Shown here in pieces: positions 1-64,000 of a DNA stretch of 64,000 nucleotides. The notes beneath the pieces were generated by a model that worked only from the letters and a program-made list of their open reading frames with translations, searched no databases and was not told the origin of the DNA. Source of the stretch: Vicinamibacterales bacterium (lineage in GTDB: Bacteria > Acidobacteriota > Vicinamibacteria > Vicinamibacterales > JAMQPK01); assembly GCA_963761975.1 (NCBI GenBank), contig CAVXIR010000007.1:1359906-1423905 (forward strand). Direction: 5' to 3'. Made by a program: the position numbers and the translations under genes. Position 1 is the stretch's first letter, and each line of letters begins with the position of its first letter.

Positions 1-634
1 TGATCACCTCTTTTTCGGAAGTCTTACCACTTGCGTAAAAATCCTCCAGAACAAAGTAGAACTGATAAAAGGCGGCGACGTACCGCAAATCATGAAAGTG
101 GTTCATTCCGTCATGCAGGAACGCCTTGGGAACGTCGAAGCCGGCGTACTTCGGCGCATTCTGGACGATTTCACCGAACGCTCGTCCCGTAATGCGCCAG
201 AGTCTCTCCCGATACCCTCGTTTGACGTTATATGCCGTGACCCCGATCCGCTCCTTCTCCTCGTCGGTTTCGGCAATGATTTCGATCACCATCTGTTCGC
301 AATTGAAGCGCCTCAGCGCCTGACCTCGCAGGGCAAAGCCAAGATTGCATTCCAGTTTCCGCAATTCCAGCACAATGCGCTCATACAATTCCCTGTCGCC
401 ACCGATGGTAATGGTGAGCTTAGAAACATCCTGACCTGGACCAAACGTGCTGCACAAGTTGGGGATTTTTTCAGGCGGAACCTTGGCCTGAATAGTCGCG
501 GATACTACACGTCCCGACTCGTCAGCGGTCAATGCGAAGGAGAGGTCGCTGGCTCCAGACGAATGGCCGCAACCCAACGCGCCGGGTTCGAGGAATAGCG
601 AACCCTCGACAGGGACGGTTATCCTATAGAGCAT
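1..634 (-). CDS. Hypothetical protein, 3'-partial (runs off the window); possibly HEPN/ApeA-like
   Basis: Not in the ORF track. Manual translation from ATG 634 is open to base 1: MLYRITVPVEGSLFLEPG...HFHDLRYVAAFYQFYFVLEDFYASGKTSEKEVI. It follows the ATPase gene on the same strand. Family call is inference. Confidence 0.6.
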   Translation of the reverse strand, partial: MLYRITVPVEGSLFLEPGALGCGHSSGASDLSFALTADESGRVVSATIQAKVPPEKIPNLCSTFGPGQDVSKLTITIGGDRELYERIVLELRKLECNLGFALRGQALRRFNCEQMVIEIIAETDEEKERIGVTAYNVKRGYRERLWRITGRAFGEIVQNAPKYAGFDVPKAFLHDGMNHFHDLRYVAAFYQFYFVLEDFYASGKTSEKEVI

Positions 635-686
635 CGGAAGGTTCGAAACGGGGCCGTCCACCACCTTTGAAGTGTTGGTTCCCCAT

Positions 687-3600
687 TCATTGCGAGCGTA
701 GCCGCTTCAAGGCGCCAGCAATCGTCTGCGTGATAATCCGCGTACGGACCGGAGCATCCGGCACATCTCGATACTTCACGCGCACCTTGTAGCCTCGCAC
801 GGTCTTGGCTGTTGGCGGCTCGACGCCGAGCTGTTCCAGGAATTCGAAGAGAGTCTCGGGCGTGAGAATCTCCACGCGTTCGGCATCGCCCGCCGTAATC
901 TGCGCAGCTACCGCGTCTTTGATTCTTCCCATTGTGCGCCGGTCAAGGACAATCGATACAACCTTGCCAAAACCGGCAGCGAGGCACTTTTGAACATTTG
1001 CCAACTCGTAGTCGGAGGTAGAAGCGACCGACACCTCGCACGCGACCGAGTGCTCGCCTCGTTCGAGTGCCACATCCACACTGCCGAGTCCGTCAAGGAT
1101 CGATTTCTCAATGACGGCGCGCCATCCGTTGGAGTCCGCCCAGCGCTTGATCAATTCTTGCAGATATTTGTGCTGCGGGCCACCACGTCCCAGCGACGGT
1201 GTCGGGATGTCAACGGCAGGCATTCCATCTGGTTTTCGCTTCTCAACAACTATGTCGCTGGGCTTCGGCCGCGGAGGCTCCCGCGTTGCTCGTGGTGTCG
1301 TATCGGCTACTGGCGTGGCAGACGGTGATGGAACGTCAACCTTTTCGGGTTCGACACTCTCTTGTCGCATGCCATATCGCTTGCGCGAGACAGCGACGGC
1401 CTTCTCACGCCGTTCGTGAGCAACCGTTACATCGATGGGCAAAAGCGGTTGTGTGGTAAGAGAGAAATCCCAATCAGCTCGATCGATTCTGCAGATTGCC
1501 TGGCCCAAACCAAGGTTTTGGAGATCGCGTGCCGTGAATGTCGAGAACCCGTCTTCGAGCTTCTTCGCATCGTCGTCGCCCACACGGAAACAAATTCGAG
1601 TTGCCGGATTCGCAAGCACTGCGCCGGCAACATCACGGTCTTGATTCAGAAGCTGTCGCAGCTCTTGGTGTGCCAGCACCAGCCCAATGCGGTACTTGCG
1701 CGCTCCAGTGAGGAGGGTGGCCATGGAGGGTGTCACGAAGTGCTGGAATTCGTCGAGGTAGACGTAGAACGGACGCCTTTCATGTTCACTGACGGACTGC
1801 CGGCCGAGTGCAAGCTGGTTAAACTTCGCAACGAAAAGCGTGCCGAGCAGAGCGGCGTTTTCCTCGCCGATCATGCCCTGGGCGAGCTTCACGAGCAGAA
1901 TCTTGCCTTCGTTCATGATCGAGGCGAAATCCAGCCGGTTCGCCGGCTGAGCCACCATTGCTCGAATGAGCTTAGGGCGAAGGAAGGTATCGAGACGGGT
2001 GAGAAGGGGCGCTTGGGGTTTGCCAGTAAGTAGCGGGTATTCCTTCTGCCAGTAGTACACCACCTCGCGATCCTGGACGCTCTGTAGGAAATCCCGTCGG
2101 AACTCCGCCTCCACCAAAAATCGCCGTAGATCTGCCAGCGTGCCGCCTCGGGTGCTTTCGAGGAACGCCAGAACGGCGTTCGACATGACCGAGGTCATTT
2201 GGTCACCCCAACTTGTCGAAAGCCGGCGGAAGACCGCGACCAGATCGGAGGAGAGTAGGGTCTTCTCGAGTTCCGAGTGCGCTGAGAGGATGTTAAAACC
2301 CACAGGGTATTCGGCATCAGCGGGGTCCACCAGGATCACGTCGTTCAAGCGCTTGTTCGGCACGTGAGCAAGCACCTGGTCGACCAAATCTCCGTGCGGG
2401 TCGAGCACGGCGATGCCTTGACCCTGTTCCATGTCCTGCGCGATGAGATGCAAAAGGAGTGTCGACTTGCCAGTGCCGGAAGCGCCGATGACGTGCGTGT
2501 GGCGTAGCCGGTGCTCGGTACTCAGCGTTACGTTGGGCGTTGTGCCCCCATACGTGTTCTCACCGATGACGACCGAGTGTCCGAAAGCAACGGCTGGGGC
2601 CGCCTTCGTTCGGCGTTGCTCCCGTTTTAGTCTCGGTGCACGAACTGCCGCCGATGGGAGGTGAACGAGCGAGACAAGTTCCTGGCTGTTCAAGAGAAAT
2701 CCGCTGCGATGTGTCTCTCGATTCAAGAGGTCTTCGAAGTGCACTTTATCTGGATATTCGTCGTTCGTCAGAGCGATTAGCTCGTTGCTTGACGGACTGC
2801 CGACCTGCGCGAGTGCGCTGCCCATTCGCTTCGCTATCTGCCACGCTTGAGTGCGTGTTCGACTTCTCGCAGCCACACGGGCCACCACGGCAAACAGTGG
2901 ACGCTCGACCTTCTCCTGTGCCATCCCAAGGAGCTCGGGAGCGTCTGCGAAAAACGCCCCGCCCTCCCAATCGCTCACGGACCGCATCACGCTGTCGGCC
3001 CAGGGGGCGCGTGTAGCTTCAAACAGGACCTGCACAACGGCGACATCGCCCGGCTCCAAATTCGAAAGCGCACCCATTACACCAATAAGCGGGTCGACAT
3101 CAAACCGCGAGAAGGTTTTCAGCGGCCGCATGAACTCCTGGGAGAGGCCGAAGTCCACGGCCGCAGGTGTGCCCGCGCCGGCATTCCATTGATCGGCCAG
3201 GAAGCCGGTCGATTCCACAATCACCGCATCGGGAAAGTATGCACGAAGCTGCTCCTGGACCTGCGGCGCATCTGCCTCTTGGCAGGCAACCTGGATCGTG
3301 ATTGCCTCAGACGTTCCGACAATCTCGAAGCTCACCGGGCATGCGCAGGAGGTGAGGTTGAGGAGAAAATGTTCCGCAACTTCGGGAAGGACTTTTGTCT
3401 CCGGAGAGAGCGCAACCTGGATCTCAACGAAGGGTCCTCGTTCCACAGCCGGTTCCAGCTCAGGTTCCTCTTCTTCGTCTGAATGGACAACCTGCGTGTC
3501 TGCGCTGTTTCGGCGGGTCAGTCTCTCGAGCCATGCGCTGAAGCGCGTCGGTTTTCTCGCGTCATCACATACAGGTCCGGCTGATAGAGGAGCGTGAAAA

Positions 3601-3749
3601 ATGAACGGTCGGAACGGCGGCTCAAGCTCAACAGGGTAGGGCCAAACCTGCCAACCCCGACCGCGCTCTTCCCATCTGTAAAAGGCTCCGGTCAACCGAG
3701 CGATCCGAGCAAATGCCACGGCGTCGGCAACGCCTTCTTGGGTGCTCAT
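687..3749 (-). CDS. VirD4/TraD-like (HerA/FtsK superfamily) ATPase with C-terminal PD-(D/E)XK-like domain
   Basis: Walker A GASGTGKS, DPHGD, Walker B YLDEFQ and ARKYR...AHQ; Pro-rich linker; then HKYLQ...E...VDV...CEVS nuclease-like motif. Confidence 0.85.
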   Translation of the reverse strand: MSTQEGVADAVAFARIARLTGAFYRWEERGRGWQVWPYPVELEPPFRPFIFHAPLSAGPVCDDARKPTRFSAWLERLTRRNSADTQVVHSDEEEEPELEPAVERGPFVEIQVALSPETKVLPEVAEHFLLNLTSCACPVSFEIVGTSEAITIQVACQEADAPQVQEQLRAYFPDAVIVESTGFLADQWNAGAGTPAAVDFGLSQEFMRPLKTFSRFDVDPLIGVMGALSNLEPGDVAVVQVLFEATRAPWADSVMRSVSDWEGGAFFADAPELLGMAQEKVERPLFAVVARVAARSRTRTQAWQIAKRMGSALAQVGSPSSNELIALTNDEYPDKVHFEDLLNRETHRSGFLLNSQELVSLVHLPSAAVRAPRLKREQRRTKAAPAVAFGHSVVIGENTYGGTTPNVTLSTEHRLRHTHVIGASGTGKSTLLLHLIAQDMEQGQGIAVLDPHGDLVDQVLAHVPNKRLNDVILVDPADAEYPVGFNILSAHSELEKTLLSSDLVAVFRRLSTSWGDQMTSVMSNAVLAFLESTRGGTLADLRRFLVEAEFRRDFLQSVQDREVVYYWQKEYPLLTGKPQAPLLTRLDTFLRPKLIRAMVAQPANRLDFASIMNEGKILLVKLAQGMIGEENAALLGTLFVAKFNQLALGRQSVSEHERRPFYVYLDEFQHFVTPSMATLLTGARKYRIGLVLAHQELRQLLNQDRDVAGAVLANPATRICFRVGDDDAKKLEDGFSTFTARDLQNLGLGQAICRIDRADWDFSLTTQPLLPIDVTVAHERREKAVAVSRKRYGMRQESVEPEKVDVPSPSATPVADTTPRATREPPRPKPSDIVVEKRKPDGMPAVDIPTPSLGRGGPQHKYLQELIKRWADSNGWRAVIEKSILDGLGSVDVALERGEHSVACEVSVASTSDYELANVQKCLAAGFGKVVSIVLDRRTMGRIKDAVAAQITAGDAERVEILTPETLFEFLEQLGVEPPTAKTVRGYKVRVKYRDVPDAPVRTRIITQTIAGALKRLRSQ

Positions 3750-4423
3750 TAGGCAACCTTGCGCTGGTAGAACTCGCGCATGATCGGCTTACGCTCAGAT
3801 TCGACCAGTGCTCGCAGCCCCTTGGCCGTCGTCATTTCGTCGATCACTTCGAGGACAGCATTGTGAACCGCTTTCTGGAACATGAGCATCGTGTCGATGC
3901 GGTAGTAGGTGGAGGGTTTGAAGAGTCTCTCATACAGCCAGCCGATCATTGGCAACCCCCGGACTAGATCGTCGTTGAGGTTACTCTCCGTGTTCATATT
4001 GTCGATGATCATAAGACCCACCAACACGACAATACTCAACGTCACGATTCCCAAGACAAGGCCGAGCTCGCTCAAGATCCAACCGACGGTTCCGAGAATG
4101 AGCAGTGCAACAAAAATCCTTGCCACCGGACTGAGCATCGGTTTCGCTTCTGCGAGCCACCACGACACGAAAAAACCGGTGCCGAACGGCGCTCCGCAGA
4201 TGTCGAAGACGAGTTTCTCGCGGACCACATGCAGGTACTCACGTTTCGCGGAAAGCAGGCCCGCTTCCTTGTAATCCACACGGTCATTCTTGGTTTCAGG
4301 AACCTGGCGCCTTTGCAGTGCCGTCTCGACTGACTGATAAAACTCGAGCGGGGAAGCCTGCAGATTCTCAATGAGCGTGGACCAATGGGAGATCACAATT
4401 TCCGGAGCAGCCTGAGCACTCAT
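3749..4423 (-). CDS. Membrane protein translationally coupled to the ATPase
   Basis: 224-aa ORF with a central two-helix hydrophobic segment; its stop overlaps the ATPase start. Confidence 0.75.
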   Translation of the reverse strand: MSAQAAPEIVISHWSTLIENLQASPLEFYQSVETALQRRQVPETKNDRVDYKEAGLLSAKREYLHVVREKLVFDICGAPFGTGFFVSWWLAEAKPMLSPVARIFVALLILGTVGWILSELGLVLGIVTLSIVVLVGLMIIDNMNTESNLNDDLVRGLPMIGWLYERLFKPSTYYRIDTMLMFQKAVHNAVLEVIDEMTTAKGLRALVESERKPIMREFYQRKVA

Positions 4424-4733
4424 GGGGCCTCCGTAACCATTGCTGTTGGCGAAAGAGTGGGCTTATTGGGGAATTGAGCGGCCATTGTGTGCGGCGCCGA
4501 GAAGTGCGGTCAAGGACTCAGACGGATGTCAGCGTCTGTCTGACACCCATCGACACACCTGAGGTGAGTCTGCCTCGACTGGGTGACGCGTTCCCTACTT
4601 TTCGGGCAGCGATCGCGACTGATCGGCTCGACTGAATTGCGGTTGAACGAGCAAAATAACTCTCGCTTCCCATTTTGTAATTCCCCAGATCTCCTTGGAT
4701 TGCTTGCAGTTTACGGCTACGAAAATTTTCCGC

Positions 4734-4768
4734 TTGACTAGGGGGGGGGGGGGGTACACGTATAGATT
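4734..4768 (+). promoter_or_regulatory. Sigma70-like promoter with a G14 tract in the spacer
   Basis: TTGACT (4734-4739), a, G x14 (4741-4754), tacacg, then TATAGA/TAGATT; lies upstream of a + strand gene string. Confidence 0.45.
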
Positions 4769-4938
4769 GAGGGCTTCTCTACTTCCCCAAGGAGCCCACA
4801 GTGCGTGCATGCGTCACCCGCAGCCTTCGTCGGCTGCCCGCCTCGTATCGCGTCGTTCGATTGGCCCATCCACATTTTCGGCAATCTGTTCACACACACG
4901 CCTGAAGACTAGCTGCCGACAACGAAGAGAGGACTAGC

Positions 4939-5250
4939 ATGAGAATTGCCCTATCGAGCCTTCTGTGCCTGATGTTGTCGGTCCCTGTCTATGCACAACA
5001 GAGCCAGGAACGTCACGACACAGAAGTCAAAGCAAACATCTTCTTCTGGAGCGGAATTACACTTGCCGCCACGGGCGCCACGACGATGATCACGGTTCCA
5101 AAATTCGGTGTGCCGCTCGCTGCTGGTGGCGGCGCCCTGATCTACTACGGCGTTCATCTGAGAAACAGAGCCAAGCAGATGCCGTTCACGGCGTTCGGGG
5201 TCGTGCCGCTCAAAAGAGGTGTGGCATTTGGTCTGTTGCGCTCGTGGTAA
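4939..5250 (+). CDS. Small secreted/membrane protein
   Basis: RBS gagga; signal peptide ending VYA-QQ; hydrophobic segments. Confidence 0.6.
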   Translation: MRIALSSLLCLMLSVPVYAQQSQERHDTEVKANIFFWSGITLAATGATTMITVPKFGVPLAAGGGALIYYGVHLRNRAKQMPFTAFGVVPLKRGVAFGLLRSW

Positions 5251-6003
5251 GGGTCCACGAAGACGAGGAATAGCCCACGATGCGGTCGAAGCTCTTGGTT
5301 TCAGTCTTTATTGTCATGGCGTATCTGGCTGGGCTCTTCACGAGTCACACCGTCATTCCAAGAGTGGATGCTCAACAGAAGCCAAGCCGCTTTGTGAATG
5401 TCGGGGCTGACGGACCTTTTCGGATTTGGAGGGACACGCGTACAGGACCAATGCTTCATCGTCACAACACCCTACTTCGCAATGCTCTCGGTAGGCCCGT
5501 GCTGAAATAGGTTCACGTTCCTCTCTCCGCGCCTTCCCGGTTCCAAGATCAGCACTGCAAGACACTCCCCGCGGAGAGTCTGGGCGTTGTCCACAGACAC
5601 TGGCGCGATGTGCCGCAGCGGCACGATGCGACACCTCCCAATCTTCTCCTTCACCAGGTAGTCTGAATACCAGATAGTTCCTTTCAAGTCCCTGATCTCC
5701 ATGCCGTCGCCAGACGAAATCACCTAAACAAGAACTCTCACCTAAACCGGCAAATCATCGGCGTTGCTGTCGTCCACCAAGCCATCGCGGCCGACGGTCA
5801 TTGCTACACCTTCAAGGAAGGAGGATGGTTCTGATGCGCTATGCGGTGATCGTCATTGTGGATTCCGATGACAGCCCCCAAGAAATCCTCGATGAGATCC
5901 TGTCCACGCTCGAGTTCGATCACCGGTCCACTGTCCAATCCGTCGTCGTGTTCAACGACGACGGCGAGGAACTCGCCGCCCATAACCACAAGGAGAAGAT
6001 GCC

Positions 6004-6306
6004 ATGACAGTCAAGATCACACCGAACGACAGAGGTAACCCTCCTGGAAAGCTAGCAGAGGTAGAACTTCATTTCGAGGACGGCTACCTGCAAGGCCTGA
6101 AGCTCGTCGGCTTCGCCATTTGGGAACGTCGAAGCGGTGCAGGCCGCAATGTCACGTTTCCGGCCAGGCAGTATAGCGTCAATGGCGAACGGCGAAGTTT
6201 TGCCCTTCTCCGGCCCATCGCTGATGCCCAGGCACAAGATAAGATCAGAGACCTGATCCTTCAGGCATACGCTGAGTTCGAGGAACAGGAAGCCATCGGA
6301 CAATAA
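6004..6306 (+). CDS. SpoVG-like nucleic-acid-binding protein
   Basis: GKLAEVELHF...LKLVGFAIWE...VTFPARQY...IRDLILQAY pattern resembles SpoVG-like proteins of mobile elements. Confidence 0.55.
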   Translation: MTVKITPNDRGNPPGKLAEVELHFEDGYLQGLKLVGFAIWERRSGAGRNVTFPARQYSVNGERRSFALLRPIADAQAQDKIRDLILQAYAEFEEQEAIGQ

Positions 6307-6541
6307 CCCTCCGCACGCGCCGGGTACGCAAACCCCATCAACCCGATTCGTTGCCCCATCAAATCAATACAACGAAGCTGACTGTGGTAACTGTGGAAAT
6401 CACCCTTCGATTGGTGCGTTTTCCAAGGGGCTTGTGGGCGCGTTCTGTGCGTCCACAGCTCCAGCAGGTTCCACAGCTGTCGTTCGGCTTCTCCAGCAGT
6501 TCTCCATCCAACAACCCAACCAGTCTTTTTGTGGAGGTAGC

Positions 6542-7429
6542 ATGGCAACAAGACATCCGGTGGATCTCAGTAGTCATCTCAACGCGAACGTCATCCGAGG
6601 AAATCCAGCGGACTTTTCTGTCACACTTCAGCCTGTCTTCCACGATGGCCAAGACGGCCGCAAATTGATTGCGGCCCGCCGAGCTATCGTTCGGGAGGAC
6701 ACCGGTCAGGCGATCGCGGTTGTTTCCGACCGATACACCCTGGTACCGCACACGAGGATCCTCGACATCATCGAGCAGGCCATTCAGCCACTTGATGTCG
6801 GGCCGGTGCCTCGCGGTATTTACGTGGACCACCAGGGCGCCAGGATGCGGGCCATCTTCAAGTTTCCCGCGCTCACCAGACCGGTCCTCGGGCAGGATGA
6901 AATCTGTCCTTGCCTTCAGGTCCGGAACACCTACGACGGCTCCGCTCGCATCGCCCTGCACATCGGAGCGTTTCGCTTCGTGTGCACCAATCTGGCAGTG
7001 GGAGGTGGTGGTGCTTTCGCCGGAGGCTTCGTCTCCATCCACGCCGGCGAAATCCCGATCGAGAAGATGGCAGACCAGCTCGCCGACTATCTCACGCGCT
7101 TCGACCAGATCGTCCGGTTATACGGGCAGTGGTCCGATGAGCGGCCTGAACGCGGCGCACTGGAGTCCATCCTCAGGGAATCCCTGAACGGGCGGTTCGG
7201 CGAGCTGCGTGACGAGGTGCTCAACGCAACGCCAACCACGGTGTTCGACGCATACAACCGACTCACGCGCTACGCCACCCACAACATGCGCAGCCCCAGA
7301 ACGGCGTTTGCCATGCTCGAGAGAGTGAACACTAGCTTCCAGAAGATGTTCCCGATCGTTGGTGGGGAGGTGATCGAAGTGTCGCAAAGCGTGGTCGATC
7401 AGCCGGTCACTCAACTCATCGAAACGTAG
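6542..7429 (+). CDS. DUF932 domain protein
   Basis: RBS ggaggt before ATG 6542; motifs VVSDRYTLVPH, RNTYDGS and GAFRFVCTNLA. Confidence 0.8.
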   Translation: MATRHPVDLSSHLNANVIRGNPADFSVTLQPVFHDGQDGRKLIAARRAIVREDTGQAIAVVSDRYTLVPHTRILDIIEQAIQPLDVGPVPRGIYVDHQGARMRAIFKFPALTRPVLGQDEICPCLQVRNTYDGSARIALHIGAFRFVCTNLAVGGGGAFAGGFVSIHAGEIPIEKMADQLADYLTRFDQIVRLYGQWSDERPERGALESILRESLNGRFGELRDEVLNATPTTVFDAYNRLTRYATHNMRSPRTAFAMLERVNTSFQKMFPIVGGEVIEVSQSVVDQPVTQLIET

Positions 7430-7458
7430 ATCCTTTCAAACCGGACACCCATGTCCGT

Positions 7459-7488
7459 CCGCCGAGTGCAATTGCACCGGCGGTTTTT
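7459..7488 (+). terminator. Intrinsic terminator after DUF932
   Basis: ccgccgagtgca-at-tgcaccggcgg followed by ttttt. Confidence 0.7.
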
Positions 7489-7632
7489 CTTATCCATAGT
7501 TGTTCCCGTTCCGCCACAATAATGGCCCGTTACGTCGGTATTCGTCCTACCATATTCGGTCCATCTCATGATATGAAGAGTTGTTTATCTTATTTATGTC
7601 GTCTCACTCATGTCGTTTGAGATGGAGGCCGG

Positions 7633-7911
7633 ATGCCAGTGGGTACGGGTGGACTGAACATCAACCAGTTGAAAGAACTGGCCAGAGACACTGCTGCACA
7701 AACCCTCAAGCGACTCAGGGCAGAAGTGATTGCGCTTGAAAGAACGTTTCCGGAACTCGCTCTTCCGAAACGTCGGCGAGCCCTACGGCGATCCTTAGGG
7801 AAGGCTCGCAAACAAACCAGGCAGATGTCAGCTGCTGCCCGAAAGGCTATTTCCTTGCGGATGAAAAAATATTGGGCTGAGCGCAAAATGGCGAATGCGA
7901 AGGTGCACTGA
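7633..7911 (+). CDS. Small basic, putative DNA-binding protein
   Basis: K/R-rich 92 aa ending MSAAARKAISLRMKKYWAERK; RBS ggagg. Confidence 0.6.
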   Translation: MPVGTGGLNINQLKELARDTAAQTLKRLRAEVIALERTFPELALPKRRRALRRSLGKARKQTRQMSAAARKAISLRMKKYWAERKMANAKVH

Positions 7912-8148
7912 GTCTTTGATCATGCAGAAACACCATCACGACTTGCCCCTGCTGACGCACGCTGTCGACCAGATCCTGAACCGGATCCGGCTTCTGGCGC
8001 GGGAGATGTGCCCTGAAGACCGTGAGAGACTTGAGGCTGTTGTCGAACGAGCCTTTCGGGATCTGTCAGAAATAGCAGCTGTTGAAACTAAGAGCGTGGA
8101 TCAGGAGGTTCACTAGCAGAGAAACTCTTAGTCACTGCTAGTGACGTG

Positions 8149-8176
8149 ACGTAACATAACGTCCTTTATGTTACGG
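8149..8176. other. dif-like Xer recombination site
   Basis: acgtaacataa-cgtcct-ttatgttacgg: 11-6-11 layout with the CATAA-N6-TTATGTTA core of dif sites. Confidence 0.55.
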
Positions 8177-8201
8177 CGTTATCGTCATGTTGTACAGACA
8201 C

Positions 8202-9509
8202 TTATCCACACGCACGGCGAGACTGACGGTAAGAACTCGCTCGGCCGCGACCGCTTGCCCAACCGAATGTCTTGTCAACTAGTCGGCATGGCATTACGGC
8301 TTTGACACAGTCCACGTTGTCGTGGCCGAGCCAGCACCGCATGATGGATGTGTTGAGCTCGTGACTAATTGTCGCCGTCCCTGACGCAGAAAACGCTGAA
8401 TCGAACGTTCCCATCAATGAAATAGTGGTTACTCCGCCGCCGAGGAAAAGAGACCTACTAAACGTGTTGCCATTAATGGCAATCCCCGGATCCACACTGC
8501 TAGTTCCATAGGCAAAGCTGCCCTCTAGGCGGCACAAGCCCGTCAGTAGGCTGAATCCGAGACTGAACTGTGTGATCCTCTGATTCGACACCTGAAAGCT
8601 GAAGGATTTACCCTGCGTGGTTGAGCCTGACCAGAACCCATCGTAGTTGACAGCCAGGACACTTCGAATATCAACGAGAATCTTGTTCCAGGTCACTTCT
8701 TCCGACAGGTAGGTCTGAAAAAAATGACAGTCAACATCGCTTGGAACATCTAAGCCGCAGTTCGGGTTGTGCAGTATAAGCGTTGAATCGGCGACCGGCA
8801 CATTCCAGCTTAGGTCACTTAACACTCTAATGAAGTCTCCGCGGAGATTCGTGTAGTGCAAGTTCGTGAGATCGCCAGCAATCTCATCTGCTGGAGTTGC
8901 AATTGCGACAAGACTTAACCGACTGGCACGTTCAGGCACGTCTTGAACAATGCGCTGATATTCAATGTTGGCAAAGAAATTCCCCTGTGAGTGGCCGACT
9001 AACACGACGCGCCGACCATCAACGAAGGCTGGTTCGTATAACGACAGGTGTATTCGTATGTCCGACTCCATCTGAGTCGTAGGCTGCCCATTAAATGCAA
9101 GAGCAGCTTCCTGAATCTCATTCCAAATGAATCGGCCTACAAGCCCGGCGAGCGCGCCGTACTTCGCCTCTGCGACTGCTTGAAGACCGTGGACGGTTAG
9201 CCAGAAAACGTCATCGCCGCCGGGAGGTAAGAGTTTTGCTTGAACCGCAGCCTCGTATAGGTCTTCCGCCCTTCCAACGGATGTGTTGTTAGCTGATAGG
9301 ACCGGTAGTGTACAACCAAGGGAGGTCTGTAACTTGTCTTTGAATGCTAGCCGGTCCGCCTCGGCGCTTGCGGGTGACACCCAAATGCCATTTATGACAA
9401 ACACGAAAGCGCGGGTCCCACTTTCAGAACAAGGCGCCGCTACCCCATCGAACGGGTTGAGTAGGAGAAAGAGTACGGCGACGAGAAGTCGACGGCACAC
9501 GTTCATCAT
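8202..9509 (-). CDS. Secreted alpha/beta-hydrolase-like protein
   Basis: Signal peptide; FVINGI motif; nucleophile elbow GHSQG; beta-rich C-terminal domain whose end is probably frameshifted. Confidence 0.7.
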   Translation of the reverse strand: MMNVCRRLLVAVLFLLLNPFDGVAAPCSESGTRAFVFVINGIWVSPASAEADRLAFKDKLQTSLGCTLPVLSANNTSVGRAEDLYEAAVQAKLLPPGGDDVFWLTVHGLQAVAEAKYGALAGLVGRFIWNEIQEAALAFNGQPTTQMESDIRIHLSLYEPAFVDGRRVVLVGHSQGNFFANIEYQRIVQDVPERASRLSLVAIATPADEIAGDLTNLHYTNLRGDFIRVLSDLSWNVPVADSTLILHNPNCGLDVPSDVDCHFFQTYLSEEVTWNKILVDIRSVLAVNYDGFWSGSTTQGKSFSFQVSNQRITQFSLGFSLLTGLCRLEGSFAYGTSSVDPGIAINGNTFSRSLFLGGGVTTISLMGTFDSAFSASGTATISHELNTSIMRCWLGHDNVDCVKAVMPCRLVDKTFGWASGRGRASSYRQSRRACG

Positions 9510-9526
9510 GATGGAGCCTAGCCTCG

Positions 9527-10507
9527 TCAGTTCGGAAGGGTATCCGGATCGAACAAACAAAACGACCTTAGGTCGTCAGGATCATCAGAAAACACCGGAG
9601 CCGATTGAGTCGCCTGAAGAAATGATCGACTGCGAACGGAAGTATTCAGATAGAGAGCTGTCACAATGGCGTCGTTTTTTTTTGCGTTCTGAGGACCGTC
9701 AACATATGCAAGGCATCTGACCGCCGCGACCATCTCAGTCCACGCAGCAGCCAGCGAGGGGCCATTGCCGGCAGCCACCAAAACCCGGCCCAACGCCACT
9801 GCATCCTGACTTAATGCGGCTCGCATTTTGGCTGAGTGCGTGTAATTGAGGCCAATGTAGCGCTGCACATCATCCCTCACCGCATCGCCGTCAGAGTCAA
9901 TTCCGGCGAGCGTCTGTTTCCCGGACTCACCAGGGTCAGGCGGCAGCGGGAAGGGATCCACCGTCACCTGAATCGGTGCTGAGAGTGAATATCTGATTAG
10001 CTTTGCGAGTAGCTTCCTAAGACGATCTCGCTCAGCTGGACGGTCTCGTGGTGGCGTTCGGTTGAAGAGGGGCAATTCTCTGTCCCAATCATCGTCGTCC
10101 GGCTCCGGTTCCTTCCATTTGCCCGGTTTGAAACGCGCAGCGATTTTGAAACTCACCGAGCCGACCGCAGATTCGTTTAGCGTAATTCGAAGGCTATAAA
10201 TGTTGTCATTGGCTTTCAGATCACCGTTTCTGCCATCGTCTTTCAGGCGGCCAAGGATGGAGGCTGGTTCTCCAGATGTATCCAGCCTCACCAAAACCAC
10301 GCTAAGTTTCTTGAGCTGAGGATCACTAATCTGTGCGGTAAAGAGCACAGGTGTGGACGTGTTGACGACGATATAGGCGGGGGCAGCGGCTGTCGGACCG
10401 AACGTTCCTTGAATCTGCTTTGGTTGCCCAGAGAGCCAGACGCTTGCCGACGCGATGACGCCCGTCACAACGGCAGCCCAGGCCAGTGTTTTTATAGAAA
10501 AACCCAT
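9527..10507 (-). CDS. Secreted protein with choice-of-anchor-X-like motif and LPPDPG...GIDSDGDAVRDD domain
   Basis: N-terminal signal/TM segment; DDGRNGDLKANDNIYS; LPPDPGESGKQTLAGIDSDGDAVRDDVQRYI. Confidence 0.7.
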   Translation of the reverse strand: MGFSIKTLAWAAVVTGVIASASVWLSGQPKQIQGTFGPTAAAPAYIVVNTSTPVLFTAQISDPQLKKLSVVLVRLDTSGEPASILGRLKDDGRNGDLKANDNIYSLRITLNESAVGSVSFKIAARFKPGKWKEPEPDDDDWDRELPLFNRTPPRDRPAERDRLRKLLAKLIRYSLSAPIQVTVDPFPLPPDPGESGKQTLAGIDSDGDAVRDDVQRYIGLNYTHSAKMRAALSQDAVALGRVLVAAGNGPSLAAAWTEMVAAVRCLAYVDGPQNAKKNDAIVTALYLNTSVRSRSFLQATQSAPVFSDDPDDLRSFCLFDPDTLPN

Positions 10508-10789
10508 ACCCTCACTCTAGCTGCTCCACAGATTCTGTCCAGCGACGCTGTGAAGACAGCATCCGCGCGTTTTTGCGGAATCCGACTTTTCCTGTTGGAA
10601 ACGACGCGAGGCGGATCACGGACTTTATGGACGCACCTCTATCATGTCAAGCATTTTTCAGAAGTTTGTGGGAGCACGGAAAAGTCTGCCTATTGGGTGA
10701 CTTTTTCACCGCCGCGAAAGCGTCGCCTGGCCCTCCCGTTCAGTTGTGAATTGCTGAAGCGCAACTTTGCCACGGTGTGTTGTGTGCGA

Positions 10790-11240
10790 ATCCGGAGTGA
10801 TTGGCTGCGTCGCCGTCGCTTCGCACGATGCTCCGCAGCGCCGCATTGGCTTGCAGCGTCGTCGCATCAATGCCGATCGTCTTGCCACTGACCAGCCCGG
10901 CATCGGCCAGTCGCTGCAGCATCCACGTGAAGACCGCCTCGTGCGTATCAAGATCGATCAGCCGCCGCGCCCGGGTGATCGTCGAATGGTCTAGAGGCGG
11001 CGCCTCCGGCAATACCAGTCCGAGAAACTCGCGTAGCGCAAGGAGTCCGCCGCCCGCCACGCAATTGCACGCTCGGCATCCAAACCTTCGAAATAACCGA
11101 TCAGCAGGAGCCGAAAGTAGCGGCCCGGTGGTAGACCAGGCCGGCCGACAACGTCGGCATAGAATCGCTGGCAAGGTTCTTCGACGTACTCGTCGAAGTC
11201 ATGCTCAGAATTTGATTCAGCCGCGCAATCTCGGCGCACG
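10790..11240 (-). pseudogene. IS1182/IS5-like transposase N-terminal fragment
   Basis: Split over frames: GRPGLPPGRYFRLLLIGYFEGLD..., PPLDHSTITRARR, GKTIGIDATTLQANAA; truncated. Confidence 0.75.
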
Positions 11241-11625
11241 CGGGAGGCGCAGTAGCATCGACGCCATGACCGACTGATTCGCACGCCCCGTGCTTCACAT
11301 TTCGAGCGTCGAGGCCTCGCTCCACTTCTACCCACCGGCTCGGCTTCACGGAGAATCACTCGGCCATTGACGACTGCTGAGCCCGCATACCAGGGCATCG
11401 TCTCAGCCAGGCGCGAGCAGATGGAGCCCCGAAGGCATCTGCGTACGCAAGGGTCTCTAAACGTCGACATCGGCATCAATAGTAGATGATCACGAACAAC
11501 ATCTGGGACGCACAAAACGAATCGGCCTTGAATCGCAAATCCGCCTCGATACTCGCGCATCGTTGACACGACATCGTCATAATTGTAGGGTCTGGTAATA
11601 ACATCACAGACAGCGAACCTACATC

Positions 11626-12714
11626 ATGGCTGAGGATCGGGAACCTACCGAGATCGCATTGATCCAATCGAACGACCAGACGCTGTTGGTAGCGCGAAGC
11701 TCGGGCGGCGGTCACTTCGGAGTAGTTTGCCCATCCGATCTTGTGCCCGTTCTCCAGAGCTTCGTGTCTACGTCGAATCCTTCCTTAATCAGGTTCTGGA
11801 AGGCCTACGCCAGATCAAAAGGTGCGGACACATTCTTCTGGGATCTTATTGGAATCGCCGAAGCAATCCGAGATCTCTCTAGCGTACCCCGCAGTAGGCG
11901 ACTTCTTCACTTCACGTCGGAAGCCGATCTCTTTCACAACAGTTGGCAAGCGCGCCTCATGCGGTTATGTATCATGCGCGGGCTGGATGTCGAGATCATT
12001 CCAGCCAGCTCTGAGCTCCGCCGGCCTGATTTTCGTATCCAGTCTGATGTCGCAGTTGAGGTCAAGACCCTGTTCTCGGAGTCAGGAATAGAGATTGACG
12101 AAGAGGAAGGTATGCGGCTTGCGCCTCCTGACGCGGACAAACTTGCGCGCAACATCACGATTAAGGTGCAAGACGCACTTGGGCAGGTGGGTCAAGGCGG
12201 AGTTATCGTTGTTGCGTTGTGGTGTGACCTCGCTGCGAACGCAATCTGCAGGCTCGGAGACACCCGTCCCTTGGACACAATTGACCTGTTGCCCGGGACT
12301 TTCGTTTTGGCCCTCGGACCAAGTGAAGGTATCGAGCCTTACGCGGCGGTAACCTTGCCGCTTCAGGATGTCCACCAGTTCGCCGACCGCCTCTCCGACC
12401 GGCTTCGGACGCACACCAAACCGGTCGTTGTTCCATTCACCAGCAGACACGTGTGTGTCGCCAGGGGCAATGATTGGATCTCGATCGGTCGGCGGGTCCA
12501 GATTGGAAATTGGTGGTTTCAATACGCTCCGTACGAGACGCCAGGCAACGAGCGAGGGCCTAGCCTCATCCCGCCGGAAGTCCTAGAGCTATTGTTCCAG
12601 TCCCTCAAGACGCGAAGGGGAAAATGGTCGCATGGAATAAAGCGATCGAACGAGAGCCCGTTGAATCTCGCCCTTACTCCTCCTCAGAAATGGCTACTGA
12701 CCCGAGGTTTGTAG
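11626..12714 (+). CDS. Hypothetical protein with PD-(D/E)XK restriction-endonuclease-like motif
   Basis: RRPDFRIQSDVAVEVK motif. Confidence 0.55.
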   Translation: MAEDREPTEIALIQSNDQTLLVARSSGGGHFGVVCPSDLVPVLQSFVSTSNPSLIRFWKAYARSKGADTFFWDLIGIAEAIRDLSSVPRSRRLLHFTSEADLFHNSWQARLMRLCIMRGLDVEIIPASSELRRPDFRIQSDVAVEVKTLFSESGIEIDEEEGMRLAPPDADKLARNITIKVQDALGQVGQGGVIVVALWCDLAANAICRLGDTRPLDTIDLLPGTFVLALGPSEGIEPYAAVTLPLQDVHQFADRLSDRLRTHTKPVVVPFTSRHVCVARGNDWISIGRRVQIGNWWFQYAPYETPGNERGPSLIPPEVLELLFQSLKTRRGKWSHGIKRSNESPLNLALTPPQKWLLTRGL

Positions 12715-13435
12715 CTCTGTTCGCCGGGGGCGCTCAACTGTTCACGGTGCTGAGACTTCTGCGACAGAGCGATCTGCTCTTCTCTGAGTTGTTACCCGAA
12801 GGCAGGCCGCGCACAGACGCGAATCGTTTTCTTAAGGCGACGTTTCGCGCGGATGGCGGGCTAGATGCGGAAGGATTTTTACAATTGGAAAAAGGCGTCC
12901 ACTGCATGGCTCGCCTGACCAACCACCTAATGGCCATTTGCCATTGCACTGAGCACTTGTAACGTAACGGCGTTTTTCTGAAACCCAATGGTTTCGGACT
13001 GCCATCGCCCGAATCCCTGGCTTGGTCTGACATTAAGACGTGAATAAACACTGCGGCGTTAGAACGAAGCTGCTGGCGCGACGCTCGCCACGCGTGAGGT
13101 ACGCTCGACCGGTCGGGTAGCGTGGCGAAGGTTATGAGCCATTTTGTGGATCTCTCCCTTCATCTGTCTGATTTCATTTTCTCGGTCTAATGGTTTGCTG
13201 ACCATAGACGTTTTCTCTATTTAGTTAGTTCAGTTTCTACTACTGGGCCCCATCGATCGGGGTCGTCATCAATAATGGCGCAACCACCTTCTCAACAGAA
13301 GATGGCGGATTGTGCCAGGCCGGAACACTTGACTCGACGTTGTTCGGGTTGGCGTCTGAGCATTCTTGTGAATGTTGCGGACGGTTGCAGGTAAAATGGG
13401 CATCGCAATCAACGTCCATGTCGATGGCCTCACCC

Positions 13436-13934
13436 ATGAAGCAACTAGATAGTATTTCGGCAGCTCGAGATCAGCTGAATCGAACATTGACATTCTTTCC
13501 ACGCGTCGATTCGAAGGCCTCGGTGGTTCTTGGTGTTGACACTGGCTTCGCAGCTGTATTGGCAACACGCGCGTTTCCATATGCCAATCTCCGTTGGGAA
13601 TGGATTCCACTAGGACTGACATTGTTCCTGCTAAGTACCAGTTTCTGGCACTGGGAGTGCGAAGTATTTCCCGCCCTTGATGGCGGCCACGATTCGTTAC
13701 TGTATTTCCGCGAGATCGCAAAAAGCGGACCGAAACAAAAAGGACATTGACGCGTGGAAAGACTTTACCGACGAGGAGTATCTGAACGACCTTCTCGGTC
13801 AGATCTGGAGAAATTCGGCAATCCTGACACAGAAATTCCACCATATGAAGTGGGCATTCTACTCTTTGGCGTTGGCCATCGTGCCGTGGATAATTTCCCT
13901 GGTAGTCCTCACGTTCCGCGCGGTAGCTCAATGA
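13436..13934 (+). CDS. pycTM: Pycsar transmembrane effector (PycTM-like), frameshifted
   Basis: RVDSKASVVLG, TM helices, FP...SLLYFREIA, then (other frame) DLLGQIWRNSAILTQKF; directly upstream of a cyclase. Confidence 0.75.
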
Positions 13935-13937
13935 CGT

Positions 13938-14648
13938 ATGGCTATTCTGGAACATCTCACGAAAGAAATAGACACAATCGCCCGTTCTCAATGGGAGATT
14001 ACGGACGGCCGCGTTGTTCCGGAGACTCAGAATATTGGTCTCGGTAATAAAGGTGTTCGCATTGATGCGGCGGTGCCGTACGCTGACTTGGCCGACTCAA
14101 CTGAACTCGCTTCACACAGTCACACTATAGCCGCTGAGGTCTACAAGGGGTTTCTTCTCTCTGGTGGGAGAATCATTCTTCACCGGGGCGGCTACATTCG
14201 CAGCTTCGATGGGGATCGTGTCATGGGTGTCTTCATCGGCGATTCGAAGAATACTAGCGCCGTTAAGGCTGCACTAAATATCAAATATGTGTTCGACGAG
14301 CTCCTGGTGCCGAGATTTAAGCAGCATGACCCCGTATTCAAGGATGGCACACTCACTCTGAAATATGGTGCCGGCATCGACAGTGGTTCAGTGTTAGTGG
14401 CACGAGCCGGTGTTCGTAATAACAACGACTTGGTATGGGTTGGCTGAATGTGCAAACGTGGCGGCGAAGTTGATAGAACGGTTCGTGAAGCACCCTTCAA
14501 TACGTATATAACCAAGGTCGTCTACGACAATATGAACAGTGAGGCAAAGTTCACCAACGGCCAAGACATGTGGGAATCGCGAAACTGGTCAGCCCTACCA
14601 GCGGGCAAGCAGAGTATTTACCGTTCCAAATGGCACTGGAAGCCGTAA
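13938..14648 (+). CDS. pycC: Pycsar pyrimidine nucleotide cyclase (class III cyclase fold), frameshifted near 14445
   Basis: YADLADST, IRSFDGDRVMGVF, GIDSG...RAGVRNNNDLVWVG; ANVAAKL appears in a shifted frame; C-terminus YRSKWHWKP. Confidence 0.8.
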
Positions 14649-15018
14649 ATAAACGGGAACAGAGTTGGACGGCGTGCAAGGAGAAGCTCGAGTAAATACA
14701 GGGTGCGGTTAGCTTCCAAGAGATAGCTGAGCGCCTTGAGAAGTTCGGTCTTTTTCGGTTTATCAAACAATACCGAAATCAACTCCTCGTCGTCGATAAG
14801 GTCTGGGTTAGTGCTGGTGAAATGAATGCCGAGCACAGTTCCGACGATTCGATATCCGCCACAGAGGTCAACGGATGAGTAAGCGCATCCCACCACACGG
14901 TAGGACAAACTCTTACAGCTGCCGCCCGTCGAGCACGTCATCTCGAAAGCTCTTGACGGCATCACTGCCGCAGCTGATAATGCGCCGCCCTCGCCTCATC
15001 CGCAGGCTCCTATAACCA

Positions 15019-15857
15019 ATGCCGTTTCGCGTGATTCGCGGGACCTTCCACATTGCCGGATACTCCCCGGATGGTGACTCTTTGCGTTTCGCAGCACTTG
15101 ACGACACGCATTGGGACCTATTGAATGGTTACTTTGTACAACTGAATGGTCGGGGCCATGCTCAATTGAGACTGGGAAGCTATCGATACCCTAGAAACTC
15201 ATTACCGTGGGATGCACCAGCCTTTGGACCTTGCTCAGAAGGCGCTGGACTTTCTCCTTCATTCGGTGGGTATCACCGGAGCTCAGTGGGACGTTTTGCT
15301 GACTCGAGTGACTGAAGCCAATGATGGAACTTCTGGCTACATCATCTCAAGAGCGATTGAGCAGTATGGAAGGCCCATTGCTTTTGTGTTCGCCGGCCAT
15401 CCGCCTGAAAGTGACGGGGCGAGCATCTTTTTCACTCACGAGCGCCTTCGAGATAGCGTCAACTACAAATCGATCGCGGAAGGATTGGCCTACCTGAGGT
15501 ACTACAAAGGCTTTTTTTTCCGATTTGCGGTCGACGCTTTCGGGTGCTGTCCTTGATGCGCGAAATCAGAACTTGAATATCTGGGCGGAAGACCGGACCA
15601 CAGCTGGCTTTGATGTGCCGGATCTCTTGGCCATAACCGATCGTCACGTGATCATGCCGAAGCTCTTTCGGAGGCTAGCGGAGTTTCTCGATGGCGGCGG
15701 GCAGGTTTCAGGGTTTAAGCAATTCCTTGAAGCCAAAAATGAGGGTGTAACGATCATTGCCGGTTCTCACTTCACCCACTTCGACAACATCGTCGAGGTC
15801 AACGGGAATATGGTCATCATGACAGAGCAGCCTGAAAACCTGATTTTTGAAGGTTAG
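15019..15857 (+). CDS. Thermonuclease (SNase)-like protein, split in three frames
   Basis: PDGDSLRF...QLRL, EQYGRPIAFVF, SVNYKSIAEGLAY, IMPKLFRRL. Confidence 0.6.
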
Positions 15858-16431
15858 CGATGGCCGCCAATCCACAGTCTGAATTCATTTGGCAAGGCCG
15901 GCTTCTATTCTGGCGACAAACCTGGTGTCTACGGGGATGGCGCTTGTGCTGGTCTCATGACCGCGATGCCACTAACCGTTCGTCACATGGCGGGTGCCGG
16001 CAAACACCCAATCACTGTTACTGTGGCAACCGCCAACGTCAAAACATTTCCACCCTACCCAGGGCATTTGGCGTCAGTATTCGCGCACGTCCCAGACCCC
16101 GCTAATCCGCCGACGTCCACTAGCCCCGGGTCATATCTCAAGCAGTTGCTGCGCGATGTCCGTTTCGACGGCACTACCGCCGACGTCGCGATAGATAGGG
16201 TCGACCTTTCGTCTTACGGTGAGCTCATCTACCTGAGCGTCTAAATCGAAGTGGACACGTCGGTTCCCCCTGGTCTATACGATGACTTTCTGTTCCTGGG
16301 ATTGAATATCACCGCCGTGACTTTTGAATATTTTGCATCACTAGGTTTTCACCTGTAAGCGTTGATTCTCCCGCCGCCGTTGGGAACGCATTCGTCGCAC
16401 ATCGCATCGCTGACAGGATTTCGAACCCGTG

Positions 16432-17857
16432 GGGGATGTCCCACTGACTGTTGAAATTTGAGAGCGGCGGCTCCTCACTGCTCGTGGTAAACGAGTGGTG
16501 ACCAAAACCCGGGCACATGCCCGCCAACAAGGAGCCGCCATGAAGGGAAAGTCTCACACAATCGATGGTCTCACCAAGTCGATTCGCCTGCCCGCCATCT
16601 CCCGCTCGTCGATCTGCTCGTGGATACACGGGCGGAGCTGATGGAGCTGGCGGTGGCCTCGGGTCTGAAGGTCCTCACCACCATGATCGAGGAGGATCGG
16701 ACGGCGATCTGTGGGCCTCGCTATCAGCATCAGACCGCGCGTCAGGCGTCGCGCGCGGGCACGGTGCCGAGCGAGGTGGTCCTCGGTGGCCGGAAAGTCG
16801 CAATCCGCCGGCCGCGAGTTCGCACGAATGGGGCGGAAGTCCCCTTGCCGACGTTTCAGCTGATGGCCAGCGAGGATCCGTTAAATCGTCGCGTCGTGGA
16901 ACAGATGCTCGTCGGCGTGGCGACACGGCAGTAACCACGCAGCCTGGAGCCACTGCCATCGACGATGGCCACGCGGGGCGCGAGCAAGAGCGCCGTGAGC
17001 CGCCGGTTCGTCGCGAAAACCGCCGCGCAGCTCGACGCCTGGCGGTCCACCGCGCTCGACGCGCTCGATCTCGTGGCGTTGCTGATCGACGGCGTCCACA
17101 TCGGTGAACACTGCATCGTGGTGGCGCTCGGGATCGATCACACCGGGCACAAACACGCGCTCGGCCTGTGGGACGGGTCGACGGAGAATGCGACCGTGTG
17201 TCAGAGCCTCTTGGCGGATGTGCAGAGCCGCGGTGTGCGGACGGATCGCAGTCTGGTGATCCTCGACGGATCGAAGGCACTCCACAAGGCGGTGACGCAG
17301 ACGTTTGGCGCCGCCGCGCTGATCCACCGGTGCCACGTCCACAAGCTCCGGAACATCCTGGAACATCTCCCCGAAGGGCAGCGCCCGTGGGTGCGTGCGA
17401 TTGTTGTGCGCGCTTACCGGCAGACCGAGGTCGCGCCGGCGCGACGGCTCCTGCAGGATCTGGCGCGCCGACTGGAAGATGGCTATCCGAGCGCGGCGGC
17501 CAGTGTGCGCGAAGGGCTCGAGGAGACGCTCACTATCCTCACCCTTGGTCTCTCCGATCGCCTTCGTCAGTCGCTCGCCACGACCAACGCGATCGAGAGC
17601 TTGATCGTCGTACCCGGCACGTAAAGCGCAATGTCAAACGGTGGCGCGGAGGGCAGATGGTGCTGCGATGGACGGCCGCTGCCGTCCTCGAAGCCGTGAA
17701 AGGTTTTCGCCGATTGAAGGGTCACAAGGACATGCCGAAGCTCGTCGCCGCTCTTCGCGCTCGCGATCAGCAGCTTGGCATCGCCGCGTCAGTGAGAACG
17801 TCGCATAGAATGTCACCCGAGCCGCCGCTGAATTTCAACAGCGGACGGGGCAACCCC
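16432..17857 (+). mobile_element. IS256-family insertion sequence with disrupted transposase
   Basis: Imperfect IRs ggggatgtcccactgactgttgaaatt / aatttcaacagcggacggggcaacccc; 8-bp target duplication aacccgtg at 16424-16431 and 17858-17865; DDE motifs LIDGVH, ILDGSK, TTNAIESL. Confidence 0.92.
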
Positions 17858-18199
17858 AACCCGTGTCTCCTTTGTGGTAAGCGCTGCCAGTGCTGACGCG
17901 AACTGCCGCAGTATTAAAAAACTGCTGCGCCATTTGATCTATCTCTTGCTGCAAGAGTGTCCATGAGAAGTCGAGTAGCGGCTTGTCACCAATTTGGAAC
18001 TTGTCCTAACACGTTGGCGTCGATCTTCAGCGAACGTACGGCGGGTTCTCCAGTTTTCGAACCTGTGTCGCACAAACGTCGTGTACCCAACGTGGGAAAC
18101 GCGAGGTGCACAACTAGACAAATGATATTAGTTTGCCGCTGTTACTGTGACAGATGCTGAGACGAGCGCGGTCTGATCGTCGTCGCGCTAGCAGTCGGC

Positions 18200-19944
18200 T
18201 GGTTCGGATTCCCCAGGTCGTACAAGGCGGCGCGAGTACCTCCTCCATCGTAAGTCGCAACAGGTGTCACAACTAGAGACCCAATTCTTGAGTGGCCCAA
18301 AATCTCTGGACAAACTGTGTTCGCTCCTCATCGTCGATTAACAGAAAGGGTCTGTACCCACTTGATATGAGGACACCCACCGACCGGTCAGCCAATCAGC
18401 GTAGAGCCAGTCCCAACGCAGGGTCAACCGCCCGGAATAGTATCGGATACTACCTGAGTGGAGCATAGAAACCACAATTGCGTTTGGCGGCAAATTATCT
18501 TGCACATACTCGCCAATTACAGCAAACCGCCGATCATGCGGTTTAGGCGGCTTCAAACCGGTCACATCCCATCGCCAGGCAAGAAACACCACGAAACACG
18601 CTACTAGAACGAACCTCAGCATAAACGAATTCAATCGTTGACCGAGATCGACACAGTTAGGCCGCAAAGGAGCAGTAGCAGCGATATTGCCGGCAGCAGG
18701 AATCGTAAGAACGTCCAGTTATCGAAAGGCGCATACAGGGCATAACATCCGTACAAAGCCACCACGAACACGACGAAGAGGTTTGACAACCTTCCTCTTG
18801 CAGCAATGCGCGAATCAGCATGGGAACTCACGACGCCTCAACAGGAACCACCCTGCAGCGGCGAGCAAGATAAAGGGCGTTTCCATGTCGAGGAGCCACC
18901 TGGATACCGCGAAAGATTCGTCCAGAAATAATCGACGCTGAACAAAACTGACATATCGCCGTATCCGGAAGACAGCGGCGAACCATAGAGCTTGTCGTTT
19001 ACGAGAGCAACTCCGATGCAGCCAGGAATGACGGCTGCAGAAAATATGCAGGCATTCAACAGCCGGCGACGTAGTCTCTCCGCAGAGTAAACCAGAACAA
19101 ATATCCCAGGTACAGCGGCTAACGGCACAAGATTGGCGTAGTGAGAATAGCGGCCGATGTGGCCAGGCCTCCGGCAAAGATAAGAGGCGTCGTCCTTGAT
19201 GCACCTAGTATCGCAAGGAGCCACCATGCCGTGACGGGCACATCGCTCATAGGCTCTTTCAGGTGGAACAAGAAGACTGGGCTTGTAAGCAGCAACTACG
19301 CAGTTGCGAGGCCGCACACCTCACCTGCCACACGCCGTCCAAGAAGGAAAGCTACGAAGATTGTCACTCCGCCAAGTAACGGCACAACAAAGAACGGCCC
19401 GTCCGACCAAACAAAACGAGCAGGCCTGCCATCAGCAGTGGGAGGCCTGGTGGATACGTTGGCACGAACGTTCCGCGTCGAGGCCCGGACGATATCCAAG
19501 CGGTGACAACGTCCACTCCGGCTCAGGCCAGGGCGCGCGAAGAGAAAGTGGTTCGTGTTCGACAAGATTGCCAGCCGCCCACAGGTGCGATTGACTTACG
19601 TATCCGTACGCGTCCGATCCGAGCGCCTCGAACGTCGATACCCGAAACGCAATTGCGACGGTTAATGCCCCGAGGACAATTGCGACGATCGTGGAGTGCT
19701 GCAATACCTGAGACCAAATCGTTGCGAGTTTCTGTTGGCGCAATTCAGATCGATACAACAGAAACGCACTTGCTACGCTTGCTATGAGTGCTGGACGCCA
19801 GAGTGTCTGAGATGAGATTCGAATCCCGTAAGCGCTTGTGTATACACCTGAGCCGAAAAGTGCGACTACGGCGAGTAGGGCACTCGCCACAATCGCAATC
19901 AGAAGAATCGAATCAACTAGCTTGGCACGAATGGCAGTTAGCAA
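18200..19944 (-). pseudogene. Multi-pass membrane glycosyltransferase-like (GT-C) gene in fragments
   Basis: GSDAYGYVSQSHLW, LSPLGYRPG, YGSPLSSGYG, RFLLPA and HSGSIRYYSGR fall in successive frames. Confidence 0.6.
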
Positions 19945-20459
19945 TCTAGGTGGTCAAACGGATATCAACGGTGAATTTCTGGAATCCTGCGTAGAGAATT
20001 GTGGCTTGCGCCGAACACCTGATACCGCAAAATCTATCACAAGCCAACGGTTGGCGACAGTTCTCTCTCCTTCTGCTCGATCCCTATCGCACGGCTTGGT
20101 GATCGTCACATCAAATCGCGGGCCCGAAGAATAGACCTTTGCAGACCGGGTCCGCAGAGTGGCATCGTTCACTCTCCCAGCAACACCTACGATCTCGTCA
20201 TCAAAGACGAATCGTATCGCCGGGCTCAGCCCATGCTCGCCAATGACGGAAAGGAGCGCTCACAACCGTGCACGAGTCGGGCCTCCGCCTACGATGGGGC
20301 CATTCGGCTGGTCTGCGCCTTGGCTCCCGCGATCGCGGCAGTGTAGGACAAAGTCCACATTGACACGTCGTGTCCTTGTCACTCTCGCCCGCCGACGCTA
20401 ACGAAAATTGCGCTTGCCGCGCTATAGAAGTGTTTCTAGCATATATGTGTGTGACCTCT

Positions 20460-21086
20460 ATGAATGCAGTGGAGCAGGGCTGTTGCCGATCTCAGCCAAG
20501 CCCGCAAACGGCCAGGAGTCTATGGAGGGCGTCTAAAATCACGGTGCAGAGGTCGCTCACGCTGCTCTTTGTCGCGTGTCTCGCCGCTCCTGGAATTGGC
20601 AGCGCACAGACCGTTATTGCTCCAGCTCCGCTGCCTGTCCCTCCACTACCACCTCGACTCTTCATCGAAACTGTCCCTGAATCCAGCGGCCGGCCGGACG
20701 AGTCGATCAAAAGTCTAAGTTGGTGGGAGCCTCCTGCGAGCGGCAGCGAGATCCCACGATGGGCGATTGGCCACACACTCGCGTTCAAGACTCCCGGCGG
20801 TCTTGCCTTGTCAGCTGGTTTCTTCGGGCGACGAGGCGATCCGCTTCCATTGTACCTGTCACAAGGCGTCGCGCAGCGCGCCGCCAGCAACTCCGTAACA
20901 CATCCTAGTACATACAAGTTGCACTGGGACGCGAAGTTCGGCGTGTCCGCGCCCTTGCGGAATGGCCCACAATTGAAGATCAACGCGATCGGCGAAGTCT
21001 TTGTGCCACTAACAGGTTCGACCGACCCTTCAGCGGCGTTTCTGACGTCACGTGCGTTCCGGTTCGGAGTCGTGGTGGTCTTCTGA
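20460..21086 (+). CDS. Hypothetical exported protein
   Basis: Signal-like LLFVACLAAPGIGSA; C-terminal FRFGVVVVF; start uncertain. Confidence 0.5.
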   Translation: MNAVEQGCCRSQPSPQTARSLWRASKITVQRSLTLLFVACLAAPGIGSAQTVIAPAPLPVPPLPPRLFIETVPESSGRPDESIKSLSWWEPPASGSEIPRWAIGHTLAFKTPGGLALSAGFFGRRGDPLPLYLSQGVAQRAASNSVTHPSTYKLHWDAKFGVSAPLRNGPQLKINAIGEVFVPLTGSTDPSAAFLTSRAFRFGVVVVF

Positions 21087-21377
21087 TCGCTTTGGGCTTT
21101 AGCGCCGGCTCACCAACTCGGGCGGCCAAGTCGGTTTCGCTCAGCGTCGAGGAGGCGAGACCCGCCGAGCGCCCATGCTTGTTCGTCTGCGTCAACGCCT
21201 CCAGCCATTTTCTCGTGATCGCGCGGCGTTCTGTTGATCCAGAAATCTGGCGCAGCGCTTCTCCAGCAGCCTATCCCGGCTGGGCGCCGAGGCCCGCGAT
21301 TCGCCCGGAGAAGAGGTTCAGCACAACGTGCTGAGGTGTCTTTCAATGGACGCCTTACTTCACATCGTTGCAACCTA

Positions 21378-23141
21378 TCACTGAATCAACTGGAGCTCGA
21401 TCGTCGTTGTCTGTCCTTCGATGAGGCGAAACCGTTTTGCCGTGGATTCCATCTGTTTACGGAAAGCCGGATCGAATTGGCCGCCCTGCTCGAGCGCTTC
21501 GACCGCCACTGCAAAGTAATTACCGGGCGGCAGGCCTTTCGTTTCGAACCGTCCTTGTTGATCCGGGCGTGTTATAAGTGTGTAACGGCCGTTCAGTGCA
21601 GTTTCTCGTATTTTTTCTGGAAAGATCGCCACCGTGCAGTCTGTATCCGGACCGCTCGTGCTCTTTACGTTCCCGGCCAGCGTCGTCTGTTTGTCGGTCA
21701 GGACAATCTCAACGCCGGTAATGCTGGAGACCGCCGACACGTCGAGCGGCGTCTCGGTTATATTCGCGCCGTTGTATGTCACCGATTTCACCGACCAGCC
21801 GACCGATGGCGGAGCGAAGCTCGTTCCTGCGACGGCGAACAGCACGCGGCCAAATGCTTCCTCGATTTCGAACCTGCCGCTCGGGTCAATCGTGCCCTGG
21901 TTAGGGTCGATCACGCGAAAGATAGGGGAACCAAGTGGATCTGCAGGACTCACGATAATGCGGCTGGGTTTCTGTTCGGAACTGCCCTCGAACACCACCT
22001 GACCAGAAATCGTGGCACCAGGAGTGGTCGTGATGACGAGCCCGTTGATGTTGTTGCCATCGGCCGTGATTGACACTGATGCGCCTTCCGCGTCGGCGGT
22101 GCCACCTCGAGGCATCACCTCGAGCCAGTAATCGCCAGGCGGGACATGCGCAATGCTGAAGCTGCCGTCGGGGCCTATTCCACCCCCGGTGCGCATACCC
22201 ATGCCGGCGCCCGTGCGGGTGCGGATACCGATCATGGCGTTCGTGACAGGTTTTCCCATCGAGCTGCGCACCATGCCAGTGACTTTTGTCATTCTCGCCG
22301 GGACAAGAGCGAAGGATGCATGAGCTTCTTCTGCCAACCCTACGGTGATCGCCTGTGCTTCTTCTGAATTCAGTGTGCCGGGATAGTACGTCGTGGCATG
22401 CCCCTCGAAATCTGTGGCCGCGGCTCGCATACCTGGCATCGTCACCATCACATCGGTCGGGCTTGCGCTGACGATGTAGGTACCCGGCACGAGCCCATAC
22501 AGCCGGAACTCGCCGAGATCGTTGCTTTGGACATCGAATGCACCCGCGTCAGCCGGCATGAGTCGCCGTTGTCCATTTGGCATATACGAATGCCGCATCG
22601 CCTGCAGGCCGATGCCCGCGAGCGGCTCGCCAAACTCGTCGGTAACGCGTCCGGCAATGATACCGCCCCGCGGCAGTGCGAAGTCGATCTTCTCCACTGT
22701 CTGACCTTCTCCAATGTTCAGCGGCCGGCCCGACTCGAACGGCCGGCGTTGCCCGAACTGAAGCGACACGTATCCGTTGCGTGTCACGTAAATGTTGTAA
22801 CGGCCGGCAGGCAGATCGACGAACTCGTATCGGCCCTCCGCGTCGCTGTTGACGGTGCGGTTGATGCGAAGCTCGTTTGAGGAAATGCGAATGATCGCAC
22901 GCCGCAGTGGACTTCCCGTATCTGAAGAGACAACTCGTCCGCGAATCCGTGCAGTGCCGGTCGGTACAGCAGAGTTGTCACGTACTGGCATGCCAGGGTC
23001 CGGCGCGGGAGCGCCAGGCCGCGGTACGCCATGCGGGATTGTGGGTGCCTGAGCGTGCGCGGTCACGCTGAGCAGCGCAACAAAAATCGACAGAGTGGCC
23101 GCTCGCATCATCTCCTTACTCCACACATAAGGAAACTCCAC
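21378..23141 (-). CDS. Secreted carboxypeptidase-regulatory-like domain repeat protein
   Basis: Repeated IxGRV...G.PL...D.EGRY/F.F..LP.G.Y units; TYYPGT motif; signal peptide. Confidence 0.85.
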   Translation of the reverse strand: MEFPYVWSKEMMRAATLSIFVALLSVTAHAQAPTIPHGVPRPGAPAPDPGMPVRDNSAVPTGTARIRGRVVSSDTGSPLRRAIIRISSNELRINRTVNSDAEGRYEFVDLPAGRYNIYVTRNGYVSLQFGQRRPFESGRPLNIGEGQTVEKIDFALPRGGIIAGRVTDEFGEPLAGIGLQAMRHSYMPNGQRRLMPADAGAFDVQSNDLGEFRLYGLVPGTYIVSASPTDVMVTMPGMRAAATDFEGHATTYYPGTLNSEEAQAITVGLAEEAHASFALVPARMTKVTGMVRSSMGKPVTNAMIGIRTRTGAGMGMRTGGGIGPDGSFSIAHVPPGDYWLEVMPRGGTADAEGASVSITADGNNINGLVITTTPGATISGQVVFEGSSEQKPSRIIVSPADPLGSPIFRVIDPNQGTIDPSGRFEIEEAFGRVLFAVAGTSFAPPSVGWSVKSVTYNGANITETPLDVSAVSSITGVEIVLTDKQTTLAGNVKSTSGPDTDCTVAIFPEKIRETALNGRYTLITRPDQQGRFETKGLPPGNYFAVAVEALEQGGQFDPAFRKQMESTAKRFRLIEGQTTTIELQLIQ

Positions 23142-23295
23142 CTCGAGCGCCGTTCCGCTCTTTCAGAGCGAACCCTTTCCGAGAGCCTCGAGGCGCTTAC
23201 GAATCAATCGGCGAAGCGCAGGCCCTACGGCTGTAAGCGTAGGGCCTACCTCGTCGCCTGTGTTAGAACCGAGTGATCTCTCGATGTGATTCTCG

Positions 23296-23964
23296 TCAGT
23301 TACCGAGGCGCGGAAGCGCTTCAACATTAGGTCGACGACGCGATAACGCTGGCAACATCGTGAACACTTCAATCGTACGGGACTGTAGTCGCGGCAGCGC
23401 TGCGAGAGAGTCGCTGCTCCCTTTGGGTACCACACCGTCTTTCGCCTCGACGAAGCGAGTTCTAAAGTGACGGACCGCGATAGCCCTGAACCTGCGCTTT
23501 GGCGCAAGGGACTGTGCTGCGACCAGAGTTGGCGTAGGCAACTGTGCCAGGGCAGGTAGCTCGCGCTTCTCATCTGGTCGCATCAGCTCTGCGTAATACG
23601 GCCACCCATCGATGCACGTCCAATTGACCGTGTCTATACCAACCACAAACGTATAGAATCCCTGATAGGGGTTGCCCGCCTCTCTGCGCCTCGTGGCCTG
23701 TCGTAGGGTATAGTCGTGCTCCTCCTCCGCGCAGTGTTCTATTGCCTCATCATTGTGATAGTCCTGACAGATTGCGATTGCAGCACCGTCATCCTGCGGA
23801 CTGATGGAATACCAAACGGGATATCCCACCATTAGGACGAACGAATCAGTGCCATGTCTGTGGTAATTGTAACAGCTGTAGTCCGAAGCCGCGGCCGGGG
23901 ACGGGACAACCAGAATCGAGAGGGCAAAGAGACATGACAATAGGAACGTTCTTCCGGATGGCAT
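23296..23964 (-). CDS. Hypothetical secreted Cys-containing protein (3' end uncertain)
   Basis: Signal peptide ending PAAA-SDY; several Cys residues. Confidence 0.45.
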   Translation of the reverse strand: MPSGRTFLLSCLFALSILVVPSPAAASDYSCYNYHRHGTDSFVLMVGYPVWYSISPQDDGAAIAICQDYHNDEAIEHCAEEEHDYTLRQATRRREAGNPYQGFYTFVVGIDTVNWTCIDGWPYYAELMRPDEKRELPALAQLPTPTLVAAQSLAPKRRFRAIAVRHFRTRFVEAKDGVVPKGSSDSLAALPRLQSRTIEVFTMLPALSRRRPNVEALPRLGN

Positions 23965-24846
23965 TGCAGTCCTCCTTTTCCCGTGCAACGTGTGATTCTT
24001 AAACAACCGCTGATAGCAGCGGCTAGACTGGGGCGCCTGAGCTGAAAGAGCGGTTGAGCTGGGTCAACACGATCTCGCATCGACGAACTATGCAGACTGC
24101 AAAAGCTTTCGAACGATCAGGAGTATCGACGACGCATCGCGCTTGAAGCAACAGAGAGTAGTTGGCTGTCCTTGCCGACTTTTGGTGTATTGGAAAGGGA
24201 ACAATCTGCGACACAATCTGCAACAGCGTGCCACGAAGAATTTCGCGCATATCCGTAAGGGCAAGACACCAGAGTGAAACATGGAGGGAGGCGTGACGTG
24301 AATACGGTACGACTAGGCACAACTCAATCTCATCGGGCCCGAAACAAATTGCGAGAGTAGAGGGACACTGACGGCGGCCTCGGAATTGGTTGGAGCTGTG
24401 ACATTAGGTGGTGAGCGTCACGCTCTGTCACATGCATCAGACTTCGATCACAGGCGCGCACCGGTCAAAGATCACCTCGCGATTGAGGGTCCCTCGTCCC
24501 ACACTTCGAACACACGGCCGTCAGCGGACCAAGCGCTGACCCGCGTTACATTTTCGTCGACGATCTTCTGCCGCAAGCATTCCGCAAGAGTGTTACAGTT
24601 TGCTGCACCCAGCAGCAGACGACGGATCCTGAAGGAAGCAAATGCGCAATTCATGAGTCCTGTTGGGCCCAGGAGGCCGCGACGGCTATCCTTCCCGGCT
24701 CATGCGGCGCGCGACTCCAGTTTGCAAGAACGCGCTTGGTTGCAGTTTCATTTTTTTGGCCAGAACCGTTTAAACCACTGGCCTCTCAGTTATCTTGGGC
24801 GCGATGCATACTCCCCAGCTGCCGGCGATAAGTCGAGGAGGCTTCG

Positions 24847-25938
24847 ATGGACTATTCGATCGACCGACGACACGCCGGGCCATTCGACCTAGTTACGGCC
24901 GGCCATCACTTTCTCCTGAATGTGACACCGCTGCGAAAACCCAACTCATTTGATGCTCTGCGACAGTTCATTGGAACGGCATCGAGAATCGACATTTCAG
25001 CGATGGAACTCGACGCGGTGCTGCTCCGCTGTCTTGTGGTCCTGGGCAGGCATGCGACGTTTTCAGTGCCGAGCCTCTTCGAACGCTACTTGGCCAATAC
25101 GTTCTTACTCCACGATCCGCTGCGTCGCTTCTCCGAATGTATCGAGGACGCACTTCTTTATCACTGTATCGAAAATCGAACGGTGCAAGAGGCCATCCAC
25201 GTGATTAATAAGGGTTACGCGGACAGTGGATGTACCGCCTCCTCCGTTGCTGCCACCTTGCACGTACGATTGTCAACATTGGACGTGGCGTTTCAACGCG
25301 AGACAGGCCACTCACCCACAGAGCACATCCGAGATGTACACCTGGAACGATCAGCGATCCTTCTGGCTACAACGAACCTGAGTATCAAAGAGGTGTGGGC
25401 GCGCGTCGGATACAACCATCACAGCAATTACGACCATGATTTCAAGCATAGCTTTGGTGTAGCCCCTCGCGAGTATCGAGCACGCGCGATCGGACCGCTC
25501 GCGCGTGAGATGTGGCACGCTCGCCAAGCAACAATTGGTCCAACCGAAGCGGACAAATCGTCGCGCAACCAACGAGTATTGATCATCGACGATGACGAGG
25601 GTACCCGAATCATATTGGAAAGGTACCTTAAGCTACGGGGATATTCCGTTTTCTGCGCCGCAACCGGCGTCGATGGAATCCGTGAGGTGATTGACAAACC
25701 ACCTGACGTAGTTCTCCTCGACTACCGTCTCGGAGACGCTGACGGTGTTCACGTGCTTCGTGAAATCCGCGCCCGTTCGACGTGGGATCGTCCAGGCGTT
25801 GCCATGTTTACGGCTGACTGGGATGTGAGTGAGAGAGTTGAAGAAGTGTCGGCGCTTAACGCGATAATCGTATCCAAGCTTTGCGACATTGACCGCGTCG
25901 GCGAGCTAGTTGCTTATCTCTCTGCCGGGCTCAAGTAG
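24847..25938 (+). CDS. AraC-type HTH fused N-terminally to a response-regulator receiver domain
   Basis: LSIKEVWARVGYNHHSNYDHDFKHSFGVAPREYR (AraC), then RVLIIDDD...VLLDYRL...MFTA...SK (REC). Confidence 0.8.
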   Translation: MDYSIDRRHAGPFDLVTAGHHFLLNVTPLRKPNSFDALRQFIGTASRIDISAMELDAVLLRCLVVLGRHATFSVPSLFERYLANTFLLHDPLRRFSECIEDALLYHCIENRTVQEAIHVINKGYADSGCTASSVAATLHVRLSTLDVAFQRETGHSPTEHIRDVHLERSAILLATTNLSIKEVWARVGYNHHSNYDHDFKHSFGVAPREYRARAIGPLAREMWHARQATIGPTEADKSSRNQRVLIIDDDEGTRIILERYLKLRGYSVFCAATGVDGIREVIDKPPDVVLLDYRLGDADGVHVLREIRARSTWDRPGVAMFTADWDVSERVEEVSALNAIIVSKLCDIDRVGELVAYLSAGLK

Positions 25939-25984
25939 ACCCGATTCCGCAATGGCGTAATCGGCGCGCCCACGCTCGGGCAAT

Positions 25985-26550
25985 CTCACGGTGAATTTTC
26001 GCGGCGAAGCGCGGAAGAACGACACGCATCGGTCGACCACCGATCCGGACGCGCGGTTGTATAGAAAGCCAACCGGGAGCGAGGCCAAGCTCGCGTACGT
26101 GGCGTCTGCTGACGGAGAACCGGCACGGCCTGATGGTTGATGCGCTGGTGACCCCTGCGACCGGCACGGCGGAACGCGACGCGGCGCTGACGATGCTCGG
26201 GGGCCGCCCTGGGTGGCGGCGTCGGACCGTGGCGGGCGACAAGAACTACGACACGGGGGATTTTGTGCGCGAGACGCGCACGTTGGGCGTCACGCCGCAC
26301 GTCGCACAGTTCCCCGAAACGGAGCGGCGCGGCAGCGAGATCGATGGGCGCACGACCCGTCATCCCGGCTATAACATCAGTCAACGCAAACGGAAACTCG
26401 ACGAACAAGCATTTGGCTGGATGAAGACGCGTGGGCTTGCTGCGCAAGCTGCATCATCGCGGCGGCCCGCTGGTCAATTGGATCTTCACCTCCGCCGCCG
26501 CGCCGTACAACCTGGTCCGCCTGCGCCGTTTGCTGACGCAGCCGATCTGA
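25985..26550 (+). pseudogene. IS5-family transposase C-terminal fragment
   Basis: DARLYRK, TGTAERDAAL, GDKNYDT, RKRKLDEQAFGWMK, YNLVRL across frames. Confidence 0.8.
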
Positions 26551-26923
26551 TACACGGGGAGCGCATCGGCACAGTGCGATGACACAGTCACTTTCATTCG
26601 GCACCGTTCAAGCATGACATAGCGCCAGGAGTAAACGGTCGGTAGTGAGGAACGGTCGCGCGGCGCCGGGAAGGAAAACTGTATCAGACTAGGAAAGAAA
26701 CGCAGCCCTTCTGGCATGGCGTTTGCGTCACATCTCTCGTGTCGCATAGTGAATCTGAAAGAGAGGGCCAGATGGGTTTCGCCAGCAAGCACGAGGACGA
26801 CCGGGAAGAGATGGAGCGGGGACAGCAGAGACAACAGGACGAACAAGAAAAACAAGCACAGCCCCAACAAGAAAAGCAAGCAGAGCAAAAGGAACCGTCG
26901 CAGGAAGACAAAAAGCAATCCTC

Positions 26924-27520
26924 CTAACGCCGGCGTCGACCAGGGGCAGCAGTTGAACGAGACGAAGATCGTTCGAGAGTTCTAAACGCTGCCCTCCCTT
27001 TGATCCCAGGCGGACACCGCCTACGCGTGATTACTTTTCCGAACGTCAGGAAGTCCCAGCCATAAAAATGATTCGGGTGGACTCCCTCAAGCACATATCC
27101 ATTTTTCAGGTAGCACTCAATAGCCGGGAGATTCGTTGCCGACACATAAAACCAAAACTTGTACAGTTGTCGACGTCGCAGCTCGGCTTCAACTGATCGC
27201 AAAAGTTTGGAGAAAATGCCTCTCCCCCTGAAGGCCGGCGCTACAGCTCCCCATTCTCCTAAGAAGTCGCCCGCTCTAGATGTCGTGCCCCATAGAAAGC
27301 CAATGGCCTGGGTTCGGACAAATGCCCCATAGGCGATTGCGCGGGACCTTAGCATTCGGTGTGCGAGATCTTCAACTGTCCGGAATTGTCTCGACTCCTC
27401 ATCGAGGACCGTGGCCGGATAGTACTTGTCCTTCAACGATGAAAACGTCTTCTTCAGAAGCTCGTGGAGCGACGCTATATCACCCTTTCTCACTCGTCTA
27501 ATTTTGATTTCTAACGACAT
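26924..27520 (-). CDS. GNAT-family acetyltransferase
   Basis: AVAPAFRGRGIFSKLL acetyl-CoA motif; NLPAIECYLKNGY. Confidence 0.85.
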   Translation of the reverse strand: MSLEIKIRRVRKGDIASLHELLKKTFSSLKDKYYPATVLDEESRQFRTVEDLAHRMLRSRAIAYGAFVRTQAIGFLWGTTSRAGDFLGEWGAVAPAFRGRGIFSKLLRSVEAELRRRQLYKFWFYVSATNLPAIECYLKNGYVLEGVHPNHFYGWDFLTFGKVITRRRCPPGIKGRAAFRTLERSSSRSTAAPGRRRR

Positions 27521-27600
27521 TACGCATGTAGACTCGTTAGCGATAAACGAAGGACATTATCGAAACCTTACGCCAAGCGAACAGTAAGCATCTTAAGTAC

Positions 27601-27720
27601 TCATGAACCTTGGCTGACGACAGACGATGGGACACCGTTGGTACGAGCCAGCCATCGTTTCGACCATTGCCATAGCTGCCAGGCTGACTTGGCAAAAGTT
27701 CGAGTTACGTCCCGATGAGG
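27601..27720 (-). repeat. att-like site copy 1 plus orphan recombinase C-terminal tail C
   Basis: aaagttcgagttacgtcccgatgagg at 27695-27720; minus strand reads PHRDVTRTFAKSAWQLWQWSKRWLARTNGVPSSVVSQGS*. Confidence 0.9.
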
Positions 27721-27977
27721 GTCAGCGCTAGTGACTATTGTGGATAAGTGCTGATAAAGAACAGAAAAGCGGCTCAGCGAAGCCGTTTTTCTGTTGGCGT
27801 CATGACGTGCCAGAGCGGTACATTCACGCAGACCCCACCCGTGACATCGAACTTCCTAGACATTGGGGACTTCAGGGACGGTTATCGGAGAGCTAGCGTG
27901 TGATGTGAATGGAAAGACGCGGAGACGGTTCTGTGTCGACGATGAAACGTCCCGTTGGGATGGCTTCACCAATTGTG

Positions 27978-28802
27978 CTATGAAGTAGAACATGCGCTGG
28001 CTTTGTCCTTTACGGGACCGGAGCTAACGTAATTGATGATTAGGCCGCTCAAGCCCGTCTGAAGTTCTGGCGCATCGCTGAAGTAGATGAATTCACGCGT
28101 CTCGAACCAGTCAGCGGCGACGCTCTGATACCTGATGCAAATATTCTTTCCGAGAATATCTGGTTCACGCCGCTCGTCAAGAAAAGCTTTTATCCTTCTC
28201 CGCAACCGCGCTGGAATGATAGTGTCCCTAAAATCGCTGCCGTCAAGCGTCTCAACCGGCAATATCGTCTCGCCTGGTGCACCAGGCGCAAGTGTCGAGG
28301 AGTGCAATAAATGCAACGTGCGCCCTTCGTGCCTAATGTTGATGTCGTCACTATTAAGCGCCGCTCCCAGTCCAATGTTCCGAACAACGAGGTGGTTCCC
28401 CTCGACGCCGAGCACGACAAGTGGTGACACCGAGTTATTGAGCTGCTTTTCTGCGGCGTCGGCCTGGCGACGTCCGGCAGCTGTCTGACTACGTAGCTCC
28501 GTAATCTGGTTTCGTAGTTCCGTTAGCTGATCCTGAGCGCTGACTTGCAACGAGTGGGTAAAGTACGTATATGCGACCACCGCTCCGAGCGTGAAGAATG
28601 CTACGACCGCGTTGAAAATAACAGGACCGGTCCAATGTGTCGTGGGCCGTGCGTGCTCGAATTCGGTTGCGACGCGAGTAATTGTCGATCTCAGCCATTC
28701 ATTGTCGCGTTCCCGTCGCTCCAGCTCGGCACGGAGGGCCGCAGTTTCTGAATCGGTTGGTCGACGCTCGCTTCCCAAATGGTCGGAACCGTTTTGTGAC
28801 AT
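27978..28802 (-). CDS. Membrane-anchored coiled-coil hypothetical protein (cassette B cargo)
   Basis: 274-aa ORF with a single TM (FFTLGAVVAYTYF) flanked by coiled-coil-like segments. Confidence 0.7.
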   Translation of the reverse strand: MSQNGSDHLGSERRPTDSETAALRAELERRERDNEWLRSTITRVATEFEHARPTTHWTGPVIFNAVVAFFTLGAVVAYTYFTHSLQVSAQDQLTELRNQITELRSQTAAGRRQADAAEKQLNNSVSPLVVLGVEGNHLVVRNIGLGAALNSDDINIRHEGRTLHLLHSSTLAPGAPGETILPVETLDGSDFRDTIIPARLRRRIKAFLDERREPDILGKNICIRYQSVAADWFETREFIYFSDAPELQTGLSGLIINYVSSGPVKDKASACSTS

Positions 28803-28888
28803 GGATTCTGCGTCCTATAAAAGGCGGATACGAAAAGCAGCCCGACGAATCGGACTGCTTGGAACGGGCGTCGTGGTTGGCGCAGCTC

Positions 28889-29053
28889 CTACTCCACCTT
28901 CCAAAAGAGCACGGTGGCAGCTGCAATGAGGGACACGAAAAGCCATGCCATCCAACGTTGGTCGGGCGCAATCCAGTAGAAGAACACAGCCCCAAGCGCG
29001 AACAGTGCCATCAAGAACCACGCGGGTAACGCATATCCAAAGTACAGCTTCAT
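28889..29053 (-). CDS. Small two-TM protein (cassette B cargo)
   Basis: MKLYFGYALPAWFL...VLFWKVE; upstream minus-strand promoter TTGACA (29177-29172), 16 nt, TAGTAT (29155-29150). Confidence 0.55.
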   Translation of the reverse strand: MKLYFGYALPAWFLMALFALGAVFFYWIAPDQRWMAWLFVSLIAAATVLFWKVE

Positions 29054-29219
29054 ACAACCCTCCTTCCAAGGGAGGGTGCTAACCAGGCGCGCAAGTACCC
29101 TGACGAACAACCTTCCTCGGAGGAGGGTGTGAAGCTGTAACTGCTGTGAATACTACATGTTACGGACGAGTTGTCAAGTGCTCAGCGGGGACAGGACCCC
29201 GGAAGCCTGGTCTCTAGCC

Positions 29220-29694
29220 TCTAGCCTGGCGCATTTGACAATTTGTCTCTCAGATTTTCTCACGCAGCGAGCAGGTCGATGACATTTTGAATCGCCACGT
29301 CGGCTTTGTGGTACGCGGCTTCAATTTTGGCCGATAGCGTCGCGGTCTTCGTGGGCCTGTGGTGACCGGCTTGGCGAGGCGCGCGTCCAGCTCGTGCGTA
29401 ACGTAGCGCGCGTCTCGCGTGTCGGTAATCCGACCGACCACATCGGCACTGAGGCCGAGTTGCTCGTCGAATTCTCGAACGAGCAGCAACCCGGCGTCGG
29501 TGGTAAGCGTGCCGCCGGCAAAATCGACGACGAGTTTTGGTTGGAATCCGAAGCCAAGTTGCGTATAACAGTCTGTAGCCATCGCACCTCCTGTGTCGGC
29601 GTACCCTCGAGGTCTAAGTCACCGCGAAAGTACCACGACTTTTTCGAGGGCGATGGCGTTTTTACGTACTCATTCGTGAATTATCCGGGCTAGG
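29220..29694 (-). mobile_element. Internally deleted IS1380-family element
   Basis: Transposase N-terminus VVDFAGGTLTTDAGLLLVREFDEQLGL...DTRDARYVTHEL joined to unrelated sequence; ends ctagcccggataattcacgaat / ctagcctggcgcatttgacaat. Confidence 0.7.
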
Positions 29695-29699
29695 TGCGC

Positions 29700-29817
29700 C
29701 GGGGCTTTTTTCTTGGAACCATTTAGCAACTCTTCACGTTTCAACCACCGACGGCCCCAGCTTAGAAGCCTCCAGGCAGTTCTGGCAAAAGTTCGAGTTA
29801 CGTCCCGATGAGGTGCA
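29700..29817 (-). repeat. att-like site copy 2 plus orphan recombinase C-terminal tail B
   Basis: aaagttcgagttacgtcccgatgagg at 29788-29813; minus strand reads APHRDVTRTFARTAWRLLSWGRRWLKREELLNGSKKK. Confidence 0.9.
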
Positions 29818-30053
29818 CAAAAGCTAAAAATATTCCGCTTGGGCGGAATTTTGTGATTTTGTGCTGAGCGGAGCGATGTTTTTGTTTGAGCGAAGCGAAA
29901 GGCAAAAACCGCGAGCTGGGGTCGAGAAAAATTTCCGTCAGGAAATTTATTCGTGACCACAAGTGCTTACGGGCCCATCGATCGGGACCGTCATCAATGA
30001 TGCCGCAACCGTCTTTTAAACAGGAGGTGTCATATTGTGCCGGAGTGGAACAT

Positions 30054-30081
30054 TTGACCAGCCCCTCGTTTTTGCTATCGT
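30054..30081 (+). promoter_or_regulatory. Sigma70-like promoter (cassette A, unit 1)
   Basis: TTGACC, 16 nt, TATCGT with extended -10 TG; same layout as 32455-32482. Confidence 0.6.
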
Positions 30082-30209
30082 AACTGTCAGACAGTTCCTA
30101 CCAACCCAGCTTCAGCCTTGTGTTCCAAGTCTGCTCCTCTCCCGGCTCAACTGATGAATTCCATTCGACTGGGCCGAGACAGTTACTTCAACAGCTCAAG
30201 GAGGTACGT

Positions 30210-30371
30210 ATGAAAATACTCAGAACCTTGTTGGATAGATTTGCGCTACGTTGCGTGGAGTGTGGTAGTTGGGGGTATAAAGCTTTGGATGTAGGCGGAC
30301 TTTTTATCTCTAATCATCCAGAGTACCCCCAGATTCCACCTTTCGATATATGGCGCAGAAAGAATCTGTAG
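30210..30371 (+). CDS. Small protein with CxxC
   Basis: RBS aggagg; MKILRTLLDRFALRCVECGSWG... Confidence 0.4.
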   Translation: MKILRTLLDRFALRCVECGSWGYKALDVGGLFISNHPEYPQIPPFDIWRRKNL

Positions 30372-30462
30372 ACATTGCGGACACGTCATGGTGTCTAAAG
30401 TTGTAGGTACCGAGCCTTTTTGACGGTAAATAATTCCATCAATTCTTTACAGGAGAACTGGC

Positions 30463-30963
30463 ATGCTCTCTCAAACAATTCAGACATTCCCAGTCTGGAA
30501 GACCATCAGACTCGGAACTGGTCTCAAGACCGCCGAGGATTTTCGTGAGGCTCTGGACAAGAACGGATATCGCATTAGTGACTGGGGTAACAACGTCCTC
30601 GATAAATTCCCGGTAGATGATCAGGAAGTGAAGATGGATTTAGTAAACCTCTTGGTGATGGAACTCGGCTTTCCGGAGGAAGGTGCCTTCCACAAGGATA
30701 TATTCTCCAAAGCACTCGAGCTTGGCCTCGAGCTCTGCCCAGCGGAGGTAGGCCCTCAGCTTTGTATCCAGTTTATATTTTGGCAAAAGGGCAAATGGCT
30801 CATCATGGGAATGGACCCCCTTATCGATTCGTCTGGTAATCCAATTATCTTCCGTATCGGGCGCGGTTACGACGGCGAGAACTGGCTCTATGGACGTATT
30901 GGGGGACCTAGCAGTTTTGCAGGTGGAGGCGATCGTTTCGCCTTCATCCAACCGCGGAGATAG
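30463..30963 (+). CDS. Hypothetical protein, paralog of 32619-33122 (Patescibacteria-type family, inferred)
   Basis: FPVWKTIRLGTG...ELGF...ALELGLELCPAEVGPQL...MDP...FAF; RBS aggag; terminator at 30981-31013. Confidence 0.75.
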   Translation: MLSQTIQTFPVWKTIRLGTGLKTAEDFREALDKNGYRISDWGNNVLDKFPVDDQEVKMDLVNLLVMELGFPEEGAFHKDIFSKALELGLELCPAEVGPQLCIQFIFWQKGKWLIMGMDPLIDSSGNPIIFRIGRGYDGENWLYGRIGGPSSFAGGGDRFAFIQPRR

Positions 30964-31032
30964 CTAGTCTAATAAATTCAAGCCTCGACATACGGATGCG
31001 CCGGGGCTTTTTTCTTGGTACAGTAGATTGAG

Positions 31033-31656
31033 ATGCAGAATATTTACGAACAACTTGAGATTCCTGAGCACGATCGCCTGACGTCAATAAGGAAAGAAGA
31101 AGCCGAGTTCATCTATGAGTTTTTACATGATAAGAAAATTACCCAAACTCTCGAGACTGGGTTTGCCTACGGCTGTTCAACTGCTTACATTATGTCTGCC
31201 ACACAGTCTCCGCATGTGGCGGTAGACCCATTCCAAGAACGTTACGAACACTTGGGGTTAAAAAACATAAAGAAATTAGGGCTGGACAGTCATTTGCAGT
31301 TCATAAAGTTACCGTCCCATATTGCCTTACCAAATCTGTTGCAGGAAGGTCTGAAGATTGATTTCGGCTTTATAGATGGTGGCCATAAATTCGACGACAT
31401 TTTCATCGACTGGTTTTACATTGATTTACTCTTGAATCAGGGCGGATATGTAATGTTTGACGATACATGGCTCCATTCCACCAAGACTGTTGCTGCCTTT
31501 ATCACACGTAACAGGGAAGATTATGTAGCCGTTAGTGTTCCGATTGACAATATCTACTTATTTCAAAAAACCGGGGAAGACAGACGTGATTGGTCACACT
31601 TTAAGGATTTTGAGACTAAATTCTCTACATTAGAACAGGACGGTCGTTCTCAATAA
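31033..31656 (+). CDS. Class I SAM-dependent methyltransferase (Methyltransf_24-like)
   Basis: LETGFAYGCST, VDP, FIDGGHKFD, GGYVMFDD. Confidence 0.85.
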   Translation: MQNIYEQLEIPEHDRLTSIRKEEAEFIYEFLHDKKITQTLETGFAYGCSTAYIMSATQSPHVAVDPFQERYEHLGLKNIKKLGLDSHLQFIKLPSHIALPNLLQEGLKIDFGFIDGGHKFDDIFIDWFYIDLLLNQGGYVMFDDTWLHSTKTVAAFITRNREDYVAVSVPIDNIYLFQKTGEDRRDWSHFKDFETKFSTLEQDGRSQ

Positions 31657-31776
31657 TGCTGCAATCCTCTTTTCAGCAGAAGGTATCGGAATGTGCCGGG
31701 ACGGAATGTTGCGACAGTAAAGATGGAAACTCGTTTAGTGATGCAAGGAGGAAGGGCCTGCCTCGTCTCCCTTATT

Positions 31777-32124
31777 ATGTCGGTAAGCTCCAGACCTAGA
31801 TCCTCAGAGGAACTCTTCCAAGCCTATCTCGCGGGCGACGAAACGGCCTACCACGACATCCGTCAAGACATGGAGAAGCTTGTTCATATCGTCGCTCGTC
31901 GATTCAGGGATGAAGCAGATCCTGAAACACTTCTTCCTATAGGGATGACCTACTTCGACAGAGCTTTGAAACACTACGTCGATCATCGCCAAGAGGCGGC
32001 TAAGCAAGGCAAACAGCTCTACAAATTCAGTACGTACTTCACTTGGTGGGCGAGGGAGAGCATTCGCACTTACCTGGGGATCGCTGAAAACCCCTTGGAG
32101 GGCATCATACCTCGCATGGAATAA
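31777..32124 (+). CDS. Mini-protein resembling sigma70 region 2
   Basis: KLVHIVARRF...LLPIG...RALKHY...YKFSTYFTWWARESI matches regions 2.1-2.4; no region 4. Confidence 0.65.
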   Translation: MSVSSRPRSSEELFQAYLAGDETAYHDIRQDMEKLVHIVARRFRDEADPETLLPIGMTYFDRALKHYVDHRQEAAKQGKQLYKFSTYFTWWARESIRTYLGIAENPLEGIIPRME

Positions 32125-32263
32125 TGAGAACTGGGCAGTGCGTAATCATTTCTTGTTTTCATTGAACCCTACATGACAATTCCCAAGTACAGCAAATATT
32201 TCAATTTACATTCAGTTACCAAAGGGATGGACACCTGAGGAGTTTTCCCGTGCCGTTCTTACA

Positions 32264-32434
32264 ATGGAGGAACTCTCACACCAAACACTTCTTCACTTGG
32301 TTGAACAATTCGGCATTCGATTCACTAGCGCCGACCCAACTCTGCTCGATGAAGAGGAATTGATTTCAGTATTGCTTGATGATGTAGAAAAACCACTTCT
32401 TCTTCAGGAACTCGACAAATTGCGAAAAGGCTGA
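32264..32434 (+). CDS. Small acidic hypothetical protein (possibly 5'-frameshifted)
   Basis: Manual translation MEELSHQTLLHLVEQFGIRFTSADPTLLDEEELISVLLDDVEKPLLLQELDKLRKG*; homologous segment at ~14700-14840 on the minus strand. Confidence 0.55.
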   Translation: MEELSHQTLLHLVEQFGIRFTSADPTLLDEEELISVLLDDVEKPLLLQELDKLRKG

Positions 32435-32454
32435 GTCTCACAGTCGTTTAGAAA

Positions 32455-32482
32455 TTGACACCCCTCACCTAGGTGCTAGGGT
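32455..32482 (+). promoter_or_regulatory. Sigma70-like promoter (cassette A, unit 2)
   Basis: TTGACA, 16 nt, TAGGGT with extended -10 TG. Confidence 0.6.
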
Positions 32483-32618
32483 AATCTGCAGACAGTCCTT
32501 CCAAACACGTTTCAGTCTAATCAGTCTGGCATCTTGAGCGGGAATACTCCTGCCTAAAATGCTCGACTGATTTCGGTCGTACCGTCTGGGATTTTCCCGA
32601 TGTTCCAGGAGAACTGGC

Positions 32619-33122
32619 ATGACAACTCTGTCTTCAAGAATCCCGCACCCTCAACCGTTCCCTGTCTACCTTGAAATTGAAGTGGGTGGGAAGTGTAGGG
32701 ATGAGCTCATCGCTGAGCTCGAAGCGAACCACATGTATGTCGACGATCACATCAAGAGTCTCATGCGAGAACTCAGCTTTAGACCCGGGCAGAAGAAGAT
32801 AGTTAAGTTCACGAAGGTCAAGGTTCAGGATCTCGGCTTCGTGGAAAGGCCGACGACTCGGCAACTCTGGACACGTATTAAGAAACTCGGGCATGATCTA
32901 TGCGAGTCGTACGATGGTCAGGGCATTCGATTAGCTCTTAAAGATCAGTCGCTGAGCAACTTATTCTGGATAGCTATGGACCTATACTATGTTGGAGCTC
33001 TTGGCGGGACGGCCATCTTCTGCATTAAAGGTCTTAATGGTGGCTTACCAGAGCTTGGTGCCAGCGTGATTGGCCCCAATTCTGTCTGGGATCTTGATCT
33101 TGAAGTCGTGTTCCGTCTTTAA
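32619..33122 (+). CDS. Hypothetical protein, paralog of 30463-30963
   Basis: FPVYLEIEVGGK...DLGF...IKKLGHDLC...G..IRL...WIAMD...VVFRL; identical 16-nt RBS context caggagaactggcatg. Confidence 0.75.
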   Translation: MTTLSSRIPHPQPFPVYLEIEVGGKCRDELIAELEANHMYVDDHIKSLMRELSFRPGQKKIVKFTKVKVQDLGFVERPTTRQLWTRIKKLGHDLCESYDGQGIRLALKDQSLSNLFWIAMDLYYVGALGGTAIFCIKGLNGGLPELGASVIGPNSVWDLDLEVVFRL

Positions 33123-33137
33123 TTGATACTTCTAACC

Positions 33138-33170
33138 TGCCCGACGCATCCTGCGTCGGGCTCTTCTTTT
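33138..33170 (+). terminator. Intrinsic terminator facing the recombinase 3' end
   Basis: gcccgacgca-tcc-tgcgtcgggc followed by tcttctttt. Confidence 0.7.
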
Positions 33171-33177
33171 ATATAGG

Positions 33178-34704
33178 TCATTTCATAGCTTCCTGTTTCT
33201 TTAACCACCGTTCCGCCCACCGCCACAGCTGCCAGGATGATTTGGAGAAAGTTCGAGTTACGTACCGATGAGGTGCACCATGTAGGAAAGCGCCTCGTTT
33301 CGCGAGCACGGCCAGGGCCGGATGTGGCTCAACCACAACGCAGTTTCCTGATACAGTGCGGTTCGAGCAGAGCTTCAGCACGAGTTCTCTGCGAAACGCG
33401 AGGTCTCCCATTTCGTAGCTTCGTTGAGCCGCGGAAGCCAGTTCGAGTATCTCCAAGATGAAATGCTTCACGGCGCCTGCATTTGTATGCTGTGATGTGA
33501 TCGATTCACGCAGTGAAGCCTCTTCGACGAGAAAGGCGTGTTTACGTTGCTCGAAGGTCGGCTTGTCGATTAGGCCATCAATGAGCGCGTCTACCAGCTT
33601 GGCTTGGCGCGCTTGAATTGCCGCAATCTGAAGTTCAAGCTCTCCGCGTAGGTCGCCATCATCCTTGCGGTCTTCCTGCTCAATGAGTTCAAGTTCCCGC
33701 TGGAGCCGAGCCCGTTCCTCATCAGACACAGCAATTGCCGGCCAGGAATCCAGGATGGCGGCTTCCAGCACCTCTTGCCGAAAGGTCTTGGTCGGGCAGC
33801 CTCTGGAATGGCAACGGTAGTCCCGGTGCCCCTTTTGGACTTCACCGAGAAGCGTTCGGCTACACGCTGAGCATTTGAATAGTCCTCGAAAGGCAAAGTC
33901 GTGAACGCGACCCTGCATCCGAATCTTTCCTGCTAGCCGCAGTTGGACCTGCTTGAACAGCGTCAGTCCGATTAGTGGCTTGTGCGCGCCCTGATATGTC
34001 TCGCCAGTGGCTTTGACACGGATCAGGCCAGCATAGAATGAGTTGTTGAGGATAACGGAAAGGCTGTTGAGGCACAGTCCATTGCCTCTCTTGTTCCGCA
34101 GACCACGGCGATGGAGTTCCACCGCGAGCGTGTCGAGTGTATGCTCGCCGGCCGCGTACAGCTCGAACGCCTGGCGGACAAGCGGCCCCTTGAGTGGATC
34201 GATCGTCTTGGCCTTGCCCTTCCCGCTATCGAGATAGCCTAATGGGGCACCGAAGGGAATGAGGCCCTCCTTGAGACGGCCCCGAATGCCTTTGATGATC
34301 TCTTCCCGGAGATTCCGAACGTAGTCCGCAGCGACGATTGCCTGGATGTCGGCAGAGAGACGGCCGCCACGGGAGTGGAGGTCAAGGCTTTCGTTGGCGA
34401 AGTGAACCGCCACGCCGGCATCGATCAGTTCATTGAGCTCGGTCCAGTCACGAAGGTTTCGAGCGCTCCGGTCAATCTTATGAATGATGACGCCCTGAGC
34501 CTTACCGCGCTTGAGTCCAGACATCATTTCTGCAAAGACGGGGCGCCCTTCCTTGGCCGCGGTAACGCACTCTTCAAACCAGGCCGCGACAGTTAGTCCA
34601 TGCTTCTGTGCATAGGTGGCAATGGCATCCCGCTGTTCCCTAAGCGAAACGCCCAGCTCGCTTTGCTTGCGAGTCGAGACCCTGGTGTAGGCGTAGAACT
34701 TCAT
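33178..34704 (-). CDS. Large serine recombinase (LSR-2) with att-like site in its 3' end
   Basis: YTRVST catalytic motif, DRSARN, recombinase domain, zinc ribbon CSAC...YRC...C, coiled coil; 26-bp site at 33248-33273 encodes PHRYVTRTF. Confidence 0.93.
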   Translation of the reverse strand: MKFYAYTRVSTRKQSELGVSLREQRDAIATYAQKHGLTVAAWFEECVTAAKEGRPVFAEMMSGLKRGKAQGVIIHKIDRSARNLRDWTELNELIDAGVAVHFANESLDLHSRGGRLSADIQAIVAADYVRNLREEIIKGIRGRLKEGLIPFGAPLGYLDSGKGKAKTIDPLKGPLVRQAFELYAAGEHTLDTLAVELHRRGLRNKRGNGLCLNSLSVILNNSFYAGLIRVKATGETYQGAHKPLIGLTLFKQVQLRLAGKIRMQGRVHDFAFRGLFKCSACSRTLLGEVQKGHRDYRCHSRGCPTKTFRQEVLEAAILDSWPAIAVSDEERARLQRELELIEQEDRKDDGDLRGELELQIAAIQARQAKLVDALIDGLIDKPTFEQRKHAFLVEEASLRESITSQHTNAGAVKHFILEILELASAAQRSYEMGDLAFRRELVLKLCSNRTVSGNCVVVEPHPALAVLAKRGAFLHGAPHRYVTRTFSKSSWQLWRWAERWLKKQEAMK

Positions 34705-34930
34705 TGGCGGAGCGGGTTAATACCAGGCTGGGGCGTACATGTACATTGCCAGTACCAGCGGCGTCGTCAACAGCGACCTGTGGATAACTCGAAGTCTTTT
34801 GTCCTTCGAGATGGCCATGCCATATCCGAATGACAAGCCTCAAATAGCCGTCAAGCCATTCGTCCGCTGACTGTTGTTCTTCGCCTTGTAGCTCAGGGAA
34901 GTAGCTCTCTTTACGCTGTTGCGCCGTCAT
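34640..34930 (-). CDS. Small hypothetical protein upstream of LSR-2
   Basis: MTAQQRKESYFPEL...ADEWLDGYLRLVIRIW; overlaps the recombinase start. Confidence 0.45.
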   Translation of the reverse strand: MTAQQRKESYFPELQGEEQQSADEWLDGYLRLVIRIWHGHLEGQKTSSYPQVAVDDAAGTGNVHVRPSLVLTRSANEVLRLHQGLDSQAKRAGRFA

Positions 34931-35096
34931 GCGCACAGCGTAAAAGTTTTGGGATAGATTCACTAGACGGCATTTCGTTCCAGGCAGATTGTTTCAGATG
35001 CCGATCGATATGGTCCGGATCCGAAAAGTGTTTTGTTTCCACAGCGGAACAATATGACGTCTACTGATGTTCTGCTGCGTTGCTATGCTTGATTGC

Positions 35097-35465
35097 ATGA
35101 CACCTTATGGATCGCTGGATAACTATATTGCGTTGCATCGCAAGCAGGCCGGTTTGTCCCAAGACGAGCTGGCGATCATGCTGGGTCTCGAAGGGCGCGG
35201 TTCGATCTCGCGTTACGAGATAGCATTGCGGCTGCCCGAACTCCAGACACTCATCGCCCTTGAGGTGGTGTTCGACGAGCCGATTCAAAAGCTGTTTGCC
35301 GGTGTTGCAGAGAAAGTCCGCGCGGACATCCCTATACGCGCACAAGCCGTATTGGAAGGCATGGGCGAGAAGCCAAGCGCGCAAAATGCCGAGAAACTGG
35401 CCACACTTGCAAGGCTCGCGCACATCGACGACGAATACACCATGCCATGGGAGAGCGCAGCGTAG
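35097..35465 (+). CDS. XRE-family HTH regulator
   Basis: IALHRKQAGLSQDELAIMLG...SISRYEIALRLP. Confidence 0.85.
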   Translation: MTPYGSLDNYIALHRKQAGLSQDELAIMLGLEGRGSISRYEIALRLPELQTLIALEVVFDEPIQKLFAGVAEKVRADIPIRAQAVLEGMGEKPSAQNAEKLATLARLAHIDDEYTMPWESAA

Positions 35466-35971
35466 CAATTCGTATCCTGGGGTTTGCCTCCACCACACGA
35501 GGATTTGCGTTTGCTCTAACAGAGGGGTCCGAGTGCCTCGTTGACTGGGGGAGCCGCCAGACATCGTCGCGATCTCAGCTCGTGGCGGCGCTCGATACCA
35601 TCATCAAGCGCGGCCGACCGCTTTTCGTCGCCGCCGAAATCGCCCGCACGGCCGACAGGAGCGACCGTGGCCGGCTCTTTGTCGATACGCTCAAGTCTGT
35701 CTGCGCGGTACACGATCTCATGATTCTTTGTGTTGAACGCAGTTGTGTTGACGCCGAAGGACGCACGATAGTTGTGACGAATCATGACCTTGCGAAAGCT
35801 GTGGCTGAGCGTTTCGACGCGATCGCAGGCAAGCTACCGAGACGGCGACGCCTCTGGGAAGGAGCCAACGACGGTATCGGAATTTTTCTCGCCGCTGCAG
35901 CGGCTGTTGCCGGATGGAATCATTTTCGACCCTCACCCTTTTCGTCGTCCTCGGAAAAGCCCGAGATCTGA
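35447..35971 (+). CDS. RuvC/RNase H-fold-like protein
   Basis: IRILGFASTTRGFAFAL...LVDWG beta-hairpin typical of RuvC-like proteins; the first catalytic Asp appears substituted. Confidence 0.5.
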   Translation: MGERSVAIRILGFASTTRGFAFALTEGSECLVDWGSRQTSSRSQLVAALDTIIKRGRPLFVAAEIARTADRSDRGRLFVDTLKSVCAVHDLMILCVERSCVDAEGRTIVVTNHDLAKAVAERFDAIAGKLPRRRRLWEGANDGIGIFLAAAAAVAGWNHFRPSPFSSSSEKPEI

Positions 35972-36240
35972 ACCGATTTACTCGCTGAATGTTGAGCGGT
36001 CGGCATAACTGCTTTGAAGCTCGCGCGCAACCCGTGTCAAGGCCGTAAGCCGCGCAAGCGCGGTCTGAGCGAAGCGAGGAGCCTTGACACGGGTCAGCAC
36101 GAGCCACCATCGATGGTTGGCGACCGCTCAACTTCGATCGAGGTGTTCACGATTTCCGCGCGTTCGCATTTACGCTGGCGACTTAGCGTGGAGCACTAGC
36201 ACGTCTACCAAACCGTGTGACTGGATGAGACGATTTTGGA

Positions 36241-37422
36241 ATGAATCAACGCTCACCAGATGTGACCTACTTCGCTCGCACCAATCACCGCCAGCCACGG
36301 CGAGTCTTCGGCATCAAGCAGGCTGACCGACGATCTCACATGTATGTAATTGGAAAGACCGGCACGGGAAAGTCCACGCTGCTCAAGACGATGGTGTTGC
36401 AGGACATCGCGGCGGGCCGTGGCCTGGCTCTTCTGGACCCTCACGGAGACCTGAGTTCCGAGATCCTCGCTGGCGTGCCGGCCGAACGGCGTAAGAAAGT
36501 CATTCACCTGGACACACCCAGCGCTAACTGGACCTTCAATCCCTTGAGTCACGTCGCAGCGGGGCATGAGGCGCTTGCCGTCGCTGAGCTTATCGAAGTC
36601 TTCAAGAAGATTTGGGTCGACGATTGGGGTCCTCGCCTTGAGCACGTGTTGCGAAACGTTCTCTTCACGCTCCTTGAGACACCCGGGGCGACACTGGCAG
36701 ACGTTCAGCCGCTCCTCACCAACCGAAAATATCGAGAAGCAGTCGCCGATGATCTGCAGAACACTGAGGTCCAGGATTTCTGGCTGAAGGAATACGCAGG
36801 GTAAAGTGGTCCGTTCAGGGCCGTTGTGATAGCCCCGCTCCAGAACAAACTCGGTGCCCTGCTGACCGATCCTCGAATGAGCGCCATCATCACAGCGGAG
36901 AAGACCTCCTTCGACATCGCTGCTTTAATAAACGAGGGATATGTCCTTCTCGCGAATCTCTCACGCGGGCAAATCGGCGAAGGGCCGGCTATGCTCCTCG
37001 GAGCACTGTTGGCCGCTCGGATAGGTTTGGCAGGGTTGGCACGAGCCGACCAACCAGAGCAGGATCGCCGAGACTTCTGCCTTTACCTCGACGAATTTCA
37101 GATGTTTTCGACCCAATCATTCGCATCGATGCTCGCCGAGCTGCGAAAGTATCGAGTTGCCTTGGTGCTTGCGAATCAGTATCTCGGCCAGCTGGAAATG
37201 CCGATTCGGGATGCAGTCATGGGAAATGTCGGGACACTGATCTGCTTCCGGGTGAGCGCCGACGATGCGAGCTACCTTGCGCGAGAATTCGTCCCGACGT
37301 TTGAGGCTCAGGACCTTGTGAGCATACCGAACTACAACGTGTGCATGCGACTCATGATTGACAGTGAGGTGTCCCGTCCGTTCAGTGCGGAAACCATCGT
37401 GGACGGTGATGTGCGAAATTGA
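36241..37422 (+). CDS. Second VirD4/TraD-like ATPase, interrupted by in-frame TAA at 36802-36804
   Basis: GKTGTGKS, DPHGD, YLDEFQ, ELRKYR...ANQ; both ORF halves are in the same frame. Confidence 0.8.
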
Positions 37423-37467
37423 AACGGTTAGAGTTTGGTTGTCGTTACTTGATATTGAGGTAGTGAC

Positions 37468-39000
37468 ATGAAGCAGGAAGCCGCTCGACGAACCGTTGAA
37501 ACAGAAAAGAAGCGCGTCGGAATCTGGATTCGCGTGTCGACCGAAATGCAGACCAACACCGACAGCCCTGAGCATCACGAGCAGCGAGCGCGCATGTTTT
37601 CAGAACAACTCAAGGGCTGGACGGTCTGCGAGGTCTATCGCCTAGACGCGGTGAGTGGCAAATCGGTGATGGCCCATCCTGAAACTCAACGAATGCTGGC
37701 GGACATCCGTCGCGGTCACATCACTGGGCTCGTGTTCTCCAAGCTCGCCCGCCTAGCACGGAACACGAAGGAACTTCTCGAGTTCTCGGAAATCTTCCGC
37801 TCTCACGACGCGGATCTCATTTCCTTGCAGGAATCGATCGACACGTCTTCGCCAGCCGGAAGGCTGTTTTTCACGGTCGTCGCAGCCCTAACGCAGTTCG
37901 AGCGTGAGGAGATTGCCGAGCGCGTGGCTGCCTCCGTCCCGATTCGGGCCAAATTGGGCAAGCCTCTGGGCGGCGCCGCACCGTTCGGGTATCGGTGGGA
38001 AGGTCGGCAACTGTTGCCGGATCCCCAGGAGGCGCCGATTCGGAAGCTGCTCTATGAGCTCTTCATTGAACATCGGAGAAAAAAGACTGTCGCAAGGCAA
38101 CTAAACCAAGCCGGGCACCGCACGCGCAATGGGTCAGCTTTTACCGATACCACCGTGGACCGGCTGTTGCGTGACCCGACCGCCAAAGGCGTGCGACGTG
38201 CGAACTACACCAGAAGCTTGGGTGAGAAGAAACATTGGCGCTTGAAACCCGAAAGCGAGTGGGTCTTGACGCCGGTTGAGCCGATCGTGTCCGAGGAACT
38301 GTGGGAGCAATGCAATGCGTTGCTCGACGAACGGCGCGAGGTGGCGAAGCGTCCGACACGGCGTCCGGTCCATCTGTTCGCCAGCGTGACCTATTGCACC
38401 TGCGGGCAGAAGATGTACCCACCGTCGAACTCGCCAAAATATATCTGCCGGCAGTGCAAGAACAAGATTCCGATCGTCGACTTGGAAGCTGTCTTTCAGG
38501 AGCAGCTCAAACAGTTCTTCCTGTCGCCCAGCGATCTCGCTGCGTACCTTGAGCAATCCGATGACGTGATCAAGACCAAGAAGGAACTCCTCGACTCTCT
38601 CGAAGCCGAGCGCGGCCGGCTGCGACAGGACATGGACAAGGTCTATCGGCTATATATGGCGAACGGCATCAGCGTGGACGGGTTCCGCCAGACCTACGGA
38701 CCGCTCGAAGAACGGGCGAAGCAGGTGGATGCTGAACTCCCGCGGCTTCAGGCCGAAGTCGACTACCTGAAGATCCAGCACCTGTCCCGGGACGAAGTGC
38801 TAATGGAAGCCAAGGATCTCTATTCCAGGTGGACCGGACTTGAACCGGACGAGAAGCAAAGGATTGTCGAAGCGGTTGTGCAACGCATCGAGATCGGAAA
38901 GGAGGACGTAGCCATCGAGCTGTGCTACGTCCCTTCGCTTTCCGAAATCGTGTCAACTGGGCAACGGTTGAACAGGGGTTCATTGCGGCCACGAGCATGA
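37468..39000 (+). CDS. Large serine recombinase (LSR-1), island integrase targeting comM
   Basis: WIRVST, ARLARN, APFGY, zinc ribbon CTCG...YICRQC, coiled coil; the 3' end reads across the comM junction. Confidence 0.93.
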
Positions 39001-40088
39001 AGCGGGCGGGAAAGGACGAAGTGCGCGCCGCCCGCGAGATGGTGATCCGCCCTTCCTCGAGCGGCTGGCGCAACGCTTCCAGCACGCGGCGGTCGAATTC
39101 CGGAAGCTCGTCGAGAAACAGCACGCCGTTGTGTGCCAGGCTGATCTCTCCAGGTCGAGGAATCGATCCACCACCCACCATAGCAACTTCTGAAATTGTG
39201 TGATGAGGCGCACGAAAAGGCCGGTGCTGCATCAGCGCCGTGCCTGTCGGCAGGGTGCCTGCGACCGAATGCACGGACGTGCAATCGAGGGACTCATCGA
39301 AATCGAGAACCGGAAGAATCCCCGCCAACCGCCTAGCCATCATCGTCTTGCCGCCGCCAGGCGCCCCAATCAGAAGAACGTTGTGGCCACCTGCGGCGGC
39401 AATTTCCAGCGCGCGTTTGGCCATGCTCTGGCCGATGACATCGGCGAAATCGGGCTCGGGATTGGCCGAGGAGCCCGACCTGGAGGCTGACGGACCCAAT
39501 ACAACGGTGGACGGAACCGAGCTAAGCGTCGGCACGACGACAGAACTACTCATGGCGATGGTTTTCAGTCGAGCCACACCGCCGTTCAGCGCCTCCACAG
39601 CCTCCAACAACGAATCAACCGCCAGCACTGTGAGACCCTCGACGACGTGCGCCTCTGGTGCGTTCGCGCGCGGCAGCAGAATTGCGGTTTTGCCTTCGCG
39701 CCGTGCCGCAACGGCAACGGGCAACGCGCCGCGAATCGAATGTATGGACCCATCGAGCGACAGCTCGCCAAGCAGGACGACACCCTCGAGCAGGCGTGGC
39801 TCTACGACGCCGTTTGCGGCGAGCACGCCAAGCGCGATAGGGAGGTCTGTACGAGGCGCCGGCTTTGCGAATGTCGGCTGGTGCCAGGTTTACTGTGATT
39901 CGGTGACCAGGGAACTCGAACCCTGAATTGCGGATCGCGGTACGAACGCGGTCTCGACTCTCCCGCACACTGGTGTCGGGAAGCCCAACCATCGTAAAGA
40001 CGGGGAGTCCGAACGACACGTCGACTTCGACGACGACGGGGAGCGCCTCCACACCGAGCACGGCCGCGCTCCGGAGGCTCGCCAGCAC
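38972..40088 (-). pseudogene. comM: 5' part of YifB/ComM Mg-chelatase-like AAA+ ATPase, truncated by the island
   Basis: [70 protein letters not shown], then homology stops; extra frameshift near 39850. Confidence 0.92.
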
Positions 40089-40258
40089 GCCACCCGCTTT
40101 TGCAAGTCCTTCTCCCGCTGGCCCACGGCGTAACCCGCGTGATACCGACACGTTAGCAAGCGCGCACGTTCGCTGTGATGAAAGAACCGCATAGAAGACA
40201 GCGCGTGAACGGCGCAGGATCTGCCACCTTCGACACTCGACAGTCGGCCCCAGGCAGG

Positions 40259-40801
40259 TTACTCCGCCGTCGCGCACATCGCGGCGATCTTCGTCACCGT
40301 CGACCAATTTCGGCTGGTCGCCGGCACCCCGAGCTGCTGCTCGATGAAGCTGTTCGGAAATCCGTACATGCCGTTCTTTTTCCGGCGGCTCACGATGAAC
40401 GCCGCGCGGTTGTCGATGGCGACGACCTCGAGGGCTTCCGTTGACGAGACGATCGGCAACGCCGGCATCGCGCGTGGTTCGGCCGCGAGAAACGCCACGT
40501 ACAGCTTCACGCTCGGATGCAGCCTTCCGAATGGCGCCCGCTTCACGACCCGCGCAACATCCGTAGCGGTTCGCACCATGATCTCGGGCTCTTTGCCGAT
40601 CAGCGGCTCGAGCCGTGTGGCAACCCTTGCGAGCAGGGCGGCGTTCCTCAAAGGCGCTTCGAAGAGGATGTTGCCGCTCTGAATATAGGAACGGACGTTT
40701 CGGCAGCCGGCAGATTCAAATGCCTTGCACACGTTGGCCATCTTTACGCTGGCGTGCCCGGCGACGTTCACCGCGCGAAGGAAGGCCACGTGCGGAGTCA
40801 T
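40259..40801 (-). CDS. DUF1697 domain protein
   Basis: [32 protein letters not shown]. Confidence 0.85.
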
Positions 40802-40839
40802 TTCAGCGCTGCGTTCCTATGAAGGTTGGGCGGCGCCTA

Positions 40840-41175
40840 CTATGCGCCGGCCGCCGGAATTTCCTCGATCGATACGAACACCGGCAAGCCGCGCCGGCGA
40901 AACTCTTCGACTTCGAGGTCTGCGCCGTCAGATGCACCACCGATTCGGAGCACCGCGTCGCATCGCCCACTTAAACGGAGGGAGAGCGGCATCATGATGT
41001 CGTCGTAGCTTTGAGGACCGGCCGCGTCAATCATCGGCAGCGCCATGTTCACGCCGATGATTGGAACATGGCCCTTACGAAACAGCTCGTTCGCCGCCCG
41101 GTTTAATTCGCGAAGATTTGCGGCGCGGCCGTCGGGATGCGCCGATCGGTACGGTCCCGCCACCATAACCCACAT
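40840..41175 (-). CDS. DUF4406-like / nucleoside-deoxyribosyltransferase-fold small protein
   Basis: MVAGPY...NL...GHVPIIG...CDAVLRIGGASDGADLEV. Confidence 0.7.
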   Translation of the reverse strand: MWVMVAGPYRSAHPDGRAANLRELNRAANELFRKGHVPIIGVNMALPMIDAAGPQSYDDIMMPLSLRLSGRCDAVLRIGGASDGADLEVEEFRRRGLPVFVSIEEIPAAGA

Positions 41176-41253
41176 GCGTATGGTATACACCACAGGCGAT
41201 GAGACGGCGTTGTCTCTTCGCATCTTTGTCTTCGTGTCTTCGTGTCTTCGTGG

Positions 41254-43002
41254 TTAGTTGGACTGGCGAGCAGCGAAGATCGTGAGCCGATCTCCGATAT
41301 TGATGCGATTGCCGCGAATGGTGCGCGAGTTCCATGATTTCAGCGAGGCGATCGTCGTGTTGTAGAGCCTCGCAATAGAAGAAAGCGTGTCGCCCCGCCT
41401 GACACGGTGCACAATGCGCTGCGAATCGACCTTGCCGACTTTGGCGGCTGCCGCAGTGAGTGTGGATCTCTGCGGAACCACCGGGCGGGCATCAGCCACT
41501 ACGGCCTCGGGCTCGGGCGTGTCGGGCCGCGCAGCGAGAAGCGTCGTCGGCTCGCGCGGGATGATGAGCTGCTGGCCAACCCTGACGCGCGACTTCAGCG
41601 TCAGCGAGTTCGCCTCGGCAAGGTCTGCTTGCCGTACTTTCAGCTTGCGCGAGATCGAGAGCAACGTTTCGCCGCTTTTCACCGAGTGCCACTGGAACGA
41701 GTTCAGGCTGTCCGGGTTCGCAGAGGCCAGCCGGGCACGAAATGCGTCGCCAGTCCCTACAGGGACCTTGATCTCATAGTCCGGCGACCGCACGGGCGTC
41801 GTCCAGCGCCGCAGCTCCGGATTGAGCGCTTCGATGTCGTCGATTGGCGCCTTGGTCCATTCGGCCACCAGACGCAAATCGATGGCTTCGTCCACCTGCA
41901 CCTTTTCATAGGTGAGGGGCACATCCGGCTCGAGGTCGAAGCCATACTGCGCCGGATTTTTCGCGATGACGATCGCCGCGAGAATCATCGGCACGTACTC
42001 GCGCGTCTCGCGCGGCAGATAGCGCGAGGTCTCTGTTAGGTCCCAGAAGTCCCCTTTGCCCGATCGCTTAATCGCTCGCTGCACGCGCGCCGGGCCGCCG
42101 TTGTACGACGCCATGGCCAGATGCCAGTCGCCGTCGAACATCCTGCCGAGCGTCTTCAGATATTGCGCCGCGGCCTTCGTCGCCTTTTCCGGATCGGACC
42201 GTTCGTCGATATACCAGTTCTGGGTCAGCCCGTGTTCGCGCCCGGTATAGCTCATGAACTGCCACATGCCCTGCGCCTTGACGCGAGACCGGGCGGTGTT
42301 CTTGAACGCGCTCTCGACCAGTGGGATGTAGGCAAGATCGAGCGGCAGGCCTTGCTCGCGGAACTCCGCGTGAATCATCGGGAGGTATTTCACCCCGCGC
42401 TGCAGGCCTTCTCCGATGAATTCGCGCAGGTTTCCCTGAAAGAGCTCGATGTAGGAAAGCACTCTGCGGTTCAGGGGAATGTCGACGTCGTGGCTGGTCC
42501 GACTCAAATCGCTGGCAACGGTGGTTTCGGTTGCCGTCGTGGCCGCGGGTGGACCGAAGGTCGTGATCGCAAGCAGCTCGTCGATCGAGGCCGGCTCGCT
42601 TTTCTTTTCGACGAAGCCGTCGCCCTGCGCGAGCGCCGTGATTTCGTGCGCGCTGATACGCTCGATCAATCTATCAAACTGCCGTCGGATCCGAGGCTCG
42701 GACCGGGCGCCGTAGGGCGACTTCAGAAGTACATCCACCGAGAGATCGAAGGACATACGCGCCTGCTCGAGGTGTCCAAGCGCCAGCTCTCGCTCGCCGG
42801 AGACGAAGTGTCGCTGCGACTCAGCAATCAATTCCTCGACTGAATCCGCGGCCGGTAGCGGCGCAGATTCCCGGGCCACGACTGGCGGAGGGGCAGGTGG
42901 CGTGACCGTCACATGGCCGGTCTTCGGCGCTCTGCCGCATGCGACGATCGAGATGCTCACGCCGATGGCTGCCGCAGCAGGCAGCAATGTCCTGAAGATC
43001 AT
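41254..43002 (-). CDS. mltD: MltD-like lytic transglycosylase lipoprotein with LysM domains
   Basis: Lipobox IVAC; VESAF, GMWQFM, ASYNGG, ETREYVP; two LysM domains (HSVKSGETL, HRVRRGDTL). Confidence 0.9.
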   Translation of the reverse strand: MIFRTLLPAAAAIGVSISIVACGRAPKTGHVTVTPPAPPPVVARESAPLPAADSVEELIAESQRHFVSGERELALGHLEQARMSFDLSVDVLLKSPYGARSEPRIRRQFDRLIERISAHEITALAQGDGFVEKKSEPASIDELLAITTFGPPAATTATETTVASDLSRTSHDVDIPLNRRVLSYIELFQGNLREFIGEGLQRGVKYLPMIHAEFREQGLPLDLAYIPLVESAFKNTARSRVKAQGMWQFMSYTGREHGLTQNWYIDERSDPEKATKAAAQYLKTLGRMFDGDWHLAMASYNGGPARVQRAIKRSGKGDFWDLTETSRYLPRETREYVPMILAAIVIAKNPAQYGFDLEPDVPLTYEKVQVDEAIDLRLVAEWTKAPIDDIEALNPELRRWTTPVRSPDYEIKVPVGTGDAFRARLASANPDSLNSFQWHSVKSGETLLSISRKLKVRQADLAEANSLTLKSRVRVGQQLIIPREPTTLLAARPDTPEPEAVVADARPVVPQRSTLTAAAAKVGKVDSQRIVHRVRRGDTLSSIARLYNTTIASLKSWNSRTIRGNRINIGDRLTIFAARQSN

Positions 43003-43178
43003 CAGTCTCTAACTTCTGCGTTTCGTCCCAATCGAACAACAGAGACGAACGTAAATCGAGCGGGAGCTTTGGGGGAAGCTGAAGCCGGAGCGTAACACGC
43101 CGTTCAGCGTCGGGTCAATGTACTAACTTCAGTAATGTGAAGCTCATAACAGGACTGTAATCGAACGGTCCGAATGCA

Positions 43179-44940
43179 TTATCGTGCATCAATAAATACA
43201 CGCTTTTCTTCACCCAGGTCGCGTGCCGCGGGCGTCACGATCGAGCGACTGTCGAGCACGATTTTGACACCCGCTCGAAGCGCCTGACGAACATCTTCTT
43301 CGCACACAAATTCCGACGGACGCTGTGAACCGGCGTCTGACTCCCGCGCCGTACCGGTGTCAGAGGTCCCGCGTGACGTATGAGAGGCAGAAGCCTGTGG
43401 TGCACGGGAATCAGACCCCATGATCCCGCGTGAGGCAAGGAACTCGTCGATACGCGGGCCGAGGACGTCTGGATCCAATCCTGCGCGGTTGCGCGCAGGC
43501 GCCTTCGCCAAGGCTTCGGCCCCCGAATAGCCTGACGGAGATGCCGAACTCCCTTTCGCAGGCTGCGTCTGGTACGCCAGGCGTTTGATATTCAACAAGT
43601 GCTTCGGCGAGATGTTGTCTGACGTGATGTTGCCGCCCCAGCCGCCACATCCAAGGGTCATCGCCGGATCGAGGCCCGTCGTCATGCCGACCGAGCCATG
43701 CGTGGTCGGCGTGTTGACCACAATGCGAAACGCCGGCTTCTTGAGCCCGAATTCCAGAATCACCTGTTCGTTGCGCGAATGGATCGACATCGTGTGGCCC
43801 ATGCCGCCATATCGGAGAATCTCTTTACAGCGCTCGCAGCCTTCGCGCCAGTCTGAAACGACATACCACGACAAGACCGGGCTCAGCTTCTCGATCGACA
43901 ACGGATAGTCGCGGCCCACGCCAGCGAGCGGAGCGATAAGCACGCGCGTCGTCGCCGGGACCGTGATACCCGCCTTCTCCGCGATCACCGTCGCGGGCCT
44001 GCCCACAAGTGTCGGATTCGGCAGCCGCTGAGGTGACACGAGCACCTTCGTCACCGCATCGATTTCCGCCGTACCTCAAAAAATGGGCGCCCTGGCTAAT
44101 GAGCTCGCGTTTCAATTCTTCGCTGATAGCGGTGTCGACCACGACCGAGTTCGGCGACGAGCAGAGCAGGCCGTTGTCGAACGTCTTTCCGACGACGATG
44201 TCGGAGGCCGCTTTCTTGATGTCTGCGGAGCCCTCCACGTAGCACGGAGCATTGCCGGGACCGACGCCATATGCCGGTTTACCCGAGCTATATGCCGCGC
44301 GCACAAGGCCCATGCCGCCGGTGGCAAGAATGACGGCAACGTCGCGACTCTTCATCAGCTCTTGCGTCCCCTCGAGTGTCACCGTGGTCATCCAGTTGAT
44401 GCTGCCGTCGGGTGCGCCGGCCGAACGCGCACCTTCGTTCATGATCTCGGCCACGCGCGTGATGCAGCGAACGGCGGAGGGATGCGGGCTGATGACAATC
44501 GCGCAGCGTGCTTTCAGCGAGATGAGAATCTTGTAGATGGCTGTCGAGGTAGGGTTGGTCGAAGGCACAATCGCCGCAACAACCCCGAACGGCTCTGCAA
44601 TCTCGACGACTTTTCTATCCTCGAGACGGTTCAGGACACCGACGGTCTTCATCGGGCGTATGAAGCGGTAGACCCGTTCGGCGGAAAACTGGTTCTTCTG
44701 GATCTTGTCGCCAACCACGCCGTAGCCGGTTTCCTCGACCGCCAGCTTCGCGAGCGCTTCGCATTGCGGGGCGACAGCGGCCGCCATCGCATCGACGATG
44801 GCGTCGATTCGATCCTGCGACAGCTCCGCGATTTCCATCTGGGCCTGCTTCGCACGGCGCGCAAGCGCGCGTGCTTCGGCCATCGAAGCGAGATCGCGAT
44901 CGGATGCTTTGGACGAGGGAACTGGTTGAGGACTCGCCAT
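43179..44940 (-). CDS. Acylating aldehyde dehydrogenase (EutE/PduP-like), frameshift near 44070
   Basis: [42 protein letters not shown]; C-terminal extension typical of BMC-associated enzymes. Confidence 0.88.
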
Positions 44941-44952
44941 GTCCCGCGTAGG

Positions 44953-45228
44953 CTAGATCTTGGGTAGAATTTTTTCGACCTCGCCGTGCGGCCGGGGAAT
45001 CACGTGCACCGACACGAGTTCTCCCACACGCCGAGCCGCTGCGGCACCGGCATCGGTCGCAGCTTTGACGGCGCCCACATCGCCGCGCACCATCACCGTG
45101 ACGTAACCGGCCCCGATATACTCCTTCCCGATGAGCACCACGTTGGCGGCTTTCACCATGGCGTCTGCCGCTTCGACCGATCCGATGAGCCCCTTGGTCT
45201 CGACAAGGCCGAGCGCTTCTAAGGACAT
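44953..45228 (-). CDS. Bacterial microcompartment hexameric shell protein (EutM/PduA-like)
   Basis: ALGLVETKG...[11 protein letters not shown]...[10 protein letters not shown]...VHVIPRPH. Confidence 0.95.
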
Positions 45229-45319
45229 GTGAGCGCGACTCTAACAGATTAGGCAGGGTGCGGCAACCCGGTTATAATGTTGATTCTTTTCGGGTTTAAC
45301 CGACATAACCATCACGTTT

Positions 45320-46219
45320 TTGACGATGCGAAAATCTCTTCGACCATTGGCCAGTCTGGCCATTGCCGCTGCGTGTGTGACCGGTTCGTCGACGTGCCGC
45401 CGTGAAGAACCCGAGCCGCCGCCGGTCGCGACGCCCTCGTTTTCCGCCAATCAGACACGCGTGCCGCTCGGCAGCCCACTCGAAGTGACTTACAAGTTTG
45501 TCGTCGCGAACGAACTGCCGAAGCTCACTGAAGATTTTCGTGTGTTCGTGCACTTTCTTGACGCCGACAACGAGCGCCTCTGGACCGACGACCACGACCT
45601 GCCCGTTCCGACCACACAGTGGAAGCCGGGCCAGACAATCGAATACACGCGAACCATGTTCGTGCCGATCGTGCCCTACGAGGGTGCGACCAAAGTCCTG
45701 ATGGGTCTGTACTCGAACGCCTCAGACTCGCGGCTGCCGCTTGCCGGCACCGTTCACGACCGTCGCTCCTATGTCGTCGGCACTCTCGATCTGCTGAAAC
45801 GCACCGAGGGCATCTTCGTGATGTTCAAGGAGGGCTGGCACGCGGCAGAAACGCCGCCCGACAATGCCGCCGTGGAATGGCAGTGGACGAGAAAGCAGGC
45901 GACGCTCTCGGTGCGGAATCCGAAAAAGGATGTCATGTTGTATCTGCACCTGGATGCGCCCGGCCTCTTTCCCGAGCCGCAGCAGGTGACGGTCACGCTG
46001 GGCGACCAGACGATCGATTCGTTCGTGCTCGAGCCAAAGAAGGAGCTCATCCGCAAGCCCACGATTACCGCCGCGCAGCTGGGCACTGCCGACGTGGTGG
46101 ACCTGAGGATTTCAGTCGATAAGTCTTATGTACCTGCCGTCATCACCAACGGCGCCAACAGAGATCCACGCGAATTGGGCGTCAGGGTGTTTCATGCGTA
46201 CGTGAGGCCGATCAGCTGA
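45320..46219 (+). CDS. Hypothetical exported/lipoprotein
   Basis: Signal peptide; 299-aa ORF leading the operon. Confidence 0.7.
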   Translation: MTMRKSLRPLASLAIAAACVTGSSTCRREEPEPPPVATPSFSANQTRVPLGSPLEVTYKFVVANELPKLTEDFRVFVHFLDADNERLWTDDHDLPVPTTQWKPGQTIEYTRTMFVPIVPYEGATKVLMGLYSNASDSRLPLAGTVHDRRSYVVGTLDLLKRTEGIFVMFKEGWHAAETPPDNAAVEWQWTRKQATLSVRNPKKDVMLYLHLDAPGLFPEPQQVTVTLGDQTIDSFVLEPKKELIRKPTITAAQLGTADVVDLRISVDKSYVPAVITNGANRDPRELGVRVFHAYVRPIS

Positions 46220-46221
46220 CC

Positions 46222-46866
46222 ATGAGGTATCTGTTTGCGCTCATCGTTCTCGCAATTGCGACGCCTGCGTCGGCGGATTTGATCTTTTTCTCGGAATCTC
46301 GATCGATGTCGGTCAAAAGCCATCGCGTCGAGGGAGATCGCATCGTCGTCAGCTTGCGAGGCGGCGGAGAGATGGCATTCGACCGGTCGGTGATCCTCAA
46401 GATCACACCCGACGAAGTCCCATATCCGGAAGAGAAGTCGAGTGAGAGTGACGCCGCCGATGAGGAAGCACCGTTGGCTGCGACCGCCGCGCTCGTGGAG
46501 CGCACGGTTTACGATCCCATCATCGAAAGCGCCTCAAATCGGCACGGCGTGTCTGCCCGGCTGGTCAAGGCGCTCATTCAGGTGGAATCGGCGTTTCAGC
46601 CGCGGGCACGGTCACATAAGGGCGCGATGGGTCTGATGCAGCTCATGCCCGACACCGCGCGTCAGTATCGGGCGCGGCCGTACGACCCCGCGAGCAACAT
46701 CGAGGCGGGCACCATGCACTTGAAGAAACTCCTCGAAGAGTTCGACTTGCCCGAGGCCCTCGCTGCCTACAATGCGGGCGAAGCCGCGGTACGCCGATTT
46801 GGCGGCATCCCGCCCTACAGCGAGACCAAGGCGTACGTCGCCAGGATCCTTGGTTTGCTACGGTAG
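46222..46866 (+). CDS. SLT-domain lytic transglycosylase
   Basis: IQVESAF, GLMQLMP, AAYNAG, ETKAYV. Confidence 0.9.
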   Translation: MRYLFALIVLAIATPASADLIFFSESRSMSVKSHRVEGDRIVVSLRGGGEMAFDRSVILKITPDEVPYPEEKSSESDAADEEAPLAATAALVERTVYDPIIESASNRHGVSARLVKALIQVESAFQPRARSHKGAMGLMQLMPDTARQYRARPYDPASNIEAGTMHLKKLLEEFDLPEALAAYNAGEAAVRRFGGIPPYSETKAYVARILGLLR

Positions 46867-46955
46867 CCGGGACCTGCAAGGCAAGACGCGGCCCGCAGAG
46901 TGGAGGGTGGGCTGCGGAAGGCGGGCCCTAACTATTATAATTTCAACCACTTAGC

Positions 46956-48164
46956 ATGGAATTCCAGTGCAGGCTGGTCACGGCGTCAGGCGAAATCGTC
47001 GAGGGCACGTATGCGGCGGAAAGCGAAGCCCGCCTTCGACATGATTTCGAGAATCAGGGTCTGCACGTCCTTTCGCTTCGCAAGCGCGGCATTCTGGGCG
47101 GCGGCAACGTCCTTCTCACTCGGCGGAAAATCTCGCGACACGAATTTCTCGTATTTAACCAGGAATTCGCCACACTCCTGAAGGCCGGAATGCCGCTGGT
47201 GCAGTCTATAGATCTACTCCGCCACCAGGTGGTCAACCCGGTGTTCCGCGGAGTGCTGGATGACGTGCACGAGAAGGTGCGGGGCGGCACGGCACTGTCG
47301 GACGCATTCGCAAGCCATGGCAATCTGTTTCCGCGCGTGTACACGGCGTCTCTGCTTGCCGGAGAGCGCAGCGGAAACCTCGATGCCATCTTGCGGCGGT
47401 ATGTCGTCTACGAGAAGGTTCTGGATACGGTACGGCGCAAGACGCTGTCGGCACTGATCTATCCGGTGATTCTGGTCGTGCTGGCCTTCGTCCTGGTCGG
47501 GATTATCGTGTTGAAGGTCGTTCCGGCGTTCAGCGATTTCTACGCAGGTTTCAACGCCGAACTGCCGTTGTCGACACGCATCATCCTGGCGGTCTCAGAG
47601 TTTGCGCAGCATCAGTTTCTGCTGCTGGTCGCCGCCGTCGTGGTGGGCGGTGTCGCATTTGCGGCCTGGATTCGGCAGCCGAATCAACGCGCGCAGTTCG
47701 ACCGAGCGTTGCTGACGATTCCGTTCATCGGTGGGACGGCGCGCAAATTCGTGACGGCGCAGATGGCGCGGACGCTCTCGACCTTGCTCGGCGGCGGCAT
47801 TCCGCTGGTGAACTCGCTCGAGGTGACTGCGCGATCGGTCAGCAACCAGCACATGGGCAGAGAGCTGGACGTGGTCACTCAGAACGTACGCGAAGGGCAG
47901 GGGCTCGCGGCCTCGCTTACAAAACGTGGCGTCGTGCCCGACGTCGCCCTGAAGATGATCGAGGTTGGGGAGTCGACGGGCTCGCTCCAGGACATGCTGA
48001 GCAGCCTCGCGGACTTCTATGATGAGGAAGTGGAGACGTCTGTCAGCCGCTTCGTAACCTTGATCGAGCCCATGCTGCTGGTCGCCATGGGCGTCGTCAT
48101 TGCCTTGCTGGTGTTGGCGCTGTACATGCCGTTGTTCCAGCTCAGCTCCGTCGTGAACCAGTAG
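46956..48164 (+). CDS. pilC: PilC/GspF platform protein
   Basis: Two T2SSF repeats (AGERSGNL, VGESTGSL); ALIYP; LIEP. Confidence 0.9.
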   Translation: MEFQCRLVTASGEIVEGTYAAESEARLRHDFENQGLHVLSLRKRGILGGGNVLLTRRKISRHEFLVFNQEFATLLKAGMPLVQSIDLLRHQVVNPVFRGVLDDVHEKVRGGTALSDAFASHGNLFPRVYTASLLAGERSGNLDAILRRYVVYEKVLDTVRRKTLSALIYPVILVVLAFVLVGIIVLKVVPAFSDFYAGFNAELPLSTRIILAVSEFAQHQFLLLVAAVVVGGVAFAAWIRQPNQRAQFDRALLTIPFIGGTARKFVTAQMARTLSTLLGGGIPLVNSLEVTARSVSNQHMGRELDVVTQNVREGQGLAASLTKRGVVPDVALKMIEVGESTGSLQDMLSSLADFYDEEVETSVSRFVTLIEPMLLVAMGVVIALLVLALYMPLFQLSSVVNQ

Positions 48165-48182
48165 GCAGATCTGCGTAGGAGG

Positions 48183-48278
48183 AAAAGGGGGTCAGACCCT
48201 CTTTTTTCGATTTTCGTAACAGTTCGCGGGTATGTGAGCAGACCGTTACGGAAACCGAAAAAAGAGGGTCTGACCCCC
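48183..48278. repeat. Intergenic inverted repeat
   Basis: ggggtcagaccctctttttt ... aaaaaagagggtctgacccc. Confidence 0.7.
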
Positions 48279-48328
48279 GGTGTCCGCAAGGACACGACCC
48301 GGCCGACGAGCAGCCGATACTTACCTAT

Positions 48329-49945
48329 ATGCCTGATCCGCAAATTGCGGTATCTGCCGAAGAGCGGCGCGCCGAGTACGAAGCGGCCCAGCGTCTCGCC
48401 AAACGATACCGGCTCGAGTTCGTCGACATGGAGCAGTTTCCGATCGACCAGGAACTGTTCCGCTCTATTCCCGCGGACCTCATGCTGCGGTATTCGTTCG
48501 TCCCTTACAAACGACAGGGCAAGGCGCTCGTCATCGTCGTCCCCGACCCGACCGATCTGCCTCTTCTCGACGAGCTGTCGCAGCTACTGGGCACGCCAAT
48601 CACGGTGACAGTCGGCGCGCGCTCGGCGATCGAGTCGATTCTCAAAAAGAGCGAGAGCTCGCAGCGGGTGCTCGAGGAAGCGACCGAAAGCTTCCAGATC
48701 CAGCTACTCAAAGACGACGACAACCTCGACGAAAACCTGACTGTCGAGCGTCTGACGAGCGACATCAGCCCGGTCATCAAGCTGGTCGATTCGACGATCT
48801 TCACGGCCATTCAGCGTCGCGCGAGCGACATTCACATCGAGACGGGCGACGACGCAGTGCACGTGAAGTATCGCATCGACGGCGTTCTGCAGCCCGCGAT
48901 GCGGCCGATCGCCAAACAGTTCCATTCGCCGATCATCTCGCGCATCAAAGTCATGGCCGAGCTCGACATCGCGGAGAAGCGCGTACCCCAGGACGGCCGC
49001 TTCAAACTGAAGGTGCCGGGCAAGACGATCGACTTCCGCGTGTCGATCATGCCGAGCGTACACGGCGAAGATGCAGTCATCCGCATTCTCGACAAGGAAT
49101 CCATCAGCGAGCAGTTCCGCGAGCTGCGGCTCGACATCCTCGGATTCCCGGATACCGAGCTCAAGCGCTTCCGCAAGTACATCGCCGAGCCCTACGGGAT
49201 GGTACTTGTGACGGGACCGACCGGCAGCGGCAAGACGACTACGCTGTACGCGGCGTTGTCGGAAATCAAATCCGTCGAAGACAAGATCATCACGATCGAA
49301 GATCCTGTCGAATATCAGCTGCGAGGAATTACGCAGATTCCGATCAACGAGAAAAAAGGGTTGACGTTCGCACGCGGGCTGCGGTCGATCCTCCGTCACG
49401 ATCCCGACAAGATCATGGTGGGGGAGATCCGCGACCCCGAAACCGCACAGATTGCCATTCAGTCGGCACTGACGGGCCACCTCGTGTTCACCACCGTCCA
49501 CGCCAACAACGTCATCGACGTGCTCGGGCGATTTCTGAACATGGGTGTCGAACCGTATCAGTTCGTGTCGGCGCTCAACTGCGTGCTGGCACAGCGCCTG
49601 GTTCGCATCATCTGCGCGCATTGCAAGCGGCCGGCGAAGATCACGCGCGCGCTCCTCGAAGAATCGGCACTGGATCCGAAGCTCGCCGATACGCACGTGT
49701 TTTACGAGGGCGGAGGTTGCATCGACTGCGGGGGGACCGGATTCAAGGGCCGCATGGCCATCTGCGAGCTGCTGGACCTGACCGATTCGATCCGTGAGAT
49801 GATTCTCGAGCGTCGGGCGTCATCGGAAATCAAGAAGACCGCTCACGACGAAGGCATGCGATTCCTCCGCGAATCGGCCGTCGAGAAGGTGTTGCAGGGC
49901 GCAACCACGCTTCGTGAAATCAACAAGGTTACCTTTGTCGAGTAA
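48329..49945 (+). CDS. pilB: PilB/GspE assembly ATPase
   Basis: ASDIHIE, GPTGSGKTT, IEDPVEY, LRHDPD, AQRLVR, CxxC pairs. Confidence 0.93.
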   Translation: MPDPQIAVSAEERRAEYEAAQRLAKRYRLEFVDMEQFPIDQELFRSIPADLMLRYSFVPYKRQGKALVIVVPDPTDLPLLDELSQLLGTPITVTVGARSAIESILKKSESSQRVLEEATESFQIQLLKDDDNLDENLTVERLTSDISPVIKLVDSTIFTAIQRRASDIHIETGDDAVHVKYRIDGVLQPAMRPIAKQFHSPIISRIKVMAELDIAEKRVPQDGRFKLKVPGKTIDFRVSIMPSVHGEDAVIRILDKESISEQFRELRLDILGFPDTELKRFRKYIAEPYGMVLVTGPTGSGKTTTLYAALSEIKSVEDKIITIEDPVEYQLRGITQIPINEKKGLTFARGLRSILRHDPDKIMVGEIRDPETAQIAIQSALTGHLVFTTVHANNVIDVLGRFLNMGVEPYQFVSALNCVLAQRLVRIICAHCKRPAKITRALLEESALDPKLADTHVFYEGGGCIDCGGTGFKGRMAICELLDLTDSIREMILERRASSEIKKTAHDEGMRFLRESAVEKVLQGATTLREINKVTFVE

Positions 49946-50897
49946 ATCTTTCCTTGCCGCTGCCCCTCCCACCGTCGCGGTGGAAATTGCCAGGAACCGC
50001 ATATCGGCAGCGGCGGTGACGGTGCGCAACGGAAGGCTATCGGTCACCGGGCACGCCATGGAGCCGCTGCCGGCCGGACTCGTGACCCCCGCACTGAACA
50101 GCGCCAACATCACCGAACCGAAAGCGCTGGCGTCGGCGCTGCAGCGCGTATTCGAGCGCCTGGGCATACGTCCGAAGCGGGTGGCGCTGGCCGTCCCCGA
50201 CCCGGTGGCCAAGGTCTCGATCCTGAAGTTCGAGAAGGTGCCCGGTCGCACGCACGATCTCGAAGAGCTGATCCGCTGGCAGGTGCGCAAGGCCGCACCG
50301 TTCCGCATCGAGGACGCGCAGTTGACCTACATCCCCGGCCTCAAGGCCGCGGACGACAGCACTGAGTTCGTCGTCGTGATGGCGCGAAAGGACATCATCC
50401 GCGAGTACGAGTCGGTGTGCGAAGAAGCAGGGGCGCAGGCCGGCATCGTCGATCTCGCCACGTTCAACGTGATTAACGTGGTCCTTGCCGGACCGCAAGC
50501 GCCTACCGACGACTGGCTGCTCGTGCACGTCACGCAGGAAGACGCGTCGATGGCGATTCTTCGCGGAGCGCACCTGGTGTTTTTCAGGAACCGCGCGGCC
50601 GACGCAGAGGGCAGTCTGGCCGACATGGTTCATCAGACGGCGATGTACTATGAGGATCGTCTGAGCGGGGCAGGCTTCGGACGCGTCGTGCTCGCTGGCG
50701 CGGGATTACCTGCCGCAGACGGCGGCCAGGATGCGGATTACCTGCGCCGCGCACTCGAACAGCGGCTCGACACCCGGGTCGACGCCATCGACCCGCGAAG
50801 CGCCGCAACCCTGATGGATCGGATTACGGCGAACACGGAGCTGCTCGACGCGCTTGCGCCACTCGTCGGCCTGCTCGCACGCGAGCAGGCCGCCTGA
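49914..50897 (+). CDS. pilM: PilM-like protein
   Basis: Actin-like PilM features; position after pilB. Confidence 0.75.
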   Translation: MKSTRLPLSSKSFLAAAPPTVAVEIARNRISAAAVTVRNGRLSVTGHAMEPLPAGLVTPALNSANITEPKALASALQRVFERLGIRPKRVALAVPDPVAKVSILKFEKVPGRTHDLEELIRWQVRKAAPFRIEDAQLTYIPGLKAADDSTEFVVVMARKDIIREYESVCEEAGAQAGIVDLATFNVINVVLAGPQAPTDDWLLVHVTQEDASMAILRGAHLVFFRNRAADAEGSLADMVHQTAMYYEDRLSGAGFGRVVLAGAGLPAADGGQDADYLRRALEQRLDTRVDAIDPRSAATLMDRITANTELLDALAPLVGLLAREQAA

Positions 50898-50902
50898 CCG
50901 TC

Positions 50903-51457
50903 ATGTTGCGCACCAACCTCTCAACTCGTCCTTTCTACAACGAGCGAGGTGTCCACACCGCGCTGATGGTCACGGCGCTGATTGTGGCGGCCCTCACCGT
51001 TTTCAACCTCACGCAAATCGGGCTGCTCTCCCGGCGCTATGCAGCGTTGAGAAGCGAGGCGACCGCGGCTGACAGGCGCGCGCAGGAGCTCCGCACGCAT
51101 GCGGCGCAGACACGACAGGCCATCGACACAAAGCAGCTCGACTCGATCTCGGGCGCTGCGCGCGAGGCGAACGAGATCATCAACCAGCGCCTGTTCTCGT
51201 GGACAGATCTGCTGAACCAGCTGCAGACAACGCTGCCTGACGACGTCCGTATCACATCGCTTCGGCCGAGAGTCGATCGCGGCACGGTGACCGTGCAAAT
51301 GACCGTTGCCGGACGCAGCGTCGACGACATCGAAGAGTTCATGACGAACCTCGAAAAAACCGAGGCGTTCAGCGAGGTGTTTCCACTGCAGGACGAGCGC
51401 GGCGACGACGGGAACGTGCAGGCCACGATCGAAGGGAAATATGCGATTGCCCCTTAA
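50903..51457 (+). CDS. pilN: PilN-like protein
   Basis: RTNLSTRPF N-terminus, TM, coiled coil, LPDDVRITSL. Confidence 0.8.
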   Translation: MLRTNLSTRPFYNERGVHTALMVTALIVAALTVFNLTQIGLLSRRYAALRSEATAADRRAQELRTHAAQTRQAIDTKQLDSISGAAREANEIINQRLFSWTDLLNQLQTTLPDDVRITSLRPRVDRGTVTVQMTVAGRSVDDIEEFMTNLEKTEAFSEVFPLQDERGDDGNVQATIEGKYAIAP

Positions 51458-52022
51458 ACGCATTTTTCAGGAAAAGCGCCGCCTGACTGTTCCGGTGTTG
51501 GGCGGGCTTGTCCTGAATCTGGTCGTCTACGCGGGCGTGGTGTTTCCGCTCACCGCACGCGCCAGCAGTGCGGAAGCTCAGGCACTGGCGGCCGAACAGC
51601 AACTGCTGGCGGCGCAGCGCGAAGATTCGGAAGCCCGCGGCCTCGCGCAGGGCCGCGATCGTACGGGGGCGGCGTTGAAAGCATTCTACCAGGACGTGCT
51701 GCCTTCGAACGCATCTCAGGCTCGCGGCGTCACGTTCCTGCGCCTGGCGCAGCTGGCCGAGCAGCACAATCTGGAGCAGTCAGGGCGGAAGAGCGACCGT
51801 GAGTTGAACGAGAAAGAGTCGACGCTCGCGCGAATCCGAATATCGATGTCGCTGCGGGGCAACTGGGATGACATTCGTCGTTTCATCTATCACGTCGAAA
51901 CGGGCACAGACTTCATCGTGATCGACAGCGTTGCCTTGCGTCAGGGGCTCGAGCCAGGGTCACCCTTGACGCTCGAGCTGAATTTGTCGACGTATTACCG
52001 TATGGGCCCCGATGGAGCATAA
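51441..52022 (+). CDS. pilO: PilO/GspM-like protein
   Basis: TM, coiled coil, LRGNWDDIRRFIYHVE. Confidence 0.75.
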   Translation: MRLPLKRIFQEKRRLTVPVLGGLVLNLVVYAGVVFPLTARASSAEAQALAAEQQLLAAQREDSEARGLAQGRDRTGAALKAFYQDVLPSNASQARGVTFLRLAQLAEQHNLEQSGRKSDRELNEKESTLARIRISMSLRGNWDDIRRFIYHVETGTDFIVIDSVALRQGLEPGSPLTLELNLSTYYRMGPDGA

Positions 52023-52575
52023 ACGCCGGCGCGAGCTGGCGCTCGCCTCGATCGCGCTCGTCGTGCTGGCGATTGCGGTGTGGACGCAGCGCGCCGGTGG
52101 ACGCCCGTCGAATGGCGGTACACCTGCCGGCGCCGCGGCGGGCACCCCAGCGCAGACAGGCCAGAAGCCTCCTTTCGCTGGAGTGAATCTCGAAGCACTC
52201 GAGGCGGAGCGGCCAGAGCCGGACGAAGGCACTCGAAACCCCTTCAGGTTCAAGCAGACACCTATGACAGCGCCACCACCATCGACTGGCGTCAAACCAC
52301 CGCCACAGCCATCGGTTACCGCACCAGTTGTGGCTGGGCCGCCTGGGGTGCAGCCACCGCCGCGCATCATGTTGAAATACATCGGCGACGTGGCCGATCC
52401 GCTGAAAGCCGGAGCCAAGATCGCTGTCCTGACCGACGGGCGCAACGTCTTCCAGGGCCGTGAAGGGGATGTCATCGAGGGCCGATATCGGATAGAGAGG
52501 ATAGGCGTAGAATCGGTGGACCTCGCGTATCTCGACGGGCGCGGGCGTCAGACCATCAGGCAAACTGGCCAATAA
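52012..52575 (+). CDS. PilP-like protein
   Basis: RNPFRF, Pro-rich linker, LKYIG...GDVIEGRYRI; lies before the secretin. Confidence 0.65.
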   Translation: MEHKRRRELALASIALVVLAIAVWTQRAGGRPSNGGTPAGAAAGTPAQTGQKPPFAGVNLEALEAERPEPDEGTRNPFRFKQTPMTAPPPSTGVKPPPQPSVTAPVVAGPPGVQPPPRIMLKYIGDVADPLKAGAKIAVLTDGRNVFQGREGDVIEGRYRIERIGVESVDLAYLDGRGRQTIRQTGQ

Positions 52576-52584
52576 AAACCGCGA

Positions 52585-55011
52585 ATGAGACGACTGACCA
52601 GAGTCTCCGCACTCTTGCTTGCACTCGCTCTACTCACCGGCTGCGCGGCCGGTCGTGCCTTCCAGCGAGGCGAAGATCGGGCTCGCGTGGGGGACTGGGA
52701 CTCCGCCGTGACGTATTACCGGCAGGCGATGCAGGCCAAGCCGAGCCGCCCCGAGTACCGCATCGCGCTCGAACGCGCGATGCTGAACGCGTCGCGCGTC
52801 CACTTCGATGCGGCGCGAGCGCTGGAGGCCAAAGACCAGCTCGACGCCGCACTTCAGGAATACCGGCGCACCGTGGAGTTCGATCCCGGCAATACCCAGG
52901 CGATCGACAGAATCGTGCAACTCGAGCGCGTCATCCGCGACCGTATCGAAGCGGCGCGCCCCAAACCGCCGATCGTCCAGCTTCGAGATGCCGCTCGCCA
53001 GGCGAGCGCGGCCCCGCTGTTGAATCCCGCATCGCGCGCGCCGCTCGATTACCGCTTCACGGCTGCGAGCCTGCGCGACGTTCTCACGTTCATCAGCAAC
53101 GCCACCGGCATCAACGTCATCTACGACGCGAGCTTCCAGGACCGATCGGTCACGGTCACCTTGAGCGGATCCATCGAGCAGGTGCTCAACACGTTGCTCT
53201 CGTCGAACGGCCTTTTCTACAGCGTGTTGGATGAACGGACGATTGTCGTCGCGCTCGACTCTGCACCGAACCGTTTGAAATACGAGCGCCAGGTCGCGCT
53301 GACAATTCCGCTGTCGTATGTGGATGCGACCGAGCTGACGACCATGCTGACGGCCATCACCAGAACGACGACGGGCGTCACGATTCCACCGGTCATCATC
53401 CCGAACAAGACGAACAACAGCATCACGATTCGAGCAACCGAACCGGTCATCGCCGTCATTCGCGAGCTGGTGATTACCAACGACAAGCCGCGCGCCGAGA
53501 TCACGCTCGACGTCGAAATCCTCGAGGTAAGCCGAACGCGCGAAAAAGAGCTCGGCCTGAATCTGTCGGCGAATCAGATTGGCGCCATCTTCTCGCCAGA
53601 AACGGCGCCCCCAGGTGCGGCGGGCGCACCAAGCGGAGCGACTGGAACGACCGACGGTCGGCCGTTCAACCTGAACACGATCAGTCAGGGCGTCAGTACC
53701 GCCGACTTCTACCTGACGGTACCCCAGGCGGTCGTCAAGTTCCTCGCCACTGACGTCAACACGCGCTTTCTGGCCACGACGCAGCTGCGAGGCTCAGAAG
53801 GGTCGCAGTTGACGCTGAAAGTCGGTGCGGACGAGCCATTTCTCGCTACACAGTTTTCGCCAATCGCGGGAGGCGGGCCGAATATCAATCCGGTGTCGTC
53901 GTACAACTTCCGAACGGTCGGCATCAGCGTGCAGGCGACGCCTCGCCTCGTCACCGAGGAAGGCGACATTCTGATGGACCTGATCATGTCGAACGACACG
54001 CTCGGTCCGACCCGGCTCGTCGGCGGCGCACCGGCGCCATCGTTTCCAACGCGCAGCGTCACCACCAAGCTCAGGCTGCGCGACGGAGAGTCCCATCTGA
54101 TTGCCGGCCTTCTTCAGGATGACGAGCGCCGATCCATGACCGGCATGCCTGGACTCCTCTCGGTGCCCGTGCTGAAGTATCTGTTCGCCGCGTCGGACGA
54201 CACGATCGCACAGACCGATATCGTGATGCTGCTCACGCCGCGGATTATCCGCACGCACGAATTGTCCGCACGCGACCTCAGCCCCATCTACGTTGGCACC
54301 AATCAGAATTTCGGCTTGACCGGCCCGCCGCCATTGATTGCCACACCACCGGTGGATGGACCGCCGACAGGAACGGCGCCGGCGCCCGCCCCTGCTCCAG
54401 GAGCGCAGACAGTGCCGCCGGGTGGGCCGGTGCCAACCGTTCCACAGACGGGCGCTCCGGGTCAGACGACCGCGCCACCGCCGCAGCTGCCGCTGCCGCC
54501 TCCAATACCCACGACGCCGCAAAGTCAGGCGCCGGTCGTCGAGCCGCAGGCCGTCGCCGACGCGACGTCGCCGCCGACCACGCTTGCGCCAACAGCCCAG
54601 ATATCGATCACGGCGCCGACGACCGAAGTACGAGTCGGCGCGGGCCCGTACATGGTGCCGATTTACGCCGCGAACGTGTCGCGAGCAACCACAGTCACGC
54701 TGACGGTGACCTACAACCCGGCCATCCTTCGTTTGAGAACAGTGCAGGAGGGCAGCTTTCTCCGCCAGCCCGGCAACGCCACCGTCGTGTTCACACCCAA
54801 CAGCGACGCCGCGGCCGGCCGCATCGATCTCGCATTCGTGCGAACCGGAGATACTGTAGGCGCGTCAGGATCGGGACTGCTGGCGGCCCTCCAGTTCGAC
54901 GCTGTGGGCGCGGGCACCTCGCAGCTGACCATTAGCGGCGGCGTCATCGCCAACCCAAGCGGCGGGACCATTCCCGTGAGGTTTACTCCCGCCTCGATTG
55001 TCGTACGATAG
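52585..55011 (+). CDS. Secretin (GspD/PilQ-like) lipoprotein with N-terminal TPRs and C-terminal cohesin-like domain
   Basis: Lipobox LTGC; LRLRDGESHLIAGLL, LLTPRII; Pro-rich linker; beta-sandwich tail. Confidence 0.88.
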   Translation: MRRLTRVSALLLALALLTGCAAGRAFQRGEDRARVGDWDSAVTYYRQAMQAKPSRPEYRIALERAMLNASRVHFDAARALEAKDQLDAALQEYRRTVEFDPGNTQAIDRIVQLERVIRDRIEAARPKPPIVQLRDAARQASAAPLLNPASRAPLDYRFTAASLRDVLTFISNATGINVIYDASFQDRSVTVTLSGSIEQVLNTLLSSNGLFYSVLDERTIVVALDSAPNRLKYERQVALTIPLSYVDATELTTMLTAITRTTTGVTIPPVIIPNKTNNSITIRATEPVIAVIRELVITNDKPRAEITLDVEILEVSRTREKELGLNLSANQIGAIFSPETAPPGAAGAPSGATGTTDGRPFNLNTISQGVSTADFYLTVPQAVVKFLATDVNTRFLATTQLRGSEGSQLTLKVGADEPFLATQFSPIAGGGPNINPVSSYNFRTVGISVQATPRLVTEEGDILMDLIMSNDTLGPTRLVGGAPAPSFPTRSVTTKLRLRDGESHLIAGLLQDDERRSMTGMPGLLSVPVLKYLFAASDDTIAQTDIVMLLTPRIIRTHELSARDLSPIYVGTNQNFGLTGPPPLIATPPVDGPPTGTAPAPAPAPGAQTVPPGGPVPTVPQTGAPGQTTAPPPQLPLPPPIPTTPQSQAPVVEPQAVADATSPPTTLAPTAQISITAPTTEVRVGAGPYMVPIYAANVSRATTVTLTVTYNPAILRLRTVQEGSFLRQPGNATVVFTPNSDAAAGRIDLAFVRTGDTVGASGSGLLAALQFDAVGAGTSQLTISGGVIANPSGGTIPVRFTPASIVVR

Positions 55012-55016
55012 CTTCA

Positions 55017-55481
55017 GTGGGTCAGCGGGGCTTTACGTTCGTCGAGATGGTGGTCGTCACGGCCATCGTCGGGATCCTGGCGTCGGTGGCGCTCCCGCTC
55101 GCGAGAGTCACGATGCAGCGCAATCGCGAGATCGAGCTGCGCAGAAGCCTTCGCGAAATTCGCCAGGCCATCGATCGGTACCACGACGATCTCGAGCAGA
55201 ACCAGATCGCGGCGAACGACATCGACAACGATGCCGAAGGCTATCCACCCACGTTGCAGGTGCTCGTGGACGGAGTGACGCCGGCCAACGATACGACCGG
55301 CAGGAAGCTGCGTTATCTCCGCCGCATCCCCCGAGATCCGATGACGCGATCCATCGAGTGGGGGTTGCGTTCGACGCGGGACGAGCCCGACACGAGATCG
55401 TGGGGCGGACAGAACGTGTGGGATGTCTACACCAAGAGTACCGGAAAAGGACTTGACGGGACGAACTATCGTGAGTGGTAG
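55017..55481 (+). CDS. GspG-like (pseudo)pilin
   Basis: Prepilin motif QRGFTFVEMVVV; YLRRIPRDP. Confidence 0.9.
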   Translation: MGQRGFTFVEMVVVTAIVGILASVALPLARVTMQRNREIELRRSLREIRQAIDRYHDDLEQNQIAANDIDNDAEGYPPTLQVLVDGVTPANDTTGRKLRYLRRIPRDPMTRSIEWGLRSTRDEPDTRSWGGQNVWDVYTKSTGKGLDGTNYREW

Positions 55482-55908
55482 ACGGCGCAGCTTACTCCGC
55501 GCTTGCCGCGCCGAAGCCTTGGCGAAGGCGGGCGGCTTCACGCTGATGGAGCTGCTGATCGTCATCACGCTGATCGTCATTCTGGCGGGCATCGCGTTGT
55601 CGATGCACGCCACGAGCGTGCGCCGCGCGAAGGAAGCAGTCCTGAAACAGAATCTGTACCACCTGAACGAAGCGCTGGACAATTACAACGCCGACAAGGG
55701 CACATGGCCGCCTGACTTGTCGGCGCTGGTGACCGAGAACTACCTCCGCCAGATTCCCAGAGATCCATTCACCGAGTCGGCCGACAGCTGGCAGATCGAG
55801 ATGTCTGAGCCCGACCCGTCCAATCCAGATGCCGCTCCGGGCGTCAAGGGCGTCAAAAGCGGTGCTCCTGGCACGGCCCTCGACGGAACGAACTACGCAG
55901 ACTGGTAA
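55471..55908 (+). CDS. GspG-like (pseudo)pilin
   Basis: GGFTLMELLIV; YLRQIPRDPF. Confidence 0.9.
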   Translation: MSGRRRSLLRACRAEALAKAGGFTLMELLIVITLIVILAGIALSMHATSVRRAKEAVLKQNLYHLNEALDNYNADKGTWPPDLSALVTENYLRQIPRDPFTESADSWQIEMSEPDPSNPDAAPGVKGVKSGAPGTALDGTNYADW

Positions 55909-55920
55909 CGAAGAAGAGCG

Positions 55921-56040
55921 GTTCGTCAGGTTCGTGGGTTCGTCAGGTTCGTAGGTTCGTCGGGTTCGTGGAGTTCGAGCGTCGCAGCCCCGAACCTGAC
56001 GAACCGACGAACTTCACGAATCCGACGAACTTACGAACTT
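55921..56040. repeat. Inverted array of ~9-bp tandem repeats between convergent genes
   Basis: (gttcgtcag/gttcgtggg)n followed by (cgaacctga/cgaaccga)n. Confidence 0.8.
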
Positions 56041-56047
56041 CTTGTCG

Positions 56048-57289
56048 TTACGGCACCGTGATGCTGGTGCTGCCCGTCGCGGTCACGTTCGTGGGCGTTC
56101 TGACCGTCACTCTCACGGTACGGTCACCCGACCCCGTGTAAGTGTGGCTGGCTGACCCGCTCGACGTCGTGACGCCGGTTCCGTCGCCGAAGGTCCATGC
56201 GTAGCTGGCGACCGGTGTTCCCACGGGACTGACGTTTGCTGTGAACGAAAACGACGTTGGGCTGCTGATGCTCTGCGTCGCCGTGATACTCACCAGCATT
56301 GGCTGCACGACGATGACCGTCGACGATGACGCGGATGAGCCTGATGTGTCGGTTGCCGTGATTGACGGCGTAAACGATCCGGAATCGCTGTAGATGTGCT
56401 GAACCGAGACCGTGCCGCTGATCGCGCCCAGTTCGTCGGACAATCCATCACCGTAGCTGACGACGACGCTTTCCAGTGGTGCGCCGCCGGTCACCGGGTT
56501 CACCGTCACCGAGAACGTCGTGATACCGCCCTCAACGGGAATCGATCCCGACGCCAGCGAAATCGAGACCGCAGGTCGTGCGGAAACGGAAATCGTCAGC
56601 CCCGCCGACGTCGTACCGCCTGCCGTCGCCGTGACCGTCGCCTCTCGAGAGGTCGTCAGGTTCGTCGATGCGCGTCCCGTCGAGTCGCTATTGACGACTG
56701 GTGAGCTGAACGAGCCCGCGGTCGTCGTGAATGTGACAGGCACCGCGCTGAGTGGATTGCCGGACGCATCGAAAACGTTGGCCGTGATCGTTGTCGTTCC
56801 GCCGCTCGCCGGCACTGACGTCGGATTGGCTGTGAGATTCACTCGGCCAGCGGCCCCCGCACCGACCGACAGTTCGAGCGGGTCAGACGCAGCACCTCCC
56901 GAGAGCGCTCTGATCGAGGCTTTCCCAGACTGACCGTTGCCGAGAAATTGCACAATCGCGACGCCATTCAGCGTCCGCGCATCGGTGGGGGAGAGCGCCC
57001 CGAGAGTCGTGGTGAATGTAACAGTCGTGCCGTTCTGAACTGGAGTGCCGCCCTGCTCGAGAACCGTCGCGCGGACTTCGGTTGTACCGTTTGCCTGAAC
57101 GACGGCGGTTCCGCTCGATAGCTTGATGGTCGACTGCTGTGGCGCAAGCAACGGCAGTTTGTCGCAGCCGAGAGCGAGAAGTCCCATGCTCACGGCAAGC
57201 ATCCGCAGGCGGACGTTCCTCAACTGACTGAGTCCTGTTATGATGGTAGGTAGCACTCGGGAAAAAGTGTGTAACCTTAAGAATATCAT
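56048..57289 (-). CDS. Ig-like/invasin plus PKD domain lipoprotein (start probably further downstream)
   Basis: Lipobox ALGC; Thr/Ser-rich Big-1-like repeats; WTFGDG PKD motif. Confidence 0.8.
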   Translation of the reverse strand: MIFLRLHTFSRVLPTIITGLSQLRNVRLRMLAVSMGLLALGCDKLPLLAPQQSTIKLSSGTAVVQANGTTEVRATVLEQGGTPVQNGTTVTFTTTLGALSPTDARTLNGVAIVQFLGNGQSGKASIRALSGGAASDPLELSVGAGAAGRVNLTANPTSVPASGGTTTITANVFDASGNPLSAVPVTFTTTAGSFSSPVVNSDSTGRASTNLTTSREATVTATAGGTTSAGLTISVSARPAVSISLASGSIPVEGGITTFSVTVNPVTGGAPLESVVVSYGDGLSDELGAISGTVSVQHIYSDSGSFTPSITATDTSGSSASSSTVIVVQPMLVSITATQSISSPTSFSFTANVSPVGTPVASYAWTFGDGTGVTTSSGSASHTYTGSGDRTVRVTVRTPTNVTATGSTSITVP

Positions 57290-58124
57290 GGCGTTACCGG
57301 CTGGATCAATTATCGGCTTCCCCCGCCGCCCTCAGGAGGCCGGATATGCGATGGCGGCGTTGCTGGTGGCGATGTCCGTCATGGCCGTCATGATGAGCGT
57401 CGCGATGCCGACCTGGTCGCAAATGATTCGGCGGGAAAAAGAGGCCGAGCTCATCTTTCGCGGCGAGCAATACGCGAGGGCCATTAACCAGTATCAGCGG
57501 AAATACGCGAACCAGTCGCCGGCCAATCTGGATGTGTTGATCAAAGAGCGCTTGTTGCGAAAGAAATTCAAAGATCCCCTTTCGCCAAACGAGGACGGCG
57601 AGTTTCAGCTTCTCTATTTTCAAACTGGGACGGGCCCGCAAGCGTCAGGCGGCCCGCTAGGCACGGGGTCGCCGAGTTCCCTCGGCGCCGGCTCTCAAGG
57701 CAGTGGCTCTCAAAGCAACTCGCGCGGCGCCGGCTCTCAAGGCAGTGGCTCTCACGGGAGCTCGCGCGGTGCTGGTCCCGGTGGCAATACGGGCGGCTCA
57801 ATTGGCCCATCGGCGGGGCCGATGGGAAGGGGCGCTATCGTCGGCGTCGTCAGCAAGAACACGGGACCGTCTCTCAAGGTCTACAACGGCAAGACCCGGT
57901 ACAACGAGTGGCAGTTTATCGGCATGGAAATGTCGTCTCGTGCTGGGGGCGGTGGGGTCGGCGGCGCCGGTCTTCCTGGCGGCCGCGGTGGGCCGCTGGG
58001 AGGGCGTGGAACAGGTGACGGCCGCGGCGGACGTGGCGGGCGTGGCGGCGACGAGGGCATGAGAGGGTTCGACGGCGGCCGATCTGGATTCCCCCAATCT
58101 TCACGAGGCAGTCGCGGGTTCTAG
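57288..58124 (+). CDS. Minor pseudopilin-like T2SS protein with Gly-rich insert
   Basis: EAGYAMAALLV prepilin-like motif; REKEAELIFRG; duplicated GAGSQGSGS. Confidence 0.75.
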   Translation: MALPAGSIIGFPRRPQEAGYAMAALLVAMSVMAVMMSVAMPTWSQMIRREKEAELIFRGEQYARAINQYQRKYANQSPANLDVLIKERLLRKKFKDPLSPNEDGEFQLLYFQTGTGPQASGGPLGTGSPSSLGAGSQGSGSQSNSRGAGSQGSGSHGSSRGAGPGGNTGGSIGPSAGPMGRGAIVGVVSKNTGPSLKVYNGKTRYNEWQFIGMEMSSRAGGGGVGGAGLPGGRGGPLGGRGTGDGRGGRGGRGGDEGMRGFDGGRSGFPQSSRGSRGF

Positions 58125-59165
58125 CGCGGTCATCACGGCGTTGTGTAACGCCGGACGTACTGTCTGAATGGCCGCGTTCTCACGAGTCGGATTGACTCGG
58201 TTGGTCAGCAGCACCACGTAGATCCTGCGGTCTGGATCGATCCACAGCGTGGTGCCGGTAAATCCGGTGTGACCGAAGGCCTTGGCCGACATCTTCGTCC
58301 CGCACGACGATGTTGGCAGCATCGTGTCCCATCCGAGTGCGCGCGAACCTGTGACACGACCGCGAGTCACGAAGGTGCGCGCTGTCGCCATATGTCCGAG
58401 GCGGCCGTCGGTGCCGTCCAACGCGCCGAGCATCGCCCGCGCGAAATCTCCAACAGCTTTCGCAGTTCCGAACAACCCTGCGTGTCCAGCCGCCCCGCCG
58501 AGCGCCCAACAATTTTCGTCATGCACCTCGCCGATCAGCCGACGGCCTCGCCACGCGTCGCGCTCAGTCGGTGCAATTGACGCGCGCAACTCGGCCGGAG
58601 GATTGAAGAGCAGGGGCGCCGGCGTCACCTGCGCCAAGAGCGACTCAGCCTGCGCCTGAAATGCGGCGCCGCCGGCGTCTTCGATGACGAAGCCAAGCAG
58701 AATGAACCCGAGATCACTGTAGATCGACTGCGTCTCCGGCTCGTATTCGAGCGGCAGCAAACAAATCGCATGCTGGAACTCCTGGCGGCCGGTGTGATCT
58801 CGGAAAAACGGAAGCCACGCTGTGAGCCCGGAGCTGTGACTCAACAGCGATCGCAGCCCGACGTGCTCGCGATCGTGGCCGCGCCATTCGGGAATCCACT
58901 TGCCAACGCGATCGTCCAGCGAGAGCGTTCCCTGCTCGACGAGCCTCATGACGAGACTGGTCGTCGCGATGACCTTCGTGAGCGAGGCGAGATCGAAAAT
59001 CGTGTCCGTCCGTGTAGGAGGCGAACCGGCATCGTCGTCAAGCCTGCCAAACGCCTGCTGCCACAAAACACCGTCTCTCGCGCCGACCTCCACCACGGCC
59101 GCAGGAAACGCACCCTCACGCACGCCACGCGCGAGAATCTGTGCGGCGCCGGTGAAATCGGTCAC
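58101..59165 (-). CDS. Beta-lactamase-family serine hydrolase
   Basis: SLTK (SxxK), YSD, HTG motifs. Confidence 0.9.
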   Translation of the reverse strand: MTDFTGAAQILARGVREGAFPAAVVEVGARDGVLWQQAFGRLDDDAGSPPTRTDTIFDLASLTKVIATTSLVMRLVEQGTLSLDDRVGKWIPEWRGHDREHVGLRSLLSHSSGLTAWLPFFRDHTGRQEFQHAICLLPLEYEPETQSIYSDLGFILLGFVIEDAGGAAFQAQAESLLAQVTPAPLLFNPPAELRASIAPTERDAWRGRRLIGEVHDENCWALGGAAGHAGLFGTAKAVGDFARAMLGALDGTDGRLGHMATARTFVTRGRVTGSRALGWDTMLPTSSCGTKMSAKAFGHTGFTGTTLWIDPDRRIYVVLLTNRVNPTRENAAIQTVRPALHNAVMTALEPATAS

Positions 59166-60340
59166 CGCGCGAAGGCCTCCTTCGCAACCATCGTGACGTA
59201 CGGAGCGTTCAGGTTGTCATACGAAAAGAGCACAATTCCCTCGGCGCCCAATTGTCTCGCCGTCCGGATGTTTTCGACGGTTGCGCCCGGAGAGAGTTGG
59301 TACGCACCGATGCCGGCCCAGACCGGGCGGCTGCCGGCGAGATGCTCGACGTTCGCAATCTGCGATCGAAACAGCACGGGATCGGTCGTGTACGCCATTG
59401 GGCAGATCGCGTCGAGCAGGCCGTCCTCGAGCCACTTGCCCCAGTCCTGAAACCGCCGGCTCGCCGCCTCGTTTGCATCGGGGAACACCGCAGCGGACAG
59501 CATCGCACGCGAACGGCGTGCTTTCACGACAGACCGGATGCGCGTCAACAGCGCGGTCAGCCGCGCTCGCCGAAACTCCTGCCATCGCTGCGGAAACATC
59601 TCGGTGTAGAAAAGCGGGCGGCCGCGTGCACGTGACGCGTACTCGCGACGCTCGTCGCCCGATGCAGTCGAGGTAACCGCCGACCGGAACTCGTCGAGCG
59701 CTTCCGCGCTGTAATCGAACTCGTCGTTCGGGAAACGAATGTAGTCCAGGTGAATGCCATCGACGGCGTATCGAGTCACGATGTCGCCGATCACCCTCAC
59801 CGTGTAATCGACCGCGCCTTTGTGGACGGGGGAGAGGAACAGACCCTCAACGCGATCGCTGTGGGCTTTCGCGTACTCCGCCAGACGCCGCAGATATGCC
59901 GTCTGCCTGGGATTCATGCGGGCGAGGTCGACCGCAAGCGGGCGCGGAACCATCAACCACTCCGGATGCGTGTACACCACGTGTCTGGGTGCCGCCGGCG
60001 GGGTTGCATCGGACACCAAATTCACATTGATCCACGCATGAACCTTGAGACCCGCTCGATGCGCTGTGGCGAGCATGAGCTCCAGCGGATCGAAGGACGG
60101 CGGCTGTCTGGCGAGCAGAGGCGGCCTGGGATCGTGGCGGCTGAGGTAGAACGCGTCGCCCCGGCCGCGCACCTGCACGATGAGGGTGTTGAATCCTCCC
60201 TTTTTCGCCATATCCACCGCTAACTGGATGGTTTTCGGCGACGCCAGGCTTCCGCGCTGAACCCACATCGCGCGCACTTCGCCGGTCTGGCCGACAGTCC
60301 GGCTCACGCCGCACGTGACACACAACACGCCGACGACCAT
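59162..60340 (-). CDS. GHL10/YddW-like glycoside hydrolase
   Basis: VRAMWV, QVRGRGDAFY, HAWIN, DGIHLDYIRFP, CPMAY. Confidence 0.85.
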   Translation of the reverse strand: MVVGVLCVTCGVSRTVGQTGEVRAMWVQRGSLASPKTIQLAVDMAKKGGFNTLIVQVRGRGDAFYLSRHDPRPPLLARQPPSFDPLELMLATAHRAGLKVHAWINVNLVSDATPPAAPRHVVYTHPEWLMVPRPLAVDLARMNPRQTAYLRRLAEYAKAHSDRVEGLFLSPVHKGAVDYTVRVIGDIVTRYAVDGIHLDYIRFPNDEFDYSAEALDEFRSAVTSTASGDERREYASRARGRPLFYTEMFPQRWQEFRRARLTALLTRIRSVVKARRSRAMLSAAVFPDANEAASRRFQDWGKWLEDGLLDAICPMAYTTDPVLFRSQIANVEHLAGSRPVWAGIGAYQLSPGATVENIRTARQLGAEGIVLFSYDNLNAPYVTMVAKEAFAR

Positions 60341-60384
60341 GAGCAGTAACTGGCGGGAGGGCTTGAGCAACGTACGAAAATGTA

Positions 60385-61347
60385 CTACGAATTCGTGTCT
60401 GGCGGGTCCAGATGGAGAAGCTCGCGCAGGCGCGGCTCGATATCTTCGCCGATTGCCTCGCGCACCGAATCGTGCGCTCGACGAAGGCGTGCGGTGGCCT
60501 GCGTGTAGCCGCCCTTCGTTTTTTGCATCACGATGGCCGCCTTCACGTTCCATTTGGCTTTCTGAAGAAGCTCGCCGGCCTGGTCGTTATCGAGCCCCGT
60601 GACCATCGCGATAATACGCTTCGCCCGTTCGCGTGCCTTTTCTGATGTGGTGTGCAAGTCGACCATCAGGTTCCCGTACGTCTTCCCGATCCGTACCATG
60701 GCTGCGGTCGTCAGCATGTTGAGGACGAGCTTTGTGGCGGTCCCAGCCTTCAGGCGGGTGGATCCCGCAATCACTTCGGGCCCAACCGCGGGAGCGATGG
60801 TGAGATCGACGAACATTTGCAGCTCGGTTCTCGGATCGCAGGTGACGAAGATCGTCTTCGAACCCGCCTTGCGTGCGCGCGTCAGGCCGCCGCGCACGTA
60901 TGGTGTCATGCCGCTCGCCGACACGCCGATGACGACGTCCTTTTTCGTCGGCTTCAGCCGCGTAATCGCCCGGGCTCCGTCCTCGTAGCTGTCCTCGGCG
61001 CCCTCTTTGGTGTGGAGGAAGGCGTCCTTGCCGCCCGCCATGACCGCCTGAATCGAGTCGGGGTTCGTGCCGAACGTCGTCGGCATTTCGGCCGATTCGA
61101 CAACCCCCAGCCGGCCGCTCGTGCCGGCGCCGACGAAGATGACACGCCCGTTCTTGCGCAGCGCCTCGACGATGATGTCGACGCCGATGGCAATCCGCGG
61201 CTTCTCGCGCTGAACGGCCGCAAGCACCTTGCGATCGTCGTTCAGCATCAGCTCGATGATGTCGGCCGAAGACGCCTTGTCGATGCCGAGCGTCGCAGGG
61301 TTGATGGCTTCGGTAGGGAGCTGCTGATATTTCGAACGATGGGGCAT
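60385..61347 (-). CDS. murQ: N-acetylmuramic acid 6-phosphate etherase
   Basis: GAGTSGRLG, GPEVIAGSTRLKAGTATKLVLNM, GNLMVD. Confidence 0.93.
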   Translation of the reverse strand: MPHRSKYQQLPTEAINPATLGIDKASSADIIELMLNDDRKVLAAVQREKPRIAIGVDIIVEALRKNGRVIFVGAGTSGRLGVVESAEMPTTFGTNPDSIQAVMAGGKDAFLHTKEGAEDSYEDGARAITRLKPTKKDVVIGVSASGMTPYVRGGLTRARKAGSKTIFVTCDPRTELQMFVDLTIAPAVGPEVIAGSTRLKAGTATKLVLNMLTTAAMVRIGKTYGNLMVDLHTTSEKARERAKRIIAMVTGLDNDQAGELLQKAKWNVKAAIVMQKTKGGYTQATARLRRAHDSVREAIGEDIEPRLRELLHLDPPDTNS

Positions 61348-61405
61348 CTCGTATGAAGAAACGTTAGCGCAACAAAGTGCCGGATGCTACTCTCACGTTC
61401 GAACA

Positions 61406-62302
61406 GTGTCAACCGCCCATGATCTCGTCGATGCGTATTTGACACACCTGCGTGTGGAGAGACGTCTCGCCGACCACACACTCGAAAGTTACAGCCGCGA
61501 TCTCCAACGGCTTGGAGAATTCGCCGCGGGCCGGAAAACTGTCATCCAGCGGCTCCACCGGCACGATCTCGAAAGCTTCGTCGACGGCCTCATGAACGAA
61601 GGGCTTTCGCCGCGCTCGGTCGCGCGCATGGTTGCCGCCGTCCGGGGGTTCTTCCGGTTTGCCGTGCTCGCGCAGCACCTCAGCAGCAACCCGGCCGATG
61701 ATCTTCAGGCGCCGCGGGCGTGGCCCGGGCTGCCGAAGTTTCTCGGTGTCGAAGAAGTCGAACGCCTGATCAGACAGCCCGATGTGGCCACACCGCGCGG
61801 GTTGAGAGATCGCGCGCTGATTGAAATCCTGTACGCCACTGGTCTGCGTGTCTCAGAGCTGATTCGGCTGCGCGCCAGCGACTTGAATCTCGAGGCCGGG
61901 TATCTATCGACCACGGGGAAAGGCAATAAACAGCGCCTCGTGCCTGTCGGAGAGCAAGCCTCGGCGTGGTTGATCAAATACATTCGCGAGTCCCGGCCGG
62001 CGCTGCTCGGCAAGCGCAGCTCTCCCTGGCTGTTCGTGAATGCCAAGCGAGGCACGAGTCTGACGCGGGTCGGATTCTGGAAAATTCTCAAGGGTTACGG
62101 CACCAAAGCGGGCCTCGCGCGCACCCTCAGCCCGCACGTACTGCGCCATTCGTTCGCGACGCATCTGCTCGAGCACGGCGCCGATCTCCGATCGATACAG
62201 ATGATGCTGGGTCATGCGGATCTCTCGACTACGCAGATTTACACACACGTGCTCGAGGCCCGGCTGCGGGCGGTTTATGACCGGTTTCACCCTCGCGCAT
62301 GA
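61406..62302 (+). CDS. xerD: Tyrosine recombinase XerD
   Basis: LYATGLRVSEL, GKGNKQR, HVLRHSFATHLL, LGHADLSTTQIYTHV, HPRA end. Confidence 0.93.
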   Translation: MSTAHDLVDAYLTHLRVERRLADHTLESYSRDLQRLGEFAAGRKTVIQRLHRHDLESFVDGLMNEGLSPRSVARMVAAVRGFFRFAVLAQHLSSNPADDLQAPRAWPGLPKFLGVEEVERLIRQPDVATPRGLRDRALIEILYATGLRVSELIRLRASDLNLEAGYLSTTGKGNKQRLVPVGEQASAWLIKYIRESRPALLGKRSSPWLFVNAKRGTSLTRVGFWKILKGYGTKAGLARTLSPHVLRHSFATHLLEHGADLRSIQMMLGHADLSTTQIYTHVLEARLRAVYDRFHPRA

Positions 62303-62325
62303 TAGAATTCGCGGATCTTTTCAAG

Positions 62326-62385
62326 ACGTTCACCGTTCACGGTTTGCCGTTCACGGTAAGCGGCAGACGGTAAGCGGTAAACGCA
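62326..62385. repeat. Heptamer tandem/inverted repeat patch
   Basis: cgttcac cgttcac ggtttgc cgttcac ggtaagc ggcagac ggtaagc ggtaaac. Confidence 0.6.
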
Positions 62386-62401
62386 TAAGGAGCACAACGT
62401 A

Positions 62402-63554
62402 ATGAGCCGTGACGGTCGCCATCTGTTCACGTCCGAATCCGTGACCGAAGGACATCCCGACAAGATTGCCGATCAGGTTTCAGACTCAGTTCTCGATGCC
62501 CTTCTCGCACAGGACCCGAAGAGCCGCGTCGCCTGCGAGACGCTCGTGACAACTGGCCTGGTCATCATGGCCGGCGAAATCACCACCAACGCCATTGTCG
62601 ATTTTCAGGAGATTGCGCGCTCGGCGATCCGCGATGTCGGCTACACCCGCGCGAAGTTCGGCTTCGACGCAGACACCTGCGCGGTCCTGTCGTCCATCCA
62701 CAAGCAGTCGCCCGACATCAGCATGGGCGTCGACACCGGCGGCGCGGGCGACCAGGGTCTGATGTTCGGGTATGCCTGCAATGAGACCGAAGAGCTGATG
62801 CCGCTGCCAATCATGCTCGCGCACAAGCTGGTGAAAGGGCTTTCGTGCGCGCGCCGCGATGGCGTCCTCGACTATCTCCGGCCGGACGGCAAATCGCAGG
62901 TGACCGTCGAGTACCGAGGGCCGCAAACCCGTTCGCGTCGATGCGATCGTCGTGTCCAGCCAGCATCGAGAGGATATCGACAACGATCGAATGCGCGGTG
63001 ACTTCATCGACAAGATCATCAATCGCGTCGTGCCGGCCGACCTGATGGACAAGAACACGAAAATCTACGTGAACCCGACCGGCCGTTTCGTCATCGGCGG
63101 CCCGCACGGCGATGCCGGCCTTACCGGCCGCAAGATCATCGTCGATACCTATGGTGGAGCCGCGCCGCATGGCGGCGGCGCGTTTTCAGGAAAAGATCCC
63201 ACGAAGGTCGATCGCTCCGCCTGCTACATGGCCCGCTATATCGCGAAAAACTGCGTGGCCGCCGGCTTCGCGGAAAAGCTGCAAGTACAGCTCGCGTATG
63301 CGATCGGCGTGGCCGATCCCGTCTCGGTGATGGTCGATACGTACGGCACCGGCAAGATCGCCGACGAGAAGATTACCGAGCTCGTGCGCGAGCACTTCAA
63401 GCTGACGCCGAAGGGCATCATCGAAGATCTCGACCTGCGGAGGCCCATCTACAAGAAAACGGCGGCCTTCGGCCACTTCGGCCGTACTGAAGACGGCTTC
63501 AGCTGGGAGAAGACGGATCGCGCCAACGCGCTTCGCAAGGCCGCGGGCCTGTAG
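62402..63554 (+). CDS. metK: S-adenosylmethionine synthetase (frameshift near 62915)
   Basis: [42 protein letters not shown]. Confidence 0.95.
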
Positions 63555-63572
63555 CTAGGAGTCGATTTTATT

Positions 63573-63643
63573 CGTCCATCGTCCATCGTCCATCGTCCAT
63601 CGTCTGGACGATCGACGATCGCCGATCGACGATGGACGATGAC
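63573..63643. repeat. Inverted heptamer tandem repeat
   Basis: (cgtccat)x4 followed by the complementary gacgatc/gacgatg units. Confidence 0.75.
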
Positions 63644-64000
63644 GGCGGCCGTTCTGGCCGCCGTTTTTCTTTTTCTCCTCCTGCCGTTGCCGTCACGGCC
63701 CCTTGGCCTCAGCTCGCCGCTCTCGCCCTCGCTATCCGCGGTCGGGTCCTTTCACGTTCACACGGACCGTTCCGATGGATCGGGGTCAGCAGATGAAGTT
63801 GCCGCGGCGGCCGCCCGCGCGGGACTGAACTTCGTCGTTCTCACCGATCACGGCGACGGGACACGGACACCAGAACCCCCGCGGTATCGCTCTGGCGTGC
63901 TCGTCATCGACGGGGTAGAGCTGAGCACGCAAGGCGGCCACTACATCGCGATCGGCATTCCTCCCGCGCCGTATCCGCTTCGCGGCGAAGCCCGCGACGT
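63639..64000 (+). CDS. PHP-domain metallohydrolase, 3'-partial
   Basis: Manual translation FHVHTDRSDGSG...LNFVVLTDHG...GVELS...GHY. Confidence 0.8.
   Translation, partial: MTAAVLAAVFLFLLLPLPSRPLGLSSPLSPSLSAVGSFHVHTDRSDGSGSADEVAAAAARAGLNFVVLTDHGDGTRTPEPPRYRSGVLVIDGVELSTQGGHYIAIGIPPAPYPLRGEARD

Follow-up and report, generated by a model that had tools for sequence, protein, structure and literature searches.

The locus described here is probably a site-specific accretion array, in which cassettes that lack a recombinase and would be mobilised in cis stand beside the gene of a large serine recombinase (LSR) that carries an att site in its own coding sequence. In the family of this enzyme, named LSR-2, the recombination site lies within the last ~30 codons of the recombinase gene, and any recombination at that site would therefore exchange the C-terminus of the enzyme.

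We analysed a stretch of 64,000 nucleotides (the window, meaning the whole of this DNA), which sits in a 1.6-Mb contig. The LSR-2 gene and its 3' end, as well as the neighbours that diverge from it, are as follows:

33178..34704, minus strand: LSR-2, an intact large serine recombinase of 508 aa with Resolvase, Recombinase and Zn_ribbon_recom domains
33240..33281, minus strand: site A, attP-type, with its core at 33248-33273, within the LSR-2 coding sequence (family site profile, nhmmer E=5e-06)
33178..33247, minus strand: tail A, currently joined to LSR-2 (...RTFSKSSWQLWRWAERWLKKQEAMK*), from the translation, with an AF2 helix at residues 487-507
36241-36804 and 36826-37422, plus strand: T4CP/HerA-like ATPase, in two ORFs
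37468-39000, plus strand: LSR-1, a second LSR

The Pfam matches of LSR-2 are Resolvase (PF00239, 5.2e-27, residues 4-147), Recombinase (PF07508, 5.1e-10) and Zn_ribbon_recom (PF13408, 7.6e-06, 26.7 bits against a cut-off of 25.3), and the translation places the catalytic serine in a YTRVST (RVST) motif near the N-terminus. By these domain criteria LSR-2 is a large serine recombinase, for which recombination between att sites is predicted. Its best NCBIfam match is CcrB (1.6e-25), and LSR-2 is not considered to be a Ccr because the score of 89.7 bits lies far under the cut-off of 900. The AF2 model (mean pLDDT 80.7) has long helices at residues 328-375 and 381-403 and a segment with pLDDT below 50 at residues 473-485. 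Site A corresponds to codons ~474-488 and encodes the linker GAPHRYVTRT; its crossover would be at the GTG|CACC end, near 33274-33280. No small serine recombinase was found beside LSR-2 among the ORFs scanned, and homologues of the T4CP/HerA-like ATPase and LSR-1 neighbours recur in three related loci (L012, L051 and L068).

The 26-bp core (pattern AAAGTTCGAGTTACGTMCCGATGAGG) has three matches in the window, all on the plus strand, in direct orientation and with 0 mismatches (27695-27720, 29788-29813 and 33248-33273), spaced 3460 and 2093 bp from core to core; the number expected by chance is 0 and none of 100 shuffles gave three matches. When the whole genome of 7,702,276 bases was searched with up to 3 mismatches, the core was found only at these three positions, and the reversed pattern, used as a control, gave 0 matches. 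In the same genome, tblastn with the three tails matched only 3 places (E<=2.6e-10; next match E=0.11), and no fourth core or tail that could be the other end of an LSR-2 element was found. Each copy of the core continues in frame into a homologous C-terminal tail. The pattern search thus agrees with the threefold direct repeat described in an earlier note on this DNA, the translations and alignment bear out its in-frame tails, and the synonymous codon differences that it listed are visible in the alignment of the copies. The two copies outside LSR-2 belong to these features:

29778..29819, minus strand: site B, orphan, attL-type, with its core at 29788-29813 (nhmmer E=1e-06; alignments)
29670..29787, minus strand: tail B, an orphan tail ORF (RTFARTAWRLLSWGRRWLKREELLNG...IIHE*; tail profile E=4e-10)
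27683..27724, minus strand: site C, orphan, attL-type, with its core at 27695-27720 (nhmmer E=8e-06)
27601..27694, minus strand: tail C, an orphan tail ORF (RTFAKSAWQLWQWSKRWLARTNG...QGS*; tail profile E=8e-11)

The identity of site B with site A begins at GTGCACC, and the left arm of B is unrelated to the LSR body. Orphan sites comprise the right arm and the crossover region only and are therefore attL-type. The three cores of the window are identical, while the tails that follow them are saturated at synonymous sites (pS 0.71-0.87 and pN 0.24-0.40 for the window pairs).

Members of the family natively end in this tail, which was found at the C-termini of 120 homologues among the matches listed and in 81 loci; roughly one in four tails of the family has -AA at its end, resembling the ssrA degron. 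For the pooled tails, pS was 0.474 (85.3/180) and pN 0.173 (112.7/651; Fisher p=3.5e-15), and this comparison of substitutions shows tails that diverged, as coding sequence, under purifying selection, a signal that may stem from the time when each tail was attached to an LSR and is no measure of selection on orphan tails.

Sites B and C delimit two units without a recombinase, 3460 and 2093 bp long, the contents and hairpins of which are:

29814..33177: cargo of unit 1, four plus-strand ORFs and no recombinase
30463-30963, 31033-31656, 31693-32124 and 32619-33122, plus strand: the ORFs of unit 1
27721..29669: cargo of unit 2, a 274-aa ORF (27978-28802, minus strand) and a transposase fragment
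29250-29582, minus strand: N-terminal fragment of an IS1380/DDE_Tnp_1_4 transposase (DDE_Tnp_1_4 9.4e-12, profile positions 4-64 of 435; IS1380 4.8e-08)
33139..33161, plus strand: terminator-like hairpin that separates the last gene in the unit 1 cargo from the LSR-2 stop codon
29832..29849: hairpin of terminator type in both directions, called on both strands and folded, 19 bp upstream of core B on the LSR strand
27770..27785: terminator-like hairpin, 50 bp upstream of core C on the LSR strand

The two cargo segments are unrelated to each other. That of unit 1 encodes a methyltransferase (31033-31656, plus strand; Methyltransf_24, 3.4e-12) and gave no PADLOC matches and no useful NCBIfam matches; unit 2 holds the transposase fragment, and the locus has therefore undergone other rearrangements. 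By eye, an A-tract, hairpin and T-tract stand at most 80 nt upstream of 9 of the 13 orphan sites; the number of terminator-like structures in the window region is not above that of shuffles (8 against a mean of 7.6) and the folding-energy test of the hairpins was weak (median percentile 0.28, combined p=0.007). We read B and C as hybrid attL-type sites, each made up of a terminator hairpin, a foreign left arm, the crossover region, the right arm and a full tail ORF.

The 80 loci compared are the best-scoring of 552 relatives, not a random sample, and include three pairs of duplicates or overlaps (L036/L037, L088/L089 and L090/L091). The site is kept at the DNA level within the 3' end of 52 related LSR genes, with the consensus GGTG(C/G)CCCGTATCGGGACATACCTCGAACTTGGGA, as an imperfect palindrome of ~50 bp centred near GGTG|CCCC, the right arm of which encodes a disordered linker (G-x-P-x-R-x3-R-T) followed by the C-terminal helix of 25-45 residues that forms the tail. 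Third-codon positions of these 52 genes hold 1.15 bits within the site and 0.43 and 0.15 bits on its flanks, a difference that shows the site to be constrained as DNA. An antisense tRNA gene was called at the LSR 3' end in 4 of 81 loci (L024, Glu; L030, Tyr; L039, Glu; L082, Ala), and in such tRNA-integrated relatives it stands in place of the LSR tail. In L024, the native site and tail have been displaced to the far end of the element, 5.8 kb upstream and on the same strand, and attL and attR have TGGCAGCCC in common; this is the only upstream orphan site that we found. Taken together, these junctions identify the core, on comparative grounds, as the att site of the LSR family, as had been claimed for the repeats of the window.

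Orphan site and tail units were found downstream on the LSR strand in 9 of the 60 related loci for which 1 kb or more of downstream DNA was available (L020, L026, L047, L048, L049, L058, L072, L075 and L087; orphan sites at E<0.1), with three orphan sites and a degenerate one in L058, and none was found on the opposite strand in about 800 kb scanned. The layout recurs in independent assemblies, the related recombinases coming from many soil and water metagenomes, and the cargo varies among the units of the relatives, with defence genes of the SIR2-HerA, PifA-like and OLD-like kinds among it. Repeated core and tail units with variable cargo, which had been put forward as the test of the array, are thus present in nine homologous loci. 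Within each array, the identity between the site in the LSR body and the orphan sites begins at GTG(C/G)CC, and the left arms of the orphan sites have no relation to that body.

L069, L072 and L080 have LSR bodies with 86-92% identity, the homology of which ends at +7 to +31 of the site; after that L069 has a long tail, L072 a short tail and then an orphan long tail, and L080 a tRNA-like remnant. This comparison shows natural, recent tail replacement on near-identical LSR bodies. The 92 bp past the tail of L086 match only the DNA past the orphan tail of L087, and L086 and L087 look like an empty and an occupied version of one arrangement. Similarly, the tail behind which a conserved backbone module (M) lies is the LSR-attached one in L016 and the orphan one in L087 and L048.

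These last two comparisons also bear on an alternative that we consider unlikely, according to which the units entered one after another at the far end of the array, in a tRNA or tmRNA gene, each leaving a right arm and tail at the junction, with LSR-2 in the oldest unit, and the array was later relocated or truncated so that its tRNA end was lost or separated. The enzyme chemistry would be the same as for accretion at the LSR, with the opposite direction of growth and with no insertion into the LSR gene as such, and distal entry of the tRNA type, as in the Dehalococcoides ssrA arrays, would yield the same order of units as LSR-proximal entry. This alternative draws on the integration of the family at tRNA 3' ends (including L024), on orphan left arms that by eye resemble an antisense tRNA acceptor/CCA end (e.g. 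TGGTGGCCC in L075), on the terminator beside the left arm, as would be required of a unit that adjoins a tRNA gene, on pairs of same-strand LSRs 13.5 and 6.5 kb apart in G359 and G346, respectively, and on the published precedent of the Dehalococcoides ssrA islands (PMC3146451). However, neither the window nor the 100 kb past its low-coordinate end, where the array is heading and the anchor would be expected, contains a tRNA or tmRNA gene, the nine array-bearing loci have no tRNA in their 4.5-10 kb of downstream DNA, and L086/L087 and L016/L087/L048 are more simply explained if a unit was gained or lost between the LSR body and a tail already present.

It is very improbable that units 1 and 2 are decayed tandem elements that once had an LSR each, of which the body was deleted and the tail left. 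Decay does occur in this region, given the broken transposase of unit 2 and the nearby T4CP-like gene in two ORFs, and tandem LSR-bearing elements are known in the family (L088/L089; G359 and G346). Against this, the search with 10 LSR bodies over 27000-33180 (tblastn, E<=10) returned only noise (best E 0.26) and the LSR family profile matched, over the same interval, the two tails only (profile positions 469-508), with no remnant of a body. The earlier note had described the cargo as recombinase-free, with no recombinase body ahead of tails B and C, and had named decayed bodies beside these tails as the observation that would count against an array; both searches agree with it and found no such bodies. 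Moreover, at each of the 13 orphan sites, which come from 10 loci, the resemblance to the LSR gene ends within a few bases of the same point, beside GTG(C/G)CC, which disfavours random deletions, and the nine array loci carry no other serine-recombinase body downstream. It is hardly credible that the 3' end of the LSR was duplicated locally or copied by gene conversion, or that the assembly is at fault, without any site-specific recombination: attached and orphan tails are very alike in L048 (pS 0.12, the likeness extending beyond the stop codon) and L049 (pS 0.22), but in the window the tails are synonymously saturated with an identical core and unrelated cargo segments, this layout is present in many independent assemblies, and the contig around the window is 1.6 Mb long.

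The earlier note knew of no equivalent LSR array, a statement that does not hold, as the tandem ssrA islands of Dehalococcoides (PMC3146451) and the composite SCC islands (PMC11470126) are close analogues and, by analogy, the precedent for the array. According to McMurdie et al. 2011 (PMC3146451), the 3' end of dsiB, the gene of a CcrB-like LSR, overlaps att in every case, the islands are bounded by direct repeats of the segment from the T-loop to the 3' end, and 15 of 31 islands are without an integration module, which the authors explain by accretion of cis-mobilisable elements; they judge the overlapping C-terminal part of dsiB divergent and probably non-functional, and raise the possibility that "the requisite 3' gene fragment" comes from a neighbouring island. 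The integration module of such islands also has a second, small serine recombinase (DsiA) and syntenic partners. In layout, the two systems share the overlap of the LSR gene 3' end with att (here in LSR-2 and 52 relatives) and tandem units that are bounded by direct site repeats and are in part integrase-less. They differ in that the ssrA islands are anchored on ssrA, whereas the array of the window has no tRNA or tmRNA anchor in the window or in the 100 kb past its low end (L024, L030, L039 and L082 do have a tRNA) and is headed by an LSR gene with a native-type tail, and in that the tails are here a conserved family feature that diverged under purifying selection, complete in the recombinase-less units.

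In SCC, the site is in the 3' end of rlmH, the repeat of each element completes rlmH and some units lack ccr. The target is thus a housekeeping gene, whereas here the site lies within the LSR gene itself, and no paired CcrA-like partner was identified for LSR-2. In the staphylococcal SCC/SCCmec elements, LSRs (CcrAB or CcrC) build tandem cassette arrays downstream of a fixed site, some with anti-phage defences (PMC11470126).

With integrons, to which the locus had been likened, it shares recombinase-less cassettes in a direct-order array beside a recombinase gene and, in the relatives of LSR-2, variable cargo that includes defence systems. Integrons use the tyrosine recombinase IntI (attI x attC), attC sites that fold as single strands into imperfect hairpins, and cassettes that have no promoter of their own and are expressed from a shared one, Pc; here, by contrast, we find a serine recombinase, coding sites of a double-stranded type, genes in both orientations and terminators at unit ends, so that the likeness stands for the architecture and not for the enzyme class, site type or cassette expression. 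In archaeal integrases of the SSV1 type, attP lies within int and the tyrosine recombinase gene is split by integration; the att site being within the enzyme's own gene, integration alters the gene product, as here, and we know of no cassette arrays or spare gene ends in these systems. In the CIME/ICE accretion of streptococci, non-autonomous units with flanking att sites adjoin an autonomous element in tandem and undergo cis or trans mobilisation; the integrases, mostly of the tyrosine type, are directed at host-gene 3' ends, and no recombinase tail is involved; the tandem non-autonomous units are shared with our locus, which differs by its serine recombinase and by a site, with its tail, in the recombinase's own gene.

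In the accretion array that we propose, LSR-2 itself would be the builder and could act in trans on adjoining cassettes; the units would move as circles, and new ones may, as the earlier note supposed, enter at the LSR-proximal site and push older ones outward. Since each unit carries a tail, the LSR reading frame would be completed by whichever unit adjoins it, and the tail may have a regulatory role, so that a switch of tail might alter the activity of the enzyme. One attP-type site stands in the array together with sites of the attL type, a combination that canonical LSRs do not recombine, and insertion at the LSR site therefore needs non-canonical behaviour or a directionality factor.

More tentatively, the locus could be a serine-recombinase counterpart of the integron, in which the acceptor is the recombinase's own 3' end and each cassette brings a new C-terminal helix, the identity of which, or its loss upon tRNA integration, would set the stability or directionality of the enzyme. 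If so, cassette content would be coupled to recombinase activity, and these arrays would act as reservoirs from which soil bacteria exchange defence genes and other accessory genes.

A 26-base core is found three times in the window, each time on the + strand, a count reached in none of 100 shuffles, and the entire 7.7-Mb assembly, scanned at a tolerance of three mismatches, has no other copy. The features concerned are as follows.

33178-34704, - strand: LSR-2, a large serine recombinase (LSR) gene
33248-33273, + strand: core of site A, inside LSR-2
29788-29813, + strand: core of site B
27695-27720, + strand: core of site C
between cores B and A: unit 1, 3460 bp, recombinase-less cargo
between cores C and B: unit 2, 2093 bp, recombinase-less cargo
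37468-39000, + strand: LSR-1, a second LSR gene

The 508-residue product of LSR-2 carries Resolvase, Recombinase and zinc-ribbon recombinase domains, its best NCBIfam match being CcrB (89.7 bits against a cut-off of 900), and the core provides its codons for PHRYVTRTF. On the LSR-2 strand, cores B and C run in frame into PHRDVTRTFARTAWRLLSWGRRWLKRE... and PHRDVTRTFAKSAWQLWQWSKRWLART..., respectively, and tblastn of tails A, B and C (the C-terminal coding stretch after each core) against the genome matched these three places only, with the next match at E=0.11. No recombinase body was found before tail B or C: a search with the bodies of ten family members (E<=10) produced noise only, and the matches of a family profile on this region were the two tails alone. 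The three direct cores, the missing bodies and, in every detail checked, the spacings and codon choices reported in an earlier note are thus confirmed. In an AlphaFold2 model of LSR-2 (mean pLDDT 80.7), the residues encoded by site A (473-485) are a low-confidence linker and residues 487-507 are predicted to form the terminal helix.

Using a protein search, we collected 4299 relatives at E<=1e-20, the best 120 of which are 48-68% identical, and 552 loci were confirmed in metagenomes when these were scanned with 30 aligned relatives. The best 80 of these 552, together with one reference-genome locus (45% identity), make up the 81 related loci (L numbers) considered here, which include three pairs of duplicates or overlaps and 60 loci with at least 1 kb of downstream DNA. 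Orphans, i.e. a site and tail without LSR body, were searched on both strands with a tail profile on six-frame translations and a DNA site profile, in DNA outside the LSR genes that amounts to some 395 kb on the upstream and 404 kb on the downstream side. Among reference genomes from genus to order level, 5 of 60 others have a match at E<=1e-30, all at no more than 36% identity, and in a sample of the phylum 7 of 400 other genomes encode members of the family, whose 43-48% identity puts them out of reach of the site and tail profiles (best site E 0.0012). In two of the phylum's reference genomes, a pair of family LSRs shares a strand, at distances of 13.5 and 6.5 kb, respectively (G359:C2:1614130-1630577 and G346:C44:2314-10227), a layout as expected of tandem complete elements. 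By synteny with 24 same-genus genomes, the region 27.6-34 kb is unshared except for two short matches and so yields no island borders.

Orphan sites (E<0.1) lie downstream of the LSR and on its strand in L020, L026, L047, L048, L049, L058, L072, L075 and L087, so that core-and-tail units with variable cargo, which the earlier note had suggested looking for at homologous loci, occur in 9 of the 60 loci with sufficient downstream DNA. A single upstream orphan was found, in L024, and none on the opposite strand in any of the 81 loci, nor does a second serine recombinase follow downstream in the array loci. L058 has four units after the LSR, with sites at 12803, 16120 (degenerate), 18487 and 19739, and a complete tail, 80-90% like the tail in use, follows each of the three good ones. 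In every pair of LSR site and orphan, identity starts at GTG(C/G)CC and the left side of the orphan is unlike the LSR body; orphan sites are therefore hybrid, attL-type, with a foreign left arm, then the crossover region, a conserved right arm and the tail. By eye, an A-tract, hairpin and T-tract can be recognised within 80 bases of 9 of 13 orphan sites, and those hairpins near orphan sites B and C (29832-29849 and 27770-27785) were also found in a separate terminator-hairpin scan. Folding energy upstream of orphan sites has a median percentile of 0.28 relative to random windows (combined p 0.007), a poor comparison because composition differs between the two.

The native C-terminus of the family, taken from the best 120 of the 4299 homologues, is G-x-P-x-R-x3-R-T followed by an amphipathic stretch, and in 52 LSR genes the DNA encoding this motif is conserved as nucleotides, GGTG(C/G)CCCGTATCGGGACATACCTCGAACTTGGGA. 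Third codon positions hold 1.15 bits of information inside the site, versus 0.43 just upstream and 0.15 downstream; constraint is therefore on the DNA as well as on the peptide. With an AAATCG conserved about 20 bases upstream, the site stretch forms an imperfect palindrome of about 50 bp centred near GGTG|CCCC, on our reading of the consensus. A second right-arm motif, CCTCGAAC, lies 11-50 bases past the first in L049:1633-1680, L062:11419-11470 and L069:11417-11500 and in the relatives L060, L061 and L074; such double motifs may be footprints of off-register recombination.

Beyond the site, tails evolve as protein. Comparing the codons past the site (four skipped) in adjacent tail pairs pooled over nine arrays, we counted synonymous differences at 85.3 of 180 sites and non-synonymous differences at 112.7 of 651 (Fisher p=3.5e-15). 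At synonymous positions, the three window tails have reached saturation (pS 0.71-0.87), yet the 26-31-bp site is identical in B and C and differs at one base in A; divergence of the tails was thus that of working coding sequence, with the site kept fixed as DNA. This signal is not proof of selection during the orphaned state. A C-terminal -AA, which resembles an ssrA-type degron within the exchangeable tail, ends 30 of the best 120 of 4299 homologues (P0002-P0120) and 24 of the 81 LSR ORFs (L004, L012-L091), against 0.7% expected from alanine frequency; none of the window tails A, B and C ends in this way.

Exchange at the site is visible among close relatives. The LSR genes of L069, L072 and L080 are 86-92% identical, and their homology ends at +7 to +31 of the site, where they continue into a long tail, a short tail with an orphan long tail 417 bp on, and a tRNA-like remnant, respectively; this split therefore indicates recent recombination there in the family, swapping the C-terminus of the enzyme. 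The backbone module of related loci (a Dam-like methyltransferase, a T4CP/HerA-like ATPase and a Replic_Relax protein) has two placements relative to the LSR, one downstream in the same orientation, the other upstream and divergent. In L016 the module starts 0.85 kb past the LSR-attached tail, but in L087 and L048 it comes after the orphan tail, and the 92 bp past the L086 tail match only DNA past the L087 orphan tail. Most simply, a unit would have been gained or lost between the LSR body and a pre-existing tail, and independent histories are possible, the LSR genes of L016, L087, L048 and L086 being only about 70-76% identical. The window has the divergent form, in which the ATPase is split over two ORFs with LSR-1 beyond (36241-39000); the same LSR pair occurs in L068 (L068:174-1606) and the same ATPase in L012 and L051. 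The genome has four more copies of an insertion-sequence-like stretch at 16432-17858 of the window, three of them 99% and one 87% identical.

Unit 1 encodes four + strand ORFs, one a methyltransferase, and unit 2 an ORF of 274 residues and the N-terminal 60-odd residues of an IS1380-type transposase. PADLOC gave no match on either unit, and NCBIfam nothing useful on the window cargo. Cargo of the related loci includes, in L058, a complete SIR2-HerA pair (HerA 8.6e-235, SIR2 3.6e-149) and a glyoxalase-family protein, with an OLD-family ATPase-nuclease beyond the last site; in L026, a PifA-like KAP NTPase (5.2e-80); in L047, an Mrr-type endonuclease and an IS256-type transposase; and in L049, an NYN-domain protein. 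Complete anti-phage systems or candidates in array cassettes are located as follows.

L058:12803-16120
L058:19739-21467
L026:11630-13942
L047:8951-10015

L063 and L087 have the same first cargo gene behind the tail (L063:11618-12171 and L087:11706-12253, 65% nucleotide identity), and the LSR genes of these loci have no blastn match to each other, which hints at cassette exchange between different recombinases.

Taken together, the locus is probably an accretion array. Tandem islands of this kind occur downstream of ssrA in Dehalococcoides, where DsiB is the LSR, and 15 of the 31 islands lack an integration module according to the account of McMurdie et al. 2011 (PMC3146451). Anchoring to tDNA is seen in our family as well: the LSR frame enters a called opposite-strand tRNA gene in 4 of 81 loci (L024 Glu, L030 Tyr, L039 Glu, L082 Ala), and the terminal peptides of several other relatives are what we take to be antisense tRNA. 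In L024, both element ends are visible; the LSR (10001-11449) terminates within tRNA-Glu, a site at 5648 on the same strand has a complete native-type tail but is not preceded by an LSR, and TGGCAGCCC is common to both junctions. These tRNA junctions, together with the tail exchange in L069, L072 and L080, are evidence that the core serves as the att site of the family. The tRNA-Arg called 2.3 kb past the LSR of L015 (95 nt, not tRNA-looking) is probably false, and where the variable region ends distally in L061, L063, L069 and L072, neither a site nor a tRNA remnant was found. The window and the 100 kb past its low-coordinate end lack tRNA and tmRNA genes, the sole one in the 264 kb examined being about 63 kb past the high-coordinate end, and the genome has no fourth core or tail site; the window array is therefore not tDNA-anchored as it stands. 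Units could have entered at a distal attB-type site, since lost. Entry at the LSR site, as proposed in the earlier note, could instead proceed by non-canonical or factor-assisted recombination. The window array pairs an attP-type site with adjoining attL-type sites, a pairing that canonical serine integrases do not recombine. We consider it rather unlikely that the 3' end of the LSR is itself the true cassette acceptor and that the tails tune the enzyme. Seven homologous proteins of 473-476 residues (P0047, P0050, P0052, P0054, P0055, P0056 and P0058) stop 3-5 codons past an ANR motif, left of the inferred crossover, and these early stops are explained by neither model. Invertible, shufflon-type switching is ruled out by the direct orientation of all sites, and membership of the integron family by the class of the recombinase.

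The initial interpretation is supported in part: its array architecture and tail replacement hold, and its claim that no equivalent LSR array had been described is wrong, being preceded by the ssrA islands (PMC3146451) and by staphylococcal SCC elements, another case of LSR-built tandem cassettes, defence cargo included (PMC11470126), although the recombination target of SCC differs from that of the present array. Given these precedents, the kind of system is already known. In open-access full text (PMC and bioRxiv), we found no paper on an LSR cassette array with replacement C-termini. The points that we met in no paper there are the layout as a trait of a large, widespread family, an array whose head can be the recombinase gene, without tDNA, a post-crossover sequence that is a conserved, selected protein module, whole in recombinase-less units, and a site that the structural model places in a disordered linker.

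If this accretion reading is true, a layout known from the ssrA islands of one genus and from SCC would extend to a broad, mostly uncultured LSR family (one search gave 4299 proteins at E<=1e-20, and metagenomes 552 loci). The part of the recombinase past the crossover, a matter of speculation only in earlier work, would be a conserved, selected module moving with the cargo, and integration state would be encoded in the recombinase C-terminus, so that the long-standing question of how serine integrases sense the integrated versus the excised state would become testable. Compact att sites tolerated within a coding linker could be of interest for genome engineering. Since units of the relatives carry complete defence systems (SIR2-HerA, PifA-like KAP NTPase, OLD-family nuclease, Mrr), these arrays may be another route of defence-gene exchange.
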